Position numbers and translations under genes: made by a program. DNA of 64,000 bases, from positions 15,657 to 79,656 of IMG/VR virus record IMGVR_UViG_3300044723_007907. One strand, 5' to 3'. Positions 1-64,000 of the stretch are shown piece by piece (the stretch's first letter is position 1; every line of letters begins with the position of its first letter). Source of the DNA: a virus (taxonomy: Duplodnaviria > Caudoviricetes). The notes under the pieces are model-generated. The model did not search any database and was not told where the DNA came from. It worked only from the letters and a program-made list of their open reading frames with translations.

Positions 1-2
1 TT

Positions 3-1226
3 GACGTAAATCTAGCCACCTCGCTAGACTTTCAGATACATCTATCTGATTATATTGATTTGGTAACCGAGCTAGCAGATGAAGTGGCATTAAATATAAA
101 CTACTGGCATACTGACGCACATAGCGATCCAACGACTAGTAAAATAGAATTTTACAAACAGCTCAATGCCGGTAATTTTGATCTCAAGTCCTCAAAAGAC
201 GGTGTGACCAAGAGAGATGTAACTGACAAGCAACTGCTCAACAAGAATTATAGAGATCAACTACCAGATCAACTCAAGATAAAAACAGCATCTGGTAACA
301 AATATGATGAACCTAAACTAATCGGTGATGATCAAATAGAGGTACAAACAACAGTTACTACGCGAAAATGGACTGGCGATCCGGACATACAATCTGTAGG
401 TAAGTGGGAAATAGAAACAACCACAACTGACAGCAAACAGCCTGTAACACCGATATTAGATATTCAAAAAACACCACCAACAATTTCTTCCGCTTTTGGT
501 ATGAAAGATTTGTCTGCATGGTTCAAATTGTGGTGGATGGATAAATTCACAACAGCACACGATGTTGTGAAGCAGGATTTGATCGAGTTGTTAGGTGATG
601 ATAATGAATATTTTGTTAATTTTAGTGAGAGTGTTGGTCAGCTTAAAAATATAAATGATACATTCGATACAAGCACCTTACCGGTGTGGGACACAGAGGT
701 ACAAGCCTATGGATCTACATACTCAATACCCACAACAATCGCAGGAGTGGCTAAATATTGTACTCGCAGTGAATCCATTGCATTCAATGATCAGCTATCA
801 AAACATACCAACAAGATATTTCGTGTCAATGTAGCTAATATGATGGAGGATGCTAGCAGAGACGAGCTTGTCACCGGTGTTATGCCAAGCTTCTCAACAG
901 ATAGTCATGGTAATAATTTTGTCAATGATCAATTACATTTTGACAGAATGTATCAACAGGTTGAAGTGGTTGATGCCGCGATAAGAGAACACTTAAAGGG
1001 GTTGTATGATGTATTGATGTTGTTGAGTGATAGAGAAAATTATATGGTTGTCAACAAACCCAAACAAATCATGATGAAAGTAGAGGATTTCACATTAGCG
1101 GTAGATTTATTCAAGAACAGAATAAAATCATACGAATTGACGGATGATGATATAACGGTCAGTAGATACGGAAAACCGGCCGGATACACCAACAACAGTA
1201 CAAATGATAGCAATTTAGCGGTTTAA
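3..1226 (+). CDS. Hypothetical protein, 5'-truncated by the window edge
   Basis: The frame of ORF 60..1226 stays open back to position 3; no recognisable motif. Confidence 0.7.
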   Translation, partial: DVNLATSLDFQIHLSDYIDLVTELADEVALNINYWHTDAHSDPTTSKIEFYKQLNAGNFDLKSSKDGVTKRDVTDKQLLNKNYRDQLPDQLKIKTASGNKYDEPKLIGDDQIEVQTTVTTRKWTGDPDIQSVGKWEIETTTTDSKQPVTPILDIQKTPPTISSAFGMKDLSAWFKLWWMDKFTTAHDVVKQDLIELLGDDNEYFVNFSESVGQLKNINDTFDTSTLPVWDTEVQAYGSTYSIPTTIAGVAKYCTRSESIAFNDQLSKHTNKIFRVNVANMMEDASRDELVTGVMPSFSTDSHGNNFVNDQLHFDRMYQQVEVVDAAIREHLKGLYDVLMLLSDRENYMVVNKPKQIMMKVEDFTLAVDLFKNRIKSYELTDDDITVSRYGKPAGYTNNSTNDSNLAV

Positions 1227-1687
1227 TCACTATCAGAAATCTCCGCGTCAACATCAATCAAATCTCCAGAGTTGAACAATTGTTCCATGATCTCTTCTCT
1301 GGTGAATGTACTCTTTTCTTCTTTGCTATTAGCGAGAGCTTGCTTGGATTGTATGTCCATTGTTTTAACGGTGATCTGAGCATCAGCGCGCTGTTGCTGT
1401 ATCAGTATCTTGTTTAGCGCTTCAATCGCACCAGTACTTGCTTTGTACAGCTCAGCTAATGAATGTACGTCCTCTGGTTCTGGTGCACTAATTATATACT
1501 CTTTTATACTATCGATTGTCTGCATACTGTCTTGTATTAACCTGCCAGTGTTGTTCAAAACAAATTGCTCCAAATCTTTTTTATCAAGTACAAATGGTTC
1601 CTTTTGTACCTGTTTAGCCATCTTAGTAGAATCTTTGAGTTGTTCTAATAGTGACTTAACGTCTTGCTTGTCCATTTCTTCGTCCAT
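1223..1687 (-). CDS. Helical protein, possibly T4 gp16-like terminase small subunit
   Basis: 154 aa, helical; SAPEPEDVHSLAELYKASTGAIEALNKIL loosely resembles the gp16 HPRAYEV..QLIK region; preceded by a late motif. Confidence 0.35.
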   Translation of the reverse strand: MDEEMDKQDVKSLLEQLKDSTKMAKQVQKEPFVLDKKDLEQFVLNNTGRLIQDSMQTIDSIKEYIISAPEPEDVHSLAELYKASTGAIEALNKILIQQQRADAQITVKTMDIQSKQALANSKEEKSTFTREEIMEQLFNSGDLIDVDAEISDSD

Positions 1688-1694
1688 GTAATTA

Positions 1695-1702
1695 TATTTA
1701 TA
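1695..1702 (-). promoter_or_regulatory. T4-type late promoter TATAAATA
   Basis: Exact T4 gp55 consensus, 7 nt before the ATG at 1687. Confidence 0.7.
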
Positions 1703-1710
1703 ATAAGTTG

Positions 1711-1739
1711 TTGAAAAACAAAGACTGATATATTATAAT
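1711..1739 (+). promoter_or_regulatory. Sigma70-type promoter TTGAAA-N17-TATAAT
   Basis: Consensus spacing; predicted +1 falls on the A of ATG 1746. Confidence 0.7.
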
Positions 1740-1745
1740 AAAAAT

Positions 1746-1895
1746 ATGATAACTGTAGAAGTACAAGGCCATGGATCATTTGTTATACATAATGACAAAT
1801 TAAACGATTTGTTGAGCTGGTTAAGATCGAATTCGATGCCAGTGGAGGTTAATGTTCGTCCTCTGAGAGATGATGAAACGTTATTAAACGGATGA
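1746..1895 (+). CDS. Small hypothetical protein, 49 aa (MITVEVQGHGSFVIHNDKLNDLLSWLRSN...), missing from the ORF track
   Basis: Read by hand; directly after the sigma70 promoter; stop overlaps the dUTPase start (ATGA). Confidence 0.7.
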   Translation: MITVEVQGHGSFVIHNDKLNDLLSWLRSNSMPVEVNVRPLRDDETLLNG

Positions 1896-2329
1896 TTGTA
1901 AAACTTAAAAAAACACATCAAGACGCTGTGCTACCGACAGCAAACAACAAAGAACTTGAGACTGGTGATACTGGATTCGATCTAGTAGCAGTTGAGGATA
2001 GATATGTCGATTCGCGTGGTTCATCAGTAGTACCTGTAGGTTTAACGCTAGCGGATATCACTCCAGGTTACTGGATCCGGATCGAACCTAGAAGTGGTCT
2101 AGGATTCAAACATAACATTCAACCACATCTAGGTGTTATTGATAATGGTTATAGGGGTGATTTGGGTGTCAAGTTGTACAATTTCAGTGATGTGGGCTAC
2201 CATGTTAACAAAGGTGACAAGATAGCTCAGCTAGTTGTTTACGAATTGATCCAACCGGTGTTCGAATTTGTTGATCAAGTTACAGACACATCCCGCGGGG
2301 AACGAGGATTTGGTTCCTCTGGCGTGTAA
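1892..2329 (+). CDS. dut: Trimeric dUTPase
   Basis: All five motifs: GDTGFDL, EPRSGL, GVIDNGYRGDL, KIAQLV, RGERGFGSSG. Confidence 0.97.
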   Translation: MIVKLKKTHQDAVLPTANNKELETGDTGFDLVAVEDRYVDSRGSSVVPVGLTLADITPGYWIRIEPRSGLGFKHNIQPHLGVIDNGYRGDLGVKLYNFSDVGYHVNKGDKIAQLVVYELIQPVFEFVDQVTDTSRGERGFGSSGV

Positions 2330-2333
2330 TTAT

Positions 2334-3257
2334 ATGTTTGATAATCTTTGGATTGAGAAATATCGACCGACTAAATTAGTCGATATAATTCTAAGCGATT
2401 CGAATCGCCGTGTATTAACTAAATTCGATGAGCAAAAAGAGATACCCAATCTTTTGTTTGTGGGTCATGCTGGTATCGGCAAGACAAGTTTAGCTAAATT
2501 GCTTTGTAAAGATGTATTACAATGTCAATACTTGTATATAAATGCGAGTGATGAAAATGGTATTGATACAATACGGACCAAGGTTACCAATTTTGCTAGG
2601 ACTAAGAGTTTTGACGGTAAAATTAAGTGTATCATACTAGATGAAACAGATGGGCTGAGTTTGGATGCTCAGAGAGCGTTGAGAAACACCATGGAGGAAC
2701 ACTCCTCAATCACTAGATTCATACTCACAGCAAACTATAAACATAGAATAATACCACCTCTACTGAGTCGCTGTCAGTCTTTGGATCTGACACCTCCACC
2801 GGATTTGTGCATTGATAGGATCAAGAAAATATTAGAGCTTGAGCAGATTGAAGTGTCTGAATTTGAAAAGCTACACACTTATGTTAAGACATGCTTACCT
2901 GATTTGAGAAGATGTATAAATGAAATACAAAAAAATACACATCAAGGTAAGTTGTTTTTAAATGAACTAGTCAAGGTCAAGGATGCATTTGTAGAGAGTT
3001 TATATAATATCACGCGTCAAGGTTTGGCGATAAAGGCTCGGAAGAAGGTCATTGAAAATGAACATGTGTTCGGTGGTGATTATAATGAGTTACTTAGATC
3101 CTTGTTTAATTATGTAGATGAGGCCCCTGGTGTGAACGATTTAAAGAAATCTGAACACATGTTGATAGTGTCGGAGCATATATATAGATCCGCGTTTGTC
3201 GCAGATCCTGAAATTAACTTTTATAGTTGTTTGTTAACTTTATCTACCAACAAGTGA
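2334..3257 (+). CDS. gp44: Sliding-clamp loader AAA+ subunit (T4 gp44 / RFC small subunit)
   Basis: WIEKYRP, Walker A GHAGIGKTS, Walker B ILDETD, SRC motif; start reassigned to ATG 2334. Confidence 0.93.
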   Translation: MFDNLWIEKYRPTKLVDIILSDSNRRVLTKFDEQKEIPNLLFVGHAGIGKTSLAKLLCKDVLQCQYLYINASDENGIDTIRTKVTNFARTKSFDGKIKCIILDETDGLSLDAQRALRNTMEEHSSITRFILTANYKHRIIPPLLSRCQSLDLTPPPDLCIDRIKKILELEQIEVSEFEKLHTYVKTCLPDLRRCINEIQKNTHQGKLFLNELVKVKDAFVESLYNITRQGLAIKARKKVIENEHVFGGDYNELLRSLFNYVDEAPGVNDLKKSEHMLIVSEHIYRSAFVADPEINFYSCLLTLSTNK

Positions 3258-3422
3258 TTTTAAAAATCTACCAACAGCGCTAAACGCTCTGCAGATACAG
3301 ATCTTAGACATGCAACATTGTTTTTGCTCACAGCATGCTTGTTTCTGAGGTTTCTCCTCAACACGTTTTTTTCTAGGACGACCACGTGGTCTCTTAGGTT
3401 TGGTTGTTTTTTTCTCTGGCAT
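3240..3422 (-). CDS. Small basic protein with AT-hook (PRGRPRK) and six Cys
   Basis: KPKRPRGRPRKKR and CCEQKQCCMSKICIC; ATG 3 nt after the stop of the upstream gene. Confidence 0.65.
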   Translation of the reverse strand: MPEKKTTKPKRPRGRPRKKRVEEKPQKQACCEQKQCCMSKICICRAFSAVGRFLKSLVGR

Positions 3423-3425
3423 AAA

Positions 3426-4001
3426 TTACGATAGGTATTTAGCGGTGTAAGATTTTGCTCCAGTTGCTCCCGGTAGCTTAGTGTTCGTATCCGTCATCGA
3501 TCTATTCACTTTATCATCTGTACCTGTCTGTGACTGCGGATCTGTCATTAAATCACTCTCAGCTTCTGATGTATCCTCACCTGTTAGTTTTTTAGGTTTG
3601 AGATCTACTTGATCATCCCTCTTCATCGACTCCGGCACTTCCGGTGGACCGTCATTGGCACCATTAAGCTCGACAAGCTGTTGAGGCACAGTAACAAAAT
3701 GTCCGTTCCAGTACCCTGGTGCAGTCTCCTGAGCTATATCTAAATAAAAACCATCCACTCCTAGTGCTTGATCAACACTGGAATTAACTGTAGGTCGGAT
3801 CGGCTTCACGCTACTAACACGTAAAACTAAGTCTGACCCTGCTAATTCTTTGAGTTTCTCAATAACCTGAGCTGGTGCGCTTTTGCACCAATCATCCGCT
3901 TCCCAACTCTCTTTAAACTTGATAATATCACCTGTCAAGAAGCCTCCGCCCTGAAAACGTGTGAAATTACTCTCAAATATTGTGTCAAATCTACTAGTCA
4001 T
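3426..4001 (-). CDS. Hypothetical late protein with acidic tail
   Basis: 191 aa ORF; TAAATA 6 nt before the ATG. Confidence 0.75.
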   Translation of the reverse strand: MTSRFDTIFESNFTRFQGGGFLTGDIIKFKESWEADDWCKSAPAQVIEKLKELAGSDLVLRVSSVKPIRPTVNSSVDQALGVDGFYLDIAQETAPGYWNGHFVTVPQQLVELNGANDGPPEVPESMKRDDQVDLKPKKLTGEDTSEAESDLMTDPQSQTGTDDKVNRSMTDTNTKLPGATGAKSYTAKYLS

Positions 4002-4042
4002 CGTAATTATTTATTATTCACCCGCTCATTTCCAACCTACAA

Positions 4043-4050
4043 TATAAATA
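4043..4050 (+). promoter_or_regulatory. T4-type late promoter TATAAATA for the baseplate operon
   Basis: Exact consensus 7 nt before ATG 4058; a divergent TAAATA lies at 4008-4013 on the minus strand. Confidence 0.7.
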
Positions 4051-4057
4051 ATTATGT

Positions 4058-4546
4058 ATGTCTATAAACATTAAAAAAATTGCTGCAGCAAAAAAACCTG
4101 AAGGTAACGGAATAAAATACCGGGATTTATACTTGGATCTATCAGAAAACACTAAACCATCAACTAAAACATTATTCAGTAAATCGACACGTACAGATTT
4201 ACATGCATCAGTTGATGAAGGAGCTGTTGTGAACAGTCTATCTAACTTGTTCAACACGGTACCTGGGCAAAAGATATTGAATCCAGGTTTTGGTATCAAT
4301 CTAACTCAATGGTTGTTCGAACCAGTAAATGAATTCACAGCACGTGAGATAGGTGAAGCTATACAAAATGGTATAACACGATTCGAGCCCAGAGTTAGGC
4401 TCAATCAAGTGTCAGTAATTTCAGATCCGGAAAACAATCAGTACATAATCAAGCTAGCCATACAGATCCCTAGCTTAAATATAAGTAAGACGTATGACGC
4501 CGCACTCGGTCAGTACGGATTTGACTTTTTAACAGAAAATGAGTAA
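4058..4546 (+). CDS. gp25: Baseplate wedge subunit, gp25-like
   Basis: PGQKILNPGFGINL..WLFEP...I...I.RFEPRV gp25/GPW signature; lies upstream of gp6. Confidence 0.9.
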   Translation: MSINIKKIAAAKKPEGNGIKYRDLYLDLSENTKPSTKTLFSKSTRTDLHASVDEGAVVNSLSNLFNTVPGQKILNPGFGINLTQWLFEPVNEFTAREIGEAIQNGITRFEPRVRLNQVSVISDPENNQYIIKLAIQIPSLNISKTYDAALGQYGFDFLTENE

Positions 4547-6347
4547 ACACCTAACAGATTATAATTTACCGGAGACAGCATATACAACATTTGATGCACA
4601 GAGTCTCAAATCGCTGATAATACAACGACTTAATGAGCAGGGAACGTTCACAGATCAGATATACGAGGGTAGCAATCTATCATCATTTATTGATGTGATT
4701 GCATATAGTTATCATGTGTTGTTGTTTTATTTAAATCAAACAGCAAGTGAGAGTGTGTTCACAGAGTCAACGATATATGAAAATGTAAACAGAATTGTAA
4801 AGTTATTGAACTACAATCCACTAGGGTATCAAACAAGCACATTATCGTTCACCGTCAATGCCACTGAAGACCTCGTTCCCGGTACATACACAATACCGAG
4901 ATACACATTCGTTAATAACAACAGCATCGTGTACTCTATCAATAAAGATATATCTTTCACAAAATACACAACCGGAAGTGAATTGATAAGTGTGATAGGT
5001 GACAATCATTTGATGTATCAAGGAAGATGGGTTGAGAGTGTACCGGTTGAAGCGACCGGGTCAAACTTTGAAATTGTAGCGTTAGCACTCAATGGACAAG
5101 ACAAACATATCGACCACTTCAATGTGCATGTGTACGTTAAACATAAAGACACAGACAAATATTACGAGTATAAAGAAACACCATCATTATATCTGTATAA
5201 ATCCGAGGATCTAGTTTTTGAAAAAAGGTTGAGTGAAGATTTATCATACGAGATAAAATTCGGTAATAACATCAACGGAAGGAGATTAGAGCCTGGAGAT
5301 GAAATACAAGTTTATTATTTAGAATCTGCCGGAGATGAAGGTATTGTTGGATCTAACTTTTTGGATGACAGTAAATTTGTTATAGAGGGTACAACAAAAT
5401 TCAACACCATAATGTCAGATGTTAGACCGGAAAACATAAAATACATCACACTTGACAACATCGAGATGTTACAGTTGACAAATGATACACCTAGCACCAA
5501 TCCGCAAGATAGAGAATCAATTGACGAAATAAAACAAAAAGCGCCCGTACATTACATCAGTCAAGACCGACTCGTGACTCTTGTGGATTTCAACACACAT
5601 GTTGCGAAAAACTTTGACAGAATATTGACATCATCATTAGCTGTTGATAACAAAACATTTTTGGATGGTCACTTCAAATATTTATTAGAGGATGTGGGAT
5701 TGAACAACCCGATGACCGAGAGTCGTATCATGACAAATCATCTAGATTATGCATCACCATATACTGGTAACAACATATATATTTATGCGGTACCGAAAAT
5801 CACACAAAGTACATCGCTACAGCCCATGACCTCGTTCTTGAATCCAGCTCAAAAGAGTTTGATGTTGGATGATATACGCAGATTGATGATGGTATCACAT
5901 CAACCTATAATTATGGATCCAGTGTACATGGCTGTCAACATAGCAACACGAGATGCGACTGAGCAAGAGATTGTTGATCATGTTGACAACACATACGTGG
6001 AAATTAAACGTGAATCTAGTGTAACGCGTGATGACTCTGCAATAATTGATCAGTTCACACAAGTGATTGTGAATTTTTTCTCAAATGCAAATGTTAGTTT
6101 AGGTCAAAAAATAGAGATAACAGAATTGAGTCAACAGTTGTTAAGCGTCGAGGGGGTTGATGAGATTACAACTGTACGATCAGACACTGGACAACGTACC
6201 GCTGGCTTGAGTTTATGTATTTGGAATCCGGTATATGTTGATGAAGATGTAACAATCACAACACAAAACTTAAAGTTACCATATTATAAATATCCTTATT
6301 TAAACGACTCGTTTGGTTTATCTGATAAAATACGAGTTGTTAGTTAA
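4539..6347 (+). CDS. gp6: Baseplate wedge subunit, gp6-like
   Basis: DQIYEGSNLSSFIDVIAY, LLNYNP, YEIKFGN..NG, ESIDEIKQKAP...QDRLVT; gp25-gp6 gene order. Confidence 0.88.
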   Translation: MSKHLTDYNLPETAYTTFDAQSLKSLIIQRLNEQGTFTDQIYEGSNLSSFIDVIAYSYHVLLFYLNQTASESVFTESTIYENVNRIVKLLNYNPLGYQTSTLSFTVNATEDLVPGTYTIPRYTFVNNNSIVYSINKDISFTKYTTGSELISVIGDNHLMYQGRWVESVPVEATGSNFEIVALALNGQDKHIDHFNVHVYVKHKDTDKYYEYKETPSLYLYKSEDLVFEKRLSEDLSYEIKFGNNINGRRLEPGDEIQVYYLESAGDEGIVGSNFLDDSKFVIEGTTKFNTIMSDVRPENIKYITLDNIEMLQLTNDTPSTNPQDRESIDEIKQKAPVHYISQDRLVTLVDFNTHVAKNFDRILTSSLAVDNKTFLDGHFKYLLEDVGLNNPMTESRIMTNHLDYASPYTGNNIYIYAVPKITQSTSLQPMTSFLNPAQKSLMLDDIRRLMMVSHQPIIMDPVYMAVNIATRDATEQEIVDHVDNTYVEIKRESSVTRDDSAIIDQFTQVIVNFFSNANVSLGQKIEITELSQQLLSVEGVDEITTVRSDTGQRTAGLSLCIWNPVYVDEDVTITTQNLKLPYYKYPYLNDSFGLSDKIRVVS

Positions 6348-6349
6348 TC

Positions 6350-9300
6350 ATGGCCACTTATGAACAACTTGTAGGCTCGAGCTTCACTGATGTTGTTGTA
6401 CCATTCCGTTCGGACAACAGTTTAGGTAGCATAGACACATGCACAACATTATTAACTGGTTACACTCTACCTGATACTGAATTTACATTCACAGCAGAAT
6501 TATCCGCACTAGAAAACACATACATAGGTGCCAGCATGGACAAGCTAATTTGGGACATGGGAGATGGTACATACCACACCGGTGTGAGCGTGACAAAACA
6601 TTATCCATATCCAGGTGAATATGATGTGACAACGATTTTTACTGATCAAAATGGTGTGACGCACAAAAACAGATTGACACAGAAGATACGTGTGATGAAT
6701 TATATACCTGATAGTTTGGTATGGTACACACCAACTATAGCTGATCCATTCGGTGGTCAGCCTGAGCGAGTTGTTTGTGGATCACCTAGTAACGATCTAT
6801 CGATCTATCGTATGAACAGCTGGCAAAGCTGGCATATGGTGAGTGGTGATGGTGGTTATTTTATAAATTTATACGCTACTGGAAGCAAGAGCCGCCCACT
6901 GACAAAAAAACAATACGGATCAAACCCGGACACACACTTCATTCCCAGCTGGAGATTCATTCAAGGTAAAGAGAGCCGCAAACCAATCGAAAGAGTACAA
7001 ACTGCGAATGAATTCATATACGTCAAGCGTGAAGGTACGGATCTAGTTAGAGCGTCAAGTGAAGACAGCACTGCTATTTTCGCGGGAACTTCTGGTCATA
7101 CTACGGTAAATTACATTGATGATAATCCTAATAGATTGACGAGCGCGAGAAGCACACAGCTCAGCAACAACGTAGCAGCAGCCACTCAAGCCAACACAAA
7201 TATATCTGAAGAGGAAGCTGTACTCGCGAATTTAGGTTCAGAGGATAGAGACATAATTCTATATGCATCTTTTGATACATCCAAATTTCCAGTGGTACCA
7301 GGAGACACTGAAATAGCTAAATTTGAGCTGATGAAGTCGAACTACTTTCAAGTGTACGAAACACAAAAAGTTGGGCTTCCGATGCAGGTAAAATTCAACA
7401 ACCCAAGACAATTATCAATAACATCCACTGGTATACATGAACCAGGATTCTTTTTGACCGGGAAGAAATTTTTCAACTCACCACAACCGCTCGCGGTTCG
7501 CACCATGGACTTGAGCGGCAACACTATAAACACTGATGAGATTGTACCGTTGTCATCACGTTGGTATGCGCCTACTGAGTCATTCTCCGGTGGTGATATA
7601 ACAACAGATGTATTAACAGCTCAAGGTTTTGTTACCATGTACCTGAGTGGTAATGATAGTACATTCGAGCAAATAAAATCACCATACAAGAGTGATGAGG
7701 ATTTCAAGGTGTGGGACATTGGTTCTATTGTTGCAAAGAATGAATCAAACAAACAGGTTCGTGTCTGGTTAGCGGATCGTAAGACATTGGAGCCCTTGAC
7801 ATTTGTTGTGGATGAAACACCTAGAAACAAAATGGTGTCCGTATTGTATAGTGAGATCGTTCCGGAACAGCAAGAAACCCTCAAAACCACCACCCTGTCA
7901 GATCATTTATATCCTCATGGCCGACCAAGAGATTGGACAACCCGCTCTGGTGAACAGTACTTTGGTTATCTAACAACAACATCAAACTTTGACGATACAC
8001 AATCTATCAACATGCAGTTAGAACCAGCTGATACAACTTTTGAAACACCTGGTAGTTGGCTTACTTTTGCAAATCTAGAGCAACCAGATTTAAAATACAA
8101 TTACGACAAAACTAAATATCGCTTCTATGCACACACATTGATCAAACCACCAGAAACGTTCACATACGACGTGGCTTATTATTATATAACCAACCCGTCG
8201 AATGATCGACTGTGGCAAATAAAGCCTGTGTTCCATAGAGAATATAGCTATGGTGATGATGGCTTCACACAATCTTACACTCCACCTGTCTCCACACTCA
8301 CACCTGGTAGTAGCGGGTTGTACGGAGTCGCGGTGGATCACTATGGTGATGTGATCGCTGTTGATGGTGACACCGATCAGATCATAAGATACTGGAGAAA
8401 CGGTACCAACAGATCAGATGTGTCGTTATCGGATATATTACCAGATGAAATAACAGAAAATCATTGGCCTAAGGATCCGGATGCATATGGTTACACGCCT
8501 AGCAGTGTATCTCTAGATGGAAAAATGGACTATTGGGTCACGTTGTATGATACCGTCTCTACAGTGAAGTTTGACGGCACAACAAATCTACCAATCGCGT
8601 ACGCTGTGCCTCCAGTTGTTAATTTTCTAGCTGATTCACGCACAACACAACCATCATCACACTGGACGATAGAACCAGAGTATCAGATGAACATTGTGAA
8701 TGGCCGGCCAGGGGAGTATGGAGAGAGTATAATCAACCCATCAGTTGTTGAGACTTGTAAGAACAATGACATTGTTGTTACATACACAAACCCTCTCTGT
8801 AGCTTCATCGCGAGGTATGATAGTAATGGTAATTTTCTACACAAATTCGAATTCCCGGGAGAGGATAGATACTTCACCGGTGATCTCTGCGTTGATGTTA
8901 GTGATCATGTATGGGCTATAACTGAAGGTACTGGATTAACTTACGATGGTCAACCAGATGATCAAGTGATCAGCATGTTGTATAGTTTTGATGAGAGTTT
9001 ATCGCTACGCTTTGTTGTTAGCTCACTGGAAGGTACAGACTTTCAAGACATGTTGAAACCCGCACCACCAAGACATGAAGAGATAACAATTGTTGTTAAT
9101 ATGGAACAAAAGTATGATTTTGGCAGACAGGAGTTTTACGAGACGGCGATACTTATCGATGGACTTGGCGCCGAGACCAATCCGCAAATAACATTATATG
9201 AGGGTAACACGTATCATTTCGAGAATCAGTACTATAATAACGGTAAGCATAATCTGAGATTTCAATACATGTTAGATGAAAATTTAACACTGCCTCTGAG

Positions 9301-11833
9301 CTCTGATCCATTTGAATTCAGTAAATCAGGTCAGGTATTGACTAATGGTGTATCTGGTATAGACTCTTATAGAGTATCATTGACAGTTGATGAATTCACT
9401 CCGGAGAGATTTTTGTATGTTGATGAGAATTACCCCAACACTATAGCGTTGGTCATTAACGTTATACCCAAGCCAAAGATTGATAGTCGCCAACCGGATA
9501 CGTTTCATTACATGAACAACGCTAGCTTTTTGACCCCGGATGTGAGGAACAATATTTGGGTATCCTGGGGCAATAGATTTTGCTCTAGATACAACACACT
9601 CAAGAGCAGTATAGACATGACAGTTGCGGTAGGATCTGCATACGATGATCCAAGATACCATCCGCTATCCGCTGCAACACATGACCGACGTGACAACGCT
9701 GGTAGACAGTCGGTCATTGAGGGTATATCCATGGACACAGCTAACAATTTACTGGTGATTAACAATAACGATAAAATAGTGTATGCTATGAATTCAGATC
9801 AACCGACATTGAGTGCGTATGTGAAGCTGACGGAGAATCAACTACCGAGTGAGCATTTTAGCTGGGTAGAGGCGTTGTCTAGTGATCGACAAGCCACACG
9901 AGATGATTTCATGTTATATCCAGATAGTTACATGACCAAGGAACAGATACAGGTGTTCTTGAACAACGTGACCATGTCGCCTGGAACGAGTGCAGAGAAG
10001 ATGCAAGCGTATTTGAACTATCACAACACCATGACATTATCAGGAGGTGATACAATGTTCAGAACAACTCACGGTTCACCTCCCCCTTCCGGTACTCGAT
10101 TTGAGTCAGAGTTATGCGCGATTGGTGATTGGACAGGATTTCGCTGGATAAACAAGTATGACGATCGCCCGGTATCAAGTGACGAGACTACTGGGTATGT
10201 CAGCGTGACGGGAGCTAGTGAAGAGTTTGAGCTCATACCTCAGACCGGAGTGGGAGATGTTGTCAAAATAAATGAAGATGTAGACTTTGCCGGGGTGTTA
10301 CGGTCTTATATGCAACAACCTAGTTTGGTAAACAGTCCACGTTTATATGAAGAGTTACTAAGTGCTGTGTTCGGTACCACATCATCAAGTGTACATTCAC
10401 TGGGTAAGAAAATTTACGAGCGTATAGCAAATTATGTTAATAATTGCTCTGATATAGACACGTGTACCGTTAACGCATTACACGGCTTGGCTGAACTAGT
10501 CAACTATAAATTGACCGGTACGGGGTACACTTTTCCGGCGGAGATGCAGCGCTTGATAGACTTGTTGTCTATAAGTTTCTCACGCTTGAAAGGCACCACA
10601 GTAACAGAGGAGTTAGATTTTGAAAAATTCGGGAACTGGACTCAGCAAGTCGCAGGAGTGAATCTAGGTCCAGAGTTGATGTTTGTGTTGGATTGGGATC
10701 CAAACCATGGATATTCGACTGGTGACTATGTCAAGTACGGTAAGCGTTATTATGAGTGTCTGAACAGTCCGGAGAGAAACTTGAAGCCATCTCTGAGCCC
10801 GGAATTTTGGAGATGGCACCCAGATGGGATCATCCGGGCGATCACACCTGAGAGAGCATTGCATGTGTATAACAAGATGTCATCAGAAAAACAATCCGAA
10901 TATAATGGTTTTGATGATTTTTATGCAAGAGAAATACCCATAAGACTGAAGCTCATACAGAATTTAAATTTATCTGTAGATCAGAAGATTGTGTTACATG
11001 AAGAGCATACAGGTAATTACAGCCTAGTACAAGGCAGAACAATTCGGTTAGAGGATGGCCGGTTGTACAAACTGAAGCTAGTTGATGATGAATATTTATC
11101 CGTACTGACACCAAACCGATCCAGACCATTGTCGCCAGAACACGTGAGCACAATTGAGGAATACCAGCCACTGTATACTCAACAAGACAATGGTGTAATA
11201 ACTGTGATAGGAACACAACAAAACAGAAACATGACCATAGTGTTGTTCCGTAATCGAACATACAGATTTGAAGTTGAAAGTATCGGTCACCCGATAATAA
11301 TCACAGACGCCCCGGGCTTGAGCGCAGAGCCTTCTATACATGTGGCGGATCAAAATGTTGAATACGGTAAAATAATTATAAAAACAGACGACGATCCAAT
11401 ACGTGGTCCGTTGCCAGAGAAATTATATTATCAGAGTGTCAATGATGAGTCAATATCTGGAACGATTTTAATCAAGGATGTTGACAACACAATTGGATAT
11501 TCCACACAATATGACGGTTTAACATCATACGCATTAAACTTGTCAGTGAGCTCACATGAAGATTTGGATCGGTTGGGTTGGGGCATGAGCTTCCCAGAAA
11601 ATGGAAATGCATGGCAGTTTTATAGTGTGTTTGAGTATGTTGAACCTACACCAGAACAATTAACTTACAGGAACAATATAATAGATTGGAATAGCCCACA
11701 GACAACCATTGATATAGACACTACGTTTGATGAGTGGTTTGAGTATCAGGGAGTTGCGCATGTGATGATAGAAAAAACATTAAGGGACGGTCTAGGGTTG
11801 TTGGATGGTATTGAATCTATAAATAATCAATAA
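6350..11833 (+). CDS. Giant multidomain baseplate/virion protein (possible gp7 equivalent) with PKD, propeller-like and CBM5/12-like segments
   Basis: PKD-like WDMGDG...HYPYPGEYDV; repeated GVAVD/VSLD/LCVD blades; DIDTC..NALHGLA wedge-like motif; WDPNHGYSTGDYVKYGKRYYEC. Confidence 0.6.
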   Translation: MATYEQLVGSSFTDVVVPFRSDNSLGSIDTCTTLLTGYTLPDTEFTFTAELSALENTYIGASMDKLIWDMGDGTYHTGVSVTKHYPYPGEYDVTTIFTDQNGVTHKNRLTQKIRVMNYIPDSLVWYTPTIADPFGGQPERVVCGSPSNDLSIYRMNSWQSWHMVSGDGGYFINLYATGSKSRPLTKKQYGSNPDTHFIPSWRFIQGKESRKPIERVQTANEFIYVKREGTDLVRASSEDSTAIFAGTSGHTTVNYIDDNPNRLTSARSTQLSNNVAAATQANTNISEEEAVLANLGSEDRDIILYASFDTSKFPVVPGDTEIAKFELMKSNYFQVYETQKVGLPMQVKFNNPRQLSITSTGIHEPGFFLTGKKFFNSPQPLAVRTMDLSGNTINTDEIVPLSSRWYAPTESFSGGDITTDVLTAQGFVTMYLSGNDSTFEQIKSPYKSDEDFKVWDIGSIVAKNESNKQVRVWLADRKTLEPLTFVVDETPRNKMVSVLYSEIVPEQQETLKTTTLSDHLYPHGRPRDWTTRSGEQYFGYLTTTSNFDDTQSINMQLEPADTTFETPGSWLTFANLEQPDLKYNYDKTKYRFYAHTLIKPPETFTYDVAYYYITNPSNDRLWQIKPVFHREYSYGDDGFTQSYTPPVSTLTPGSSGLYGVAVDHYGDVIAVDGDTDQIIRYWRNGTNRSDVSLSDILPDEITENHWPKDPDAYGYTPSSVSLDGKMDYWVTLYDTVSTVKFDGTTNLPIAYAVPPVVNFLADSRTTQPSSHWTIEPEYQMNIVNGRPGEYGESIINPSVVETCKNNDIVVTYTNPLCSFIARYDSNGNFLHKFEFPGEDRYFTGDLCVDVSDHVWAITEGTGLTYDGQPDDQVISMLYSFDESLSLRFVVSSLEGTDFQDMLKPAPPRHEEITIVVNMEQKYDFGRQEFYETAILIDGLGAETNPQITLYEGNTYHFENQYYNNGKHNLRFQYMLDENLTLPLSSDPFEFSKSGQVLTNGVSGIDSYRVSLTVDEFTPERFLYVDENYPNTIALVINVIPKPKIDSRQPDTFHYMNNASFLTPDVRNNIWVSWGNRFCSRYNTLKSSIDMTVAVGSAYDDPRYHPLSAATHDRRDNAGRQSVIEGISMDTANNLLVINNNDKIVYAMNSDQPTLSAYVKLTENQLPSEHFSWVEALSSDRQATRDDFMLYPDSYMTKEQIQVFLNNVTMSPGTSAEKMQAYLNYHNTMTLSGGDTMFRTTHGSPPPSGTRFESELCAIGDWTGFRWINKYDDRPVSSDETTGYVSVTGASEEFELIPQTGVGDVVKINEDVDFAGVLRSYMQQPSLVNSPRLYEELLSAVFGTTSSSVHSLGKKIYERIANYVNNCSDIDTCTVNALHGLAELVNYKLTGTGYTFPAEMQRLIDLLSISFSRLKGTTVTEELDFEKFGNWTQQVAGVNLGPELMFVLDWDPNHGYSTGDYVKYGKRYYECLNSPERNLKPSLSPEFWRWHPDGIIRAITPERALHVYNKMSSEKQSEYNGFDDFYAREIPIRLKLIQNLNLSVDQKIVLHEEHTGNYSLVQGRTIRLEDGRLYKLKLVDDEYLSVLTPNRSRPLSPEHVSTIEEYQPLYTQQDNGVITVIGTQQNRNMTIVLFRNRTYRFEVESIGHPIIITDAPGLSAEPSIHVADQNVEYGKIIIKTDDDPIRGPLPEKLYYQSVNDESISGTILIKDVDNTIGYSTQYDGLTSYALNLSVSSHEDLDRLGWGMSFPENGNAWQFYSVFEYVEPTPEQLTYRNNIIDWNSPQTTIDIDTTFDEWFEYQGVAHVMIEKTLRDGLGLLDGIESINNQ

Positions 11834-14800
11834 TGTCATACGATCTAACAGCGTTATCAAAATATATACCTGACGGTAGTGTGATTGTTTCTGGATCCGG
11901 AGATGACAGCACAACACCGTATAGTTATAGTGAATGGCTAGCTCAATCCAAAGGCACAACCGATACAACAAAAGACAGAACAATTGAGTACAACAAATAT
12001 ATAAAAGCTTGGAATAGTTATACCACAGATAAAAAGACTCCATATCAAAGAAAAGAGAGATACAAACTGTTGATTAAAAATATAGCATTAAACTACACAA
12101 CAACAGAAGAGAAGCGATTTTTAACCAACATAGACTATAACAACACTCGGCACGTAGCGGCAGCGACAACATTCTTCGCTGAGAAGATCAAAGAACTAGC
12201 GTTATATTATGCGGATGCAAGGCAAAGCATAAGACAAGCAAGTACTCGGAGTGGAGCAACTGGTTCGATAGAAACTATTGAACGGTTAATATACAACAAA
12301 ATACCAGAAGTTTTGTCAGCGCGATTGGTTCTAGGAGATCAAATACTAACCAACATCACAGGTACCAATAAAAATGTCGTGAGTATCGAACAACTATATC
12401 AAATTGATGAGGATATCGATAGCTTTTTACCGGTTGAATACGATCCAGATATATTTACTGATATACAATCAGCAGTTGAGAATTTGTTGAGTGAATGTTT
12501 ACCAGTGTTAGAATTGACGGATGATATATTACTAACAATATCAAGCACTCCAGAGATAACTGATCAAAATATCTCATTATTAAATTACGAAAATTTTTCA
12601 AATTATCAAAAATCAGAAAATAATTTAAACTTATATAATTTGAAGGAGTTTGTACCTCAATTGATTGGAGCGGACATGTTCCTGTTGTCAGGTGGTGATG
12701 TAACGGAATTATACTCCGGGGTGAATAAATGGAGAGATTTTTATAACAGAAATCAACCGGTGATTCAAACACAGTATGAAGGTATGAATCTAAAGACATC
12801 AGGGCAATTGGGTAATATATTCACACCTTCTAATATTGGCATGTTGACATATTACAGTCATCAACCAAAAATATCGAACATCAAGCAACAAGATGAGATC
12901 GCGATTGTACCCGATCCGAACAAGTACGGCACGAGAAATCTGATCACACACGCTGAGGATGTGACGTGGTTGAAGGCCACCGCGGCAAATGATGCTCTAG
13001 CTGGTGATATTGTGGATGCCAGTCGAATGCCTAGATTTTACTCTTACCGGTCCGAAGGTGAATCAAGCTTACATAGCTTCAGTGGTATGAGTAGACCTTA
13101 TGACCCAACCGGGTTTTTTAGTGGTTATCAAAATGAAGATTGGTCAAATAGTGATGTGTTCAGCCGACCGGCAGCCAATATTTATGACATTGATAGTCGA
13201 CAAGAGACATTATTGACTGGTCACAACAGAATGACCAGGTGGGTTTCTGATATTTTCGGTAATCAGTATGCTGTGTATAAATCTAGCCCACCCAAACCGC
13301 CACGTGTATTTGCATTTGGGGAGTCAGAGGATGATTTCGTGACAAACAGTACATGTCAAATAATTGATGGTGGTGACACTTTGAAGAGAAGGTCTCGCTT
13401 GTGGGATGAAGGTGTATCATACAAAATATATGAAGGTGGTCGCAGATGGGATGTTGATCCCAAAGTTGAACAACAGATAAATATGACTCTGTTTGAAGAT
13501 TTGAGACAAACAGTCAAGGTGCGAAAACCAGACGGTTCCTTCGAGAGTGTACTAGAAGAACACAATTCATGGGATTATCAACCCAATGATGAGAGAACAG
13601 AGCTTGTGTTAAAAAGAATAACATACCATGGATTCAAGAAAAGAGGCATGGAGCCTGTATATGATTCCCAGGCATATGGTGGTTTGTTCACTGATATAAC
13701 ATGCGGGCAAATAGATCCAGCGTCACGTGGATGTGTGATCCGAGATAACTATGCGTTCGGAACATTTAGTGATGGCTTGACATCACTAGACGGTGTTGAG
13801 TATTTTATCTCCGGCACAACACCACTAACAGCAACCACTGATGCATTTGAAGAGTATTTCAACACCGGTTATGGTGATCAATTGTTGTTTGATGATACTC
13901 CAACTCTGTCCGGAACAGAAGTGCTGGTAAACGAGAACGTCGACGGAGGGCTGTTCTCCGATGAGAGTTGCTTCGATGGTGAAACTGCTCAATATACATT
14001 CGAGGTTGAGAATACTGCAGAGTATTACAATCGTGTGTTAAATATAAGCAAAACGCAACTCACAGAGATTGATTATGATGAGCAACAAGAGCGAACACAA
14101 TATTCACTACAAAATCAATCTGGTACAGTATATTTTAGATCATATAATGATGCTGTAGTAAAGCCGTTGCATGAAATTTTGACGGAATTACAAATAAACA
14201 CTGGAGAATCTGTTAACACTGATCGTGTTCGTTTGATACAACAAGTGCGTGAAGGTAAGATAATTGACATGAATATGTATTATGATGTGCTTTACATACA
14301 GACGGAAAATTATGTTTATGTTGAGAAGATTCGATTTGATGATATAACAGGTGTTTTGTTGAAAAGTGATTATGAGAGTGTTTTGTTGAGATCTGACTCT
14401 AGTTCGCGTGACATGTTCATCAAACCATTTTATAATAATGACACACATGAGCTAATGATAGGTCAAACATTCACATCAACAGTCGATGAAAAGATATTCG
14501 TACACCCATATGTGTATATGATCGAGTTGAATATGATGTCAGTTAAACAAATACTACCAAGTGACGACACGACACTAGATGAATATCAACTATCTGATGA
14601 TCTCACCAATTTCCAGGTTGAAAAGATAGACACACCTATACTATGCTACAACAGAACAATAGATCTTTACACGTTGTCATATTCTTGTAAGTTGTCTGGT
14701 GCGGAGGATGTTTGCTATGGATTTTGTATTAGTGATTTTGAAAAATCTTCCACTGGATATAAAGTTATAGACTTGACAATGAATCACACAACAATCGTCA

Positions 14801-15549
14801 AACGCAGGACATCCAACCGGAAGCCATGGGAAAATAAGGTCCTGTCCAAGAGTATACGTTTCAATCCAGATGAAATATCAGCACCTACGGATAATGATAA
14901 AACATACACACTCAGTTTGAGCTCCATAATACAACAAGTGTTTGATGGGTATCAATTGGATCTAACCTTTGTAAACGGTACATTGCCTGTAGATTCTGAC
15001 GGACCTAAAATAAATCAAATTATATATGATCCAGGTGATGGATCTGATAATGTATATTTGACAAGATTGATTGAAACCGGATTTGAACCGATCGATTTCG
15101 AGATTGGTGATCTTCCAGATCAGAGTGATCTGCATGATCCGAGAAGGTACGACACCCAACACCAGTACGTTTTTACTGACAGAGATGTAAGTATATACAC
15201 ACCCTCGTTGACAGCTGTGTACGCGAATCATAAAAAGTTGATATTGAATATGAATTTAGAAGTAGAGCCATATACAATCGAGAGTGGATTTGATGATATA
15301 CGCTTGATAGACACAAAAACATTTACAGACTTGACTGGTCACAGCAAACAACTATTAGTAACTGAAACATTGAATCCGAGATACATATCACACACCGTCA
15401 TAACTAAAAGCAAGTATACAAATGAAAATGTCGTGGGTCTTGTCGATGGTGAGCAGTACAGAGGCAAGTATCATAAAATGTCAGACGGTACATTGATGAC
15501 TGGTGAATTTCATAATCCAGCATCACAGACAATATACGAGACCGCTTGA
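11833..15549 (+). CDS. Large virion structural protein (baseplate region)
   Basis: 1238 aa, translationally coupled (TAATG); PKD-like IYDPGDGS; lies between wedge genes and portal. Confidence 0.6.
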   Translation: MSYDLTALSKYIPDGSVIVSGSGDDSTTPYSYSEWLAQSKGTTDTTKDRTIEYNKYIKAWNSYTTDKKTPYQRKERYKLLIKNIALNYTTTEEKRFLTNIDYNNTRHVAAATTFFAEKIKELALYYADARQSIRQASTRSGATGSIETIERLIYNKIPEVLSARLVLGDQILTNITGTNKNVVSIEQLYQIDEDIDSFLPVEYDPDIFTDIQSAVENLLSECLPVLELTDDILLTISSTPEITDQNISLLNYENFSNYQKSENNLNLYNLKEFVPQLIGADMFLLSGGDVTELYSGVNKWRDFYNRNQPVIQTQYEGMNLKTSGQLGNIFTPSNIGMLTYYSHQPKISNIKQQDEIAIVPDPNKYGTRNLITHAEDVTWLKATAANDALAGDIVDASRMPRFYSYRSEGESSLHSFSGMSRPYDPTGFFSGYQNEDWSNSDVFSRPAANIYDIDSRQETLLTGHNRMTRWVSDIFGNQYAVYKSSPPKPPRVFAFGESEDDFVTNSTCQIIDGGDTLKRRSRLWDEGVSYKIYEGGRRWDVDPKVEQQINMTLFEDLRQTVKVRKPDGSFESVLEEHNSWDYQPNDERTELVLKRITYHGFKKRGMEPVYDSQAYGGLFTDITCGQIDPASRGCVIRDNYAFGTFSDGLTSLDGVEYFISGTTPLTATTDAFEEYFNTGYGDQLLFDDTPTLSGTEVLVNENVDGGLFSDESCFDGETAQYTFEVENTAEYYNRVLNISKTQLTEIDYDEQQERTQYSLQNQSGTVYFRSYNDAVVKPLHEILTELQINTGESVNTDRVRLIQQVREGKIIDMNMYYDVLYIQTENYVYVEKIRFDDITGVLLKSDYESVLLRSDSSSRDMFIKPFYNNDTHELMIGQTFTSTVDEKIFVHPYVYMIELNMMSVKQILPSDDTTLDEYQLSDDLTNFQVEKIDTPILCYNRTIDLYTLSYSCKLSGAEDVCYGFCISDFEKSSTGYKVIDLTMNHTTIVKRRTSNRKPWENKVLSKSIRFNPDEISAPTDNDKTYTLSLSSIIQQVFDGYQLDLTFVNGTLPVDSDGPKINQIIYDPGDGSDNVYLTRLIETGFEPIDFEIGDLPDQSDLHDPRRYDTQHQYVFTDRDVSIYTPSLTAVYANHKKLILNMNLEVEPYTIESGFDDIRLIDTKTFTDLTGHSKQLLVTETLNPRYISHTVITKSKYTNENVVGLVDGEQYRGKYHKMSDGTLMTGEFHNPASQTIYETA

Positions 15550-15582
15550 TCAATTGGTGTGAATAGATAAATATATTTACAA

Positions 15583-17355
15583 ATGGCAAAATACCAACAG
15601 AACACCGGCAAGTCCTCCACATTTGGTAGGAATTTTATGGCATATGTAGCTAGCAAGCTACCTTATAGTCAGACTCATGTAGTTGATAGCATACAATCAC
15701 TCAACCCAAAATTTAAACATTTTTATTCCTCTGGTGGAACCAAACGTGACATAACGCTTGCTAAACATAGTGTGTCACAACAGGTACTGACTTGGGACCA
15801 AGGAGTTGGAGCGGTTGCTGTTGACAAAAATTATCATCAGTTCATGTACGCCAATGCGGACCAAGACAAAGAGAAGCGATTGCAGGATTATAGGGTCATG
15901 GCTGCATATGCGGAGGTTGGGGACGCGTTAGATGAAATATGTGATGATGTGATTCATGTCAATCAAGAGAACGGAAAGGTTGTCAACATCAGTTTTCGAG
16001 ATGCAGATCTAACAGAGTCCGCTAAAACAGAACTCACCAAGGAGTTCGATAAAATAATGAAATATTTTGAATTTGATACCAAAGGTTGGGAGTATTATCG
16101 GAGTTTGCTAGTAGATTCGGAGATATATTTTGAACATATAATTCATGCAGATCATACAGATGAAGGTATTCTTGGGGTGTTGCTCGTGCCAACGGAATTG
16201 ATTGACCCGATATATGATAATGTGCAAAACACGATGATCAAAGGTTATTTGTTCCGTCAACCAGTGATAAATCCAAAGACTCAACAGATAGAAAAATACG
16301 AATATATCCCCTTCGAGAAAAATCAAATCACATACATCAATAGCGGTATATGGAATGAAGATAAAACAATGAGATTACCTTTCATTGAAAGGGCTAGACG
16401 TGCTTACAGACAATTGACAATGATAGAAGACAGTATTGTTGTGTATCGTATGGTACGTGCTCCGGAGAAGCTTGTTTTTAATGTTGATGTAGGTAACATG
16501 CCACCACCAAAAGCTGAAGCATATTTGAAAAAATTGATGCATAATTATTGGAACCGCAAGACATTTGATAATAATCAAGGTGGTCAAGTGAATGCATTTA
16601 ACCCTCAAAGCATGCTCGATAGCTTTTGGTTTGCAAAAAGAGCCGGTAACACGGGCACTGAAGTTACTCAACTTGCCGGAGGGCAAAATTTAGGAGAATT
16701 AACGGATTTGATGTATTTTGTGAAGAAATTGTACAAAGCACTCAAGGTACCTAGTAATAGACTGGAAGCAGAAGCAAGTTATAGTGACGGTACAGAGATA
16801 CTGAGAGAAGAGCTAAAATTTGCTAAATTCATTATTCGACAACATCAGCGATTCGCAGAGGGGCTGAAAAACACATTCATCACACATCTTAAGATGAAAA
16901 AACTTTGGGAAGAATATGGCCTGAAGGAGGATAACGTACAAGTCGAATTCAACCCACCTAGTAGCTTTCATGCTTTGAGAGAGCAACAAATATTTGAGAT
17001 AAAAAGCGGTAATTTCAGTAACATGAGCGCGAATGAGATGATATCCAACACATTTTGTCAGAAAAAGTATCTAGGATGGACGGACAAGGATGTGATGGCT
17101 AATCGTGCTTTTCTGAAGAAAGACAAAGAACTAACATGGGAATTAACTCAAATAGAAAGTCAAGGACCCAATTGGCGGGAGGCTGTTGAAGGCGCCGCCG
17201 GTGGAGATGAGATGGGTGCTGGTGGAATGGGTGATATGGGAGGAGCACTTCCACCACCAGCTGGTGGTGATGTGGGAGCTCCACCGGATTTTGGAGCACC
17301 AGCAGATGTACCAGCAACTGAACCAGCAACTGAACCCCCTCCACCACCGGCATAA
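15583..17355 (+). CDS. gp20: Portal protein, T4 gp20-like
   Basis: LTMIEDSIVVYRMVRAPEKLVFNVDVGNMPPPKAEAYL, GTEVTQLAGGQNLGEL, YFVKKLYKALKVP.NRL, ILREELKFAKFI. Confidence 0.96.
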   Translation: MAKYQQNTGKSSTFGRNFMAYVASKLPYSQTHVVDSIQSLNPKFKHFYSSGGTKRDITLAKHSVSQQVLTWDQGVGAVAVDKNYHQFMYANADQDKEKRLQDYRVMAAYAEVGDALDEICDDVIHVNQENGKVVNISFRDADLTESAKTELTKEFDKIMKYFEFDTKGWEYYRSLLVDSEIYFEHIIHADHTDEGILGVLLVPTELIDPIYDNVQNTMIKGYLFRQPVINPKTQQIEKYEYIPFEKNQITYINSGIWNEDKTMRLPFIERARRAYRQLTMIEDSIVVYRMVRAPEKLVFNVDVGNMPPPKAEAYLKKLMHNYWNRKTFDNNQGGQVNAFNPQSMLDSFWFAKRAGNTGTEVTQLAGGQNLGELTDLMYFVKKLYKALKVPSNRLEAEASYSDGTEILREELKFAKFIIRQHQRFAEGLKNTFITHLKMKKLWEEYGLKEDNVQVEFNPPSSFHALREQQIFEIKSGNFSNMSANEMISNTFCQKKYLGWTDKDVMANRAFLKKDKELTWELTQIESQGPNWREAVEGAAGGDEMGAGGMGDMGGALPPPAGGDVGAPPDFGAPADVPATEPATEPPPPPA

Positions 17356-17393
17356 CAAGATTTTAGCCGGATGATGGCATAAATAATTACAAT

Positions 17394-20300
17394 ATGTCAC
17401 ATCAACATTTACCATCCACATATTTTGATTGGCCTGCACGTCCACATGGGTTGTATTTACATGATGGTGTATACAATGAATACATCAATTATGATTATTA
17501 CGCAGGTGATGAAATACATGAAAACAATGTGGCGTTTCGTGGATCAAGTTACATCTCATTTGATGATACACACACAAGATGGTTGAACAAAACAGATATA
17601 CACATGTATGACACGAGTAGTATCAAATTGTTTGACAGCGGAACGTTCACCATGCACACCTCAGCAAGTCCATTCAGCAGAGGCTTTGTGGTTGATAGTA
17701 TCGGTCGGGTGGGTATTGGTATGGTTCATGAAGAGCCGCATTCCAACGTGATGGAATCACCGAGCTTTGATTTAGATGTAAGAGGTACAGTAGGTATAGA
17801 AGATTTTATATATCATAATGATGATACAGACACATACATGTTGTTTGGAGCGGATGAGACAACACATTATGTCAACTCGATAGGCGATCCAAATCTAGCG
17901 ACCACGACTGATTTTGATGAGATCAATTTTAGAGTCGGTGGAGTTGATATGATTCAGATGCTAGAGGATGACACACAAGATCATATCACGTTCAACAAAC
18001 GTCAGAGTGATGTGGATATCATAACCAGAACCTCGACCAATCAGCATGCATTTGTGATCAGAGGGGATGGTAGTGAGGTTGTGGTAAATGAGGATGGTAA
18101 CAGTGACACTGATTTGCGTGTTGAAAGTGACAAGAGCACCAGAATGTTACATGTGGATAGTTCGAGTGATGCTGTGTATTTACACGGACCAAATGATGAT
18201 AGTGACATACTTGTTGTGTATGGTAACGGTAACGATGGTCTCTCAGGTCACAACTTATTCAACATAAGTCCGACTGAAATAACTTTCAACGCTAGCTCGA
18301 ATGATGTGGATTTCAGAATAGCAGCAGACAATGCTGATCCATCACAAAACACAACAGATATCGGTACAGATGGTGGTAGTCAGACACACTTGACACACAA
18401 TCCAAATTATGCGTTTTTCTTGAATTCAAACAACGGTCGTGTAGGATTAGGAACCAACGTACCAGACACCACATTGCACATCGCTGGTAGCGCACATATT
18501 GAAGGTGATTTGTGGGTGAAAGGCAACGTGAATCAAGTGGACACATTCGTGCACATGACAAGTGCGGTTGACATAACAAACAAAGGCACCGGTCCTGCAC
18601 TAACTGTCAATCAGACTGGTATTCAACCGATAGCCACGTTTAGAGACGATGGTCGCGACATTCTGTATATTGAGGATCTCGGCAATGTAGGGTTTCAAAC
18701 CAACAACCCTCACACCAGTGTGTACATAAATGATCATGACGGCATAAGAATACCTGTTGGTACTACAGCACAACGTCCAGTGAGTGGAGATTATGGTATT
18801 ACTGGAGACAAATACACTGCTGATTTTTCAGCAATGTATGGTACGATCAGATACAATCATGAGTATCAAACATTCGAGGGATTTGGTCCTGGGAACTCTT
18901 GGGGTAGTTTGGGTGGTGTTATTGATATCGATAGAGACACATTCTGGACTGCACTCAATGATATCAGCGGTAGTGATTATCCTGGTGATCCTGATGCGTT
19001 GAGAGCGTTTGTGGGTATTGATAATGACCCGGAAGGGTTAAACGGTCAATTGATGATGACGATCAAAAAAGATTTGACCATCATACACAGCCCGGATGTG
19101 GGTATAGGTACCACAAATCCACAAGGTGAGTTGCATGTGAGAAACATGACAAGTGCTCCTGGTGGAGACCCAGTCAAGTTCATACTTGAAGGACCAGAAC
19201 AAGCGTTTGGTTCATCGTTCCCACAACCCATGGGAATGATAGGCTTCACTTCTAGTGAAAGTGCCATTCACCATGGTGTGGTAGATGTCGCTGGTATACA
19301 TGCTCGTGCCACAAAAGATTTCGACACTGATTCATATGGATCTGAACTCGGGTTTTTCACAACAAATGACTTTGCTAGTAGCTCCACCGAGAAGATCACG
19401 ATAAAACAAGATGGTCGTGTGGGTATCGGTACAACATCACCAGAAGCTAGTTTGCAAGTTCTTCAGTCCACAAGCACTATTGCTGGTACAAATTTAAGCA
19501 ACTCACGGATATTGGCCGGTACCGTCGCAGATGGTATTGGTATTGATAGTAACGAGATTGTCTCTTCCGGATCACCACTGTATATCGGCACATCAAGTAA
19601 TGAGGATGTACACATCAGAACACAAGGAACAACAAGCCGGATAATCATCGATGGTGCCACTGGAGATGTGGGTGTGAATACCAATCCAACAAACAAGCTA
19701 CATGTGTACACCAATGAAAATAAATACGCAGGTTATTTCAGAAATGATCACACCACCGCGGGTGGTGGTATTTTGAGCTTGATGCCAAATGCTGCTGCTA
19801 GTCGTTATGTTGCATATCTAGAGGGCCACACCACGCATTACGGATTGTATGTGAAAGGTGACGGCAAGACCGGCATCGGAACCAACACACCCACTGGCAC
19901 GTTGCACATTGTACCGAGAACCGGTACAAGTTCGAGCTCCACCACTAACACCCCGTTGTATCTGGACACACCAGCCAACACAGTGAGCATGTTCATTGGA
20001 ACAAATTCTGACACAGCTGGTTTTGGAGCCAACAGCTATTCCGGTAACATACGTTTCAATGGAAACAACACCGGTTGGGGAGATTTTGGATATTATCCGA
20101 CAGGTGGTGATAATGGTGAATATGGTCACTTCAGATTTTCGCGAGCCGGCACAAATGTGAACACTACTCCAGACGCAAAAGTTGGTGTGGGCCATCTGTT
20201 TGTGAACAGTCGTGCTGGATTGGGTACCACAACACCACTGGCCAGGTTGGATATACAAGAGAGTCAAAATACATCCCGCGCCACATATTCTGATGCAGTT

Positions 20301-22766
20301 GGTAACGCTGGATTGTTGATCAGCACCAATTATACATCAGACGCGTTCACACCTGGTATTTTCTGGCAAACAGACAACAACAACTCAACCAAACCGAAAG
20401 GTGGTGTGTTCATGAGCATGCATGGTAGTGGTAGTCGTTTGCATTTAGGCACAAGTCAAAGTTACAGTGATGGTATTACCCGATATGTGACTATAAACGA
20501 GAATGGTCACATGACCATCAACGCTCGTGAAAACACGCAAACCTCAGGTGTTGCATTGGATATACGCGGTTGGGATAGTGAGACCACCATGTTGCGTGTT
20601 GGGGCGAGCATGGACGGAGCACAAGGCATCGGTGCTATCGAAGTGACACAGGATGGTGCATATGGTGGTGGTATGTTTTACAATGGTGATGGATCCCCTG
20701 CCTTCGCGAGCGGTGAGATAGCCGATTGGATAGGATTCTACCGGATGAATGCCGGAACGCGTACACAAGTGTTTGGCTATAGTTACAGTAGTAGTGACGT
20801 GTATTTCGAATCAGATTTATATGTACCGGATCAAATCCTTCACCGCGGTGATGGTGACACATACATGCAATTTCACGCAGAGAATCAATGGCGTGTGGTG
20901 ACTGGTGGTGGTGAGAGACTTGAAGTGAGCAACAGTGAAACCAAGGTGAGCAACACACTTGCCATTGGAGACATAAAACTCAAAGAGAGTGCGGATCGTG
21001 CTGATCTGTTGGAGATAACAAGCACCACCGGTACTTGGGGTGGAATACAAATCCGCAACAGTGGCAATGAAGGTCGTTGGAGCCTCATGACCGACGGTGA
21101 GGTTGCTGGTATATACAATGATGAAGATAATCAATGGCATATTCTCATGCAAGAAGGCGGGTACACCAAGTTGTATCATGCAAGTAATGATCGATTAACA
21201 ACCACGTCCAGTGGTGTTGAGTTCCATGATCTTGACTTGCAGGGTGTGAGAGACATATATGTCGGTGATCAGATCATCCATGATGGGGACACTAACACAT
21301 ACATACAGTTTGATGCAGCTGATAGCTGGCGGGTTGTCACCGGTGGATCCGAGAGATTTAGTGTTGATAACTCCACGATCACAGCAACACGAGACATGCA
21401 AGTGGTCAAAGGCAAGCCTGTGTTGATACTGGACAGTCCCAGTGATGGTGACAATTGGACCAATCAAGGTGCCATGATCGGTTTGGGTGAATCCGCGAAC
21501 ATATCTGGATCCGGAACAGCAGCGTTGTATTTGACATACAACGGTAACGGAAGTTCATACATAGGCACCGGTGGTGTGAACAGCACAACTGGTACGCCCA
21601 ATCAAGGATTCATAAGATTCACATACAACAGCAACGCATTGTATTTCAGCACCAATCCGAGCATCGCTGGTAACACCAACTGGCATGCCGGTAATGATGG
21701 TAGTGGTAGTGGATTAGATGCTGATAAAGTTGATGGTTTGCAAGCAAGTCAGTTTCTCAGGAGTGACACAAGCGACACTTTCACAACCATCACCGGAGCT
21801 AATTTATACATTAATAACACGAACACCAGAATACATGAAGGTAGCGGCAATGCTATACGTATACAGACCAACAGCGGATATTGTGACATAGGTCCACAAA
21901 ACACTTCACATTGTCATATATACACTGATCGTGGTAGTTTTTACTTCAACAAGACTCTGTTGTATGCAAATGGTCACACAATTTGGCACGCTGGTAATGA
22001 TGGTAGTGGCAGTGGACTAGACGCGGATCTGTTGGATGGTAGACAGGGCAGCGGATACGTGTCAACTGCCAACAACAGCTCATTGAATTCAGACACTAGA
22101 AACACACGAGGACCAACAAGACTGTTTCGTAGGGACGGTAACAGTGATTACAGTGTACAAACTCACTGGACTGGTTCTTATTGGCATTTACGAGGTTATG
22201 TCGGTGATACCTTTCATGGAGAATGTCAAGTAGGTTATGCATCTTCAGCCGGTTCAGCCAGTTCAGCCAGTTCAGCCACTACAGCTGGCACGGCTAGTAA
22301 AGTGACTGTGAACTCTAGCGACTCTGGTGGTAACACCTATAGGTTGACGTGGCACTCAGGCACTACAATGTATAGTAGTTCTCATTTCTACATATCCAGA
22401 GACAATAAAACGCTGTACAGCGCTGGTGATATAGTGGCATTCGCATCTGACGCACGACTCAAGGAGAACATCACATTGATACAAAATCCTCTTGAGAAGT
22501 TGTCAAAAATAAACGGATACACATTCAATTTCAATAAAAAGGGCGAAGAGGTCGTCGGTCAATCTCAAGACAAGAAGCAAGTGGGTGTGCTAGCACAAGA
22601 AATTGAACAAGTATTACCGGAAGTGATCGAGCCGGCTCCTGGTGACAATGAATACAAGACAGTCAAATATGACAAGATTGTGCCTCTGTTGATCGAGAGT
22701 ATTAAAGCACAGCAAGAACAAATAGACACACTCAAGCAAGAGATTGAGCAGCTGAAACAACGGTGA
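17394..22766 (+). CDS. Long tail fibre with C-terminal peptidase S74 intramolecular chaperone
   Basis: About eight G.VGIGT..P repeats; GTTAQRP module; ASDARLKENI...QVGVLAQEIEQVLPE...VKYDKIVPLLIESIKAQQ. Confidence 0.88.
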   Translation: MSHQHLPSTYFDWPARPHGLYLHDGVYNEYINYDYYAGDEIHENNVAFRGSSYISFDDTHTRWLNKTDIHMYDTSSIKLFDSGTFTMHTSASPFSRGFVVDSIGRVGIGMVHEEPHSNVMESPSFDLDVRGTVGIEDFIYHNDDTDTYMLFGADETTHYVNSIGDPNLATTTDFDEINFRVGGVDMIQMLEDDTQDHITFNKRQSDVDIITRTSTNQHAFVIRGDGSEVVVNEDGNSDTDLRVESDKSTRMLHVDSSSDAVYLHGPNDDSDILVVYGNGNDGLSGHNLFNISPTEITFNASSNDVDFRIAADNADPSQNTTDIGTDGGSQTHLTHNPNYAFFLNSNNGRVGLGTNVPDTTLHIAGSAHIEGDLWVKGNVNQVDTFVHMTSAVDITNKGTGPALTVNQTGIQPIATFRDDGRDILYIEDLGNVGFQTNNPHTSVYINDHDGIRIPVGTTAQRPVSGDYGITGDKYTADFSAMYGTIRYNHEYQTFEGFGPGNSWGSLGGVIDIDRDTFWTALNDISGSDYPGDPDALRAFVGIDNDPEGLNGQLMMTIKKDLTIIHSPDVGIGTTNPQGELHVRNMTSAPGGDPVKFILEGPEQAFGSSFPQPMGMIGFTSSESAIHHGVVDVAGIHARATKDFDTDSYGSELGFFTTNDFASSSTEKITIKQDGRVGIGTTSPEASLQVLQSTSTIAGTNLSNSRILAGTVADGIGIDSNEIVSSGSPLYIGTSSNEDVHIRTQGTTSRIIIDGATGDVGVNTNPTNKLHVYTNENKYAGYFRNDHTTAGGGILSLMPNAAASRYVAYLEGHTTHYGLYVKGDGKTGIGTNTPTGTLHIVPRTGTSSSSTTNTPLYLDTPANTVSMFIGTNSDTAGFGANSYSGNIRFNGNNTGWGDFGYYPTGGDNGEYGHFRFSRAGTNVNTTPDAKVGVGHLFVNSRAGLGTTTPLARLDIQESQNTSRATYSDAVGNAGLLISTNYTSDAFTPGIFWQTDNNNSTKPKGGVFMSMHGSGSRLHLGTSQSYSDGITRYVTINENGHMTINARENTQTSGVALDIRGWDSETTMLRVGASMDGAQGIGAIEVTQDGAYGGGMFYNGDGSPAFASGEIADWIGFYRMNAGTRTQVFGYSYSSSDVYFESDLYVPDQILHRGDGDTYMQFHAENQWRVVTGGGERLEVSNSETKVSNTLAIGDIKLKESADRADLLEITSTTGTWGGIQIRNSGNEGRWSLMTDGEVAGIYNDEDNQWHILMQEGGYTKLYHASNDRLTTTSSGVEFHDLDLQGVRDIYVGDQIIHDGDTNTYIQFDAADSWRVVTGGSERFSVDNSTITATRDMQVVKGKPVLILDSPSDGDNWTNQGAMIGLGESANISGSGTAALYLTYNGNGSSYIGTGGVNSTTGTPNQGFIRFTYNSNALYFSTNPSIAGNTNWHAGNDGSGSGLDADKVDGLQASQFLRSDTSDTFTTITGANLYINNTNTRIHEGSGNAIRIQTNSGYCDIGPQNTSHCHIYTDRGSFYFNKTLLYANGHTIWHAGNDGSGSGLDADLLDGRQGSGYVSTANNSSLNSDTRNTRGPTRLFRRDGNSDYSVQTHWTGSYWHLRGYVGDTFHGECQVGYASSAGSASSASSATTAGTASKVTVNSSDSGGNTYRLTWHSGTTMYSSSHFYISRDNKTLYSAGDIVAFASDARLKENITLIQNPLEKLSKINGYTFNFNKKGEEVVGQSQDKKQVGVLAQEIEQVLPEVIEPAPGDNEYKTVKYDKIVPLLIESIKAQQEQIDTLKQEIEQLKQR
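20829..21373 (+). repeat. Duplicated fibre module DQI.H.GD..TY.QF.A...WRVVTGG.ER (copies near 20829 and 21267)
   Basis: Two similar ~36-codon blocks, visible in protein and DNA (cgtgtggtgactggtggt / cgggttgtcaccggtgga). Confidence 0.8.
21681..22040 (+). repeat. Duplicated 57-nt fibre module WHAGNDGSGSGLDAD..DG (21681-21737 and 21984-22040)
   Basis: Direct repeat at protein and DNA level. Confidence 0.85.
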
Positions 22767-22782
22767 AAACCAAGAACTTCGG

Positions 22783-22790
22783 TATAAATA
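22783..22790 (+). promoter_or_regulatory. T4-type late promoter TATAAATA
   Basis: Exact consensus 9 nt before ATG 22800. Confidence 0.65.
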
Positions 22791-22799
22791 ATACCGTAC

Positions 22800-24128
22800 A
22801 TGTCCTGTAACAATTTAAAACCACCCACACCTCCGTCGATTGAGAATCTACCCAGCAACATCAAACCACCTGTTGGTGGTACTATCGACAAGATAAAATC
22901 CGCTGCTAGTGGCAAGGGATTAAGTTCAGCCATGAGCAACGTTGGGGGATTGGTGAGTAGTAATTTGAAAAACGCTGCTGCCGCGCTGAGCCCAGAAAAC
23001 ATCGCCGGTAAAGTCGGTGAGTTAATTGGAGGTATAGCCAACACAATAACATCAACAGTTGATGGTGTGATTGACGGCATCAGTGGTCTCAAAGGTCAAC
23101 TTAAATCGCTCAACCCTAAAGCTAAATTGTCACAGGCAGACAAATTGAAAGCGGATATCGCGAGTAAAGCCAATGGTGTTGGTGAGATGTCAGATTTACA
23201 ATCAAAATTGTCTAATGATGCATGCTCAAAAAAATATATATCACAAGCCAGTGATGTTAATAAAAGCATGACTGAATCTGCAACAACTGCCATGAAAGAT
23301 GTGTCCAGAAAAGATCGTGCCAAGATGGCAAGAGACTCAGATTTTAAACAGCAAAAATCACAAGAGATTCAAGACAAAGTAAAGGCGGACGCCACTGATA
23401 AAGCAACCGGTTCGGCTGCAGAAAAAGACAAAGACCAAATAGATGTGCAAGCCAAGACTCAACAACCAACACTAAACACAGTTAAAAAAACGCCAACCCC
23501 GGAACGATTGTTTTATGTTGATTCATGGATTTCAAATCTTGTCACAATTCCAGCAGCGGATGATAGTCCTGTTGCTCGGTGGAATGTGTATGATAAGATG
23601 TGGCGTGAGTTTGTAACCAAGCTACAAACTGGAGGAGACAAGGATGGTACGATTGAGAATGGTTATGATACTTTTCATCCAGACTTGATCATATCCACAA
23701 CATATCAATACAATCCACATGCCATTGCACCTTGGAATGAAGATCTAGACACGTTTAACATTCGGGAGCTTGCTGGCGTGTTCGCGAGACAGTGTGGTCA
23801 AACAAAAGCAGGAGACCGCTCATGGGCTGACAATCCGGATTTATCTGATCCTATTAGAATGATGGCGGTATTCAGTGCATTTTTGTTAGAAAGTAAATAT
23901 TATCCCGTAGGCGGTGCAGAGTTAGTGACGGTGAATGTTGGTGCTTATTGGATAACAACTCTAAGTGAACCTAACCCAATTTTCGGAAGATATTTCCCAA
24001 CAAGTATAGGATACGATCAACGGCGTGCACAAGAAAAGTTAGCTATTGACGCGTATAAATCAGCAGTTAAAGGTGCATTTGAAGCCAAGTACCCTTCAGA
24101 TTTACAAAATCAACTTTATAATTTATGA
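22800..24128 (+). CDS. Hypothetical late protein upstream of the spike gene
   Basis: 442 aa; S/A/K/G-rich helical N-half and globular C-half; ATGA-coupled to the next gene. Confidence 0.7.
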   Translation: MSCNNLKPPTPPSIENLPSNIKPPVGGTIDKIKSAASGKGLSSAMSNVGGLVSSNLKNAAAALSPENIAGKVGELIGGIANTITSTVDGVIDGISGLKGQLKSLNPKAKLSQADKLKADIASKANGVGEMSDLQSKLSNDACSKKYISQASDVNKSMTESATTAMKDVSRKDRAKMARDSDFKQQKSQEIQDKVKADATDKATGSAAEKDKDQIDVQAKTQQPTLNTVKKTPTPERLFYVDSWISNLVTIPAADDSPVARWNVYDKMWREFVTKLQTGGDKDGTIENGYDTFHPDLIISTTYQYNPHAIAPWNEDLDTFNIRELAGVFARQCGQTKAGDRSWADNPDLSDPIRMMAVFSAFLLESKYYPVGGAELVTVNVGAYWITTLSEPNPIFGRYFPTSIGYDQRRAQEKLAIDAYKSAVKGAFEAKYPSDLQNQLYNL

Positions 24129-26602
24129 AAACATATCCAGGAATGTATTTAGGTATAGTGATACAGAACAATGATCCAGAGTATCGAGGTCGTGTCAAAG
24201 TGTATGTACCGCACATACAAGCAAATGTATATAACAATTGGTTCAAAGAAATATCCGACAAGAGTTTTAAATTTTTAGGTAACAATATCAAAAGTGATCT
24301 AAACAAAATATTACCAGAACTCAAAACTATACTACCATGGGCAGAAAACGCCATGCCATCTGTTGGAGCTACTGGTAGCGGGCGTTACAATGCACATGAT
24401 GAGTTAGGCACAATATCAGACAGCAATCGCAGTGAAACATTAGAACCTAATAAGCATCGAACAGACGTGGAGAAAAAGTACAATTTGAACACAGAGCATA
24501 TAGGAGAAAAGCCTGGTAAAGTGTATGAAAATCACTCGACATGGACTCATGATGCATTTACTAACATTGATGACCCAGACAACATGACCGAGGACAAATC
24601 AAAACCATTTGAATCATTACCTGTAGGTGATCGTTTGAATGGAGTGAACAGACCAAACAAGTATGCATGGAGTTATCAGCCTAACACATATAGCAATTGT
24701 GCCAAGGGAAGCTTCAGTATACCGAATGTGGGAAGTCATGTGTGGGTGTTTTTTCAAGACGGTGACCCACTACAACCTGTGATGTTCGCCGCGATGCATG
24801 GGCGTGAGGATTGGAAGGGTATATATGATAGTCACGACTCACATGGTATAGATTATCCTGGTACATACGAAAACATAAGCAAGGATGAAGAGCGTGTGTT
24901 CAACAACAACACAGAGACATATCGTAACAAATACGTGATAAACCAAAAAGGTGGTACATTAGAATTCATCAACACAGACAACAGAGAGATATTGAAAATG
25001 ACACACTACAGTGGATCGTTTATAGAGATGAACAACAACACCAACATACAATTTGCATCTCATGGCAATCAAAGGCTAGTACAAGAGGATGATTACGACA
25101 CTGTACGTGGCTATAGAAATATATACACCGAGCGAGATCTAGATTATATTGTGAGAGGAGATTATTATCATAAGGTTGGTTATCAGAATTTTAATCACAT
25201 GCTGGAATGGAGAGAAGTGATGCAACCACTAGCTCATACTAAAGCGTTGTTCGAGATTCAACGTGTTGATGGTACACCTGGTCAGAACGGATTGATCGAT
25301 CAAAAGCGAGCCGGCAAGCCAGTGGCGTGTCCGGTTTGTAATGACAAGGATAGAATCAGTTATTGGCGACAACACAATACATTTGTCAAAACGAACATGA
25401 CAGACACATACTCACAATATGACGGAGCTTTTCAAGCAACGTTAAGAAATGGAGCTCAAGGTTATTTTGATCCACGTGGCAGATTTTCATCAGACGCAAC
25501 AACAGTACTGTTCACATTGAACCTAAATGTGTATCAAAGTGCAAACGATCATCTAGGCACCAACGGAATGGTGTTCGGTGAGACATGTCCAGCATGTGGT
25601 GGATCTGGTATCAGTCCAAGCAGCATGGAAGGTGAGTGGCTTGCAGAGGAACAAAAGAATGATACCAATTTTAAACAGTTGCTCGAGAGTGTGACGAAAG
25701 AACTTGCACCAATAGAAAGCAAGTTAGGGCTAGGTGGTAGTGAGGTTATAAACATCGCTAAACACAAGGTTGAAAACGTAGGTTTAGTGATGAACAATTT
25801 TCCTAGTATCCGTACTGATCCAATTGGTAAAATGTTCCGCGACAGAGTGATTGTACACAAGCAAGGAGTTTTTGTGAATCAGGGCCCAAGTCCATTAATT
25901 GAAACAGTACACGTTGACGACCTGCCAGGAGGAACAAGCACATTGAACGTAGCTAACCGGTGGAATGTTCAAGTAGGAGCTGGCGGCATCAGCATCAAAA
26001 GCTATGGTCGTGTCGAGATTAGTGGTAGCCAGATCAACATGGGTGGTGATCAAATCAATATTGGCAGTCAGAACGAAGTTAATATTGATGGTGGCAAGAG
26101 ATTGAGTATTGTGTCAGATATTATCAGCATACGCCAGCGTGACAGAGGTCAAGTTTTGGTGGATAGTAATTTAGGAGTAAGTCAAAATGTAGTTATTGGT
26201 GGTGGTTTACATGTCGAGGGTGAGTTAAGCTGTCATCACATAACCGCACCAGTAGAGATGCATGAAACTGAAAAGGCTAGAATATACAGCAAACTATTAG
26301 AAGGATTGACATTCAAATGTAATCTAAAAGGAGGTGGTCATTCGGTCAGTCCACATGGCACGGCACATCCAAGCTGGACTGGAGCAACACTGACGCTCAT
26401 ATCTGATAGTAATGATGACCATGTTGTTGATTACGGTCATAGTCACCTATTTAAGAATGCTGCGATGCATTTGATGGAGTCTAATGACCTAGTCAGAGAA
26501 ACCGGCAAGGACTGTAACCAGACAAACTATCGCGCAGACGCCAACAAGGTAGAAGTAGTAACAAGCGCTGACAAGGTCAAGAAAAACAAGTTTACTGCTT
26601 GA
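24125..26602 (+). CDS. gp5: Baseplate hub/central spike, gp5/VgrG-like OB fold plus beta-helix, no evident lysozyme domain
   Basis: YLGIVIQNNDPEYRGRVKVYVP and FSIPNVGSHVWVFFQDGDPLQPV OB-fold motifs; beta-strand-rich C-half. Confidence 0.8.
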   Translation: MKTYPGMYLGIVIQNNDPEYRGRVKVYVPHIQANVYNNWFKEISDKSFKFLGNNIKSDLNKILPELKTILPWAENAMPSVGATGSGRYNAHDELGTISDSNRSETLEPNKHRTDVEKKYNLNTEHIGEKPGKVYENHSTWTHDAFTNIDDPDNMTEDKSKPFESLPVGDRLNGVNRPNKYAWSYQPNTYSNCAKGSFSIPNVGSHVWVFFQDGDPLQPVMFAAMHGREDWKGIYDSHDSHGIDYPGTYENISKDEERVFNNNTETYRNKYVINQKGGTLEFINTDNREILKMTHYSGSFIEMNNNTNIQFASHGNQRLVQEDDYDTVRGYRNIYTERDLDYIVRGDYYHKVGYQNFNHMLEWREVMQPLAHTKALFEIQRVDGTPGQNGLIDQKRAGKPVACPVCNDKDRISYWRQHNTFVKTNMTDTYSQYDGAFQATLRNGAQGYFDPRGRFSSDATTVLFTLNLNVYQSANDHLGTNGMVFGETCPACGGSGISPSSMEGEWLAEEQKNDTNFKQLLESVTKELAPIESKLGLGGSEVINIAKHKVENVGLVMNNFPSIRTDPIGKMFRDRVIVHKQGVFVNQGPSPLIETVHVDDLPGGTSTLNVANRWNVQVGAGGISIKSYGRVEISGSQINMGGDQINIGSQNEVNIDGGKRLSIVSDIISIRQRDRGQVLVDSNLGVSQNVVIGGGLHVEGELSCHHITAPVEMHETEKARIYSKLLEGLTFKCNLKGGGHSVSPHGTAHPSWTGATLTLISDSNDDHVVDYGHSHLFKNAAMHLMESNDLVRETGKDCNQTNYRADANKVEVVTSADKVKKNKFTA

Positions 26603-26879
26603 TCAGTTTAATCTTCCGTCCTTGTTTCTTACAATAATCAGGTAGATGTTGTATAGTATCAGTCTCACGATACCACTTGTCAGCGTATCTGTCATATTTA
26701 AACACATCAAATAGAGTAACACTGTTACTATTTACGAGACCGTTTACAAATGCATAACAAAAATCATCAAACGCGCCTTGGGCGGAGAACTCAGTAAAAT
26801 ACCGCTCACCTTTTGTTTTCCATTTAGTGAGCTTGTATATTACTTTATATATTTCCGGGGTCGGTTCTTTATATTTCAA
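26592..26879 (-). CDS. Hypothetical protein
   Basis: 95 aa ORF in a coupled minus-strand run. Confidence 0.65.
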   Translation of the reverse strand: MKYKEPTPEIYKVIYKLTKWKTKGERYFTEFSAQGAFDDFCYAFVNGLVNSNSVTLFDVFKYDRYADKWYRETDTIQHLPDYCKKQGRKIKLIKQ

Positions 26880-27076
26880 TTGCGAGGTCCTAGCATGTTA
26901 CGTAACATTTGATTCTCAAAATTCCGTAAATTGATCGCTTTGGTTTGCATGTCAATTGTTTCTTGTTGTTTTCTTACTAAATCTTCTAGCTTCTCAATTC
27001 TATTGTATGCAAGCATTGTAGCTGTTATTATCAAACAACCTAAAAGAAAACCACCTATTGTTAGTTTTTGGTCCAC
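26876..27076 (-). CDS. Small membrane-anchored coiled-coil protein
   Basis: N-terminal hydrophobic helix, then heptad pattern; TAAGTA-N5-GTG upstream. Confidence 0.6.
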   Translation of the reverse strand: MDQKLTIGGFLLGCLIITATMLAYNRIEKLEDLVRKQQETIDMQTKAINLRNFENQMLRNMLGPRN

Positions 27077-27137
27077 AAAAGTACTTAGTCATTTCACTAT
27101 ATAATATAGTAAACAACTGCAATTTGCAACTAGATAG

Positions 27138-27647
27138 TTATTTAAGAGTATCGACCTCTGCTAGAAATTCCTCCATGGTAACTTCTATAAGATTGTCTTT
27201 ATCTCTGGCAATTTTTTCCAATTGTCTAGATTCGTTAATCACAGCCGCTCTCGTGGTTCCCCAAAAGGTGATTTCATACAATATACACGCTAGACGTTGT
27301 GTTAGCGTCTCACATACATTGTCTTTGATTTCTAAATCCACAAGACCATTCCAGTCTGTCATGTCAATAGCCCACTTATCACCTTCTGGATCCAGTAAAT
27401 GTACATCAGTCCAATTCTCAGTTTTACCGAATAATTGGTTATCGATATTATCAATGCCTATCACGTGTCCCTTGAGCTCATCATCACCAGGTAGATCTTC
27501 TATTTCTTGTGCTACACGTCTGTATGTCTTGAGCACTTCAACTTTACTCTTGTCATTCCACTCAGGATGTAACTCGACAATCTTCTCTGATAATTCTTTG
27601 AACTTGTCTAGTTCAATGATCTGTTGTATGAGTTGTCTTAGCGTCAT
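27138..27647 (-). CDS. Hypothetical protein (DUF6557-like by recollection of the motif)
   Basis: WAIDMTDW..L...I...LACILYEITFWG. Confidence 0.5.
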   Translation of the reverse strand: MTLRQLIQQIIELDKFKELSEKIVELHPEWNDKSKVEVLKTYRRVAQEIEDLPGDDELKGHVIGIDNIDNQLFGKTENWTDVHLLDPEGDKWAIDMTDWNGLVDLEIKDNVCETLTQRLACILYEITFWGTTRAAVINESRQLEKIARDKDNLIEVTMEEFLAEVDTLK

Positions 27648-28174
27648 ACACCAGGTTCACGTGGTGGTGCATCCTGCAACCGGCTATCATCACGTCTGAT
27701 ATCATCATCAACGGACTGTTGAAAAGCGGCCCCTTCCGGATCTCCTAGATTCACTGTGTCATTCAAGTGTGCTCTAATCTCTGAAAATGAAATATCTTGT
27801 AGTGAGTCACGGATAAATTCTTTTGCATCATCAAATGCATCACTCATGCTGTAACTTTCATAGTCTTCTGGAGTGACTAAACCTTCTGTATCTGCACGCA
27901 TCCAGCTCAACACAGCATTGAACACCATCTGTTCTGGATTCTCGCGGCCCATTGCAGAGAACTGCATGTTGTCCATCTCTTCCTGCACCTCCTCGTCTTC
28001 ATCATGTTCAGGGTCATGTGCTTCTTTGTTCATCGCTTTTTTGATTGCTTTGTCCTTGCTGCCTTGATACTCATCTTCAGAGGATTCTATCTCCCCATCA
28101 CCGTCATGATCTTTGTCAGCTTTTTTTTCTGCCATGTATGCTTCCCACAAGAGATGTTGATCTTTGTCTATCAT
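27644..28174 (-). CDS. Acidic low-complexity late protein with MIDKDQHLLWEAY leader
   Basis: TAAATA-N5-ATG; leader shared with ORFs at 31091 and 33028. Confidence 0.75.
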   Translation of the reverse strand: MIDKDQHLLWEAYMAEKKADKDHDGDGEIESSEDEYQGSKDKAIKKAMNKEAHDPEHDEDEEVQEEMDNMQFSAMGRENPEQMVFNAVLSWMRADTEGLVTPEDYESYSMSDAFDDAKEFIRDSLQDISFSEIRAHLNDTVNLGDPEGAAFQQSVDDDIRRDDSRLQDAPPREPGV

Positions 28175-28190
28175 ATTATTATTTATGCTC

Positions 28191-28358
28191 CTATATGAAC
28201 TTATACAAGATCTCTAACTGTTTTGTTCCTAAATATTTGCAGAAATATGCACAAAATTCAGCCACTTCTCGTGGGGTCCACCCGGCATGCTTGATGTATT
28301 GACCCACCTCAAAGTACATGTGGTCCTGCCACATCTCAGTTAAATCTATATATTTCAC
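28191..28358 (-). CDS. Small hypothetical protein, 55 aa (MKYIDLTEMWQDHMYFEVGQY...), missing from the ORF track
   Basis: Read by hand; GTG start overlaps the DUF1501 stop (GTGA) and the ORF fills the gap. Confidence 0.6.
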   Translation of the reverse strand: MKYIDLTEMWQDHMYFEVGQYIKHAGWTPREVAEFCAYFCKYLGTKQLEILYKFI

Positions 28359-29620
28359 AAGATTATGTCCATGATTGGTTCACCTTCATTAGCAACTTTG
28401 AACGGTCGACCACTTGGAGAGTAATGTATATCGAGTGTTGATATACCTAATAACCTAGCGATAGTGGCGTTCAAATCTTCTGGTTTTTGTGGATTTTCTG
28501 CAACACGCTTTCCGTGTTCATCACTGGAACCGTAAACTGTACCACCTTTGATACCCGCTCCGGCGAACATGGCACTGAATGCATTGGGCCAGTGATCTCT
28601 ACCATCACGTGGATTTATATCTGGTGTTCTGCCAAATTCAGATGTCAACACAACAAGTGTCTCTGACAACAACCCTCTTCTCTCCAGATCCAACAACAAC
28701 GCACCGATGGCCTTGTCTATATCAGCGCAATTGGCTTCAACTCGCGTGAAGTTGTCATCATGTGTGTCCCAGCCTCCGCGTGTCACTTCAACATATCGAA
28801 CCCGATTCTCAATCAATCTCCTAGCCAACAAACAGCCTTGACCGAAATTAGATGTTCCGTATAGTTCATGTATATATTCAGGCTCTTGTGTTATGTCGAA
28901 TGCATTGATGTCGTTACTGTTCATCAATCGAACTGCGTCTTTGTAAAGATCCGAATAAGCACGTACCTTTTTGATTGGAAATTTCTCTCGGAACTCACTA
29001 TTCAAAATGCTCGCCATGTTCAATCTCGCATCAAAATTATCATCAGTCAGGTAATCAGCCTTTTTACTATTTGCCAACCCAGCGCGTGGATTCATGATGG
29101 GCACCGGGCCGTACTGACTCTCCAGATAACCAGGGCTACCATAACCACCACCCACCTTGACAAAACCCGGTATGGTCGAGTTGAGTTTGCCTTTGAGTTT
29201 CGCAACCCAGCTACCAAATGTGGGGTGTGATATAGTTCCACGTTTCTGATAGCTTGTGTGCATCAGATAACCAGCCTGCATGTGTGCGCCTTGGTTGCTT
29301 GTAACTGATCGTACCAACGCTGCATTGTGCATGTGTTGTGCGATAGTAGGGAGATATTGTGACAATATGATATCATCAGCTGATGTGTGTATAGCTTCAA
29401 CTGGTCCGGCTTGATCAGTCCCGGGTTTGGGATCAAATGTATCAACATGGCTCATGGCCCCGCTCATGTTCAAATATATAACTGATCTGGCACGTGCCAT
29501 TAGTTTTGATGGACCTAGGTCATCAGCGTGTATATAATTACCAGTCAGCGGCAACAATCCTACACCCAAACATGTCTTAGCTAACTCGCTTATAAATTGT
29601 CTTCTTGGTAACTCGTTCAT
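28355..29620 (-). CDS. DUF1501 family protein with Tat-like signal peptide
   Basis: PRRQFI...GVGLLP; GAMSHVDTFDPKP; LLARRLIE..VRYVEV..GGWDTH; SEFGRTP.IN...GRDHWP. Confidence 0.92.
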   Translation of the reverse strand: MNELPRRQFISELAKTCLGVGLLPLTGNYIHADDLGPSKLMARARSVIYLNMSGAMSHVDTFDPKPGTDQAGPVEAIHTSADDIILSQYLPTIAQHMHNAALVRSVTSNQGAHMQAGYLMHTSYQKRGTISHPTFGSWVAKLKGKLNSTIPGFVKVGGGYGSPGYLESQYGPVPIMNPRAGLANSKKADYLTDDNFDARLNMASILNSEFREKFPIKKVRAYSDLYKDAVRLMNSNDINAFDITQEPEYIHELYGTSNFGQGCLLARRLIENRVRYVEVTRGGWDTHDDNFTRVEANCADIDKAIGALLLDLERRGLLSETLVVLTSEFGRTPDINPRDGRDHWPNAFSAMFAGAGIKGGTVYGSSDEHGKRVAENPQKPEDLNATIARLLGISTLDIHYSPSGRPFKVANEGEPIMDIIL

Positions 29621-29672
29621 TATATAATTATATATTAATTTTTACGTGTTTTCTACGTTTTATTATTGAAAG

Positions 29673-30075
29673 TGGTGGAACTGGCGGGAGTCGAACCCGC
29701 GTCCGTTAACACATCCGGTCAACGCGTCATTCACAAGTTTAGTTGATTTGATTCAGCAATCAACAGCTTATCGGAGTTGTATTTTATACAGCGTCACATC
29801 CGCCAATCGCTGTGGTTGCTTGATGGTGACGAGTGTTCAATCTATCAAGCTTCAATTGACACTCGAGACAGCAAACTATGCTGCCATTGCGAGCTCTTGC
29901 GAAGCGCTCTCAAAGTCGACCATGTTGTCGTACTCTTCACGAGCTGCTTCAAGCAAGTCCTCAACGGTGTAATAACCTTCGCCATTTAATGACTTGTGTG
30001 CCTTTTTAAAGAGCCGGGCACCTCTCTTACTTGCCGCAATTAACTTTCAATGAACGTCGAATCCAGTACAGTCCC
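29673..30075 (-). ncRNA. ssrA: tmRNA, 403 nt, one-piece, with encoded CCA
   Basis: 5' GGGACUGUACUGGAUUCGAC; 3' GCGGGUUCGACUCCCGCCAGUUCCACCA; acceptor stem with G3.U70; pk1 AAGAG/CUCUU plus GUGCC/GGCAC; tag stop in a hairpin loop. Confidence 0.96.
29876..29983 (-). other. tmRNA tag reading frame (A)GEGYYTVEDLLEAAREEYDNMVDFESASQELAMAA*
   Basis: Resume context UUAAAU|GGC just after pk1; ends in ClpXP-like LAMAA. Confidence 0.85.
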
Positions 30076-30079
30076 GAAT

Positions 30080-30110
30080 TATTTATATATTATAAATTCA
30101 GATCAGTCAA
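30080..30110 (-). promoter_or_regulatory. Composite tmRNA promoter: TTGACT-N17-TATAAA overlapping late TATAAATA
   Basis: Both motifs predict +1 at or next to tmRNA G1 (30075). Confidence 0.65.
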
Positions 30111-30118
30111 ATGGCCAC

Positions 30119-30142
30119 AAAAAACCCCTCCGAAGAGGGGTT
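30119..30142 (-). terminator. Intrinsic terminator CCCCUC-UUCG-GAGGGG-U6
   Basis: Perfect stem, C(UUCG)G tetraloop typical of T4-like phages, U tract. Confidence 0.92.
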
Positions 30143-30167
30143 GACAGAGTGGCCTGTCCGGGTCCAG

Positions 30168-30410
30168 TTATTTCTTACTGGAAATGTTGGTTTGAAGCAA
30201 CCATACCACCAGTAGTAGTGTGATGATGCCGGTGAGGCTTGCGCCTGCTCCAACAAAACCATTTACAACCGACTGTAGATTGCCGATGACGTTAAGACTA
30301 GCTGCAGGGCCGAAAACGACCTGTCCAACTACCAGAAGGCCCAACACGGAGAGGAGCAACACTGTCACACCACCTACCAGACCTCTAATATTATCTAGTG
30401 TATCTTTCAT
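30168..30410 (-). CDS. Small membrane protein, 80 aa, two or more hydrophobic helices
   Basis: Gly-rich hydrophobic helices; start reassigned to ATG 30410 from promoter position. Confidence 0.75.
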   Translation of the reverse strand: MKDTLDNIRGLVGGVTVLLLSVLGLLVVGQVVFGPAASLNVIGNLQSVVNGFVGAGASLTGIITLLLVVWLLQTNISSKK

Positions 30411-30417
30411 AGCCTTT

Positions 30418-30446
30418 ATTATAACGTCTATGAAGTCAGTAGTCAA
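30418..30446 (-). promoter_or_regulatory. Sigma70-type promoter TTGACT-N17-TATAAT
   Basis: Near-perfect consensus, 7 nt before ATG 30410. Confidence 0.8.
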
Positions 30447-30458
30447 CTATTTTTATCG

Positions 30459-31091
30459 TCAATAATCAGAATACCGTGAACCCTCTTCTTCTTTCATCTC
30501 TTCATATTTTCTCACGGTGATGTTTCGAGGATTCAATGTCTTCATGGCTGGTTGCTGTGATGTGCCATAATTCCAGGTGATATCTGAATTGAATAGTCGG
30601 TCGGTTTGTCGATCTTCTAATTGCTTATGAGTTTTAGAATTAACATAAAAACCAGTCATGAAATCATTAGCATATATGATCACAACACCTTCGTTCTCAT
30701 CATCAGTAAATTCGTATTTGACACTCGCAGTGAACACTGCTGGTTGTTCAGGAATCAGATCACCTTCTTCTTTATCATACTCAGCTTCATTCATCAATTC
30801 TTTGCTTGTTGCATGATATGTTTCAGCAAAATGTGGCAGCTCGGTCAAGTGATCTTCCTCGAAATGTTCTCCAGGCATCACGTCAGGATACATCAAATGT
30901 TCTGTGGTGATTTCCGCAGGATTCAATTGTTTCAACTGCCCGTCATTTTCTTCTTTCTTGACTTTGATCTGCACCGGTTTGGGTGTCTCCTTATCCATAC
31001 CCATCAAGCGATCACGCTCTTTGCTCGTGAATTTTGGCTTGGAAACAGCTGTGTATGATTCCCAAATTAATTTTTGATCCTTGTCCTGCAT
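30459..31091 (-). CDS. Acidic late protein with MQDKDQKLIWESY leader
   Basis: TAAATA-N5-ATG at 31091; shared leader. Confidence 0.75.
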   Translation of the reverse strand: MQDKDQKLIWESYTAVSKPKFTSKERDRLMGMDKETPKPVQIKVKKEENDGQLKQLNPAEITTEHLMYPDVMPGEHFEEDHLTELPHFAETYHATSKELMNEAEYDKEEGDLIPEQPAVFTASVKYEFTDDENEGVVIIYANDFMTGFYVNSKTHKQLEDRQTDRLFNSDITWNYGTSQQPAMKTLNPRNITVRKYEEMKEEEGSRYSDY

Positions 31092-31099
31092 GTAATTAT

Positions 31100-32062
31100 T
31101 TATGCGGCAATCAATTGTTTTTGTTCCATTTCTTGTAGGTGATTGATAGCATAATCTTTTTGTTTCAACTCCACATCCCAATCGATCGATTGATTTTTAG
31201 TCACTGTGGTGTCAAATTGGTCACGAAATGCTTGTGGTGTGCTCGTGGCAAAATCCACATGTGCTCGCGGATTGTCGTTGGCACCACCTTCACTGAAATG
31301 AAACAACGGACAACATCCATGAGCATGCCAGGTCTCGTAACATCTCTCGAACGCTTCCTCAACACTCCATTCACCAGGATTACATCGATGATGTAAATTG
31401 TCATATGTGATTGGAATGCCAATCTCTTTGTGTATCAAATTGTACAACCGATCCGGACTCCATAGGCCTTTGTCTTCGTTTTCTAACACCAATCGAGATT
31501 TCACACTATCATCAAGTCGATCGAAATTCTTGATGAATTTCTTGGCGATATCTTGTGGATCACCTGCGCTGCGACTCATGTGTATGTTCAACGGGTACCA
31601 GTAACTGCGACTGTGTTCCACCATCTGATCCATCAACCAGCCGTGATGTGCCAGTTCACCTATTGTACGATCAACAACACCATCATTGGCGCTGCACAAC
31701 ACATTGAAATGATCTGGATGGAAGCTGAGCCGGAATTGTGACGGAGCAAATTGCTTGGTGAATGCTCGTATCTCAGCAAATTTGTCTTGTATCATGGTGG
31801 CGTTTGGTAAGTCATCCAGACCCACATTGGCCTTTTCTAGATTGAACAACGGAAACAACGTGCTACTGATGCGATAACCCCAGCCGTTGCTTCTGGCAAG
31901 TTTCATGGTCTCCAGAGTGGTTTGTAGATTTTCTAATGCACGTTCACCTAGTGTTTGTAATGCATCTGTTCGATCGTGTTTCTCGAACTGCGTGTATCTC
32001 ATGGCTCGGTGATTGTGTCCTTGTTTTTTCAGCGCTAAGCTGATGCAGCATAAATTATACAT
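31100..32062 (-). CDS. uvsE: UV-damage endonuclease UvsE/UvdE
   Basis: YRISSTLFP, RLSFHPDHFNVLCS, LVLENED, YDNLHH, FHFSE, RAHVDF, DVELKQKDYAI. Confidence 0.92.
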   Translation of the reverse strand: MYNLCCISLALKKQGHNHRAMRYTQFEKHDRTDALQTLGERALENLQTTLETMKLARSNGWGYRISSTLFPLFNLEKANVGLDDLPNATMIQDKFAEIRAFTKQFAPSQFRLSFHPDHFNVLCSANDGVVDRTIGELAHHGWLMDQMVEHSRSYWYPLNIHMSRSAGDPQDIAKKFIKNFDRLDDSVKSRLVLENEDKGLWSPDRLYNLIHKEIGIPITYDNLHHRCNPGEWSVEEAFERCYETWHAHGCCPLFHFSEGGANDNPRAHVDFATSTPQAFRDQFDTTVTKNQSIDWDVELKQKDYAINHLQEMEQKQLIAA

Positions 32063-33014
32063 AATGTTTGATTGTTTGTTCTAATAATAGATCAAAATTA
32101 TCAGAAGGGCACCAATTTAATTCAGTTTTTATCTTGGTTGCATCTACAGCATATCTGAAATCATGACCCTTACGATCTTCAACAAACAAAATCTGATTTT
32201 CATATGGTGCGTCAGCAGGCTTGAGCCTATTCAGAACACCACATATTTTCTTGACTAGATCGATGTTGCTCACCTCGTTGTCGCCTCCAATGTTGTATGT
32301 TTCACCAGCGTTGCCGTATCTGAACACCAAATCGATCGCCCGGCAGTGATCATCCACATGCAACCAGTCACGAACGTTTTTACCGTTACCGTAAACAGGA
32401 ATGGGATCTCCATTGAGTGCGGTTGTGATAACAGTTGGTATCAATTTCTCTCGATGCTGATGTCGTCCGTAATTGTTACTACAACTGGTGGTAACCACAT
32501 TCAGTTTAAATGTTTTGTGATAGCTTCTGACCATCAATCCTGCAGCTGCCTTGCTAGCGCTGTACGGACTGTTCGGTGCCAGTGGAGAAGTTTCTGTGAA
32601 CACTCCAGTTGGTCCTAACGCGCCATAAATTTCATCTGTGGATACATACAGAAACCGCCCGGTACAATATTTACGGAACGCTTCTAGCAGCACCATGGTG
32701 CCGTTGATGTTTGTACTCACGAATTCTGATGGATTGTTGATCGAGTTATCAACATGACTCTCAGCAGCAAGATGTATGATCGAGTCTATTTCATATTTTT
32801 TAATCACCCGTTCAACTTGTTTTTCGTCCCGAATATCCTCCATCACTAGCACGTAATTATCATCAGTATATACACTCTCCAAATAACCAGGATTTGCTGC
32901 GTATGTCAAGCAGTCCAAATTGACGATGTTCATGTCCCTGTGATTTTTCAGTAAATGTATGATTAAATTACTACCGATAAAACCGCATCCTCCCGTGATA
33001 AGCACATTGTTCAT
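32055..33014 (-). CDS. rfbB: dTDP-glucose 4,6-dehydratase
   Basis: GGCGFIGSN, HLAAESHVDNSI, STDEIYG, YSASK, RDWLHVDDH, DRKGHDFRYAVD; start ATG 33014. Confidence 0.95.
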   Translation of the reverse strand: MNNVLITGGCGFIGSNLIIHLLKNHRDMNIVNLDCLTYAANPGYLESVYTDDNYVLVMEDIRDEKQVERVIKKYEIDSIIHLAAESHVDNSINNPSEFVSTNINGTMVLLEAFRKYCTGRFLYVSTDEIYGALGPTGVFTETSPLAPNSPYSASKAAAGLMVRSYHKTFKLNVVTTSCSNNYGRHQHREKLIPTVITTALNGDPIPVYGNGKNVRDWLHVDDHCRAIDLVFRYGNAGETYNIGGDNEVSNIDLVKKICGVLNRLKPADAPYENQILFVEDRKGHDFRYAVDATKIKTELNWCPSDNFDLLLEQTIKHYV

Positions 33015-33027
33015 AATAAATAAGTAT

Positions 33028-33546
33028 ATGAGCAAAGACAAAGAAAGTCAACTTATCTGGGAATCATATATAACAACAAGAGAAGGAATTGAAGATGATT
33101 TCATGGACTTCGCGGATGAAAATCCTAGCAAGAAACCAGAACCAACAAAATCTACAAGCTTGAAATTGAAGAGACCACCTCAAGAAGAGCTAGATGAGTA
33201 CGGTAGAAAATATCTATATAAAGGACCTAAAGATGGTGCTTTTACAGACGAACAGCAGAGAGATCAGGCATTAGCTAATCTCCCCGGGGGCATGAGTGCC
33301 AAATTTCAACCAGGTCAGGAAGGCTCTTTTTATGTGATAGAACCAAATGACAATTTCAAATCATATGGATCTGACGGAGATGGCATGGGTGGTACGATCG
33401 AGCATGATCTCGGGTACGCAATTGTGGGTTTAGCAGATGGTAATTTTCTAGATTACATCAAACATGGTCCTCCAGATGAAGAGGATCCAGAGGATGATAT
33501 ACATCATCAAACAGTTAAAGATTATATGAGTGGTGAAGGATTGTGA
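33028..33546 (+). CDS. Acidic late protein with MSKDKESQLIWESY leader
   Basis: TAAATA-N5-ATG at 33028; shared leader. Confidence 0.75.
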   Translation: MSKDKESQLIWESYITTREGIEDDFMDFADENPSKKPEPTKSTSLKLKRPPQEELDEYGRKYLYKGPKDGAFTDEQQRDQALANLPGGMSAKFQPGQEGSFYVIEPNDNFKSYGSDGDGMGGTIEHDLGYAIVGLADGNFLDYIKHGPPDEEDPEDDIHHQTVKDYMSGEGL

Positions 33547-33553
33547 TTAGAGT

Positions 33554-34078
33554 GTGAAAACATTCAAACAATTTTTTTCCGAGAATGTTGGTGCTGATAC
33601 TGAATGGGTTGATGGTGATGTAAAAATAACATTAAAGGATGTACTTGACCTGGCTTCAGACCCAAAACAAGCGGATCCAAACAAGTTGAAACATCTGTTG
33701 ATACAAACAGAACGGGATCCGGAACGAGTCAACCGGGCAGATTTGAACTACCCAATAGTGGTAGGTATCCGAGGCGGTAAGCCTACAAAAATTTTAGACG
33801 GTCAGCATCGATTGGTCAAAGCCATCAAGACACAACAACTCGTACAAGTGAGAATGCTCAATTTAGATGTCGCACCAGATCACATCAAACAAATGTTTGG
33901 TGAAAATTTCAAGGACGGCAAGAAAAAAGGCAAGAGTCGTCCGGGTCGAGTCAAAAGAGCAGGTGCCAGTTGCAACGGATCAGTTGCCAGTTTGCGCAAA
34001 CGAGCCAAAAATAGTGGTGGTGAGAAAGGCAAGATGTACCATTGGTGCGCGAACATGAAGGGCGGCAAGAAGAAGTGA
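33554..34078 (+). CDS. ParB/Srx-like domain plus basic C-terminal module, MKTFKQFFSE leader
   Basis: ADLNYPIVV...ILDGQHRLVKA (DGxHR ParB motif); K/R-rich tail. Confidence 0.7.
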   Translation: MKTFKQFFSENVGADTEWVDGDVKITLKDVLDLASDPKQADPNKLKHLLIQTERDPERVNRADLNYPIVVGIRGGKPTKILDGQHRLVKAIKTQQLVQVRMLNLDVAPDHIKQMFGENFKDGKKKGKSRPGRVKRAGASCNGSVASLRKRAKNSGGEKGKMYHWCANMKGGKKK

Positions 34079-34626
34079 TCACATTCAAACAGTATTGTGT
34101 GAGCGAGGGTCGATTGGGCAGCATGATGGGCGCAGCAGCGATGGCCGCTAGCAGCTTGCATGGTGGTTTTGTGAAAGATTGGAGCGCCAATTATCAGACC
34201 AGCAACGATCCAGCCAAAGAGCGTCGAGCACAACAAGTGATTGATGCTGGTTACAAAGTGCCTGCTGATGCTGAACGAGCCATACAGATAGCAGCTGATA
34301 TATTTGCTGGTGACGAGGGTAAAACACGTGAAGAGTTGATTGAATATTTGAGACACACAGGAGCAGTGGAGAGTGGATATCGAACCAAAGTGCAAGATGG
34401 AGGCGGACCCGCGCGGAGTTACTGGCAAGTGGAACCAGCAACTGCCATGGACCTGGTGAAAAACAGCAGCGCGTACTTTGGCAAAAAATTCCACAAACAT
34501 TTTGGAGAAAACGCACTACGTGCTGCTCAACGATTTGATGAGAAGAAATGGGCCGAGGGTCTGGAAAAATATGATGAACTAGGTGCCACAATGGCTGCAG
34601 CCAAATGGTTGGCAAGTAGATGGTAG
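34075..34626 (+). CDS. Putative lysozyme-like (transglycosylase-type) protein, MITFKQYCVSE leader
   Basis: TGAVESG...QDGGGPARSYWQVEPATA with a candidate catalytic ES; start reassigned to GTG 34075. Confidence 0.55.
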   Translation: MITFKQYCVSEGRLGSMMGAAAMAASSLHGGFVKDWSANYQTSNDPAKERRAQQVIDAGYKVPADAERAIQIAADIFAGDEGKTREELIEYLRHTGAVESGYRTKVQDGGGPARSYWQVEPATAMDLVKNSSAYFGKKFHKHFGENALRAAQRFDEKKWAEGLEKYDELGATMAAAKWLASRW

Positions 34627-34654
34627 AATTCGGTTGATCGACATAAATATCTAC

Positions 34655-35263
34655 ATGGAGTATGTAGATTTCGTCAAAGAGCAATTGCTGACATGGTGGC
34701 AATTCACATTGGTTGGAGTGTTGATTTTGATCGGATTTGTGGTGAATCTGTTCGATCGTGGAGCACGTCATGAGAAGCGCGTGGATTTCAAATACAAAGA
34801 GATGCCACACATGCGTCCCATGTTGATACCCACGCGAGACAAAGGGTTTTTTGGTGCCATATGGATGTGGTTATTGGGTGTCAGGCAATGGGAGATAACC
34901 AAGGACTTTCACTTCAGCTTGGGTAAAGACGAGTTTGTGATACCAGCTGGTTTTCAGTTCGATGGAGCCAGTGTGCCTAAATTTCTGAGCGCCTGGTTGA
35001 GTCCAACAGGTGTGTTGCTTATCGGTGGATTGGTTCATGATTATGCTTACAAGTATCAAACATTGCTCAAAAAAGGTAAAAAGAGCAGCTTGGGTAAACT
35101 CACACAAAAACGTGCTGATGAAATATTTCGTGACATCAACATAGAGCAAAACGGATTCGTGTTACTCAACAAGCTGGCTTACTGGGCGTTACGCTTGGGA
35201 GGTTTTGTTGCTTGGCGTGGTCATAGAAAACGTGACGGTATCACACAGGTTGCCAAGAAATAA
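34655..35263 (+). CDS. DUF1353 family protein with N-terminal transmembrane helix
   Basis: IPAGFQFDGASVP, LVHDYAY, RADEIF, YWALRLGG..AW; TAAATA-N5-ATG at 34655. Confidence 0.85.
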   Translation: MEYVDFVKEQLLTWWQFTLVGVLILIGFVVNLFDRGARHEKRVDFKYKEMPHMRPMLIPTRDKGFFGAIWMWLLGVRQWEITKDFHFSLGKDEFVIPAGFQFDGASVPKFLSAWLSPTGVLLIGGLVHDYAYKYQTLLKKGKKSSLGKLTQKRADEIFRDINIEQNGFVLLNKLAYWALRLGGFVAWRGHRKRDGITQVAKK

Positions 35264-35376
35264 TGCAACGTGATTTCTATTGGGTCATCTGGTTGGGTTT
35301 GTTCTTCTTGGAGCGTGAAGCCATAATGGACACATGCTTCCTACTTATCTCCCTTGTCCTTCAATTTACCCAGTAG
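35263..35376 (+). CDS. Possible 37-aa hydrophobic peptide (MQRDFYWVIWLGLFFLERE...)
   Basis: TAATG coupling to the DUF1353 stop; read by hand. Confidence 0.35.
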   Translation: MQRDFYWVIWLGLFFLEREAIMDTCFLLISLVLQFTQ

Positions 35377-35604
35377 ATCATACAGCTTGCGGCAATCCTC
35401 ACGTCTGTCCTCTAGATGCTTGTTTATCCAGTACCATCTCTCGCTGTCCTTGCATTCATTCTTGGTTAGATCTATTTGTAGCTTGCGCACATTGTCTCCT
35501 AGTTTTGTTAGCTTGTTGCTCTCTTTCTTGATGAAATATGCGATCATGGACACTATTAAACCGATGACTACCATCACTAACTTGTCTGGATCAATTTGTA
35601 CCAT
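35341..35604 (-). CDS. Single-TM coiled-coil protein (holin/XhlA-like architecture)
   Basis: N-terminal TM then charged coiled coil; TAAATA-N5-ATG. Confidence 0.55.
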   Translation of the reverse strand: MVQIDPDKLVMVVIGLIVSMIAYFIKKESNKLTKLGDNVRKLQIDLTKNECKDSERWYWINKHLEDRREDCRKLYDLLGKLKDKGDK

Positions 35605-35608
35605 ATGA

Positions 35609-35980
35609 TTATTTATCGTTTTGTGAGTGTTGCTTGTACAACAGCACCGCTTGTTCGAACCATCTCAAACGAAAGTGTAACTCCAACGCGCTAGGACCAG
35701 CAACATATCCTGGTTCATCTCGGTGCTCTTCTGGCACGATCTCCAGTGGTATTTTCTCGAACTCTCCAACAAAAAACACATATGCAGGCATGTCATCATT
35801 CAGCATGGCTTGGTCTATTTCATGTAGATACACTCTGGCCCAATGTTTGTTGTCAGCATCACGAGCAATCAGCTCATCTATTTCTTGTTGAAATTCTACA
35901 GTTCGATTGATCGAGGTATGTTCTGGTGTTAGTTTTGCTGTTTGACAAGATGACAATAACAATAACAACAACCAACGCAT
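35609..35980 (-). CDS. Lipoprotein
   Basis: MRWLLLLLLSSC lipobox; TAAATA-N5-ATG at 35980. Confidence 0.7.
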   Translation of the reverse strand: MRWLLLLLLSSCQTAKLTPEHTSINRTVEFQQEIDELIARDADNKHWARVYLHEIDQAMLNDDMPAYVFFVGEFEKIPLEIVPEEHRDEPGYVAGPSALELHFRLRWFEQAVLLYKQHSQNDK

Positions 35981-35993
35981 GTAATTATTTAAT

Positions 35994-36029
35994 AAAAAAC
36001 CCGTCATGAACCGAGATCCATGACGGGTT
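35994..36029 (-). terminator. Intrinsic terminator AACCCGUCAUG-loop-CAUGACGGGUU plus U tract
   Basis: 11-bp perfect stem followed by U6, downstream of the porin gene. Confidence 0.88.
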
Positions 36030-36051
36030 GGGGCGTTAAGTGTGCCAGTGA

Positions 36052-36705
36052 TTAGAACTTGATTCCAATACCAGCGGAAAACACTGTTTCGCTGTCAACA
36101 TCTTCTGCATCAACATAATCAACTCCAGCGCTTGCCACAAGACCACCAAACTCACGACTCAGTAAACCACCGATCTCGTAATAGTTTGTGTCTCCAGCCA
36201 ACGTGTCAGACACACCAGCCGCACCAGAGATGGTCAGATCAGCAACATCGATATCGATGGTGTGACTCAATCCGAGTTCACCGCTGGTCAGACTATCATC
36301 CAGATCTTGGTTGATTGTGAGACTGGGACTCAACAACATGTCAAGTTCCAACGACACGAACAACTCACCACGTGCATCTCCAGGCACATCCTCAAGATGC
36401 AAGTAACCGAGTTCCAGGTCAATGTCACCATAGCTTTTAGCTAAACCAACAGCGAATTGATAACTGTCAACCGACTGCAAACCTTGATTGGCGAATGCGG
36501 ACACAAATGCATCAGCAACTCCAACATTGGTGGACAATTTGGCTTGGACTTGAGTGCTCTCGTCGGAGACTTTTGCTCCACGGAAGTAGTAATCGCTGGT
36601 GTACCCGAATCCGAGTTCACCTTGAAAACTGCTACCGCTTTCAGCAGCACCTGCGTTGATAGTGAGAGCGCATACTAGCGCCAACAACTTTAGTTTCGTT
36701 TTCAT
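36052..36705 (-). CDS. Outer-membrane beta-barrel, TIGR02001/TorF-like putative porin
   Basis: Sec signal peptide; GYTSDYYFRG motif; alternating beta pattern; terminal GIGIKF. Confidence 0.8.
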   Translation of the reverse strand: MKTKLKLLALVCALTINAGAAESGSSFQGELGFGYTSDYYFRGAKVSDESTQVQAKLSTNVGVADAFVSAFANQGLQSVDSYQFAVGLAKSYGDIDLELGYLHLEDVPGDARGELFVSLELDMLLSPSLTINQDLDDSLTSGELGLSHTIDIDVADLTISGAAGVSDTLAGDTNYYEIGGLLSREFGGLVASAGVDYVDAEDVDSETVFSAGIGIKF

Positions 36706-36713
36706 ACAGTATT

Positions 36714-36742
36714 ATTATAGTGTATGATACACGTGAATGCAA
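36714..36742 (-). promoter_or_regulatory. Sigma70-type promoter TTGCAT-N17-TATAAT
   Basis: Consensus spacing, 8 nt before ATG 36705. Confidence 0.7.
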
Positions 36743-36747
36743 CTCAA

Positions 36748-37755
36748 TCAAAAGTCATCATCAAGAGCTCCAGAATTTTGATAATCTGTAACCTTGGTTT
36801 CGAAGAAATTCTTTTGCTTGCTCAAATCAATTGTTTCGCTCAACCAAGGAAACGGATTAACATCCTTATCGTATCTGAACTTCATACCCAAACCTTCGAG
36901 TCTACGATTGGCGATGTGTTGCATGTAATCAACAAACATTTCCGCGTTGAGACCGAGTATTCCGGTTGGAAGCACATCCTTTGCGTATTCAACTTCCAGC
37001 TTAACTGCATCCTTGAGATATTCAGTCAATTCATTATCTAGTTCTTCGTTCCAAACATCAGGGTGCTGTTCACGTATCTTGTTCAACAAATTTGTACCAA
37101 ATTTTATATGTAAACTCTCATCACGTAGAGTGTATTGTATCTGCTCAGCAATACCAGGTATCTTTTCTGACAGAGCCAATAGCATAGCAAAACCACTGAA
37201 AAAGAATGTACCTTCACAAACAATCCAGTAAATAAATGCAGCTTTGATGATCTCTCGAACTCCTTCTGGTGTTTGGCTGTCCACAGGATTGGTTGCCAAA
37301 TCGCTAGTTATTTTCATCAAGAAATCATCTTTGGCTTTGATGCTTGGTATCGTTTCATATGCTTGGTATACCTCGTTTATATCAAGGTCCAAACTGTCAC
37401 ATATATAAACTATCGTGTCGTTGTGCAAACACTCTTCATACATCTGTCTGCTCATGTACTGTCGGCATTCCGGATCAGTAACGTATCTGAACATGGTGAA
37501 CAGATTGTTACCAACAAGACTCTCACTACCAGCGAAAAAACCCAAACATCTCTTGATGAGCAATCGTTCATCATCAGACAAAACATTGTCTTTTTTCCAG
37601 TTCTGTATGTCCTTCACCATCGGTACCTCCTCTGGTGTCCAGTTGTTGTTTTTTCCTAGCTTGTATAGATCCCAAGCCCATTTGTTCGTGTGTGGTAATA
37701 TCTGGTTTACACCAGCTGTATCTTGTCCTAATATTTTATCTGAATGTTGTGTCAT
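36748..37755 (-). CDS. nrdB: Ribonucleotide reductase beta subunit, class Ic-like
   Basis: NW.PEE.PM.KD, FFAGSESLVGNN, EECLH, EGTFFFSGF, RDESLH, NFFETKVTDY; probable start ATG 37755. Confidence 0.95.
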   Translation of the reverse strand: MTQHSDKILGQDTAGVNQILPHTNKWAWDLYKLGKNNNWTPEEVPMVKDIQNWKKDNVLSDDERLLIKRCLGFFAGSESLVGNNLFTMFRYVTDPECRQYMSRQMYEECLHNDTIVYICDSLDLDINEVYQAYETIPSIKAKDDFLMKITSDLATNPVDSQTPEGVREIIKAAFIYWIVCEGTFFFSGFAMLLALSEKIPGIAEQIQYTLRDESLHIKFGTNLLNKIREQHPDVWNEELDNELTEYLKDAVKLEVEYAKDVLPTGILGLNAEMFVDYMQHIANRRLEGLGMKFRYDKDVNPFPWLSETIDLSKQKNFFETKVTDYQNSGALDDDF

Positions 37756-37846
37756 ACGTGTGTATTTAGTATACAACATATGCGCAAAACAGCAAGTTTG
37801 AATAAAAAAATATTTTTTTTCTCAAGTACTGAATTATAACAACAAG

Positions 37847-38194
37847 TTACAGAAGAAATACCTGCTTTCCTGTGTATCCATTGTATATTCCTTGTGGGCC
37901 GGCGGTGCTATCTGTATACTCATCATACGTTACAGAACGCCCGGTGGTGTCAATGGCAGATTTTTGTGTTACTGTTTGTTCTCTGTATTGTTCCGGTTGG
38001 TAGTATTCTAGATCCATTCCTGGGTTGCTCGTGCATTTGCCTTGATTGTCCATTGTGTGTGAACCCGGTGTATGGTTGTATTGATACAAGTCTAATTCTC
38101 TATATGTTACTAACTTACCCGTTGAATCTACACGGGTCTTAGTTGTTATTATAGGTGTCGCTCTTCTTATGTATGATTTATCAGTACCTGCCAT
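37847..38194 (-). CDS. Hypothetical late protein with an internal repeat, between nrdA and nrdB
   Basis: TAAATA-N5-ATG; repeats TKTRVDSTGKLVTYRE and QKSAIDTTGRSVTYDE. Confidence 0.65.
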   Translation of the reverse strand: MAGTDKSYIRRATPIITTKTRVDSTGKLVTYRELDLYQYNHTPGSHTMDNQGKCTSNPGMDLEYYQPEQYREQTVTQKSAIDTTGRSVTYDEYTDSTAGPQGIYNGYTGKQVFLL

Positions 38195-38202
38195 GTCAAT
38201 AT

Positions 38203-40662
38203 TTATTGACAGGCTTCACATTCTCCTGGGGGACTGTTCAAACTACAAGCTTTAATATTCTCTGGTTCTGGATCCGAACTGTTGCTCACGGTGCTCTTCT
38301 CAATCTTGCTGGCAGCTTGATTTCTCAGATAGTATGTTGTTTTCAATCCATGGTTCCATGCATGCATGTACAAGTCGTTCAAGAACTTCAAACTGGTTTG
38401 ATTGTTGTATAGATTCAAGCTCTGTGCCTGATCGATCCATCTTTGTCTAGCAGCAGCTGATTCAATCATTTTGAACTGATCTTGCTGAAAGCTTGTCTTG
38501 TACTTCTGCTTGATGTCTTCAGGTAGATCAATCAATTTGATTTGCATCACATCACCATCAGTTCTCTTGATTTCGTTTATCAATTCTTGATTCCACAGAC
38601 CTAATGATTTCATGTCTTTGACGAAATGCTCGTTCACCATGGTGAACTCTCCACTCAGTGTGCTGTAAACATACAACACACTATAATATGGTTCGATGCT
38701 GGGGCTACAACCAACAATGCTGCTGATTGTGGCGGTGGGTGCAATTGCCATTGTGTTGCTGTTGCGCATTCCGGTTTTGATTACTTGTTTTTTGAGAGCT
38801 TCCCAATCTAAATCTCCACGGGTCGTTCCTAAAGCTCTTTCTGAACGAGTGCTCATGAGAGTTCTGTATGTGTCCATCGGAAATTCTCCTTTGCTCCAGC
38901 TGCTACCTTCATAACTTGGATAGCTGCCACGTTCTTTGGCAAGCTTGTTGCTAGCCGCGATTGTGTGATACGAGATGTATTCGTACAATTGACCACTCAG
39001 TTTGACCGCTTGTTCACTATCGAATCTGATATCCAGAGCATAAAACATATCATGCCAGCCCATGCTACCCATGCCCACTGGACGATGTGTCGTGTTGCTA
39101 CGCTTAGCTTCTTCAGTAGGATAAAAGTTGATGTCGATGACATTGTCAAGCATGCGGCTGCCTGTGGTGATGGTTTTTTTGAGTTTGTCGTAATCAATCT
39201 CCGGTCCATTATCGGTATATTTGATGTGATTGGCTAGATTGATACTACCCAGATTGCACACGGCTGTTTCACCATATTGTTTGACACTCCGGCTGTTTTT
39301 ATTATATTGTGTGGCTTTGGTGTTGAGTGTTATCTCTGTACACAAATTGCTGCTATGTACCACACCTGCATGTTGTTGTGGGTTACGTATGTTACAAGGA
39401 TCTTTGAACGTGATCCACGGATGTCCAGTTTCGAACAGACTGCGGAGCATTTTTTTCCAGAGTTCCTTGGCATTCACTTCTTTGAATATTCTCAACTCAC
39501 CGGCCTTACCTCTCTTGACATATTCATAATACTTTTTCTCGAACTCTTTACCATACAAGTCATGCAAATCCGGCACTTCATTCGTTGTAAACAAATACCA
39601 TGGCTTGTCTTCAGCGACACACTTCAAGAACAAGTCTGGAATCCAATGAGCTGTGTTCATATCATGTGTTCGCTTGCGATCATCTCCAGTGTTTTTTCTG
39701 AGTTGAATGAAGTCTTCTATATCTGCATGCCACGTTTCCAGATAAGCGCATCCAGCGCCACGTCTTTTGCCACCCTGATTGACCGCTGTTAACATGTCAC
39801 CATACAGCTTCCAAAAATAAACCGCACCCTGAGTTTCACCATTGGTTCCGGTTATGTAGCTGTTTGTGGCCCGGAAGTTCGTCAAGTCCATGCCCAATCC
39901 ACCAGCGTATTTGTTTTTCAAAGCCTCTTGTAACAAACCATCAAATATACCAACGATGCTGTCTTCAAATGTGCTCAGGAAACAACTGCTCAGCTGATTG
40001 AAAGTGCCACCGCTGTTGAACAGTGTAGGTGTGCTGCACATGTAATCAAAGCTGCTCAACAAGTTGTAGTATTTGATAGCCCACTGCTCACGATCCGTCT
40101 CCTCACGCAACGCCAATCCCATGGCTACCCGCATCCAGAATGCCTGTGGTGTTTCCATTTTCTGACCATCTATATGGTGCAAGTATCTATCAAAAACTGT
40201 TTGTAATCCGAGATATGCAAAATTCTGATCACGGGAGATCTTCAACTGATCACTCAATAATTTCAAATCCATGCGAGCTAACTCTTTATTGACAATACCG
40301 GCTTTTATCAATTTCTTCAAATTCACGATGAATGTTGTACGGTATTGCAATTCAAATGCATCACTGTCAACACCCGTGCCAAACACTTCTTTATATATGG
40401 TGTTGATCAGCAGTTTAGCTGCCACATACTTGTAGTTTGGTTCTTGTTCAATCATGCTTCGAGCACTCTTGACCAAGCTGTTGTCTATCTCACTTGTCCT
40501 TATACCATCAAACAATTTGATCCTGGCATTGAACATAACCGCTTCACTATCAACACCATCATACGATTGACCGTTCTTGTCAATACAGCTTCTCTCCACA
40601 CAAGCTCGTATTTTTTGTTCGTTAAATTGTTCCAGTCTACCGTTTCGTTTCTTAACATTCAT
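38203..40662 (-). CDS. nrdA: Ribonucleotide reductase alpha subunit with N-terminal ATP cone
   Basis: VKKRNG ATP cone; QLSSC, SSNLCTEI, VCNLGS, PTATIS, KTTYYLR, C-terminal CEAC; no intein evident. Confidence 0.97.
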   Translation of the reverse strand: MNVKKRNGRLEQFNEQKIRACVERSCIDKNGQSYDGVDSEAVMFNARIKLFDGIRTSEIDNSLVKSARSMIEQEPNYKYVAAKLLINTIYKEVFGTGVDSDAFELQYRTTFIVNLKKLIKAGIVNKELARMDLKLLSDQLKISRDQNFAYLGLQTVFDRYLHHIDGQKMETPQAFWMRVAMGLALREETDREQWAIKYYNLLSSFDYMCSTPTLFNSGGTFNQLSSCFLSTFEDSIVGIFDGLLQEALKNKYAGGLGMDLTNFRATNSYITGTNGETQGAVYFWKLYGDMLTAVNQGGKRRGAGCAYLETWHADIEDFIQLRKNTGDDRKRTHDMNTAHWIPDLFLKCVAEDKPWYLFTTNEVPDLHDLYGKEFEKKYYEYVKRGKAGELRIFKEVNAKELWKKMLRSLFETGHPWITFKDPCNIRNPQQHAGVVHSSNLCTEITLNTKATQYNKNSRSVKQYGETAVCNLGSINLANHIKYTDNGPEIDYDKLKKTITTGSRMLDNVIDINFYPTEEAKRSNTTHRPVGMGSMGWHDMFYALDIRFDSEQAVKLSGQLYEYISYHTIAASNKLAKERGSYPSYEGSSWSKGEFPMDTYRTLMSTRSERALGTTRGDLDWEALKKQVIKTGMRNSNTMAIAPTATISSIVGCSPSIEPYYSVLYVYSTLSGEFTMVNEHFVKDMKSLGLWNQELINEIKRTDGDVMQIKLIDLPEDIKQKYKTSFQQDQFKMIESAAARQRWIDQAQSLNLYNNQTSLKFLNDLYMHAWNHGLKTTYYLRNQAASKIEKSTVSNSSDPEPENIKACSLNSPPGECEACQ

Positions 40663-40696
40663 GTGTATAAGATATTAGTCTATTCAAGACCAAATA

Positions 40697-41146
40697 TCAA
40701 AGACTTTTACCAGAAAAATATGCTATGATTGATCCCACAAGCGCGACAATACCACCAATGATCGCTGTTTTCATTTGCCAACCACCGGTTCGATCGATCT
40801 TGTTTTGCTCTGATAATGATCGCATCATCGACTCCATGCTGTTGAATTTTGTGTCTATCCAGCCCTCGAGACGACCGAACTTGCTCTCGAGTTTTTGATG
40901 TATTGATTCGAATTTGAGACTATGCTCACGAGACAGGTGTGATATTTTTTCGTCCATTTGCTCACGTAACCCGCGTAGTTTGCCCTCAACGCTGTTGACT
41001 CTCGTAACAAGCGATGGATGCCCGTTTCCTTTATAGACGGTTTCATACAAGTCGTCGACCTCTTTTCTGATTTTATCGAGTTCATCTTCGATTCTTTTTT
41101 CTAGTTTAGTCAAGTCACGACTTTCATCATTCTTATCTGCACTCAT
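40697..41146 (-). CDS. Coiled-coil protein with C-terminal TM helix
   Basis: Heptads, GNGHPSL.TRV motif, hydrophobic C-terminus; TAAGTA-N7-ATG. Confidence 0.65.
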   Translation of the reverse strand: MSADKNDESRDLTKLEKRIEDELDKIRKEVDDLYETVYKGNGHPSLVTRVNSVEGKLRGLREQMDEKISHLSREHSLKFESIHQKLESKFGRLEGWIDTKFNSMESMMRSLSEQNKIDRTGGWQMKTAIIGGIVALVGSIIAYFSGKSL

Positions 41147-41165
41147 GTACAGATACTTATGATTA

Positions 41166-41390
41166 TCAAGCGTTAAATCTGTTGATGATATGCCCGGTTG
41201 GTAATTTTATTATGTATCCCATCGCCATGTTGTTGTTTTTTGTGACGATCGTGCAACTGTCTCCTCCCACAATCGGACCGTTCACTAACTCTCCAGGTAC
41301 ATTGAATCTGTTGACAAACGCACCAGTTTGCATGTCTATAATAACAAACATTCCAGGACCATCCGGGCGTACTGAGTATGATTTATTCAT
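41166..41390 (-). CDS. Small beta-rich protein with twofold repeat (TGAFVNRFN / TGHIINRFN)
   Basis: Coupled to the upstream ORF; internal repeat. Confidence 0.6.
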   Translation of the reverse strand: MNKSYSVRPDGPGMFVIIDMQTGAFVNRFNVPGELVNGPIVGGDSCTIVTKNNNMAMGYIIKLPTGHIINRFNA

Positions 41391-41748
41391 TTTTTAAAAT
41401 TTTATTTATAAATTGCTTAACTTTAGGATCTGTAACTATATTTAATGATCTGCTTGTGTTAACAATATTATTTATGCGCCTCACGCGTGTAGATTTTTCA
41501 TCTTGCATCATCTGATCGATAATTGATTGATCAACTGGTGAGTCGATAGTCGCAGACAATAATTCTCTCACTTTATCAACTGATGTGCCTTGCTTGAGTA
41601 GATTTTTTGCTTCTCTGCAGATGTAAGTGTCATGTAATTTTTGCTCATCACCCGCCTTTTTTACTTTACGAGCATAATATTCTTTCGTGGCGATTAACTG
41701 ACGACCAGTCACAATACATTTAAGTTTATTATTTTTAGTAGAACTCAT
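41383..41748 (-). CDS. Hypothetical protein
   Basis: 121 aa ORF; TATTAT 7 nt before ATG. Confidence 0.65.
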   Translation of the reverse strand: MSSTKNNKLKCIVTGRQLIATKEYYARKVKKAGDEQKLHDTYICREAKNLLKQGTSVDKVRELLSATIDSPVDQSIIDQMMQDEKSTRVRRINNIVNTSRSLNIVTDPKVKQFINKILKNE

Positions 41749-41804
41749 ACTATATATAATAGTAACATAACACTAAGAATTCCATTGGAAAATAGATATG
41801 ACAA

Positions 41805-41812
41805 TATAAATA
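41805..41812 (+). promoter_or_regulatory. T4-type late promoter TATAAATA
   Basis: Exact consensus 11 nt before ATG 41824. Confidence 0.65.
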
Positions 41813-41823
41813 ATTGAGTATAC

Positions 41824-44800
41824 ATGGCCACAACAACAACAATTACTAAATTTCTGTTCCGTCGCGGGAATGACTCTGATCGAAAGCAAACAATATTAGC
41901 TAGTGGAGAGCCTGGTCTCACACTAGACACCAAACGATTGTGGATTGGTGATGGAGTCACACCTGGTGGTATACCCGCATTAAGCGCTCGTGAGTATCAC
42001 TTACATTACATAGACAATGTACCTGGAGTAGGCACCGGTCGGCAATGGACCGAAACAGACAGCGATAATTCCGGTGCGGCTCAGTCGCTGGATATCAACA
42101 TTCCCAATTTAGCAAACACACTAGCCGGTAGAGATCGTACTGCACCAATTGGACATGAAAATCTACGTTGGTTCCACCCGGTGGTAGGTAACATCGAGAC
42201 GACATACGATTTAAGATTCAAATCTGAAGATGCTGAGATCGTGCATGAAGGTAGTGGAGCTCTCAACATCTATACATCCAATAATGATCCAGCAACAACC
42301 AATGCGATCAACATTGGTGGCAAAATTTTAGTGCGTCCGGATGGTATCACATTCAAGGGCCCAGTGGATATATCCGGATCAGACCTCGCATTCACAGGTG
42401 TGGACAAGACACATTTTTCGGATAAGACAATTGATATAAATGTGCGTTACCATGACCCGGACACCAAAAATGAACCACTGTCTGGTGGTGATGGAGAAGA
42501 CGCCGGTCAGGCTGGATTTTACATATCACACATGAATTATCTCAGCGCTGGTTACATACGTGTTGGGGATGATAATGGTGATCACAGCACATTTGAATTT
42601 GCACCACCAATGTATTATACCAACTGGGAAAGCCGGCAGAACCGGGAGATGTGGGAGAACAAAACATACGACAATTACATAATTAGACCCACTGGTCGGA
42701 CACCAGGCTCAGGCAAGAGTACATTCACACAAAATTTCGCCGGTCAGGACAGTGTGTTTTTCGACAATCCAATACCAGTTTCAAAACCTCTTGTGTTTCA
42801 TTCGTACAGACCTCAAGACGGTGAATTGGATTTTAGAGGCCGCTCTTACAAGGGCAATGCTCACTTCGTGTTCGAGGCTGGGTTGATGGTGTATGACAGT
42901 GGCGATGCTGACATTGGTGCATACAACGCTTATAAAATCAATCAGAGTTTAGACACAAGATCCGCTCCAACATTCACTGGTATCAAAATTCGAAAAGAAA
43001 ACGGCGATCCTGGTGCACCAATGGAAGTGGATAGTGGTGGTACTGGAGTCAATGATTTCACAACTGGTAGTGTGTTGTACACTGTGTTGAATCATGATGA
43101 TGGATCAACAGATCAACCATTGCAAAGCATGCCATTGACGCAGGGATCCATCATGGTGGGTACAAACACCAAAGGTGTAGTTTCAAGCAAGCTCAACAGC
43201 AGTCAATGGATAACATTTGATTACACAGATGGTACAGGATCAACCGGCGGTCAGAGTGATGGTGTGATAAAGATAAACAACACGTTTGCCCCTGACTTCT
43301 TGCAGGGAGATCTTGAGACTCGCGAGAAGTGGTTTGCTAGATTTGGTACATGGGCATGTGACACAGGATCCATAATACCTGTTGGTACAAGCAGCACCGA
43401 TCCTCGTGAGATCGTGGAGCTGCGAGGAGATTACTCACAAGCGTTTGGTGGTACCATACGTACAGTGAAGATTGACAGTGGTGTTGACAACAAAGGAATT
43501 CAATTCGAGCACAACAATTTGGCCAGTGAAGCATGGAAGAGTGGCAGTGGAGAGTTTGTGTTGCCATTCCAACGTGGTACCGGCATGTACAACATGGGAG
43601 CTCAAACACTGTTTGCTCGCGGCACAGTGAGCAATGACAAATATTTTGATGAGTTGATGCCGGTGACAGATGTGGATGACGACGATCGCACACCTGCAAC
43701 ATACAGAAACACTGGGTTGGTTATTGGTGGTATCACATTGAACCAAGGCGGTCACGTGATGGGTATCAGATCAAAAAATCTTGACCATCGATATCCTCAA
43801 TTGTTCAATCTAGGAACCGGTGGATATTTTGGTGATGATCAGTCACCATCAGATCTGTCTGAAGCGGTTCATAGTCCATCTGGCAGCAGCAACACAGAGA
43901 ATAGTTACTTACCGGTTGGCAAACGTACATCTGATTATGGCAAGAACACACGTGTGATGACCGGAATCAGTTTCGGTGATTATGGTACAGTGTCAGGATA
44001 CAAACATCACAACTTGCATGATATATTTTATGACAAATCCCAGGTGAGCAGCATGGTCGACACTGTCGACAGCCGATTGGATGCCATCGATCAAGACCTG
44101 TCCAATCTGGGAGAGAGTTCGTTCTTGAGAAATGTGAACAGCTACTCTGCCACAAAAATAACAACTGGTTGGTACAGTGGTAGTGAGATACATTTCAGTG
44201 ATGTTGCTTATAGTTCAGGTCAAAGACACAACAAGATTTACGCAAGTGCAGACGACTGGCACTTCAAACCACATGTGAACAGCAGCATATCAACATATGT
44301 TGGGCCAAACAGACACTGGGAGGTTAGAAAACTCACCGGACAAGATTCAGACAGCAGTGATAGTAATGATGCATCAATGTTGATGACTAAAATATACAAC
44401 ACTGGTACCAACAGCGTGTTGCAAGATTGGTGGTTTGATGATAAAGTGCGCATGAGATATCAAAATGGTGCATTGTATTTCAAAAACACATCCGGTACAG
44501 ACAGAACCACAATCAGTACAGAATCAGTCACCACACAAACAATGACATGTGAAACAGGAGACGTGAATGGTAATTTGTACTTAGGAGAGAATGGTGGAGG
44601 AGATTCCAACATATATTTCTATGATGATAACAGCAATGGTTGGAGAACATTTCAATGGGATGATAGCTTCAATGACTGGCGTGTGGAAGACAATGGAGGA
44701 ACCATGAGGACATTGCTTCACACTGGTAACATCGCTAACAACATCAATGGTTTGAAAGCTGGTGACAGCGCGAAATTGAACGGGCAACCGGCCAGTTACT

Positions 44801-45432
44801 ACGCCACCGCCACACACAATCATACATACAATGTTAATGATAGTTGGTTGAGAGAGAATGGTGATAACAATTACTTTAAAATTTATGGTAACACCAGGCA
44901 AGTGGTGATGCGCACGGATGGTACCACACAATACAGCAACAATGGTGCTTATCCATTTGTGTGGCTGTACAATGGTGATGATGCTAGCAAACGGTTGATG
45001 ATTTTAAACACCAGCGGGCAAATATGGGGCAAGGCATACGGATGGCTACATGATTATTTTTTACCAATGTCTGGTGGTACTATAACTGGTAACCTGACTG
45101 TCGAAGGAACTATATATGGTGAGGGCGATGTCATAGCATACCACTCGTCAGATGCTAAATTCAAGGACAATCTGAAGCCTATTGAAAATGCACTAGAGAA
45201 GACTTTGAGCTTGACCGGATATGAATTTGACTGGAATAACAAGCAAGATGTACACCAAGGTCATGATGTGGGTGTAGTTGCACAAGAGGTTGAACAAGTG
45301 TTGCCGGAGATTGTTGAAACACGCAGTGATGACAGTAAAGCAGTTAGATATGAAAAAATAATACCACTGTTGATACAGAGTATTAAAGAATTGACTGAAC
45401 AAGTTGAACATTTAAAATCACAAATTAAATAA
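41824..45432 (+). CDS. Tail fibre/spike with Mtd_N/hyaluronidase-type N-terminal anchor and C-terminal S74 chaperone
   Basis: RRGND...LASGEPGLTLDTKRLWIGDG.T.GG; SSDAKFKDNL...DVGVVAQEVEQVLPE...VRYEKIIPLLIQSIKEL. Confidence 0.85.
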   Translation: MATTTTITKFLFRRGNDSDRKQTILASGEPGLTLDTKRLWIGDGVTPGGIPALSAREYHLHYIDNVPGVGTGRQWTETDSDNSGAAQSLDINIPNLANTLAGRDRTAPIGHENLRWFHPVVGNIETTYDLRFKSEDAEIVHEGSGALNIYTSNNDPATTNAINIGGKILVRPDGITFKGPVDISGSDLAFTGVDKTHFSDKTIDINVRYHDPDTKNEPLSGGDGEDAGQAGFYISHMNYLSAGYIRVGDDNGDHSTFEFAPPMYYTNWESRQNREMWENKTYDNYIIRPTGRTPGSGKSTFTQNFAGQDSVFFDNPIPVSKPLVFHSYRPQDGELDFRGRSYKGNAHFVFEAGLMVYDSGDADIGAYNAYKINQSLDTRSAPTFTGIKIRKENGDPGAPMEVDSGGTGVNDFTTGSVLYTVLNHDDGSTDQPLQSMPLTQGSIMVGTNTKGVVSSKLNSSQWITFDYTDGTGSTGGQSDGVIKINNTFAPDFLQGDLETREKWFARFGTWACDTGSIIPVGTSSTDPREIVELRGDYSQAFGGTIRTVKIDSGVDNKGIQFEHNNLASEAWKSGSGEFVLPFQRGTGMYNMGAQTLFARGTVSNDKYFDELMPVTDVDDDDRTPATYRNTGLVIGGITLNQGGHVMGIRSKNLDHRYPQLFNLGTGGYFGDDQSPSDLSEAVHSPSGSSNTENSYLPVGKRTSDYGKNTRVMTGISFGDYGTVSGYKHHNLHDIFYDKSQVSSMVDTVDSRLDAIDQDLSNLGESSFLRNVNSYSATKITTGWYSGSEIHFSDVAYSSGQRHNKIYASADDWHFKPHVNSSISTYVGPNRHWEVRKLTGQDSDSSDSNDASMLMTKIYNTGTNSVLQDWWFDDKVRMRYQNGALYFKNTSGTDRTTISTESVTTQTMTCETGDVNGNLYLGENGGGDSNIYFYDDNSNGWRTFQWDDSFNDWRVEDNGGTMRTLLHTGNIANNINGLKAGDSAKLNGQPASYYATATHNHTYNVNDSWLRENGDNNYFKIYGNTRQVVMRTDGTTQYSNNGAYPFVWLYNGDDASKRLMILNTSGQIWGKAYGWLHDYFLPMSGGTITGNLTVEGTIYGEGDVIAYHSSDAKFKDNLKPIENALEKTLSLTGYEFDWNNKQDVHQGHDVGVVAQEVEQVLPEIVETRSDDSKAVRYEKIIPLLIQSIKELTEQVEHLKSQIK

Positions 45433-45436
45433 TATT

Positions 45437-46507
45437 ATGGCCTGGAAATGGAATCCAATTAAAATAAGCAACTCCATTCGGATGTCTGATTTCGCGGTGA
45501 TGCGTAGAATGAAAAACCCGAACGATTGGTATGCAACCCGACCCAACATGAGTCTAAACGAGATGAGAACCTGGTTTAGAAAATATGGTGCACCATTTAT
45601 AAACAATAGTAATCCAGGTGCAGCACCTGGACAAGTCAAGTTCTCAGACTTTGATAAAATGGCTTTAACTGGTGTTTCAGTATATGCCACAGCAGAGACT
45701 TACAATAAAGGATATAGCGAGATGGATGATGCATGTATACGTGTGTTACCACATGGTTTGATGTGGCAAGACGATAGCAGAGGCACACCAAAAGCTACAA
45801 GTGGTGTTGATGTGTCGATAGAGGGTGGTGGTCACACACACTCGGCCCGGAAGTCTACTGGCAGCACTGGTGGTACTAAGGTCAGAGTATACACAACAAC
45901 CCCAGGCAATGGAGTAATTGTATCCAGTGGTAAAATTTCTGGGAAGAACTTATATCCAAGCTTCGGTCACAACAGTGTGAGTGCCACAACGGCATACTAT
46001 GGTTCCGGTAGTTATCCTCCATTGCAACACGAGCAGTGGGAAGGTACACCATTGGGCAACGGCACTCGATACAAAATAAGAGTGACAGATATTCTTACTG
46101 GTTCATGTGTTGGTTTAGACTTTGCACCAGGTAGGTCATATTTTTACTCGAGCGCCAATTCATCACGTGCATATTGTGTGATACGTGGAGGTTACGACCA
46201 TTTAGGACAAGGAGATGGACAAACGACACAAGGTTCGCCAAGCAACACTAACAATAGACCCACGTTGCATCTGAGATTCCGGGATACTCAAACTAGTGGA
46301 AGTTACGACAACTGGTATCCTACCAAAAATTCGAGTAATGAGCCTGTGAATTATTGGAGTGCATGGTATCATTTCTGGAACGGTCCAAGTGACCCGGAGA
46401 TGGATCGCTACATTACCGAAACATCAGATGCAACCAACGGTTATAAAGTATCATATGGATATTCCGGAGTGCTGACTGGACCAATAGGAGAGAATCCGAA
46501 CAGATAA
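45437..46507 (+). CDS. Hypothetical Gly/Ser/Thr-rich late protein, probably fibre-associated
   Basis: TAAATA-N5-ATG; follows the fibre gene. Confidence 0.6.
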   Translation: MAWKWNPIKISNSIRMSDFAVMRRMKNPNDWYATRPNMSLNEMRTWFRKYGAPFINNSNPGAAPGQVKFSDFDKMALTGVSVYATAETYNKGYSEMDDACIRVLPHGLMWQDDSRGTPKATSGVDVSIEGGGHTHSARKSTGSTGGTKVRVYTTTPGNGVIVSSGKISGKNLYPSFGHNSVSATTAYYGSGSYPPLQHEQWEGTPLGNGTRYKIRVTDILTGSCVGLDFAPGRSYFYSSANSSRAYCVIRGGYDHLGQGDGQTTQGSPSNTNNRPTLHLRFRDTQTSGSYDNWYPTKNSSNEPVNYWSAWYHFWNGPSDPEMDRYITETSDATNGYKVSYGYSGVLTGPIGENPNR

Positions 46508-47541
46508 TGAATCAACAATATATAGAGCTATTAAAGGAACTTGTCATTGGGCGTGTTCAAATTTCACGAGTGATTCTCGAGACCGAAGATAGTGGCTATC
46601 AGACGGTGCATGAATATTTCACCATGTGTCCAGATTTGGTTCCACAGGAGTACCATACGATCATCGATGATCAAGTGATGGATGAAAACACAAAAACAAT
46701 CAAAGCGTATGATTGCGTGCGCAAGCAAATAACAGAAATAGAATTGGAATGGATAGTTAAGTCCACACTGTATGGTCATGATCAAGTCAAAGAGGATGAA
46801 TGTGGTAGTTGCTGTGATGAGATCAAAGAGATGAATCAAGCTGAGACAGAAATTATTTGTGAAGGATTGTGTTGTGAGGTGGATGAACTTGAGTGTTGTT
46901 GTGATGAATCTATCGACCGGGCATGCTGTTGCGAGGAGTTGCACCGGCATGGTTTGACAGGTGTAGCGGCGCAAAAATTATTTAAATTCAAAGTTGATAC
47001 TCAATGTATATTGTCTGCACTTGATCACAAATGTGAAGATGAGTTGACTGAAGAGCAGATGGATTGCGCGCGTCATTGTTATATGGATCTGATAAGAGAA
47101 CACCGGGAACAATCATTCGCGGAACTAGATCAATTAGAAGAGGAATCAAAACAAGCTGGAGCAACTGCAGAAGATTTAGAGGATATAAACACCATCAAGC
47201 AGATGTTCAGAGACATACCACAGGATTCAGATTTAACTCAGTATAAAACATTGAATGAATTGCTAGAATTCTGGCCTAGTTTAATGTTACCAAAACCCAA
47301 GAAAGTTTTAGCAAACAACAACATTGAATTTCCTCATGATATAAACGATGTTGAGTATGAACAGTTGGCTGTAAATCGAGAGCAACACATGCAGAAGATG
47401 AGAGAGCAGCAATTGAATGAGATGATAAGATGTTGCTCCAAACAAGATTTACATGACTTGTATATCGAGATCAAGGACGATGACAGTATAGATGACAGTT
47501 TAAAGCTCATTGTTCAAAATACATTAGTGCAAACTGATTAA
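46507..47541 (+). CDS. Acidic protein with a 12-Cys segment; C-half may resemble a fibre assembly chaperone
   Basis: ECGSCCDE...ECCCDE...RACCCEE; FRDIPQ...WP motif; TAATG coupling. Confidence 0.6.
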   Translation: MNQQYIELLKELVIGRVQISRVILETEDSGYQTVHEYFTMCPDLVPQEYHTIIDDQVMDENTKTIKAYDCVRKQITEIELEWIVKSTLYGHDQVKEDECGSCCDEIKEMNQAETEIICEGLCCEVDELECCCDESIDRACCCEELHRHGLTGVAAQKLFKFKVDTQCILSALDHKCEDELTEEQMDCARHCYMDLIREHREQSFAELDQLEEESKQAGATAEDLEDINTIKQMFRDIPQDSDLTQYKTLNELLEFWPSLMLPKPKKVLANNNIEFPHDINDVEYEQLAVNREQHMQKMREQQLNEMIRCCSKQDLHDLYIEIKDDDSIDDSLKLIVQNTLVQTD

Positions 47542-47555
47542 TTGTAGTGTATAAT
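47527..47555 (+). promoter_or_regulatory. Sigma70-type promoter GTGCAA-N17-TATAAT driving the radical SAM island
   Basis: Consensus spacing, 7 nt before GTG 47563. Confidence 0.6.
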
Positions 47556-47562
47556 ATACACA

Positions 47563-48594
47563 GTGAATAGCTGTAATAAATATAGTAACGTATTACTGAA
47601 TAGGGATTATGAGACACCTAGATGCAACAGAGCTCGATTAGATACCGGTACATTTTGTAATTATAATTGTGAGTTTTGTTACTATCAAGGACTTCTCGAC
47701 ATAAGGACTAATTTTGAAGAAATCAAAAACCGGATTGACGTGTTACACGGGTATGGTATAGATGAAGTTGATTTGAGTGGTGGAGAGAGCAGCATACATA
47801 AAAACTGGTTTGAAATATTAACTTATTGTAATGACAGATTTAAACATATAAGCACACTATCAAACGGTTGGGCGTTTGCTCGTGAAGAGTTTTTGACCAA
47901 GAGCAAACAAAATGGACTTAAGGAAATATTATTCAGTGTACATGGTTATGACGAAGAGAGTCACGATTTGATCGTAGGCAGAAAAGGTGCATGGAACAAA
48001 ATTATAAAGGCTATACACAACGCACACGCACATGATATAGTTGTTAGAATCAATTGTACTGTTTATCAAAAAAATATTGACGGTCTCTTGACCTACCATG
48101 AAACTCTTAAAAAACTAAACCCTATTGAAGTTAATTTTTTAACTCTCAATTATTGGACAAACAACTCAAACGCAACTCCTATAAATTATAAACGAGCGAC
48201 AGATAATATTAAGAGCTGTATAGATAAAATTAAAGATCATATAAAATATATAAATGTACGCTACACACCGTTTTGCTATATGGTGGGATATGAATCACAT
48301 GTATGTAATCATTATCAACATATCTATGATAGATATGACTGGAACAAAGAGATATACAACTATGACATTGACGTAAGTAAAGTTTATACACATAAAGAGA
48401 AAATAGATATGGCGTTCGAACAAGCGTATCAAGAACGACAAAAGATGTATACAAAACCAATAGAGTGTATACAATGTAAATATTATAATATTTGTGATGG
48501 TGTTGAAAAACAAGTTACCGGATTTAAACCCCAACCGGTTGCTGGCAAGAAAATATGTGATGTAAATCACTTTCGTCATGGGTTCTATGAATAA
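47563..48594 (+). CDS. Radical SAM protein 1 with SPASM-like Cys tail (HxsC/PqqE-like)
   Basis: CNYNCEFC, LSGGES, ILFSVHG..H..IVG.KGAW, PFC, CIQCKYYNICDG. Confidence 0.9.
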   Translation: MNSCNKYSNVLLNRDYETPRCNRARLDTGTFCNYNCEFCYYQGLLDIRTNFEEIKNRIDVLHGYGIDEVDLSGGESSIHKNWFEILTYCNDRFKHISTLSNGWAFAREEFLTKSKQNGLKEILFSVHGYDEESHDLIVGRKGAWNKIIKAIHNAHAHDIVVRINCTVYQKNIDGLLTYHETLKKLNPIEVNFLTLNYWTNNSNATPINYKRATDNIKSCIDKIKDHIKYINVRYTPFCYMVGYESHVCNHYQHIYDRYDWNKEIYNYDIDVSKVYTHKEKIDMAFEQAYQERQKMYTKPIECIQCKYYNICDGVEKQVTGFKPQPVAGKKICDVNHFRHGFYE

Positions 48595-48597
48595 CAA

Positions 48598-49524
48598 GTG
48601 ATTTTAGATAAATCAGTTGACCTGTACATCTCGATGACATGGCCTCTATCGAACAACAAACATGGTGTGTGTGGTCATTTATTCGAGATATTCGATTACT
48701 ATCTTTTTTTAAAATCGAGGTACAATGTCAAAATATTAATTGGTGAGCCAATGGACATATCGGAGTATATTCAGTCACTCAAAAATAAATACCAAGTAGA
48801 TCAAACTGAAGTAGAACAACTCATCAAGGACACTACGTTTGTTAACAGGCCTAAATATTTAATTGGCAAGAATATTTTATTTGTTGACGGTTTGATTAAA
48901 ACACACTTCCAAGAATACGGTGTTGTTTTAAAATTTGACAATATATTGACCTTCAGGTGTTGCAATAGATGTACACATCATGACTTAAAATATACAAATA
49001 TTACATTACTACAAGACAATAGAATTTATAGTGATAATGATTCTAGCATGTCTATTAATTATGTTAAGAAAATTAATTTTAATAGATATAAGAAGCAAGC
49101 AAGATCACCAGACCAACCTACCGCTCTTATATATGCAACACGAAACTGTAGGTATGTTTCACGTGATCAACTGATGGATATTATCGAGAGTTATTCTTAC
49201 GATAGATATATCATACTCTCTGATCATTTATATAATTTTAACATGTCAGGTTGTTCGGTGATCTCACCACCGGTGAACGGTCTGTTTGATATATTTACGG
49301 ATTATATATACACCCCATTACAAAAGAGATTTGACTGTAGTCCTAGACTACCAGCTGAGTGTGTTTTTTATAATAAAAATGTTATGTACCACGACATAGA
49401 TGATGATTATCTCGAGTCAGACACCGGATTAAAATACCGACGACAAGACATACAAAATAATTTTGATAATATCACACTTGAATTCGACGATGATATCATT
49501 AATATATTAGATGATACCATATAG
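48598..49524 (+). CDS. Hypothetical protein, possibly a divergent GT-B glycosyltransferase
   Basis: Two-domain size; C-terminal FDCSPRLPAECVFYNKNV; cluster context. Confidence 0.4.
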   Translation: MILDKSVDLYISMTWPLSNNKHGVCGHLFEIFDYYLFLKSRYNVKILIGEPMDISEYIQSLKNKYQVDQTEVEQLIKDTTFVNRPKYLIGKNILFVDGLIKTHFQEYGVVLKFDNILTFRCCNRCTHHDLKYTNITLLQDNRIYSDNDSSMSINYVKKINFNRYKKQARSPDQPTALIYATRNCRYVSRDQLMDIIESYSYDRYIILSDHLYNFNMSGCSVISPPVNGLFDIFTDYIYTPLQKRFDCSPRLPAECVFYNKNVMYHDIDDDYLESDTGLKYRRQDIQNNFDNITLEFDDDIINILDDTI

Positions 49525-50053
49525 TATAATCATGCTGTCTTGTGATAAGCCAGTCAGTGGTATCAGACGTAAGATAATGGAGCAACAATTGAGTGAGTAC
49601 AACTATGATATACATTTGAACATATCAGAGACTGGTTGTTCAAATGCTGATGTAGCAAAAGGTCATATCAATATCTGGGATAGTATGAAGAGTGACGAGT
49701 GGTATATAGTTATTGAAGATGATATTATCGTCAATGATTTAAATATACCCTCCAGTGTCGGTAGTAAAATTGACATGATATCACTATATACTCAAGGTAT
49801 ATATCATAGTGAGAGACGCTGTGAACATTATAGTATTATAAAAACATCCCGGGATACAAACATCAAGAATCATGGACTTTGTGGATATTATATACAGTCT
49901 ACATATGCAAAATATCTATCAGATAGATATGATTACAACCAGCCTATCGATCATTATGTGTATGATCATGCGAGAGGTAACCAACTAGTTACAAATAAAC
50001 AACAAGTACAACATAAAAGTGGATGGAGCATAAAATCAAAAGCTTTAGTTTAA
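49511..50053 (+). CDS. Glycosyltransferase, GT25-like
   Basis: GHINIW, YIVIEDD, GLCGYYI...AKYL, PIDHY. Confidence 0.75.
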   Translation: MIPYSIIMLSCDKPVSGIRRKIMEQQLSEYNYDIHLNISETGCSNADVAKGHINIWDSMKSDEWYIVIEDDIIVNDLNIPSSVGSKIDMISLYTQGIYHSERRCEHYSIIKTSRDTNIKNHGLCGYYIQSTYAKYLSDRYDYNQPIDHYVYDHARGNQLVTNKQQVQHKSGWSIKSKALV

Positions 50054-51036
50054 TTAAGACGCCACATTGGCCGGAGTATGATCTTAAAGTTACACTCAAA
50101 CCATGTTTTAGGTGTAATCACAAATGCTGGTTTTGTGAAGAGTATGATAATAAGACTAGGATGTGGTCTAGGGCACAATGTGATTTGGTGATCGATAAGT
50201 TGAGAACCATACCGGAGGATAGGAGGCGTGTGTTTTTTTATTTTTACGGTGGTGAACCTACACTATCAAGTAACTGGGAGTATCTCAATGAAAAGCTAAT
50301 TGAAACTCACAAACATCGAGAGTTGTTTGTGCAAACACAAACAAATTTGAGTTTAACTGAAGATCGTTTACGGTCATTTTTAGATAATATTTGTGCAAAG
50401 AAGAACACAAAGCAAAATATAGATATATGTAGCAGTTATCATCTAAACAAACAACCGGTTGATGAGTTTATCAAGAAGTTGAAAATATGTGAAGAGTATG
50501 GTTGTATGGGTTTATGTTTTTTTAGTACAGAACTACCCAAACGTGACCAAACTATAAGTGAGTTCCAAACATTGATAAATGAATTCCCAGACAAAATCAA
50601 ACTGAGGTTCACAGAAACAGCCAAGCTCACGGAAAAGAATATCAGCGGATATGAGCTGTATCTAGCTGATGATTATCTAGTTGGTGATGATGATGGTAAG
50701 AGCCTGGAGTATAGATATTGGCTTAAGGAATACCCAGAGTGGAGAGAATATTTTGAACAAGGATGGAATTTTGATGTTGACGGTGAAGTGTATAATTTCT
50801 CAGATGTATCTGGTAAGAATATACACATGAAATTTAAATATATGAAATGTGAATGCGGCACAAAAAATGTTGTTATCGATCATTTATTGAACGTGTTTCA
50901 CTGCAACGATGATTTTTATAATAACATCAACTCGATGAAGCTGACTGATATTGACCTCCCCAAGTATATATCAAGAAATGTACGGTGTTTAAATTCTGCA
51001 TGCTATGATGGTCTAGATTTCCGTAAAACTAGATGA
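50023..51036 (+). CDS. Radical SAM protein 2
   Basis: CNHKCWFC, FYGGEPTL, QTN, C-terminal Cys cluster. Confidence 0.9.
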   Translation: MEHKIKSFSLIKTPHWPEYDLKVTLKPCFRCNHKCWFCEEYDNKTRMWSRAQCDLVIDKLRTIPEDRRRVFFYFYGGEPTLSSNWEYLNEKLIETHKHRELFVQTQTNLSLTEDRLRSFLDNICAKKNTKQNIDICSSYHLNKQPVDEFIKKLKICEEYGCMGLCFFSTELPKRDQTISEFQTLINEFPDKIKLRFTETAKLTEKNISGYELYLADDYLVGDDDGKSLEYRYWLKEYPEWREYFEQGWNFDVDGEVYNFSDVSGKNIHMKFKYMKCECGTKNVVIDHLLNVFHCNDDFYNNINSMKLTDIDLPKYISRNVRCLNSACYDGLDFRKTR

Positions 51037-51680
51037 AGCTATCAATTTGTATATTAACACATAATCGCCCAGAATTATTCACTCGAGCGATCAATAGCAT
51101 ACTCTCAAACCATCCGGATGTTGATTACGAGATACGTATCAATAATGACAGTCGTGATATAACGGAAATACCAGGTGATAATATATACTACAGTTATTAC
51201 AAAGACAAAGATCTATCAAATGTTTATAGATATCTATTTGACAGTTCAGTAGGTGAGTATATCTATTATCTAGAAGATGACGACTATATCCACCCGACCT
51301 TTTTTAATAATTTAAATTTTGAGTATGATATAAATTACATGTTATATACATCCGTTGATCATATTACATATTACGGTCCAAAACAGGCAATCAAGAGACA
51401 GAGATTGAATAGACATCTCATGAATGTAACTGATTACAAAACGTTTATTGCTAATTTTAATGACAAATATTTTCAACTCGGGCAAATATTATTTAGAAAA
51501 GATTGTATAGAAGAATTCCCGAGCGGTAATAACTTAAATAACGATTACATATTATTTAGTGAATGTATTAACGTTAACTCAACAATTAAATATATTGACC
51601 GACAGTTATGGACACAAACAACAGACGGAAAGGACAACATCAGTTTCGAGGAGTTGAATAAAGATGAGCGATTTTGTTAA
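51033..51680 (+). CDS. Glycosyltransferase, GT2 family
   Basis: LSICILTHNRPELF..AINSIL; GEYIYYLEDDD. Confidence 0.85.
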   Translation: MKLSICILTHNRPELFTRAINSILSNHPDVDYEIRINNDSRDITEIPGDNIYYSYYKDKDLSNVYRYLFDSSVGEYIYYLEDDDYIHPTFFNNLNFEYDINYMLYTSVDHITYYGPKQAIKRQRLNRHLMNVTDYKTFIANFNDKYFQLGQILFRKDCIEEFPSGNNLNNDYILFSECINVNSTIKYIDRQLWTQTTDGKDNISFEELNKDERFC

Positions 51681-52635
51681 ACATATAGGATATAAAAATT
51701 ATAAAGTCGTAACATTCTGCTGGGATATAACAACGTCTTGCCAATATAGATGCTCTTATTGCTATGCATTACCATGGTTGACAGCTGTTAACAAATTTAA
51801 GTACCCTACAGCATATAAAAATGTATTAAAGAGGTTAGCGATGAGATCGATGCCTGAATTTAATATCGAAATACTAGGAGGTGAACCGCTATTACATGAT
51901 GAAATTAATACGATATTAAAGCAGCTAGTCGCTAATAAAAAATGCAGACAAATAGTACTCAACACAAACATGGTTCGTAAAGACATGAACATAATGTTTT
52001 TCGATAGAGTAAAAATAAGCCCATCATATCACCCGGAGAGTTCCAATCCAGAAATGTTTTGTAGAAAACTCTTACAAATTAAGGAGATAGGTTATGATGA
52101 TGATAATTTACTCGCTAATATAAACATACATAACGATATATGCTATATAGATGATTATCTATATATACTGAAATTTTGCGCAGATAATAAAATTTACGCT
52201 GGTGCAAATTATTTAAACAGTACGTCCAATTATAAGTGTTTATATACAGATGAGTTCTTCAACACATTATATGATGCAGTCTGTAGTCTTGATGTACTAC
52301 CTACCGGTTGGTCCATGGACAAAATAAACTGGCTTGGTGTTTCAAAACACCGACATCCATGGCATGATGATGTACGTATACAGTCTGGTAATGAAGTTAA
52401 GGTTTTCAATATGGGTGAAATCAGAGACCAAAAACTTAATAAATGGAGAGGATATAAATGCTTGCCTTTATTATGGCAAATAAATCCTGACGGTAAAATA
52501 ATAAACGAGTGTACTAACGAACCATTAAAATTGGACAACAGCAATATACTACAACCGGTTGTATGTCCGTGTGATACATGTGGGTGGTCGGATGTACATT
52601 ATAAATCATATAAACATAATGAAGATATCAGGTGA
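51664..52635 (+). CDS. Radical SAM protein 3
   Basis: WDITTSCQYRCSYC, ILGGEPLLH, SYHPE, CPCDTC. Confidence 0.92.
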   Translation: MSDFVKHIGYKNYKVVTFCWDITTSCQYRCSYCYALPWLTAVNKFKYPTAYKNVLKRLAMRSMPEFNIEILGGEPLLHDEINTILKQLVANKKCRQIVLNTNMVRKDMNIMFFDRVKISPSYHPESSNPEMFCRKLLQIKEIGYDDDNLLANINIHNDICYIDDYLYILKFCADNKIYAGANYLNSTSNYKCLYTDEFFNTLYDAVCSLDVLPTGWSMDKINWLGVSKHRHPWHDDVRIQSGNEVKVFNMGEIRDQKLNKWRGYKCLPLLWQINPDGKIINECTNEPLKLDNSNILQPVVCPCDTCGWSDVHYKSYKHNEDIR

Positions 52636-53569
52636 TATAGTTACATCCAGTGGCTTTCCTGATTATAATCATATAGACATATCATGGGACTTAAACAAGG
52701 TTTGTCAATATCGATGTTCATATTGTTTTGTTGATCTTGTGAAAAGAGACGGGACAAATACCAACGGTGCATTCAAGTCTGTTCTCAACAGACTTAGATT
52801 AAACAAAATGCCGGATTTTAATATAACAATTTTAGGAGGTGAACCAACATTACATCCAGAGTTTAAATATATTGTCAAAGATCTTATGAACAATAATAAA
52901 TGTTCACGTCTGGGTGTTGTAACGAACTTGACGAGATCCATAGATTATTATACGGATATACTCATAACAGATAAGATATTTATACTTGCATCATATCACC
53001 CAGAGTTCGCAAAACTAGATGTATTTAAAAACAAGTGTCGATCGATCGCGGATCGGAAAAGCGAGAATTTTAAATGTAGTATCAATTTACACTACAATAA
53101 AATTTACTGGGAGGAGACAATAGAACTGATAGAATTTTTTAAAAATGAAAATATTAATTTCTCACTAAATATTTTATACGATACACGGACCGGTGCTGAT
53201 GTATTATATAACTACACCGATGAATTTTATAAAACTTTCAGTGATTATGATACATATTTCTCTGGTGATGAACATTTCCCTATAATGGGCGGTGGATCTC
53301 CAGACGTAAAAATACCGTATATTACACCAACAAATACTGCATATATCGATATAAAAAATATACGTGAAGATGGATTACATAAGTTTCAAAACTACAATTG
53401 TAGCCCTAGGATGTTTGAAATTGATTACATGGGTGTTTTTAGAAATTCTTGTACAAATGAAATTATAAAAATGACTGCAAATAGTTATGTAAACTGTATC
53501 AAATGCCCGGTTGAGAGTGGATGTAAGTGTATTGAGATGTTGTGTTATCACAAGACAAGCACTATATAA
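52619..53569 (+). CDS. Radical SAM protein 4
   Basis: WDLNKVCQYRCSYC, ILGGEPTLH, SYHPE; start reassigned to ATG 52619. Confidence 0.92.
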   Translation: MKISGDIVTSSGFPDYNHIDISWDLNKVCQYRCSYCFVDLVKRDGTNTNGAFKSVLNRLRLNKMPDFNITILGGEPTLHPEFKYIVKDLMNNNKCSRLGVVTNLTRSIDYYTDILITDKIFILASYHPEFAKLDVFKNKCRSIADRKSENFKCSINLHYNKIYWEETIELIEFFKNENINFSLNILYDTRTGADVLYNYTDEFYKTFSDYDTYFSGDEHFPIMGGGSPDVKIPYITPTNTAYIDIKNIREDGLHKFQNYNCSPRMFEIDYMGVFRNSCTNEIIKMTANSYVNCIKCPVESGCKCIEMLCYHKTSTI

Positions 53570-53570
53570 T

Positions 53571-54518
53571 ATGATGGAATATGTAGAACAATTCCGCATC
53601 CCGGATTTAGAGCGCGTAGTAGGAGCATATGGTGACTCCAGATCATTTAGATTGCATTGGGATATCAATACATATTGCGACAAAGATTGTTTTTATTGTT
53701 ACGCACGGGCTCAACTAGTGTGGAACAAGATGTCAACAAAGTCAGTGTTAGATAACATACTCGCTCAACTAGCTAATAAAAACCAACAACTCGAGATTGT
53801 TTTGCTTGGTGGTGAACCGTCATTACATCCTTTATATTTCTATATATTAGATGAGCTAGAGAAATTACCTAACCTTAAAGCGTCTGCTGTGATATCAAAC
53901 GCTGGACGTAAGGTCAATAATGAGTGGATTGATAAACATGAAAAGTACAAGAATTTTTGGTTTAACTACACATTCCATCCATCCGAAACTCCTGATATTC
54001 ACGCCGGATTTATAGATAAAATTATATACACACGTGAAAGATATGATAATGTAATTGTTAATGTGATGATGGTAGGTGATAAGTGGGATAATCAAATTGA
54101 TGAAGTTTTACGTGTTTGTGATGATAATAACATCATTACTCGAGCAAATGTTCTATTTAAACCCAAGACGTGTGATAATTATATGATAACGAGCGACAGA
54201 TATAGAGAGTGGATCAAGGGTTACACTGACAGATTTGAGAGATATCTATATTTTAGCAAAAATAGCTTACCAAGGAATAGACCGGATAAACAAACACCTA
54301 CAGGCACACAAAGTGTGTATAATGATATAGAAGTTTATCTGTACAACCTAAACAAATTTAAAGGTTGGAAGTGTCTCAATAACAACTATGCAATCGAAGG
54401 TTCTAATAACACAACGATAACGAGAATGTGTGATAACAATCAAAAAGACACATACATGATATGTAACCTTGATAGGTGTGTATGTCAAGGACTATTAACA
54501 AATGAAAAATACATTTAA
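53571..54518 (+). CDS. Radical SAM protein 5
   Basis: WDINTYCDKDCFYC, LLGGEPSLH, TFHPS, KGWKC; start reassigned to ATG 53571. Confidence 0.9.
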   Translation: MMEYVEQFRIPDLERVVGAYGDSRSFRLHWDINTYCDKDCFYCYARAQLVWNKMSTKSVLDNILAQLANKNQQLEIVLLGGEPSLHPLYFYILDELEKLPNLKASAVISNAGRKVNNEWIDKHEKYKNFWFNYTFHPSETPDIHAGFIDKIIYTRERYDNVIVNVMMVGDKWDNQIDEVLRVCDDNNIITRANVLFKPKTCDNYMITSDRYREWIKGYTDRFERYLYFSKNSLPRNRPDKQTPTGTQSVYNDIEVYLYNLNKFKGWKCLNNNYAIEGSNNTTITRMCDNNQKDTYMICNLDRCVCQGLLTNEKYI

Positions 54519-55377
54519 GTGTATTGAATCAACAGATAAAGATCAATTCTGTTTTGAAATACATGTTACGGAGATGTGTAATTACAGTTGTAGTTACTGT
54601 AATTTGAGTCCCATGAACAAGCATAGTAACATAGATTATAATAATATGTTTAAGATAAAGTTACCAGCTGATACACGTGTATTTTTATTAGGTGGTGAAC
54701 CTACCATCGATAAACATTTTTTTGATATAATCGACAAGTGTTATGAGCACGGCTTCAATAAAATCGATATACAAACTAATATGACGTTCGATGCTCATAA
54801 GATGATATCTAGACTAAAAGATTCACAGTGTGATATCAAGTTCTACGGGTCATTTCACATGGAGTATTCTAACATTTCAAAATTTATCGATAAGTGTCTT
54901 GAGCTGAAAAACGCAAACATGTATGGTGGTATACATTTAATGTGGCTAAATCGATTGAATGGTAAGTGTTTATTATACTACAAAATGATGTGTAGTGTTT
55001 TGAATAATATCTCCCTTGAACCTACATTACCTAAATCGCTTGATCCTGTGGACTGGAGAGATAAACAAGAATTGAGAAAATTTATAGAGCTAGGTCATTT
55101 AGATAAATGCTGTAGACTGTCAAATAAAATTAAAGTCGATGGCATGATGACAACGATCGGTGACGCTCTTGTTAATAATACTGAGTTTGATATATTTGGG
55201 AAGAAATGTTCCGCTTCAAGCAACACAATTGTATATTCTGTCAATAAAAATAAATTCTATAACTGTACATTTGATCTATTATATGATAGACCGTTTTCTG
55301 TTGATCAATTTAATAAAGGCTATTGTATGTGTGTCAACCGTATATGCTGCGCTGACCTAGAATTCGATAAGTGGTAA
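54502..55377 (+). CDS. Radical SAM protein 6
   Basis: CNYSCSYC, LLGGEPT, QTN, SFHME, C-terminal CVNRICC. Confidence 0.9.
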   Translation: MKNTFKCIESTDKDQFCFEIHVTEMCNYSCSYCNLSPMNKHSNIDYNNMFKIKLPADTRVFLLGGEPTIDKHFFDIIDKCYEHGFNKIDIQTNMTFDAHKMISRLKDSQCDIKFYGSFHMEYSNISKFIDKCLELKNANMYGGIHLMWLNRLNGKCLLYYKMMCSVLNNISLEPTLPKSLDPVDWRDKQELRKFIELGHLDKCCRLSNKIKVDGMMTTIGDALVNNTEFDIFGKKCSASSNTIVYSVNKNKFYNCTFDLLYDRPFSVDQFNKGYCMCVNRICCADLEFDKW

Positions 55378-55378
55378 T

Positions 55379-56326
55379 ATGTTCACACACGAAAAGATCA
55401 AACAAATTGAGGTTGATATAATAGATGCTTGTGGTTTGCGGTGCCCGGTTTGTTCTAGGAACGATAAGAAAACACTTAATAATCTAAAAAATATCTCGAA
55501 ATTTTTATCACTAGATGAAAATGTACAAATTTTTAATAGATTTCCTAATCTTAAGTGTGTGTCGTTTGTAGGTACCAGATCAGAAAGCACACTATATCCG
55601 TACTTATTAGAGTTTATAAGCTACTTAAAATCACGGAATATAAAAATCGTTATAAGCACAAACGGTAACAGCAGAGATAATGACTGGTGGTGCGAACTTG
55701 GACAGGCACTGCAGGATGTTGATGAAGTCCGGTTTGCAGTAGATGGCTCAACACAAGAAATATACTCACATTATAGAGTCGGTGGTAAACTTAAGAGTGT
55801 GCTTGAACATCATCGTGCTTTAAGAACAAAATCAAAATGTAAAACAACACTACAATTTATTAGATTTAAGTATAATACACATGATATAGAAAATATCAAA
55901 AAACTTAAAACACAATATCAATTTGATAACCTATTGCTTGGACACGGTTCATATACATTCGATGGAAGACAACAAGCATCAAAAAATGAGTTTGTGAATA
56001 GTGATTTTGAGATTAGTGATTATCATCCACCTGAGGATGTTTACAATAAATACAAGCTCATTGAATCCGCATATGGCAAGAGCACTAATACTACTATTGA
56101 GTGTACATCATATAAAAATGATGAACTGTTCATCAATCATCTAGGTAAATATAGTATTTGTTGCTTTCACAACGGCGAGCTTCTACGCAATAATACATTC
56201 GGTGGTGATATGGATTTTGTTAATGATGAGCATAAACACAAAGTCATGAAAAATAAATATATGTTTTGCTTGACCAATTGTAATAAGATATGTAAATCAC
56301 TAATCACAGACCTTGAATATTTATGA
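55379..56326 (+). CDS. Radical SAM protein 7 (distinct Twitch-like subtype)
   Basis: CGLRCPVC, ISTNG, FAVDG...Y..YRVGG, ELFIN..G...CC. Confidence 0.88.
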   Translation: MFTHEKIKQIEVDIIDACGLRCPVCSRNDKKTLNNLKNISKFLSLDENVQIFNRFPNLKCVSFVGTRSESTLYPYLLEFISYLKSRNIKIVISTNGNSRDNDWWCELGQALQDVDEVRFAVDGSTQEIYSHYRVGGKLKSVLEHHRALRTKSKCKTTLQFIRFKYNTHDIENIKKLKTQYQFDNLLLGHGSYTFDGRQQASKNEFVNSDFEISDYHPPEDVYNKYKLIESAYGKSTNTTIECTSYKNDELFINHLGKYSICCFHNGELLRNNTFGGDMDFVNDEHKHKVMKNKYMFCLTNCNKICKSLITDLEYL

Positions 56327-57252
56327 CCAAAAAAATTGCAATTGTATTAGTTATAGAGAATATTGAGAGGTTTTTACAGCAAATTAAATTACTCATCAAA
56401 ACCATACGTTACTACAACCCGGATATATCAATATATGCTATAACCCCTACAAAACATAAATTAACTAATGTAGATCAGCAATGGTTAAAGTCATGGGATG
56501 TGAAATACGTCTTTAATCCTGATACACATGATGCCTGTCGAGGTAAACATATATACACTCATAACGCCATTATGAAACCACAAGTGTGTTCAATAGCCAC
56601 AGATATTATTGATGAGGATTATATTTTATGTCTGGATAATGACGCTATATGCTTGAAATCAATCCCGGAATGTTTTTCTAATCTTGACACATATGTACAT
56701 ACCGTACCTCTTGATAAATTTCAGCACATAAAGTTTGTGGATAAGACATTGCAACAATATTTAACGGATTTCCGAAGCAGCACAAATAAACATTTAAAAT
56801 TACTTAAACATTCTACAATCACAACCAACATATGGCCTACTAGTTGGGTTGTATTTAATCATAAAAACACAACATTCTGGAAAAGGTGGAGGGATTATAT
56901 ATATTCAAATACCATCAGTATAACAACGAATAAACTTCTAGGTAAATATAACTTACAAGAGATTTTATTAGAGCAACTAACTGAGTTGTTTTTGTACGAT
57001 GAATTCATTTCCGACGGAACAGGACATGTAGATAATAGCATATGTCAGTTATGTTATCTTGATATTGCCGGTGTTGATAATCTTGATTGTGTATTCTACA
57101 ACTACGGTGGGTTTGAACAACAAGCATATAAAATAGCTGATATACCGATAGTATCAAGATATATCACCGATCATAATATCACTTTAGATACAAATATTAA
57201 GAACATCGCGCAAATAGATCCAGGTTGGTATTCAAAGCATAACATTAAATAG
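56323..57252 (+). CDS. Glycosyltransferase, GT-A fold (GT8-like)
   Basis: DYILCLDNDAICL DxD motif after MKPQ; N-terminal IAIVLV. Confidence 0.65.
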   Translation: MTKKIAIVLVIENIERFLQQIKLLIKTIRYYNPDISIYAITPTKHKLTNVDQQWLKSWDVKYVFNPDTHDACRGKHIYTHNAIMKPQVCSIATDIIDEDYILCLDNDAICLKSIPECFSNLDTYVHTVPLDKFQHIKFVDKTLQQYLTDFRSSTNKHLKLLKHSTITTNIWPTSWVVFNHKNTTFWKRWRDYIYSNTISITTNKLLGKYNLQEILLEQLTELFLYDEFISDGTGHVDNSICQLCYLDIAGVDNLDCVFYNYGGFEQQAYKIADIPIVSRYITDHNITLDTNIKNIAQIDPGWYSKHNIK

Positions 57253-58062
57253 TGGCTGTACATGTAAATTAAGCTCTGAATATTTCCAGTCTGTGATCAC
57301 ACCTTCCTGTGTTACACGTACATCAATTTCACACAAATCATCAAGAGTTACAATAGCTTTTGCATCGTAACATACAGTCATATAATCCGGTTCTGTGAAT
57401 GGTGATATTAAATTCATTTTTTTAGTAGCATTTGTTGTATAGAAATTATACAACTCTTTATCGAGAAATTTATAATCATCTGCAATCTTGTTAATAGTAT
57501 CAACAATATCTCTATAGACATCACTCTCTTTGGCTATGCTCCTTTTCTCTTCTTGAGATAATAAGCTCAAATTAAATATACTTCTGGTTTCATCACGTAA
57601 TGATTTAGGTAATAAATCATCTATTGTTACTGTACGATAGTCTGGATCATTTTCTAATAGTATTAAACTTGATGTTCTGTGTATAACTTTGTACACATGC
57701 TCTGTAGGCCAGTTATTAAGTAGCTTCTGGTAGTGTGGAACAATATCATCAATCACCGGAGTAATGTCAATTTCGTCATATTTTCTCGTAATATTATATT
57801 TCAAGGACTCAACATCATCAATCACGTTTGGATGTAGTTTATACTCTACATTCTCATGTCTGACAATTATGTTCCTAGAATCATTGATAGATCTGTTGTA
57901 TGTTAGACCTCCTCGCTTAACATTTTTATCTAGATCATATACAATACGCCAATTTGTATCACCGAACAGTTCGTTCAACTCTGAATTGATATGTGTATGT
58001 GTTGTCCATTGTTGCTCAAACAGTAGGTTGTGTAGGTTGATGTGTTGACTAGTTTCGCTCAT
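57232..58062 (-). CDS. Hypothetical late-promoter protein in reverse orientation within the island
   Basis: Start reassigned to ATG 58062 with TAAATA 8 nt upstream. Confidence 0.65.
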   Translation of the reverse strand: MSETSQHINLHNLLFEQQWTTHTHINSELNELFGDTNWRIVYDLDKNVKRGGLTYNRSINDSRNIIVRHENVEYKLHPNVIDDVESLKYNITRKYDEIDITPVIDDIVPHYQKLLNNWPTEHVYKVIHRTSSLILLENDPDYRTVTIDDLLPKSLRDETRSIFNLSLLSQEEKRSIAKESDVYRDIVDTINKIADDYKFLDKELYNFYTTNATKKMNLISPFTEPDYMTVCYDAKAIVTLDDLCEIDVRVTQEGVITDWKYSELNLHVQPLFNVML

Positions 58063-58066
58063 TGTG

Positions 58067-58076
58067 TAAATATTTA
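58067..58076. promoter_or_regulatory. Palindromic TAAATATTTA (late motif on both strands) between divergent genes
   Basis: Perfect palindrome in the 22-nt gap between ATG 58062 (-) and ATG 58085 (+). Confidence 0.55.
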
Positions 58077-58084
58077 TTCTAAGT

Positions 58085-59011
58085 ATGGCACCTAAACACA
58101 TAGATATTGTTACAAATCTAACAACATCAGAGCAATGTCCTTTGAATTGTTCATACTGTATCATGGATTATGATAAAAACATGGAACTAGATGTAATTTC
58201 ATTAAAATCAAACAAGCTAATTGATAGAATCGCTAACCTAGTTAACTACTTGACACAAGACGGTTACACGATATACATGAGTCAAACTAATGGTGAGCCT
58301 TTGTTGAATTACACTAAGGTAGAACACCTTATACACAAATTAAACAATACATCAGGATTAACATATGACGTATTGTCATCACTTGCATTCGATGAACGTA
58401 ACAATTATACGAGTGTAATTAAACATGCAAAAAAATATATTGATTTGTTCACCACGTATGATATAGGGTATACCTTCAGATGGTCCGTACATATAGAATA
58501 TTTTAAGGATATTAAACATATTACAGACCACTATAAAATGTTGATAGATGTATTAGGCCCTGTGATTCAACCCATAGTCATGCTAAACAAACCAAGTGAT
58601 GTTATGAAGTACACCGCTCTCAAGTATATCGAACCTAAAACAATATATCATCTTGTTTTGACGCCTGCCGGTACAGTCACTCTCCTGAATAAACTCACAG
58701 AATCTCAACTGTCTACATTGAGAGATAGTGATGACTATGTTAGAGGTAAACACATAATTGATAGATTGATGAATGATGATTTCTCTTTCACAGGAACTCC
58801 CTGTCACTTACCACTACTGTTAAATATAGTTGAAGATGGTACTGCTTTTAGCTGTCCAAACGCATATCATAATTTTTATGATGATGATGTTAATATTATT
58901 GGTAATATATTGACCTTAACAAACGAACAAATAACAGATTTATTTTCACCAATCCAATCGTGTCCATACAAGCAATGTAATGTTTGCGCTAGCGACACAA
59001 GCATATTATAA
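58085..59011 (+). CDS. Radical SAM protein 8
   Basis: CPLNCSYC, NGEPLL, SVHIE, FTGTPC, CPYKQCNVC. Confidence 0.88.
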   Translation: MAPKHIDIVTNLTTSEQCPLNCSYCIMDYDKNMELDVISLKSNKLIDRIANLVNYLTQDGYTIYMSQTNGEPLLNYTKVEHLIHKLNNTSGLTYDVLSSLAFDERNNYTSVIKHAKKYIDLFTTYDIGYTFRWSVHIEYFKDIKHITDHYKMLIDVLGPVIQPIVMLNKPSDVMKYTALKYIEPKTIYHLVLTPAGTVTLLNKLTESQLSTLRDSDDYVRGKHIIDRLMNDDFSFTGTPCHLPLLLNIVEDGTAFSCPNAYHNFYDDDVNIIGNILTLTNEQITDLFSPIQSCPYKQCNVCASDTSIL

Positions 59012-59012
59012 C

Positions 59013-59690
59013 ATGATTACAGAACTAGTTGAACACTCATTTAAAAATAAGTTAACACATGTACCATCAGCTCTGTCAATGTTAACATATATCAATATAC
59101 TATTCACACAAGAATATGTCAAGCCGTACCGTGACCGGATTGTGCTAGGTAAACCGTTCGGTTCTCAGGCATATTATCTAGTATGGAAGAAACTCGGATA
59201 TCTGGATAATATCGACAACCTTTCAATGGGTGTAAAGCATGAAGAAATTAGTTTTGTTGATTATGGTGAGGAGACAATGGGTAACGCGCTTGGGGTGGCA
59301 GCGGGTATGGCAATCGCTAATCCAACACAGATTGTTTGGGTTAATATAACCGACGCAACATTGCAGATGGGCAGCACTCTCGAAGCATTACAGTATATAG
59401 GTCACAATGAGCTTAATAATATATTGCTGACAGTTGATAATAATAACTGTCAAGTCACCGGTAAAACGAGCGATGTATTGCATGTAGGACCTGTGTTAGA
59501 TTTTATACACAATAACAATTGGGATGTGGTTACATGTGATGGTCATTGTGGTGCAACAATCAAAGACACATACACTCAGCGATCAAACTTCCCTAGAGCG
59601 TTTATATATAATACGATTAAGGGGTATGGAGTACCGTATATGGAATGTGATCCCGTTAAATGGCACTACAGGCCTATTGAATCATTATGA
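59013..59690 (+). CDS. Split transketolase-like, N-terminal ThDP-binding subunit
   Basis: HVPSALS, MGNALGVAAGMAIA, TDATLQMGS.LEA...VDNN, TIKGYGV.YME...WH; start ATG 59013. Confidence 0.85.
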   Translation: MITELVEHSFKNKLTHVPSALSMLTYINILFTQEYVKPYRDRIVLGKPFGSQAYYLVWKKLGYLDNIDNLSMGVKHEEISFVDYGEETMGNALGVAAGMAIANPTQIVWVNITDATLQMGSTLEALQYIGHNELNNILLTVDNNNCQVTGKTSDVLHVGPVLDFIHNNNWDVVTCDGHCGATIKDTYTQRSNFPRAFIYNTIKGYGVPYMECDPVKWHYRPIESL

Positions 59691-60163
59691 GAGCGACATT
59701 AGACACATTTTTATCTAAATACAATAACCCTAATTTGTATTTCTTGCATGCGGATATGTGGCAATATCCGAAATTTATTAGCAAGTATCCTGAAAGATGT
59801 TTAAATGTTGGTATACAAGAACCTAACATGTTGAATATAGCTGGAGGCCTAGCTAGTCAAGGTAAAACAGTCTTTGTATACGGTGTTGCAGGTTTTGTGT
59901 ATCAACGTGGCTATGAACAGCTAAAGTTTAGTATACGGCAATTCGGAAAAAGTGTAACTCTTATAAATGCAGGCAATAACGGGTGTTATAGTAAGTGTGG
60001 TATCGGGCATATGCCGGATGATGATTTTAAATTAATGTCTGCACTTGATATTAATTGTTATGAACCTACTAGGAGATCGGAGTTTCTACACATCTTAACA
60101 CAGTGTGTCCGAAACAAGCAAACAAATTTTATAAGACTCGGTTGGGATAATTGTGAGTGGTAA
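59687..60163 (+). CDS. Split transketolase-like, pyrimidine-binding subunit (158 aa, C-terminal domain absent)
   Basis: LNVGIQEPNM..IAGGLA..G, RGYEQLK, G.GH. Confidence 0.85.
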   Translation: MRATLDTFLSKYNNPNLYFLHADMWQYPKFISKYPERCLNVGIQEPNMLNIAGGLASQGKTVFVYGVAGFVYQRGYEQLKFSIRQFGKSVTLINAGNNGCYSKCGIGHMPDDDFKLMSALDINCYEPTRRSEFLHILTQCVRNKQTNFIRLGWDNCEW

Positions 60164-60758
60164 AAATATTTTAGTTACCGGTGGTCGTGGATATCTCGCG
60201 AGCAATTTGATAAAAAATATATCACATGATAATAATATTATTTTGTTTGAAGGTGACGTGAGACACAAAAAGAAGTATAGTGATATTGACTTGATATTAC
60301 ATTTCGCATCACCAAGTGATCGTGTGGACTTTTTGGATGTTGCTCGAACATCAAGTACAATTATCGAAGGTACAATTAATATATTAAATATAGCTAGAGC
60401 TAACAATTGTAGATTTGTATTCGCGAGTACGTTAGGTGTTTGTTATTTAGATACTGATTGTATATATACGATTAGCAAACTTGCAATGGAAAAATATATA
60501 ACGAGCATGTATAATAATTATGTGATTTTACGTATACCTAGAGTTTATAGTAAGTGTAGAAGAAAAGGTCTAATTAAACAACTACGAGACGGTACAGTAC
60601 CTCACACTGACTATGATAAACATATTGAATATATTACTGTCGATGATTTTGTTAATCAAACTAAACCTATACTGTTCACACATGGAAACAAAATACATAA
60701 TTATACTATCACACACAAACAAACAATTGGTAAAATAAATCAATGGATAAAAACATAA
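60153..60758 (+). CDS. NAD-dependent epimerase/dehydratase (short SDR)
   Basis: LVTGGRGYLASN, HFASP, YTISK, LRIPRVY. Confidence 0.85.
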   Translation: MSGKNILVTGGRGYLASNLIKNISHDNNIILFEGDVRHKKKYSDIDLILHFASPSDRVDFLDVARTSSTIIEGTINILNIARANNCRFVFASTLGVCYLDTDCIYTISKLAMEKYITSMYNNYVILRIPRVYSKCRRKGLIKQLRDGTVPHTDYDKHIEYITVDDFVNQTKPILFTHGNKIHNYTITHKQTIGKINQWIKT

Positions 60759-61666
60759 TAATAACAGGCGCCGGTGGATTCATCGGATCTAACCTCGCGA
60801 GGTTTTATTTACATAAAGGATACAATATCAAGTTGTTTGATAATTTCAGTACCGGTACCGTTAAATCGATTGCTGGTGGTGTTGTCGAGCGGGTGGATCT
60901 CTCGATCCCAGAACAAGCACACTCATTAGAACCACATATAGAATCAGCTGATATTGTGTATCATATGGCGGGGTCGGTTGGTGTAAGATATGTTGATAAT
61001 AACCCTAAAGCGTCACTGTACAATTCATTCAATATAAACAATAATCTCTTCCCTTTGTTCGCTAAACATAAATCTAGAGTTGTGTTTGCAAGCACGAGTG
61101 AAGTTTATGGTGATAATGATAACGCAAAAGAAACCGACCATCTCAAGATAGGACCCACTGATAAGCTCAGATGGGGATACGCGTGCTGTAAGCTCATGTC
61201 TGAATTTTTGTTAAAATCACTAGATATAAACTACACAGTAGTGAGATTTTTTAATGTTACGGGTAGAGGTCAGTTAAGAGACCATGGCATGGTGCTACCT
61301 AATTTTATATTAAACGCGAAGAACGGCGAAGATTTGGTTGTGTTTGGTGATGGTCTACAATGTAGAACCTTTTGTGATATAAGAGATGCAATTGCAATGT
61401 TATATTTAATATCAGATGATAAGCATATAGGTGAGACGTATAACATTGGCAATAGTGATAATATTATTAGTATTACAGACTTAGCTAAATTGGTTGTTGA
61501 TACAATGAATAGTAAGAGTAACATAATCTATGAACCATATGAAAAACACTTCACAAAAAACTTCGGTGAAATATATGTCCGGAAGCCTAACACTGACAAG
61601 ATCAACAAATACTATAAATGTAGATATAACGTTACAGACATAGTAAATAGTATGACACATGGATAA
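60743..61666 (+). CDS. NAD-dependent nucleotide-sugar epimerase/decarboxylase (extended SDR)
   Basis: GAGGFIGSN, STSEVYG, RWGYACCK, RFFNVTG, GDGLQCRTFC. Confidence 0.92.
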   Translation: MDKNIIITGAGGFIGSNLARFYLHKGYNIKLFDNFSTGTVKSIAGGVVERVDLSIPEQAHSLEPHIESADIVYHMAGSVGVRYVDNNPKASLYNSFNINNNLFPLFAKHKSRVVFASTSEVYGDNDNAKETDHLKIGPTDKLRWGYACCKLMSEFLLKSLDINYTVVRFFNVTGRGQLRDHGMVLPNFILNAKNGEDLVVFGDGLQCRTFCDIRDAIAMLYLISDDKHIGETYNIGNSDNIISITDLAKLVVDTMNSKSNIIYEPYEKHFTKNFGEIYVRKPNTDKINKYYKCRYNVTDIVNSMTHG

Positions 61667-62312
61667 TAAAACACTAATCGTTACTGCACATGTTGATGAT
61701 TTTGAATTCGGTATGGGTGGTACTGTATCTAAACTTTGTAAATGTGGTGATGTATACGTTGTTATACTATGTAAGGGTGACCGTCCTGGACATGAAGATG
61801 TAGAATCACATCGCAGAGCTGCTTGCACGCGAAATTGTAAGGATGTTGGTATAGCTGATGTAATGTTTTATCAATTTAATGACACACGGCTTGATACAGT
61901 ACCTCAGACAGATATATGTAATATAATATCAAGAGCTATAAACAAATACCAACCGAGTGTAGTTTACACAAACTATTCAAATGATGTACATAACGACCAT
62001 AAAATTATATCAAGGTGTGTAAGAGTTGCAAGTAGAATGAGATCAACTAGCTCGGTAAATGAATTATATGAATTCTCGATCCCCGGGAGTACAGAGTGGA
62101 GTTTTAACTCTGATATTTTTAATACATACGTAGACATATCTAATCATGTTAATGATAAGATGGAAATGATCAACAGATACACAACAGAGTTACGATCCTT
62201 TCCTGACCCTATGAGTTTAAAAGCAATAATGTCTAGAGATATCTACAACGGTAGCATATCCGGTTGTGATAGTGCCGAGGCTTTTAAGATGGTATTTAAA
62301 AGATGTACTTAG
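61659..62312 (+). CDS. PIG-L/LmbE family N-deacetylase
   Basis: AHVDDFEFGMGG and HNDH metal motifs; AEAF C-terminus. Confidence 0.9.
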   Translation: MDNKTLIVTAHVDDFEFGMGGTVSKLCKCGDVYVVILCKGDRPGHEDVESHRRAACTRNCKDVGIADVMFYQFNDTRLDTVPQTDICNIISRAINKYQPSVVYTNYSNDVHNDHKIISRCVRVASRMRSTSSVNELYEFSIPGSTEWSFNSDIFNTYVDISNHVNDKMEMINRYTTELRSFPDPMSLKAIMSRDIYNGSISGCDSAEAFKMVFKRCT

Positions 62313-63253
62313 ACGGTAAAGAGATTGTCTCTGCTGGTTATCCAGAAAGCGAACACCAGCAAAGACAAATAAGACCTACTTTCTGTTGGGAAATAATAAA
62401 CATTTGCAACTATAAATGCAATTACTGCTCTGCCGGTTATGGAGACAAATCAACAAGACCTGTTTCAAGTTTCTATAAAGATGAGCAAACAAAATCTAGC
62501 TGGAGGTCTGTAATTACAAAATTAGGTTTGGTTAAACATATTGATTGGAATATAAGTTTACTCGGAGGTGAACCTACACTTCACCCGGAATTAAAAGACA
62601 TAATAAAATCATTGTTAACTATAGATAGATGTTCGGAGGTCTGTTTGATAACGAACATGTCAAAGGATATAGATTATTTTGTAAGTTTATATGATGACCT
62701 TGATACAACGAAATGTTGGGTGAATCCCTCTATACATTTTCAATACTACAAGAGTGATACAATTAATAAAATTATACAATTAACGGATTATGTCAAAGTG
62801 GTACCAACAATCATGCTATCAGATAAAAGGAAACATTGGCAAGACATGCTATCATTTTTTGAGTACTGTATAAGCAATAATATAACGTACAATTCAACCT
62901 TTCTTGAACCAATGTATGATTACAAACCAGCATATAGTTCAGATTTCTTCAACACATTCATGAAATATATACAACATGGAAAATCATCTGATGACGATTT
63001 ATATAGTGTGAGGACATCTGATGGTGCGAGCCATAATGTAACTATCGAGGTGATAAATCGTAATGACATTAAAAAGTTTAAGGGATGGACATGCACTCCT
63101 AAATCATGGAGTATAAATGAACGGGGCAATATTGTAAATAGTTGTAGTAGAAAGCCGCTCAAGTTAGGTGGTGGTAATATCGCTACTAAGGAAACTTGTC
63201 CACGTGAGTGTTGTAACTGCAATGAATGGTGGATGTATGACAAGCATAAATAA
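62303..63253 (+). CDS. Radical SAM protein 9
   Basis: WEIINICNYKCNYC, LLGGEPTLH, SIHFQ, KGWTC, CPRECCNC. Confidence 0.92.
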   Translation: MYLDGKEIVSAGYPESEHQQRQIRPTFCWEIINICNYKCNYCSAGYGDKSTRPVSSFYKDEQTKSSWRSVITKLGLVKHIDWNISLLGGEPTLHPELKDIIKSLLTIDRCSEVCLITNMSKDIDYFVSLYDDLDTTKCWVNPSIHFQYYKSDTINKIIQLTDYVKVVPTIMLSDKRKHWQDMLSFFEYCISNNITYNSTFLEPMYDYKPAYSSDFFNTFMKYIQHGKSSDDDLYSVRTSDGASHNVTIEVINRNDIKKFKGWTCTPKSWSINERGNIVNSCSRKPLKLGGGNIATKETCPRECCNCNEWWMYDKHK

Positions 63254-63788
63254 TGATTTTAACAAGCCAGTGTTAATGTTACATGAAGTCAATGAACGTA
63301 TATTAACACTACCACTAGAGAGATACATACTAACATTTGATGATGGACTTTACACACAATATACACATCTCGACACGCTACTTAAAATCGATACGTTGAA
63401 GCTGTTTTTTATTTCAACAGGGATCGTCGCTACAGAATTTACAAAACAAGACCCTAGTTTTATAACATGTAAAGACGCACATAAACTATTCAAAGAAACA
63501 GGAGACCTGTCTCATTATATGAATTGGGAACAGATACAACATATTAGCAAACAATCAAAATGTATCTTAGGAGCACATAGCCATATGCACGGATTAGATG
63601 ATAGTAATATAGTTTGTGACACGAGATTGATGATGAAGACGTGGGAAGAAAAAAACCTCTCAGTCGATACATTTTGCTTTCCGTATAATAAATCAACGCC
63701 AATATATGAGCTATTGTTACGTACAAGAGGTTTTAAAAGTTTTTATGGTGATGGTAGAATTGATGTAGATGAACTTATCACAAACTAA
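63237..63788 (+). CDS. Polysaccharide deacetylase (CE4/NodB-like)
   Basis: LTFDDG, GAHSHMH, FCFPY; probable start ATG 63237. Confidence 0.85.
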   Translation: MTSINNDFNKPVLMLHEVNERILTLPLERYILTFDDGLYTQYTHLDTLLKIDTLKLFFISTGIVATEFTKQDPSFITCKDAHKLFKETGDLSHYMNWEQIQHISKQSKCILGAHSHMHGLDDSNIVCDTRLMMKTWEEKNLSVDTFCFPYNKSTPIYELLLRTRGFKSFYGDGRIDVDELITN

Positions 63789-64000
63789 TATTATCATCAC
63801 AGGTTGTGGTCGTAATGTCAGTCCATTTGTTAAAGGACTACAACGCACAATATTGAAGTATGCAAGCATTTTTAACAAATGTGAGTGTGTTTTTATCGAA
63901 TCAGATTCAACTGACGACACATTTGAGAGATTAACATCATTGAATAATTTTATAAACACAACTGTTATATCTCTAGGTAATTTGGAGGTTGATATTAAAC
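63769..64000 (+). CDS. GT-A glycosyltransferase N-terminus, 3'-truncated by the window edge; missing from the ORF track
   Basis: MNLSQTNIIITGCGRN...VFIESDSTDDT; frame open to the end of the window. Confidence 0.7.
   Translation, partial: MNLSQTNIIITGCGRNVSPFVKGLQRTILKYASIFNKCECVFIESDSTDDTFERLTSLNNFINTTVISLGNLEVDIK

Follow-up and report, generated by a model that had tools for sequence, protein, structure and literature searches.

A phage class Ic-like ribonucleotide reductase β subunit with isoleucine at the radical-tyrosine site and its relatives in small-genome Alphaproteobacteria

Introduction

The solved ribonucleotide reductase (RNR) β subunits closest to the phage protein analysed here are Chlamydia trachomatis R2c (1SYY, 4D8F/4D8G, 4M1H/4M1I) and a second R2c protein (6Y2N), with which it shares full-length likeness, Glu as the first metal ligand and the absence of the radical Tyr. 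Where the two solved R2c proteins have Phe at the radical site, the phage protein has Ile. Departures from Phe at this position are on record: PMC3824934, citing Högbom 2010, reports the exchange of Phe for Leu, Ile or Val in R2c proteins as documented, and the RNRdb rule assigns to subclass Ic any NrdBz whose Tyr site is occupied by Phe, Leu or Val (PMC6370689).

A second point of comparison comes from marine viruses. A 2026 bioRxiv preprint described a GOV 2.0 clade nearest to NrdAz, comprising 269 α sequences or 1.44% of the retrieved RNRs, whose β subunits have no Tyr and bear Ile or Val instead; the authors named it ‘subclass Ic-like’ (PMC12918982). The clade was without RNRdb references and without a characterized member, and its abundance was anti-correlated with predicted iron; the authors left its cofactor open, with no clear single-metal pattern emerging (PMC12918982). 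Here we describe the RNR genes of a phage that matches this clade by description, together with a group of bacterial relatives.

RNR genes of a T4-like phage fragment

The window, the whole 64,000-nucleotide stretch of DNA that was analysed, belongs to a 79.7-kb IMG/VR virus record with an estimated completeness of 34%. Its phage markers are a portal of the T4 type, an OB domain of the baseplate spike and a tail-fibre gene, and together with the completeness estimate they mark the record as part of the genome of a large T4-like phage. An ARAGORN search of the window detected neither tRNA nor tmRNA. A UvdE UV-endonuclease is encoded at 31100–32062 on the minus strand (E 6e-37).

The nrdB reading frame translates into a 335-residue protein (P0001). 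Residues 17–301 match positions 2–281 of the 281-position PF00268 model (E 4.7e-74), and the protein scores 428 bits against the NCBIfam equivalog NF005550, above its cut-off of 309. Both NrdB motifs, FFAGSESLVGNN and EECLHNDTIVYIC, are found in it, and the family match, the pair of ExxH motifs and two additional carboxylates identify it as a class I RNR small subunit. The earlier note on this DNA, made from the sequence alone, had placed the start at 37755, which agrees with the length of 335 residues in most homologues; the longest open reading frame begins at 37779. The sequence TAAATA precedes the nrdB start codon by 7 nt, and no Shine–Dalgarno sequence is evident there (37756–37775, minus strand).

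The accompanying nrdA lies upstream on the same strand and supplies the sole RNR barrel of the viral record. By Pfam, its product comprises one ATP-cone, the all-α Ribonuc_red_lgN domain and the Ribonuc_red_lgC barrel; it scores 1057 bits against NF005544 (cut-off 965) and finds its best PDB match in 5im3 (E 8e-248), which we take to be the NrdAz-type α subunit of Pseudomonas aeruginosa. The catalytic set is present, with C227, N439/C441/E443, the Y777–Y778 pair and the C-terminal cysteines C806, C815 and C818. The α subunit is thus of the NrdAz type in the phage as in the C. trachomatis system; set against that system, the phage NrdA has one ATP-cone and its gene is phage-borne. Synteny of nrdA and nrdB is held in all 11 of the related loci compared. 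Coordinates are collected in Table 1.

Table 1. Positions in the window of the RNR genes and of the NrdB residues discussed in the text (Ct, C. trachomatis R2c)
Feature	Position	Strand	Basis
nrdB, class I RNR β, R2c/class Ic-like, Ile/Val lineage	36748..37755	-	PF00268, NF005550, 1syy E 7.8e-110
Tyr325, C-terminal radical-transfer Tyr; Ct Y338, E. coli Y356	36781..36783	-	alignment + codon
E213-x-x-H216, second ExxH metal-binding motif; Ct E227/H230	37108..37119	-	alignment + codons
Tyr208, aligned with Ct Y222	37132..37134	-	alignment + codon
Phe185, second-sphere residue between the sites; Ct F197	shortly after Glu181	-	alignment
Glu181, metal ligand; Ct E193	37213..37215	-	alignment + codon
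Ile115 (ATA), radical-tyrosine site; E. coli Y122, Ct F127	37411..37413	-	alignment + codon
E108-x-x-H111, first ExxH metal-binding motif; Ct E120/H123	37423..37434	-	alignment + codons
Glu78 (GAG), first metal ligand; Ct E89	37522..37524	-	alignment + codon
Trp39, aligned with Ct W51	37639..37641	-	alignment + codon
orf115, 115-aa ORFan between nrdA and nrdB	37847..38194	-	no family match
nrdA, class I RNR α, 819 aa	38203..40662	-	Pfam, NF005544, PDB 5im3

Between the two genes, orf115 matched no family in Pfam or NCBIfam, and tblastn recovered no counterpart of it in the 11 related nrdAB loci, viral and bacterial, that were compared; in two related loci (L008 and L013) nrdA and nrdB are nearly contiguous. 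We read orf115 as a local insertion that stands outside the enzyme. Its ATG is preceded by TAAATA at a distance of 5 nt, and an A/T-rich stretch (gaaaaaaaatattttttt) lies between orf115 and nrdB. Directly downstream of nrdB, at 36052–36705 on the same minus strand, a 217-residue signal-peptide protein without a Pfam match is encoded; counterparts that are 34–42% identical occur near nrdB in six related viral loci, which makes it a conserved neighbour in this phage group.

Some relatives carry interrupted RNR genes. In two IMG/VR relatives (L006, positions 3–3272, and also L005), the nrdA reading frame is interrupted precisely at the catalytic cysteine: its first part runs ...SSNL and then CVVGDTEI..., an intein-like N-terminus, and the second part runs ...NNILVHN and then CTEITL, an intein-like C-terminus, with about 1.2 kb out of frame between them. 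This arrangement looks like a split-intein ‘fractured gene’ with an intervening gene. Among the NrdB representatives, many (P0123, P0125, P0128, P0130–P0135, P0137 and others) are 614–684 residues long and match P0001 in two stretches, broken near residues 215–216; a break at the second ExxH motif is what would be expected of intein-containing nrdB genes.

Comparison with solved β subunits

A phmmer comparison with all PDB sequences ranked C. trachomatis R2c first (1syy, E 7.8e-110), and further R2c entries followed at about 1e-109 to 1e-110 (4d8f and the F127Y variant 2ani) and at 9.5e-100 (the second R2c protein, 6y2n). The best β subunit outside R2c, of the Tyr-bearing class Ia type, reached an E value of 3e-36. 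E. coli-type chains scored about 1e-12, and 6cwo, 6cwp and 6cwq, which we take to be class Id entries from F. johnsoniae, about 2e-12 to 1e-11. For 6CWP, the assignment to F. johnsoniae class Id is given in PMC8463856. These weak scores and the absence of the Tyr set P0001 apart from class Id. An R2lox assignment fares no better: the best such NCBIfam model, NF006200, gave 65 bits against a cut-off of 194 and, contrary to R2lox, P0001 has Y325 and the C-terminal tail and adjoins nrdA.

The alignment of P0001 with 1syy (370 bits) is full-length and ungapped around both motifs, and a chance match of short motifs can be dismissed because the motifs sit within it. In this HMMER alignment, Glu78 falls on C. 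trachomatis E89 and Ile115 on F127, the correspondence that the earlier note had drawn from the two motifs. Its reading of the codons is likewise correct, with Glu standing where class Ia has Asp and Ile occupying the position of the radical tyrosine. That note had also named another Tyr at the radical site as an outcome that would overturn its reading; the aligned position is Ile115, the equivalent of F127.

The remaining elements of an R2c protein are retained. All six ligands (E78, E108, H111, E181, E213 and H216) are kept, and the C-terminal Tyr325 is followed by an acidic tail, GALDDDF. Trp39 and Tyr208 align with W51 and Y222, which in C. trachomatis R2c we take to be the electron-relay Trp and a relay residue specific to activation, respectively. 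Equivalents of W51, Y222, F197 and Y338, as well as of all the other ligands, are thus common to P0001 and C. trachomatis R2c; the role given here to F197 is taken from PMC4118035.

P0001 accordingly combines the sequence features expected of class Ic: a redox-inert residue (Ile115) replaces the radical Tyr, Glu replaces Asp as the first ligand (Glu78), the relay residues and the R1-binding tail are in place (W39, Y208, Y325 and GALDDDF), and an intact NrdAz-group partner is encoded alongside. It is also nearest to the characterized R2c proteins among the β subclasses by phmmer scores, which are the measure of how C. trachomatis R2c and 6Y2N relate to the Ile/Val clade, these two proteins being absent from our trees. 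The class Ic (R2c-type) assignment proposed earlier for this NrdB thus holds at the sequence level, borne out by Glu78, the missing radical Tyr, the other ligands, the relay and the nearest solved relatives.

Ile and Val at the radical site

An aliphatic residue at this site in a phage class Ic enzyme had been called unusual. Part of that view stands: both solved R2c proteins have Phe, and we found no close relative of the phage NrdB lineage among the deposited phages in INPHARED. The nearest NrdB proteins there, from Acinetobacter phage MD-2021a and the P. putida phages vB_PpuM-*, are 40–42% identical over their full length and, unlike P0001, are NrdBz proteins with Asp and Tyr, of the canonical tyrosyl-radical (class Ia) type. 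In INPHARED, the Glu/Phe type was seen in a single virus, Aquificae Joseph's Coat Spring virus (34% identity).

The label is nevertheless overstated, as Ile is a trait of the lineage and aliphatic residues are frequent among Glu-type representatives and already reported. Across the 120 nearest database homologues (77–94% identity) and the query, the site is Ile in 109 and Val in 12, within a motif that reads EECLHNDT(I/V)VY(I/M); Ile is also found in all nine IMG/VR loci, at 62–84% identity. One homologue (P0030) lies on a 238-kb contig, and one close homologue of P0001 derives from Tara data. A private mutation or sequencing error as the source of Ile115 is ruled out by the lineage-wide occurrence of Ile or Val. 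At a wider scale, an exhaustive search of 50%-identity representatives returned, among its best 150 matches, 46 with Asp and Tyr, whereas those with Glu as first ligand were divided among Phe (27), Val (9), Leu (6), Ile (4) and Tyr (6). At this cluster level, aliphatic residues (19 for Val, Leu and Ile together) approach Phe in frequency.

Maximum-likelihood analysis recovered the Ile/Val clade as monophyletic with respect to Glu/Phe outgroups (ultrafast bootstrap 100, SH-aLRT 97). Switches between Ile and Val occur several times within the clade, the deeper branches of which are P0122/P0272, P0124, P0126, P0142 and P0156. In the wide tree, the Glu/Phe sequences do not form a single clade. Three residues that adjoin ligands are specific to the Ile/Val clade: N112 (His+1), C180 (before E181) and T209 (after Y208), each at least 97% conserved within it and present in at most 15% of Phe/Leu-type rows. 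These residues are the clade's own and set it apart from the solved R2c proteins; to judge from their placement, they could retune the metal site.

Five NrdBz-like representatives (P0177, P0198, P0239, P0241 and P0249) have Cys at the radical-tyrosine position, together with ligand exchanges (Ser, Gly or Asn for ligand 1, and Gln, Lys or Leu for carboxylates), and group together in the wide tree. They could be ligand-poor NrdB relatives.

Set beside the ‘subclass Ic-like’ clade of uncultured marine viruses, with its NrdAz-nearest α and Ile/Val β, the phage corresponds in its viral record, T4-like portal, NrdAz-type α subunit and Ile115, a membership that is matched by description. The phage NrdB is thus a further member of an Ile/Val lineage already flagged in print (PMC12918982).

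A sister clade in Alphaproteobacteria

A search through prokaryotic genomes, one for each species, identified two Alphaproteobacteria metagenome-assembled genomes (MAGs) whose NrdB proteins are 71–72% identical to that of the phage and have Ile at the site. Of 41 genomes nearest to one such MAG, 8 carry an NrdB of this lineage (66–73% identity), with genome sizes of 1.3–2.2 Mb; the remaining NrdB matches in the 41 are of a distant type, at about 22–32% identity. Five of the eight bacterial proteins were long enough for the trees, four with Ile and one with Val. Among 400 additional Alphaproteobacteria species, evenly sampled, no close NrdB match appeared beyond G001 and G003.

The bacterial genes are embedded in cellular DNA. 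In OZ244156.1, nrdAB of this lineage lies on a 1.65-Mb chromosome, with an NrdA about 60% identical to that of the phage, and its neighbours there are ordinary cellular genes, for a histidine methyltransferase, a redoxin and a DsbD-like protein. Gene order and the presence of Ile or Val are shared with the phage, whereas the MAG genes are cellular and chromosomal and are without the orf115 insertion that the phage has. In the maximum-likelihood tree the bacterial proteins form a clade (100/99) whose sister group is the main viral clade (99/98), and the two unite with support of 100/99. An Alphaproteobacteria clade with cellular flanks means that the Ile/Val lineage is not confined to viruses.

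In three of the MAGs (G001, G004 and G007), the Ile/Val-type nrdAB gave the sole match to PF00268 and PF02867, and NrdD was not found in them. As the only RNR found in these genomes, the variant would have to support DNA synthesis alone, and an RNR with Ile or Val at the site is thus very probably competent and functional. What is new here is this small-genome Alphaproteobacteria sister clade with an Ile/Val enzyme as the only RNR found; for a ‘subclass Ic-like’ clade that had no RNRdb reference, it supplies a bacterial counterpart.

These relationships bear on the host of the phage. The nearest cellular relatives of its RNR are Alphaproteobacteria, so its likeness to the Chlamydia enzyme is no evidence of a Chlamydia-like or PVC host. 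The window also encodes a full-length DUF1501 protein (28355–29620, minus strand; E 6e-107), which has no match in five Alphaproteobacteria MAGs of the RNR lineage; RNR kinship alone therefore names no host.

Proposed mechanism and alternatives

On the evidence of homology, nrdB probably encodes the β subunit of a complete phage aerobic class I RNR of the tyrosyl-radical-free R2c type, with a Mn/Fe oxidant. In such an enzyme, E78, E108, H111, E181, E213 and H216 would ligate a dinuclear centre in which Mn occupies site 1, beside Ile115, and Fe occupies site 2. Oxidation of this centre by O2 would give Mn(IV)/Fe(IV), and one electron delivered through Trp39 and Tyr208 would then yield a stable Mn(IV)/Fe(III) state that replaces the tyrosyl radical. 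In the α2β2 complex the acidic C-terminal tail of NrdB would dock onto NrdA, and the electron hole would move from the metal through Trp39 and Tyr325 of β to Tyr777/Tyr778 of α and on to Cys441, the thiyl radical of which would initiate nucleotide reduction. Ile115 would act as a redox-inert hydrophobic plug, exchangeable with Val, in the role of C. trachomatis Phe127. For the phage RNR we infer the metal identity, the oxidation states and the electron pathway from this likeness to R2c.

Glu as first ligand also occurs in Mn2-dependent class Id, and it is paired with Tyr in the six representative clusters counted above, so Glu together with a non-Tyr residue is not diagnostic of one metal. The Ile/Val lineage might instead rely on a different metal-centred oxidant, such as a Mn2(IV/III) centre of the class Id kind, and form a separate subclass of functional, tyrosyl-radical-free enzymes. 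Besides a first ligand that is not unique to class Ic, this proposal can draw on the clade's own N112, C180 and T209 beside the ligands, on its monophyly apart from the sampled Glu/Phe sequences, and on the preprint, which set the clade apart as ‘Ic-like’ and left its cofactor open (PMC12918982). Against it, similarity to the Mn/Fe R2c proteins (E 1e-110) far exceeds that to class Id β subunits (about 2e-12), the equivalents of the W51, Y222 and Y338 relay and of the inter-site F197 are all retained, and the Tyr that class Id keeps is absent from the Ile/Val clade. We consider a different metal centre unlikely.

A di-iron enzyme that places the oxidizing equivalent on another residue, such as Tyr117 two positions after Ile115, is very improbable. 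The Tyr is close by in sequence (I-V-Y), and cofactor use is plastic among class I β subunits, but an equivalent Tyr is present in C. trachomatis R2c (F-L-Y), so that nothing sets P0001 apart there. In C. trachomatis R2c that Tyr is reportedly no radical site, and the Fe/Fe form is said to be poorly active. That P0001 is a non-working RNR subunit, whether an inactive β′-like partner or an R2lox-type oxidase, is hardly credible: the radical tyrosine is absent and several NrdB-like representatives of the search have lost ligands, but here the six ligands, the C-terminal Tyr and the acidic R1-binding tail are intact, nrdB adjoins an intact nrdA in every relative, three bacterial genomes yielded no small subunit other than one of this type, and the R2lox families score far under threshold.

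Discussion

A more far-reaching proposal about the lineage, which we put forward as speculative and rather unlikely, is that the Ile/Val proteins are a functionally distinct class I subclass, different in cofactor or in redox tuning through Ile/Val115 together with N112, C180 and T209, and common to large marine T4-like phages and to a narrow group of small-genome Alphaproteobacteria that rely on it as their sole RNR. Such a subclass would perhaps be an adaptation to iron-poor open-ocean water. The bacterial sister clade offers a cellular source of the enzyme for expression and genetics.

For the window itself, the practical yield is a sound annotation of nrdB and a caution about inferring a host from a ‘Chlamydia-like’ RNR. 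More broadly, the RNR subclass sets which trace metals a phage needs for copying its genome. A tyrosyl-radical-free and probably Mn/Fe enzyme would halve the iron demand of the β subunit, and work on Chlamydia is said to have proposed that the Mn/Fe enzyme tolerates radical scavengers. The Ile/Val lineage is abundant in ocean viromes, as the 269 GOV 2.0 α sequences (PMC12918982) and the many database clusters found here attest.
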